From positions 1 through 20,054 of the forward strand of contig JBHLPW010000077.1 in the NCBI GenBank assembly GCA_048939015.1: a stretch of DNA of 20,054 nucleotides, in the 5' to 3' direction. Positions 1-20,054 of the stretch are shown in pieces. The DNA is from Promethearchaeota archaeon (GTDB lineage Archaea > Asgardarchaeota > Lokiarchaeia > Sigyniarchaeales > SOKP01). The notes under the pieces are model-generated. The model saw nothing but the letters and a program-made list of their open reading frames with translations, did not search any database and was not told the DNA's origin. Numbering within the stretch: the stretch's first letter is position 1; each line of letters opens with the position of its first letter. The position numbers and the translations under genes are program-made.

Positions 1-1568
1 CATTCAATAATCTCTTTTTCAGTTATTTTTTCTTGATATTCTGGCTTAATGGCTATATAAGCCTTAATAGTTTCACCGATATTTGGGTCAGGGGCAGAAA
101 CAACTCCTACTTCTTGAACTGCAGGATGTTCATATAACTTTTCCTCAATTTCTTTTGGCATAACTTTATATCCCTTATATTTTATCATATCTTTAGTTCG
201 ACCTTCAATATAGAAATAACCTCGCTCATCCATACGTGCTAAATCTCCCGTTTTCAGCCAATCATTAGCAAATGTAGCTGCTGTTGCTTCAGGATTTTTC
301 CAATATCCTTTCATGACTTGAGGTCCTTTAAGTAATAATTCTCCAATTTCACCAATAGGGAGTTCCTCTAATGTTTCAGGATCTACTATTTTTGCATCGG
401 TGTCAATAATAGGTACACCTATACTCTCAGGTATTGTTTCAGGTAACCATTTTGGTTGATGATGAGTGACTGGTGAAGTTTCTGTTAACCCAAATCCCTG
501 ACCTACTTTAAATCCTGCTACTCGTTCCCATTTTCTATTTATTTTTGTTGCTAATGTTGCTGAACCAGATGTAGCACCCTCAAGACTTGAAAGATCTCTT
601 TCTGTAAAATCAGGAGAGTTAACTAACATTTGAAACATAACTGGTACCCCTGTAAAAGTATTGCATTTATAGTATTCTATAGCTTCGAGAACTTCTGAAG
701 CATTGAAAGATTGAAACATAACTAACATTGAGGCGAGATATGAAGTTATAATTAAAACTTGGAACCCAAAACTATGACAAATAGGGAGTACTGTTAAGCT
801 AACGCTAGTACCATATAAGTCTGGATTGTCCTCTCTAGATTCTCTCATATTTTGCATTGTACAAATTGCATCTGATACTAAATTATGATGTGTCAGCATC
901 ACTCCTTTAGGTAAACCAGTAGTACCTCCGGTATACAATAATGCTGCTATATCATTTATAGGATCTATCTCCACATCAGGTTGTTTTGAAGCACACCCAT
1001 TAATAAATTCTTCTAAAGTAATCGTATCTGGTTTAGCTGTTTCAGTTTGGAGTAAAATTAAATTTTTAATGGCAACTTCATTTCTTACCTTTTTCATAGT
1101 TCTAAAATTATTCTTGTGAACAAAAACCGTATCTATGTTTCCAGCATCTTTAATAATGTGAGTTACATCAGTTTCCTTAAGAAGAGAATTTATTGGAACT
1201 ACAGCAGCACCGGTCTCCAAGATCCCCAAACAACAAAATAAAAATTCAGGACAATTACCTGTCATTATGCCGACAGCATCCCCCTTTTTTATACCTTCTT
1301 CATACAAAGCATTAGCTATTTTGTCTGATATATTAACCATTTCACGGTATGTATATTTTTTGTCTGCTGGCTTATAATATACGCAAACATTATTAGGATA
1401 TTTATTAGCTGATTTTTTAATGAATTCATGAACAGGAATGGGTTCAAATTTTACTGTTTTAGGAATATAATCTGGTCTAAGTTTTATCCATGGGCGATTT
1501 GGATTCTCAATATACGGAGATTCATTTTCATAATCTGGGAATGATTCCCACTCTGAATAATCTTTCAT
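1..1568 (-). CDS. Long-chain fatty acid-CoA ligase / AMP-binding enzyme (3' end runs off the window)
   Basis: Not in the ORF track because it is truncated. Manual translation from ATG at 1568 gives MKDYSEWESFPDYENESPYIENPNRPWIKLRPDYIPKTVKFEPIPVHEF. ANL-family motifs present: ALLYTGGTTGLPKGVMLTHHNL (~890-950), QGFGLTETSP, WLKTGDLARMDERGYFYIEGRTKDMIKYKGYKV. Confidence 0.93.
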   Translation of the reverse strand, partial: MKDYSEWESFPDYENESPYIENPNRPWIKLRPDYIPKTVKFEPIPVHEFIKKSANKYPNNVCVYYKPADKKYTYREMVNISDKIANALYEEGIKKGDAVGIMTGNCPEFLFCCLGILETGAAVVPINSLLKETDVTHIIKDAGNIDTVFVHKNNFRTMKKVRNEVAIKNLILLQTETAKPDTITLEEFINGCASKQPDVEIDPINDIAALLYTGGTTGLPKGVMLTHHNLVSDAICTMQNMRESREDNPDLYGTSVSLTVLPICHSFGFQVLIITSYLASMLVMFQSFNASEVLEAIEYYKCNTFTGVPVMFQMLVNSPDFTERDLSSLEGATSGSATLATKINRKWERVAGFKVGQGFGLTETSPVTHHQPKWLPETIPESIGVPIIDTDAKIVDPETLEELPIGEIGELLLKGPQVMKGYWKNPEATAATFANDWLKTGDLARMDERGYFYIEGRTKDMIKYKGYKVMPKEIEEKLYEHPAVQEVGVVSAPDPNIGETIKAYIAIKPEYQEKITEKEIIE

Positions 1569-1653
1569 TTTATTAACTTTTTGAATTGTGATTAGTTATC
1601 TTTAATCTTTAATCAAATAATTACTATTATTTGAATTTCAATCTCAAACTTTA

Positions 1654-1707
1654 AAAGACTTTTCTTATAATAGAATTAGAATTATAAATCTATATATAAA
1701 AGTCTTT
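1654..1707. promoter_or_regulatory. Inverted repeat in the divergent promoter region (candidate operator)
   Basis: AAAGACTTTT (1654-1663) and AAAAGTCTTT (1698-1707) are perfect reverse complements, 34 nt apart. The right arm overlaps the TATA-like TATATATAAA (1691-1700). Confidence 0.4.
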
Positions 1708-1731
1708 ACTATCTAAATTTGGTGAAATTTA

Positions 1732-2628
1732 ATGAAGGACTTTGTAAATAAGAATTGTTTTATTACTGGAGCTGCAAGTGGAATTGGTCATTCATTTGCT
1801 ATTGCTTTAGCAAGAGAAGGTATGAATCTGTATATCACAGATATAAACATGGAAGAATTAGATGATGTTAAAAAAGAAATTGAAAAAATAGGTGTAAAGG
1901 TTTATGCTGAGAAATGTGATGTTTCAAACTTTAGAGATTTCGAAAACGCTGCTAATAATTTTCACAAGAAATTAGGAGAACTCGATCTCTTAATAAATAA
2001 TGCGGGTATCTCCATAGGAGGGAATGTAACGGTCTTGGAGTTAGAAGATTGGAAAAAAGTTCTTGATGTGAATTTATGGAGTATTATCCATTCTTTAAAA
2101 GTATTTTTACCACGCATGATTGAAAGACGTTCCGGTCATATTGTAAATATTTCTTCAGGAGCAGGGATTATTGGATCATCAGAACCGTTACCATACATTG
2201 CTTCTAAATTCGCTGTGGTAGGGATTTCAGAAGGACTTTTTGGCCGTTTAAAAAACTTAGGAATAAATGTTTCTGTGATTGTTCCTTCTTATATACGAAC
2301 TAATATTTTTAATAATGCACAGATGAAATTTCCTCAAAAACTTATAGAAGATGAAGGAGAGGATAAGTTAACAGAAATTATAAAAGAAAGATTGGATGAT
2401 ATGGCGAGTAAGGCAATGCTTCCTGATAGAGCTGTCAAAAGATATATTGTTGGAATAAAGAAAGACCAATTATATATATTTGATATAAAAGGTACATTAT
2501 CTGCTTTAGCATTAAAAGGAAAACCACAAGAATATGAGAATTTTTTAGTAAATTTTAATGAAAACTTTTATAATTCCACGAGAGAGCTATATCTGAAACA
2601 TGGGATAAAAATTGATGATTATATCTAA
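1732..2628 (+). CDS. Short-chain dehydrogenase/reductase (SDR), NAD(P)-dependent
   Basis: TGAASGIG Rossmann motif, NNAG, catalytic YIASK (YxxxK). SD GGTGA at 1721-1725. Confidence 0.95.
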   Translation: MKDFVNKNCFITGAASGIGHSFAIALAREGMNLYITDINMEELDDVKKEIEKIGVKVYAEKCDVSNFRDFENAANNFHKKLGELDLLINNAGISIGGNVTVLELEDWKKVLDVNLWSIIHSLKVFLPRMIERRSGHIVNISSGAGIIGSSEPLPYIASKFAVVGISEGLFGRLKNLGINVSVIVPSYIRTNIFNNAQMKFPQKLIEDEGEDKLTEIIKERLDDMASKAMLPDRAVKRYIVGIKKDQLYIFDIKGTLSALALKGKPQEYENFLVNFNENFYNSTRELYLKHGIKIDDYI

Positions 2629-2634
2629 TACTTA

Positions 2635-2645
2635 TTTTTTTTTTT
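2635..2645 (+). terminator. Oligo-T (T11) archaeal-type terminator after the SDR
   Basis: Run of 11 T starting 7 nt after the SDR stop codon. Confidence 0.5.
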
Positions 2646-2717
2646 CAATATTTCTACATAGAGAATGGTAGATACATTTGAAGAAGAAAGATTCTTCTGA
2701 TTTAGATATGGGCTAAA

Positions 2718-3056
2718 CTACATCCATGACACAATTTTTTGAGTGTTAACCAAAATATCTACTAGATTTTCATATTCTATTCCTTTTACTTGATCAATAA
2801 GATTACTAGGATCCATCCCTCGAGCTTTTATGTCTGGAATTATAGCATAAATTTTAAAAGGTAGGAGTAAGATCTTTTTTAAAGATTCTGGAGTAACTCC
2901 TTTATTTGATGTACCAATCACACCGTCATGTATCAGAACAATAGATATGTCAACATTTAATTTTATTTGTTCTTTTAAGATCTCTAACATAGTTTCCAGT
3001 TTTACTTCTAATGTAGGGCTAAAACCATACAAATAAACAATAGAATTTGTCAACAT
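2718..3056 (-). CDS. dsrH: DsrH/TusB-family sulfur-relay protein
   Basis: LIHDGV, DIKARG and C-terminal YENLVDILVNTQKIVSW match the DsrH/TusB pattern. Third gene of an E-F-H triplet. SD GAAGGTGA; start is ATG 3056 or TTG 3053. Confidence 0.8.
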   Translation of the reverse strand: MLTNSIVYLYGFSPTLEVKLETMLEILKEQIKLNVDISIVLIHDGVIGTSNKGVTPESLKKILLLPFKIYAIIPDIKARGMDPSNLIDQVKGIEYENLVDILVNTQKIVSWM

Positions 3057-3072
3057 CAACTCACCTTCCTCA

Positions 3073-3441
3073 TTAATATTTGAAACTCATATCTGCTTCA
3101 AAAATAAGTTGAGATATTTCTTGAGTTCCAATAATTTTCATATTTTCCTCTAAGATAAGATCTGTTGATTCAATACCAGCAGTTTTTAACGCCTTATCAT
3201 GAACATATATCTCTAATTCAGAAAGTTCAATTAATCTTAGTATATTTGTAAAGCTATCTAAGTTTAATGCGCTTGGATTTAAGTATTTACTTAGAAAATA
3301 TACTGCATCTTTAAGTAGAATGACCTTACACAATTCAATATCGCCCACGGCAAGAATTCCAGCAGCCATCCGTATTGATTCCACCACAGAGTTTTTACCA
3401 AAGGGAGAGTCTTCACAAATAATGACCACAGAGTTTACCAT
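3073..3441 (-). CDS. dsrF: DsrF/TusC-like (DsrE/F family) sulfur-relay protein
   Basis: SPFGKNSVVESIRMAAG and LLKDAVY fit the DsrE/F fold. ATG 3441 follows SD GGAGGGTGA, which overlaps the upstream stop codon. Confidence 0.75.
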   Translation of the reverse strand: MVNSVVIICEDSPFGKNSVVESIRMAAGILAVGDIELCKVILLKDAVYFLSKYLNPSALNLDSFTNILRLIELSELEIYVHDKALKTAGIESTDLILEENMKIIGTQEISQLIFEADMSFKY

Positions 3442-3446
3442 TCTTT

Positions 3447-3815
3447 TCACCCTCCAGGACCAAAAAATATCACTTTATCAGATCTAGCGATTAAATCAGA
3501 GAGCCCTCCTAATCCTTCTCTAGCTGCTCCATCAATAAATTCCTCAACCTTTATTCCTGTAAAACTTATCCAGGTGCTACATGCTATAGGTTCTGCGTTA
3601 TTTTTTTTACAAAATTCTTTAAGTCGATTTGATAAATTACGAGTAGTGGCATCCTTCAAAGTTCTTTCTTTAATATTATAGACACCACTACCATATAGGA
3701 AAATTCCTAAAATTTCGTGTCCTTTCTCAATCATGGCTTCTCCTAAATTAATCATAGTATCTATTGCTTCATATTTATAAGGCTCTGCACAAACTATAAA
3801 AGAAAAAGTTACCAT
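3447..3815 (-). CDS. dsrE: DsrE/TusD-family sulfurtransferase
   Basis: EPY motif, GHEILGIFLYGSGVYN, Cys in IACST at the position of the DsrE/TusD persulfide Cys, and C-terminal GLGGLSDLIARSDKVIFF. Confidence 0.82.
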   Translation of the reverse strand: MVTFSFIVCAEPYKYEAIDTMINLGEAMIEKGHEILGIFLYGSGVYNIKERTLKDATTRNLSNRLKEFCKKNNAEPIACSTWISFTGIKVEEFIDGAAREGLGGLSDLIARSDKVIFFGPGG

Positions 3816-3894
3816 AATTGTATCTCAAAAATTTTTTTTCTCTTCTTTCTCAGAGATAATATCAGCTTTTATCTTTATATTTCATAAAATCACA

Positions 3895-4596
3895 CTATCG
3901 ATCCTTTTTTATATTAAATTTTTCCCAATTCTTATACATAGCTAATAAATTATCAATTTCTCCAAAATTTTCTTTTATATCGAAATGTAAAGTTTTTGTT
4001 GCTTTAAAGTATTCACCATTAATTTGATTACTCTCTAACATTTCTCTTAATACTCTTATTACATTTAGATCATAAAAATGAGACTCTTTACAAATATCTT
4101 TTAAATTAATCTGCTTAATTTTAGAACTATAATCCAATATCATTTTCTTCAATAGAGATTCTTTAAAAGGTTTTTTCTGTCTATAATAAATACTAAAGAA
4201 AACTAAATTATATAAACCTAAGAAAATCCAGATTCCAAAATTGATGAAAAAGTTAAAAGATAGTTTGAAAAAGTAATCAGGAGAAAGATTATCTATATAG
4301 ACACTTATAAACATAATTGAATAATTAATACAAAGAGCTACTAATCCTACTATATTTATAATCAAAAATCGTGAAAATCTATAATTAAAAATATAATAAT
4401 ATGAAATGAATAATAATAACATTCCAAAATAACCTCCTGGAATAAATCCTGCAAAATTTAACATACGCCAACCCAAACCTGTATTTCCATATTCAATAGT
4501 GATTGGAAAGAATAAAGTTGTTATATAGATTACTAATGTAAGTAGATATAGTATAGAGCTTAATTGAGTTTTTGAAATTTTTCTGTATTCTGGCAT
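3895..4596 (-). CDS. Membrane protein (about 4 TM helices) with C-terminal PCI-like winged-helix domain
   Basis: Hydrophobic N-terminal ~140 aa. C-terminus LKKMILDYSSKIKQINLKDICKE...VIRVLREMLESNQINGEYFKATKTLHF...EIDNLLAMYKNWE resembles the PCI/winged-helix tail I recall from Lokiarchaeal proteins. Confidence 0.6.
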   Translation of the reverse strand: MPEYRKISKTQLSSILYLLTLVIYITTLFFPITIEYGNTGLGWRMLNFAGFIPGGYFGMLLLFISYYYIFNYRFSRFLIINIVGLVALCINYSIMFISVYIDNLSPDYFFKLSFNFFINFGIWIFLGLYNLVFFSIYYRQKKPFKESLLKKMILDYSSKIKQINLKDICKESHFYDLNVIRVLREMLESNQINGEYFKATKTLHFDIKENFGEIDNLLAMYKNWEKFNIKKDR

Positions 4597-4756
4597 CTCT
4601 ATTCAATAATATTGTAAAATAACAATATATAATTTTTTTTTGATAAATTAAAGGTTAGGGTATTTTGACAGAAAATGACTATAAAATTCAATATTTCCCT
4701 TGATGTTAAAATGAATAAAAAATTTAAAAAAAAATTATAAAAGATTTAGAACTCCA

Positions 4757-5677
4757 TTATAAAGGTTTTATAGCTTTTACTTTAATACTAGTACTATCAA
4801 CATCCAATTGATCCAGTTCTTTAACTTTTTCAATTTGGTCTCCTAAAGCATCTTTGATATTATCATCACTCAGTAAAAATTCTGTTGTAGAGAAATTACT
4901 TTGATCCAATATTTCGACATTTTGAAAACCAGCCTTATTAATGGCTTCAATATACTTATCTTTCATGATTGCTCCACCTATACAACCTATATAAGCTTGT
5001 ACATTTTTTCTAACAGCTTCAGGAAGCTCTTTCAGTAAAACAATATCTGAGACCATTATTCTTCCTCCTGGTCTAAGTACACGAAACGCCTCGCGAAAGA
5101 CATTTTCTTTATTTGGAGCAAGATTAATCACACAATTGGATATAATGAGATCGACTGAGTTATCTGCTACTGGTAAGTGTTCAATCTCACCAAGTCTAAA
5201 CTCAACATTATCGTAATTACCATTCCTTGCATTTTCACGAGCCTTATCAATCATCGAAGGGGTCATATCTACACCAATAACCTTTCCAGTTATGCCAACT
5301 TTTTTCGCTGCAATAAAGCAATCTAATCCCCCTCCTGAACCAAGATCTAAGACCGTTTCACCTTCCTGTATTGAAGCATGAGCTGTGGGGTTCCCACATC
5401 CAAGAGCTAAATTGGATCCATCTGGAATGCTATTCAAGTCATCTTTAGTATAACCCAATTTATTACTATATTTTTCTAGAAAATCATCCATCATATCAGC
5501 AGGAATCCTAATTGCACCACCACAACTTTCAGAGCTGCAGGAACTCTCAATTGTTTGACTAGAATCTGTTGATGGACCACAACAACTTGAAACTCTTCGA
5601 CGAGTTGCTACTTTACCATATTCCTCTCGTACCATTTTTCTGATTTTTTCTTCATCAATAGTTTTTTCTTCAACCAT
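4757..5677 (-). CDS. arsM: Arsenite S-adenosylmethionine methyltransferase
   Basis: LGCGNP, SAM motif [38 protein letters not shown], plus the VREEYGKVA...SSCCG N-terminus typical of ArsM. SD GGAGGT 6 nt before ATG. Confidence 0.93.
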
Positions 5678-5719
5678 GTTTATACCTCCATTATTTTTTT
5701 ATCATTTTATACCTTTAAA

Positions 5720-5758
5720 TAGGCAGTAGCCAAGTGTTCCATTAAGGACTACTACCCA
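5720..5758 (-). other. 12-bp RNA stem-loop in the hgcC-arsM spacer
   Basis: Minus-strand UGGGUAGUAGUC / GGCUACUGCCUA pair fully, using three G.U wobbles, around a 15-nt loop. On the plus strand those positions become A-C mismatches. Confidence 0.5.
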
Positions 5759-5840
5759 AATTTTTTTTTGATTTTCAAGTGCTTTTATCGCTCCATCTTT
5801 ACCGCATTCTTGAGTAATTTTATTAATTGTTGTCGTCGTT

Positions 5841-6155
5841 TCATTGTTCTTCCTTCTTATTTGTTTGTGTATCTTCCCGTCTAACTACAATTTGTAAAAC
5901 AGGACTTAATGCATCTTGTACCATTGGCTCTAACATATTTGATTTCATCAAGATCAAGCAACAAGGTCTTCCTCCTGGTGCTACATTTACTATTGCAAAT
6001 TTGTCTCCTTCGTTTATGTTTTCTTTTTCCCGAAGATCTTTTGGTAGCAATATTTGGCCTTTCTTATCAACAGTTACAAGTGCTTCAACCTTGCAACACT
6101 CAGAATCCGAAGTCGATGGGCAACACGCAACTTTTTGATTCTCTTGTCCGGACAT
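5841..6155 (-). CDS. hgcC: Cys-rich AbrB/MazE/SpoVT-fold protein, HgcC (HgcAB-associated protein)-like; probable regulator
   Basis: CCKVEALVTVDKKGQILLPKDLREKENINEGDKFAIV...CCLILMK is a swapped-hairpin AbrB fold flanked by CC pairs, as in HgcC. Start moved to ATG 6155 because a BRE/TATA lies 22 nt upstream, inside the longer ORF-track version. Confidence 0.78.
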   Translation of the reverse strand: MSGQENQKVACCPSTSDSECCKVEALVTVDKKGQILLPKDLREKENINEGDKFAIVNVAPGGRPCCLILMKSNMLEPMVQDALSPVLQIVVRREDTQTNKKEEQ

Positions 6156-6177
6156 GATAATTATAAGAATTTTTTTC

Positions 6178-6193
6178 TTTATAAACTTTTTCC
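6178..6193 (-). promoter_or_regulatory. Archaeal BRE + TATA box for a leaderless hgcC-arsM transcript
   Basis: Minus strand reads GGAAAAAG-TTTATAAA, with the TATA ending 22 nt before ATG 6155. Confidence 0.65.
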
Positions 6194-6377
6194 TCAATTT
6201 CGGATTTTTCTTACTTTTCCTATAATTCATTAATTATCAATATTCAAATTGAATAACTGAAATTAAGAAATAGTTTCAAGGTTAAATAAAGGGTTAATAA
6301 TACTATCAAAAATCCGGTAATGAAAAAAGCTTGGGAAGAAATAGATTATAAGATTTCAGATCCAATTTCATAAGAAG

Positions 6378-7442
6378 CTAAAGCGTATATTTATCTCTAA
6401 ATTTTTCAACAAGTTTTTGGTATTCCGCTTCAAGTACCTCTTTCTCGTGATTTGGAAGAAAGCTACAACTCAGCGCAGTTAGATTAATTTTTATTAGATC
6501 TTCGATATTAAGGTCAAAATATTGAATTATTTTTAGATATTCATCTGTTAAATCTGAATCCTGGATTGTGGGATCATCAGAATTTATTGTAACTGGTACT
6601 CCTTTTTTATAGAGTCTTCCAAAAGGATGATTATTTTCTCCGTTACGCCATGATCCTGTTAAAGAGTTAGATGTAATGCATTGTTCTAATGCAATTTTTT
6701 TCTTTATAAGATATTTTTGTAATTTTTTATCATGAATGACTGAAGTTCCATGGCCAATTCGAAAAGCATGTAAATCTTTTATAACTGTCCATACTTGATC
6801 TGAAGAGGTAACTTCTCCAGCATGGATTGTTATTTTATGTTGGTTTCTTTTATAGATTTCATCAAATGCGGGAATAAACAATTTAGGAGGAAAATTAAAT
6901 TCATCTCCAGCAAGATCTATACCCACAATTTCTTTAAGATCTAATGAGGCAATTTGATCATATATTTTTAGTATTTCGTCTGATGTTTGAGTTCTTCTAC
7001 TGAAAGTTATCAAGTATCGGAGATGTAAGCCAATTTCTTTCGCAGCTCTATTAGCATTTTTTATAATTATTTTTGTAATATCGATAGGATCAAAATTAAA
7101 TTGTCTAGCAAAATAATGTGGTGCAAGTCTAAGCTCAAGATAGAATAACCCATCTTCCTTTAATTGTTTGATTGAGTTATATGTAATTGAAGAAATATCT
7201 TCAGGCGATTTAAATAAGTTAATTTGAAATTTTGATATAAAAGCTAAAAAGTCTGGTTTAGTATTTTGGGGAAATTGATATTTTTCTTTAAAGATTTCAA
7301 AATTTTTGAACTCCTCTAAATTATTTCTTAGTGCTATTTCACTTAAATTGTGTAAATTAAGTGACCCCTCAAGGTGGCGATGTAGTTCTATTTTTGGGAA
7401 TTCCTTTAATATTTTTTTATCTAACTTTATAATATTTCTCAT
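6378..7442 (-). CDS. add: Adenosine/adenine deaminase (amidohydrolase fold)
   Basis: PKIELHRHLEG, YLELR, GIDLAGDE, TIHAGE, RIGHG and VTINSDDP motifs. Start is ATG 7442 or TTG 7451. Confidence 0.9.
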   Translation of the reverse strand: MRNIIKLDKKILKEFPKIELHRHLEGSLNLHNLSEIALRNNLEEFKNFEIFKEKYQFPQNTKPDFLAFISKFQINLFKSPEDISSITYNSIKQLKEDGLFYLELRLAPHYFARQFNFDPIDITKIIIKNANRAAKEIGLHLRYLITFSRRTQTSDEILKIYDQIASLDLKEIVGIDLAGDEFNFPPKLFIPAFDEIYKRNQHKITIHAGEVTSSDQVWTVIKDLHAFRIGHGTSVIHDKKLQKYLIKKKIALEQCITSNSLTGSWRNGENNHPFGRLYKKGVPVTINSDDPTIQDSDLTDEYLKIIQYFDLNIEDLIKINLTALSCSFLPNHEKEVLEAEYQKLVEKFRDKYTL

Positions 7443-7529
7443 ATAGTTCAATGAAAAAATTAACTAATCTTTAAATTCTTTTTAATTTAGAATTATAAAA
7501 AAATCAGGATTTAAATAATCTCTTTTTGT

Positions 7530-16265: not shown

Positions 16266-16361
16266 TTAAGACATATTATCTAAGAATATCATAATATTTA
16301 CTACAAAAATTGCAGAAAATACTATAATTAATATGATTCTTAAAAGTAATATCTTTTTCAT
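16266..16361 (-). CDS. Unannotated 31-aa hydrophobic peptide (signal-peptide/single-TM-like)
   Basis: ATG 16361 gives MKKILLLRIILIIVFSAIFVVNIMIFLDNMS*. Strong SD AAGGAGGAGG ends 5 nt upstream. Confidence 0.55.
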   Translation of the reverse strand: MKKILLLRIILIIVFSAIFVVNIMIFLDNMS

Positions 16362-16451
16362 TTATTCCTCCTCCTTTGATTTATTTTTTTTTATTTCTTA
16401 ATTGATAACCTATAAAAAAAAAGATAGAAATGAATTTTCTTCGATCTAATT

Positions 16452-18134
16452 TTACTCTAATCTATTCAATTTCTTCATACCAAAATATAACAGTGGAAGA
16501 CTCACCCCAATATTGTATAGAAATATAGGAGCTTGTACAATTAATCTCATTAGCGCGAGACTTCTTCCTGGATTAATAACAAACAATAATCCTATTGGTA
16601 AAAACATTAAAGGTTGTAAAAGTAGCATAGAGATCATTGAATTTCCTTTCATACTTGAATCTCTTTCACCGAAAGCCGGAGAAATGCATTGAATTCCCAT
16701 CGCTTGACACATTGAAATCTCTGCAAATATCAAAAACTCCACAAAAAAAATCACCGTATTAATAGGGTCAATATTTGAAAATATATTTAACATTATTGAA
16801 ACGAAACTTGCTAAGAAGAAATTGAATATTAACATCGTTAGTAGATAAGAGTATACAATTGCTTTGATACCTCTGGGGGATCGTTTATAAACCCATATTA
16901 TATCCTTAGAATCGACAAAAGCGAGATGCCCAATAATTATACTGCCTACAGCACCTCCTATTGCGATTAACATAGTATTACTAAGGATTATTCCAAATGC
17001 ATCATCATCCATCATAGACATAAAATAACTCATAAAGCCTATTAGCCCACAAACATAAGCGATTCTAGCAATATTAGCTTTTTTCCTGAAAAATCTCTTT
17101 AGCTGCATAACAATTAAACCGCCCCATTTACGACCGGAAAGTTTTCTTACAAGCTTATAAAAAGGATTTTCATGCTCGATAATCGTAATGCGGCTTTTTT
17201 CGATACCCCCCTCTAAAGTATAAAATGATTCAGCTTTTTTATAAGAAATATATAAAGTCAAAAATGGTACACCAACAGCTAATAGAACACTTATCCATAT
17301 ATTTAATATGAATCCGTTAAGTAATATCGGATCTATAGAGTATAATATAATGTTTGAAAACCATAAGGAAGGATAGAATGCTAACCAGTTTTTTAACTCA
17401 GGATGTTCCAGCAGGAAATTAAGAAAAAACATTATCGCATACATTATAACAACCAAGAGTATTGTCAATACCCATATCATTAGTTTTCCTAAATCTCTTG
17501 CTTTTTCGCTCTTTGAAATTTTGTGTTCAATCCAACTGCAAATAATTGACCCTATTAGATTAGCAAAGTATACATGTCCAAAAACTGTTCCATATATTAT
17601 GATATACTGAGTTAAAGTTAAGTTGATGATGGGATTTATCAAGCCAACTATAACTGGTGCAAGTATTAAGATTAGCATCGAATAGATCGGAGCTTTGCCT
17701 AAAAATTCACCTAAGAAGATATCATTTGCTTTAACCGGAGTTGCTAACAACGTCTCTTTAGAGCCAGTCTCATCTTCCTTGTATACATTATTCAAAGGGT
17801 ATATTATGAGCACTAAAAACAATGCCATCATTAGAGATTCAATGATTAAAGCAATTGCAGGTTTGAATACATCAGAAAATTCAGCTGCTAACGTCGGCAT
17901 AAACAAATCGAATAGATAAGGTGCTAGTATTAATGCCCATATCAATAAAAATGAATATAAAGCAATAAATAATAACACCCGATGATTTCTGTAATTACTA
18001 GTTTTAATTCTTAACTCGTTCTTCGCTATTGTTCGCCATAGACTTCTTTTTTCTTGTTTTAGAGCAAGAGCTTCTCTTCTCTGAATATCAGCTTCAGGTG
18101 ATTCAATTAATTCTTCTGTCGTTAATACCGTCAT
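16452..18134 (-). CDS. ABC-2-type exporter permease (large multi-TM, two-lobed)
   Basis: About 12-14 hydrophobic segments; ETLLATPVKANDIFLGEFLGK is the ABC-2 permease loop motif. Directly downstream of an ABC ATPase. Start moved to ATG 18134 (SD GAGGT, 7-nt gap after the ATPase stop). Confidence 0.75.
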   Translation of the reverse strand: MTVLTTEELIESPEADIQRREALALKQEKRSLWRTIAKNELRIKTSNYRNHRVLLFIALYSFLLIWALILAPYLFDLFMPTLAAEFSDVFKPAIALIIESLMMALFLVLIIYPLNNVYKEDETGSKETLLATPVKANDIFLGEFLGKAPIYSMLILILAPVIVGLINPIINLTLTQYIIIYGTVFGHVYFANLIGSIICSWIEHKISKSEKARDLGKLMIWVLTILLVVIMYAIMFFLNFLLEHPELKNWLAFYPSLWFSNIILYSIDPILLNGFILNIWISVLLAVGVPFLTLYISYKKAESFYTLEGGIEKSRITIIEHENPFYKLVRKLSGRKWGGLIVMQLKRFFRKKANIARIAYVCGLIGFMSYFMSMMDDDAFGIILSNTMLIAIGGAVGSIIIGHLAFVDSKDIIWVYKRSPRGIKAIVYSYLLTMLIFNFFLASFVSIMLNIFSNIDPINTVIFFVEFLIFAEISMCQAMGIQCISPAFGERDSSMKGNSMISMLLLQPLMFLPIGLLFVINPGRSLALMRLIVQAPIFLYNIGVSLPLLYFGMKKLNRLE

Positions 18135-18141
18135 GTATATT

Positions 18142-18975
18142 TTACCTCGATTTTGTTTTTTTCTTTTTCTTACTTTTATGCTTTCCAAGATCATTATTAT
18201 TAGGAATCTCCTCTCTCCAACTAAGCAAATCATCTATGTGAGAAGCGCCAGTAATTTTTAAATACGCTTCTTCCAAATCTTTAGCAGCAACAGATTCAAT
18301 TATTTCTTTTGGAGTGCCTTCAATCTTCAATTCACCATCAATTATGATACCAATTATATCACATAATTCTTCGGCTGTATCAAGAAGATGAGTACAAATA
18401 AAGATTGTCTTATCTGCTTTTTTGGCTAGTTGAGAAATTAAATCTTTTACCATTCTAGCTGCTGCAGGATCTAGATTTGAAGTTGGCTCATCTAAGAAGA
18501 TTATCTTAGGATCCTGAATCAGTGCAGCACATAAACAGACTTTTTGTTTCATTCCTCTTGAATAGCTCTCTAAAAGATCATTTTCTCTGCCCTCCAAATT
18601 AAATAACTCTATTAATTCATCAATACGAGAGGAAATTACATCTTTTGGTAAATAATATAATTCTCCAATAAATTCTAAAAATTCTTTCGCCGTCAGCTTG
18701 GAATATAATCCAGGAGATTCTGGTAAAAAGCCACATATCATTTTAACTCTCTGACTTTCAGTTACGATATCATAGCCACCGACTGAAGCATTCCCTGAAG
18801 TCTTCGATATAATAGCATTAAGAATTCTTACAGTAGTTGTTTTTCCAGCACCATTTGGCCCTAATAAACCATATGTTTTACCGTAAGGAATATTTAATTT
18901 TAATTTATTAACAGCGAGAATATTACCAAAACTTTTAGTAAGATCTTCGGTTTTAATTGCGTGTGCTTTACTCAA
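18142..18975 (-). CDS. ABC transporter ATP-binding protein (drug/peptide exporter type)
   Basis: Walker A GPNGAGKTT, signature YSRGMKQK, Walker B IIFLDEPT, H-loop ICTH. TTG start with SD GGAGGT. Confidence 0.95.
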   Translation of the reverse strand: MSKAHAIKTEDLTKSFGNILAVNKLKLNIPYGKTYGLLGPNGAGKTTTVRILNAIISKTSGNASVGGYDIVTESQRVKMICGFLPESPGLYSKLTAKEFLEFIGELYYLPKDVISSRIDELIELFNLEGRENDLLESYSRGMKQKVCLCAALIQDPKIIFLDEPTSNLDPAAARMVKDLISQLAKKADKTIFICTHLLDTAEELCDIIGIIIDGELKIEGTPKEIIESVAAKDLEEAYLKITGASHIDDLLSWREEIPNNNDLGKHKSKKKKKTKSR

Positions 18976-19005
18976 TTTTTTTTACCTCCATTTTTTTTTA
19001 TTTTT

Positions 19006-20054
19006 TTATATTTTTAATTTTAAATCTGAATTTGAGTGATTTTTTAGTTCGTAGTTTGTTCTAGTCCCTAACCAAATAAATAGAACTAGAACTGACCCAT
19101 AACATATTAATAAAACAATAAAGTACAATAAAACACTAAAAACGGCAATTTCTAAGTTTACAACGATAGTTTGAATCAATAAGGGAATAAAAATGCCAAC
19201 TAGACCTATAACTAAGAAGCCAATTGAACCAAGTAATATAGGATTAGTAGGTTTTACTCTTATAAGAAGTACCCATTCTGAATTCTTTTTCTTAAAAAAT
19301 TGCCATAATCCAAAAATTATTAATCCTATTCCCGAAATGAAAATAGTCCAATAAGATATATTATATGCGAGAGTTAATGTACCATTAGCCACAAGTCTTA
19401 CTAAAGGTCCCGAAAATGAAATGAAATTTATGATTCCATGAATTAACATCGGATATAATATATTTCGAGTAATAATGTAAATTAAACCCAAGGAAACTCC
19501 AATAAAAAATACAGCAATTATATGCATTATAGTCCCTGTAGGGTTAGCACTTATTAAATCATCCGGTAGATGTGCAAGAGCAAATAGTAGACTTGAAGTT
19601 AATATCGTGGGTGATGGGCTCATTCCTCGTTGTTCTAGTAAAGGAATTAATAATCTACGATAGAGCAATTCCTCATATACTGCAGCTCCAATCGTCAATG
19701 GAAGATAGTAGATCACGATATTCAAAGGATTTGCTAAATGTCCAGCATTTAATATAATACTTGTATACCCACTTTGAGGAATCAAATTAAACAGACTAAA
19801 AATATACAATAGCCCAAAGTTAATACTTGTGATTAACGTAAAAGTGCCACATATTAGAGCTATTGTTCTCAATGAATTAAAGAGTGTTAGATTACGATAT
19901 TCCGAATTTTTTACTTTAAATAAAGGAATAAGTATAAAATATACTATTAATGCCCCAATAACTTGAGAAATAAATGCTATTAATAGGTTTGTTATGACAT
20001 AATCAAAGGGTAAAGAAAAACCTGAAAATATTACGATAAAGGAGATTACTGTAA
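19006..20054 (-). CDS. CPBP (Abi/CAAX type II) intramembrane glutamic endopeptidase; 5' end lies beyond the window
   Basis: EELLYRRLL, LFALAH and MLIHGIIN motifs. The frame stays open from the ORF-track start (19872) to the window edge. Confidence 0.9.
   Translation of the reverse strand, partial: TVISFIVIFSGFSLPFDYVITNLLIAFISQVIGALIVYFILIPLFKVKNSEYRNLTLFNSLRTIALICGTFTLITSINFGLLYIFSLFNLIPQSGYTSIILNAGHLANPLNIVIYYLPLTIGAAVYEELLYRRLLIPLLEQRGMSPSPTILTSSLLFALAHLPDDLISANPTGTIMHIIAVFFIGVSLGLIYIITRNILYPMLIHGIINFISFSGPLVRLVANGTLTLAYNISYWTIFISGIGLIIFGLWQFFKKKNSEWVLLIRVKPTNPILLGSIGFLVIGLVGIFIPLLIQTIVVNLEIAVFSVLLYFIVLLICYGSVLVLFIWLGTRTNYELKNHSNSDLKLKI

Follow-up and report, generated by a model that had tools for sequence, protein, structure and literature searches.

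The window, as we call the whole 20,054-nt stretch of DNA analysed here, belongs to an Asgard archaeal genome of 4.86 Mb with 29.8% G+C, ~95% completeness and 6.5% contamination. On its minus strand, a gene for a small, cysteine-rich AbrB-fold protein (hgcC) is preceded by an adenosine deaminase gene and followed by arsM, which encodes an As(III) methyltransferase. The functions of the other genes in the window are unrelated: an acyl-CoA ligase, an SDR, a DsrE-DsrE-DsrH set, the adenosine deaminase, an OYE, a thioesterase, an SH3 protein and an ABC-2/CPBP cluster. The initial annotation saw no Cys-bearing ArsR, acr3, arsC, hgcA or hgcB here. Our inventory agrees: hgcA, hgcB, acr3 and arsC are absent from the 20,054 nt, and the sole ArsR-superfamily wHTH (13972-14247) is free of cysteine. 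Every element that the annotation described lies on the minus strand at the position it gave. The coding part of the locus comprises the following features:

5841..6155, minus strand: hgcC; its 104-aa product has an AbrB/SpoVT fold, three vicinal Cys pairs and, at the C-terminus, a long helix; ATG at 6155, stop codon ending at 5841
5678..5840, minus strand: hgcC-arsM spacer of 163 nt, with a stem-loop at ~5720-5758, a TATA-like element CTATTTAAAGGTATAAAA at 5722-5705 and the Shine-Dalgarno (SD) sequence GGAGG at 5689-5685
4757..5677, minus strand: arsM; its 306-aa product, an As(III) S-adenosylmethionine methyltransferase, carries an N-terminal CC (residues 32-33) and three cysteines at the catalytic site
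4717..4734, minus strand: oligo-T tract, T9 then T6, just past the arsM stop codon

The identity of the first gene product is well supported by profile searches. The protein matches NF040962 (HgcC) at 95.5 bits against a cut-off of 70, with 69 of the 70 profile positions covered. It also passes the more general models TIGR01439 (AbrB; 37.2 bits, cut-off 28.3) and PF04014 (MazE_antitoxin/AbrB; 32.1 bits, cut-off 24.7), with the family-specific score far above that of the generic model. Both the AbrB fold and the HgcC likeness proposed from the sequence thus hold, as do the three motifs ACCP (Cys residues 11-12), ECCK (20-21) and PCCL (65-66). Pfam and NCBIfam scans at E ≤ 1 returned only MazE/AbrB/MraZ-type and HgcC families. 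At that threshold there was no match to HTH_5 or HTH_20, which sets the protein apart from the ArsR/SmtB winged-helix regulators, and none to the ArsD family. Across the HgcC family, the N-terminal Cys pair is conserved in 74-82% of members, the pair just before strand 1 in 93-100% and the one that opens the last strand in 99%; the pairs are kept in arsM-linked and hgcA-linked members alike.

An AF2 monomer model (pLDDT 83, from a 95-sequence alignment) places strands at residues 21-28, 52-58 and 66-71 and helices at 39-44 and 72-98. Searches with this monomer (Foldseek against the PDB; VIA-align wide) gave nothing above Z 5, the weak matches being SpoVT (Z 3.3), AbrB-N (Z 2.6), C68/C56 and B3-type folds. 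Weak matches are to be expected, because the monomer would be one half of an obligate swapped dimer, and they speak neither for nor against the fold. Comparison of HgcC with PDB sequences produced chance armadillo-repeat rows and marginal AbrB/SpoVT rows only. The window protein is slightly acidic overall, with a net charge of -2. HgcC presumably keeps just one of the four arginines that are critical to AbrB of B. subtilis, as aligned by hand. Complex prediction for an HgcC dimer with ArsM gave scores of 0.01 and 0.11 against a mark of 0.32, which weighs neither way on binding.

The downstream gene is a canonical arsM. Its product scores 339 bits against NF008823 (cut-off 263), and its cysteines in GCGNP, SNCVINL and CIGGA align with the solved Chlamydomonas ArsM 5evj. 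It is the only true arsM in the genome, as the sole match above the NF008823 cut-off. The gene has its own SD, as first annotated, with GGAGG ending 7 nt before the ATG. The spacer between the two genes contains no oligo-T run; its stem-loop and TATA-like element CTATTTAAAGGTATAAAA recur in two related loci (L007 and L013), and for this reason arsM may also be transcribed from a promoter of its own. A fold of the whole spacer as a structured RNA is not supported, since its minimum free energy is no better than that of shuffled sequences (z -0.94).

The initial annotation had hgcC heading an arsM unit, and the distribution of oligo-T runs bears on this claim. From the hgcC promoter onwards, there is no run of T5 or longer until the 3′ part of arsM; ahead of the tract past the arsM stop codon, the one exception is a T5 within the coding sequence of arsM (4879-4875). 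The T9 and T6 of that tract (4734-4717) are likely the archaeal terminator of an hgcC-arsM unit. Read-through from hgcC into arsM is therefore plausible in the window. In relatives whose genes overlap, co-transcription is strongly implied by the gene arrangement.

Upstream of hgcC lie a promoter and a set of short phased repeats:

6187..6222, minus strand: candidate HgcC operator, four direct 9-bp repeats in phase (TAGGA at 6222, TAAGA at 6213, TCCGA at 6204, GAGGA at 6195)
6178..6195, minus strand: hgcC promoter, with a purine-rich BRE GAGGAAAAAG at 6195-6186 and the TATA box TTTATAAA at 6185-6178
6161..6169, minus strand: inverted half-site TTCTTATAA, downstream of the TATA box and ahead of the start codon; its TCTTA (6168) reads as TAAGA on the opposite strand

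Exactly 22 nt separate the end of the TATA box from the hgcC ATG, and this distance is identical in five orthologous Asgard loci, those of the window's own clade. The constant spacing fits standard archaeal promoter geometry and so implies a leaderless hgcC mRNA, with transcription starting at the ATG at 6155. A longer ORF of 129 aa from an ATG at 6230 was rejected, as it would start upstream of the TATA box, inside the repeat array, and the 22-nt spacing is conserved. The last direct repeat (GAGGA at 6195) overlaps the BRE. The half-site TTCTTATAA stands in 9-bp phase with the upstream repeats and is kept in all loci of the window clade, and the same phased array is found in the Asgard orthologues of the window gene. 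The triple-repeat pattern of the window occurs once in the 4.86-Mb genome. A genome-wide search found no further operator copies, for example before the HgcAB-like loci described below; because the triple repeat is found nowhere else, the genome gives no evidence of a wider regulon.

The window array is the diverged counterpart of a more widespread element. In all lineages, an array of TCWGA-like half-sites in 9-bp phase lies over the hgcC promoter; in the window the half-site has become TARGA. We counted TCWGA at 78 loci outside the window clade and in 6,745 control windows taken from those loci. The motif averages 2.1 copies in the 130 nt upstream of hgcC and 0.23 in the controls, an enrichment of ~9-fold. 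Successive copies are spaced by 9 nt (52 cases), 18 nt (25) or 27 nt (9). The array begins at or just after the -10 box in bacteria and brackets the TATA box in methanogens, Thermoplasmatota and most Asgard lineages. It is common to arsM-type and hgcA-type loci and extends to two atypical loci, one in which hgcC adjoins an FTR1-family permease gene (L105) and one in which arsM is divergent (L077). Since hgcC is the only gene common to all array-bearing loci, HgcC itself is the most parsimonious candidate for the protein that binds the array.

A further clue comes from the protein. The change of half-site in the window clade coincides with a change in the β1-β2 loop of HgcC from DERGQMV to D(K/R/A)KGQIL, the window protein having DKKGQIL. 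Related Asgard lines with CGGA-type half-sites carry KGQIY(F/L)SK. This covariation of loop and operator is suggestive, but amounts essentially to a single evolutionary event.

The neighbourhood of hgcC was surveyed in bacteria and archaea with one genome per species. From 591 relatives, 80 loci were kept; the survey used the peptide pattern RGQMVLPK, taken from a 24-sequence subset, and ranked relatives by similarity to the window protein, which is itself arsM-linked. hgcC lies directly upstream of arsM in the same orientation in 57 of the 80 loci, and likewise upstream of hgcA, usually followed by hgcB, in 17, a ratio that is biased because the loci were chosen by this pattern and by similarity to an arsM-linked query. 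With this bias in the sample, arsM is the commoner partner of hgcC among the relatives. In one locus, L077, arsM lies divergently upstream of hgcC. Five others end at a contig edge, one of them (L042) with a fragment of arsM at that edge. The partners are genuine members of their families: all 53 arsM-type partners tested match NF008823, and all 15 hgcA-type partners tested match the NF040863 HgcA equivalog and have NVWCAAGK, the canonical motif of the cap helix. The gap between hgcC and arsM is below 100 nt in 42 of 53 loci, with some 4-nt overlaps.

Within the Asgard archaea, HgcC exceeded its cut-off in 41 of 301 sampled genomes, a patchy distribution that includes 6 of the 22 genomes of the window's genus. 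Close relatives of the window protein are annotated as Hodarchaeota, Promethearchaeota and Thorarchaeota. hgcC lies upstream of an adjoining arsM in 27 of the 29 Asgard loci retrieved. Of the two exceptions, L105 has the FTR1-family metal permease as the neighbour of hgcC, and in L106 the junction is in frame with FBPase, apparently through chimeric assembly. Exact-protein look-up of Asgard relatives showed the gene order hgcC-arsM in some and hgcC-MT2-arsM, with dsrE-dsrE-dsrH behind it, in others; between hgcC and MT2 there is a 4-nt overlap in L010 and a 1-nt gap in L009. The pairing picked out in the window is thus a conserved one, both at the species level and among Asgard archaea.

Flanking genes vary widely, and hgcC with its partner therefore behaves as a self-contained module. 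Most such modules have no other regulator gene nearby. An arsR gene occurs within ~3 kb in ~10 of 62 arsM-type loci, and some Methanothrix loci carry both regulators in the order arsR< arsC> hgcC> arsM>. The initial proposal that HgcC replaces ArsR is for this reason too strong, and HgcC is not a simple ArsR stand-in. Every host of hgcC recovered is a strict anaerobe or comes from an anoxic habitat. Among the cultured hosts with an orthologue are Desulfoferrobacter suflitae DRH4 (L094) and strains of Methanothrix and Methanoregula.

The hgcAB context that gave the HgcC family its name does not occur in the window, where the downstream gene is arsM. The wider genome agrees. No hgcA reaches the equivalog cut-off of 275 bits, the HgcA-like genes scoring 172-174 bits (contig C99) and 170 bits (C50). 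At C50, a CpaM methyltransferase gene (243 bits, cut-off 180) is followed by one for an 'HgcAB-like fusion protein' (375 bits, cut-off 285). At C99, a CpaM-HgcA-like fusion of 552 aa is followed by an HgcB-like ferredoxin, both under their cut-offs. By these scores, the two loci hold CpaM/HgcAB-like paralogues rather than bona fide hgcAB, and neither has an hgcC beside it. As both are paralogues below the HgcA cut-off, the absence of hgcAB first noted for the window extends to the genome, within the limits of a metagenome-assembled genome (MAG). Acr3 was likewise not found in this ~95% complete MAG.

On a maximum-likelihood tree, 84 HgcC sequences cluster mainly according to the lineage of their hosts. 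Members linked to arsM and members linked to hgcA are mixed together there, with 12 and 9 label changes respectively, and the well-supported branches of the tree force at least 3-4 switches of partner. The window protein sits in a clade with 100/99 support that contains five Asgard arsM-linked sequences. Since HgcC is also encoded ahead of true hgcAB, and arsM-linked and hgcA-linked members do not separate on the tree, the comparison supports a role of HgcC in both metal(loid) methylation systems. The suggestion that HgcC proteins serve metal(loid) methyltransferases in general is strengthened accordingly.

How might such a protein work? We favour, with moderate confidence, a model in which HgcC represses its own gene together with arsM and responds to metal(loid)s or to thiol state. 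HgcC would be a small swapped-hairpin transcription factor of the AbrB/MraZ type that sits, as a dimer or higher oligomer, on the 9-bp-phased TCWGA-type array laid over its own promoter. In its diverged window form, the array has four direct T(A/C)(A/G/C)GA repeats that extend into the BRE, and a single inverted TCTTA downstream of the TATA box, ahead of the leaderless start. From this position, HgcC would obstruct TBP/TFB or RNA polymerase, which would repress hgcC and, via read-through, arsM. The three vicinal Cys pairs would bind As(III) or methyl-As(III), or change their thiol state; in hgcAB-linked members the ligand may be Hg(II). Either event would release the DNA and turn the methyltransferase on. 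We infer all four elements of this scheme, namely binding of the array by HgcC, repression, metal(loid) sensing by the cysteines and co-transcription of arsM in the window. Several observations count against this model: the protein is slightly acidic, the 163-nt spacer holds a stem-loop and a TATA-like element, arsR is sometimes nearby (the ~10 of 62 loci above), and presumably just one of four AbrB arginines is kept.

The initial annotation had left open whether HgcC is a regulator or a metallochaperone, and the phased array, which travels with hgcC whatever gene follows, backs the regulator half. As an ArsD-like chaperone, HgcC would capture As(III) or Hg(II) with its Cys pairs and pass it on, either to ArsM at its cysteine-rich N-terminus or to HgcB/HgcA at their C-terminal CC, with the AbrB fold as a mere dimerisation scaffold. 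Vicinal cysteines do transfer metal in ArsD, MerT, MerA and HgcB. The three conserved vicinal pairs of HgcC would suit such a role, as would the CC...CC motifs at the N-termini of partner ArsMs, a protein that is not basic, and a tight and often translational gene coupling that favours stoichiometric co-expression. However, a chaperone leaves unexplained the operator-like array that accompanies hgcC in bacteria and archaea alike, as well as the pairing with an FTR1 permease and the divergent arsM loci, and HgcC has no Pfam/NCBIfam similarity to ArsD. We regard this reading as quite unlikely. A purely toxin-antitoxin origin fares far worse. The best Pfam name for HgcC is MazE_antitoxin, JGI names of relatives read 'antitoxin PrlF', and relatives give weak PrlF_antitoxin matches, all of which would fit a PrlF/MazE-like type II antitoxin of a degenerate module left beside arsM by chance. 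But neither the window nor ~100 related loci has an adjacent toxin gene, the downstream gene being arsM or hgcA; conserved Cys pairs are not an antitoxin feature, and the NF040962 score stands far above the generic one. For want of a toxin gene we reject this reading, which we consider extremely improbable.

A different question is what the cysteines of a DNA-binding HgcC would sense. They might serve redox chemistry or an Fe-S/Zn centre rather than As or Hg, and so tie oxygen-sensitive methylation enzymes to an anoxic, reduced state. The operator and fold evidence fits this regulator as well as it fits the metal(loid)-responsive repressor, the hosts are anaerobes or from anoxic habitats throughout, and six cysteines per monomer could ligate a cluster. 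Members of one Asgard family (f7) have lost the third Cys pair and retain both arsM and the array, so the full cysteine set is not needed for the hgcC-arsM pairing. Against this stands the choice of partners, which are exclusively two thiophilic metal(loid)-methylating enzymes and, once, a metal permease, and not general redox genes. CC pairs are, moreover, typical soft-metal ligands and poor Fe-S ligands. A redox or cluster regulator thus strikes us as unlikely, and the metal(loid)-responsive repressor remains our preferred reading.

Parts of this picture have precedents. The HgcC family is already catalogued, and its link to hgcA was published in 2023 (PMC10349881). That study describes a 'TA gene' of the prlF/mazE/abrB-like kind immediately ahead of hgcA in 14 hgcAB-bearing contigs, given as ~39%. 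The gene has this position in 8 of 31 confirmed methylators too, and its authors suggested that it acts as an archaeal regulator (Zhang et al. 2023, PMC10349881). The 'new type' of sensor announced in the initial annotation must be tempered to that extent. Our literature search on the hgcC-arsM link, the HgcC Cys pairs and the operator found no paper on them, and only PMC10349881 on HgcC and hgcA. The window protein shares with NF040962, the 'HgcAB-associated protein HgcC' (near_HgcAB), its family, AbrB-type core, Cys pairs, place at the head of an operon and phased TCWGA-type array. It differs from hgcAB-linked members in having arsM downstream, as do most retrieved loci, and in its TARGA half-site. 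We propose that the window holds an AbrB-type regulator with a metal(loid)-sensing function, in an Asgard archaeon and with a diverged operator.

The proposed logic resembles that of ArsR/SmtB proteins, in which a small autoregulated repressor heads a metal(loid) operon and is released by As(III)-thiol binding; by analogy, HgcC would do the same with other means. HgcC has a predicted swapped hairpin in place of a winged helix, and no HTH_5 match, and its candidate operator is a multi-copy 9-bp array, whereas that of ArsR/SmtB is a single palindrome. In Pseudodesulfovibrio mercurii ND132, hgcAB shares a transcript with the gene of an ArsR-like regulator (Gionfriddo et al. 2023, cited in PMC10349881). 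As that work is represented in the citing paper, a link between arsenic sensing and hgcAB would be common to this regulator and HgcC. HgcC belongs with AbrB, SpoVT and MraZ by the HMM membership of its N-terminal domain. MraZ recognises TGGGN repeats that are spaced, and HgcC would likewise bind short phased repeats. Compared with these proteins, HgcC has in addition a Cys-rich tail at its N-terminus, one long helix at its C-terminus and CC pairs that flank the barrel strands; we know of no AbrB-fold regulator that uses cysteines or senses metals. Like HgcC, ArsD is small, carries several vicinal Cys pairs and is the product of an arsenic-operon gene; historically, it was at first taken for a repressor. 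It has a thioredoxin-like fold and serves the ArsA pump, whereas HgcC shows no sequence similarity to it and is partnered with a methyltransferase, not a pump.

How the expression of hgcAB and of anaerobic arsM is controlled is a long-standing question, and the presence of these genes predicts the production of methylmercury or methylarsenic poorly. One regulator family now heads both the arsM and the hgcAB gene sets in many anaerobes, with a candidate operator defined to the base, and the question of control thereby becomes directly testable. HgcC is probably a thiol-based switch for toxic-metal methylation, and the arrangement suggests that the arsenic and mercury methylation pathways may share a signal. 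A broader proposal, to which we give slightly less than an even chance, is that HgcC founds a class of metalloregulators: an AbrB-fold repressor whose vicinal Cys pairs sense As(III), MAs(III) or Hg(II) and which reads a 9-bp-phased array. A single family would then be the common switch for arsenic and mercury methylation in anaerobic bacteria, methanogens and Asgard archaea, with loop and operator having co-diverged in the window clade. If true, this would bring a new fold to the known families of metal sensors, and hgcC would provide a better metagenome marker for inducible methylation than arsM or hgcA alone.

The features described here lie in the window, in related loci (L-numbers), some of them elsewhere in the host genome (G000), and in other Asgard genomes:

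Window 2718-3815 (-): DsrE-DsrE-DsrH, a sulfur-relay-like trio
Window 9430-9774 (+): 114-aa protein composed of two variant SH3 domains
L009:2829-3650 and L010:6312-7115, also in L110, L113 and L115: MT2, an additional methyltransferase
L106:81-1373 (Asgard genome G090, contig start): in-frame HgcC-FBPase junction
L004:769-2785 (G000, contig C99): HgcA-like locus
L005:779-2538 (G000, contig C50): HgcA-like locus
L003:1438-2247 (G000:C17:32356-33165): AbrB-type gene and SAM methyltransferase gene

In close relatives, the gene for MT2 (267-273 aa) lies between hgcC and arsM, in translational coupling with hgcC. Against ArsM, MT2 reaches 108 bits, and against DVU_1556 107 bits, each below cut-off. 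MT2 is absent from window positions 5678-5840, where a 163-nt spacer occupies the hgcC-arsM gap. In the window, as in L009, L010 and L013, arsM is followed by the DsrE-DsrE-DsrH trio. The window alone has an insertion between arsM and the trio, at 3895-4596, whose 233-aa product has predicted membrane segments and no family match. The SH3 protein, a eukaryote-like signature, fits an Asgard host.

HgcC orthologues of Asgard family f7 (L116-L123) keep the first two Cys pairs and the downstream arsM; the third pair is missing, with AS or SS replacing CC, and direct TTTTCTGAA repeats lie ahead of the TATA box. At L106, a complete class V fructose-1,6-bisphosphatase (619 bits) is preceded, in the same reading frame, by the ∼60 N-terminal residues of an HgcC, which end at CCISLIKAD. 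Because the junction falls within the IKAD motif, common to both proteins, this fusion is probably an assembly chimera. Several database homologues of 110-125 aa (P0006, P0010, P0014, P0016 and P0019) carry an N-terminal MGKKFIKK... extension. Since this extension corresponds to the promoter and repeat region (window 6156-6230, (-)) translated from an upstream ATG, the starts of these homologues have probably been mis-called.

In another Asgard genome (G029; L105:527-1764), an FTR1-family iron/metal permease follows HgcC in place of a methyltransferase. This HgcC retains its Cys pairs, and a TCWGA array lies upstream of its gene.

Elsewhere in the host genome, the C50 locus encodes CpaM and an 'HgcAB-like fusion protein', each above its own cut-off. 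At the C99 locus, a 552-aa protein is a CpaM-HgcA-like fusion with the cap helix NVWCAARGN, and the next gene encodes an HgcB-like ferredoxin with CCG at its C-terminal end; both proteins score below their cut-offs. Neither hgcC nor the phased repeat is present upstream of either locus. The L003 AbrB-type protein is 88 aa long and cysteine-free, scoring 27 bits against HgcC and 30.9 bits against PF04014. A paralogous methyltransferase gene lies just upstream, and a gene for a 180-aa SAM methyltransferase begins 1 nt downstream. Given this cysteine-free AbrB gene 1 nt before a methyltransferase gene, the pairing of AbrB-type proteins with methyltransferases may be wider than the Cys-rich HgcC family.
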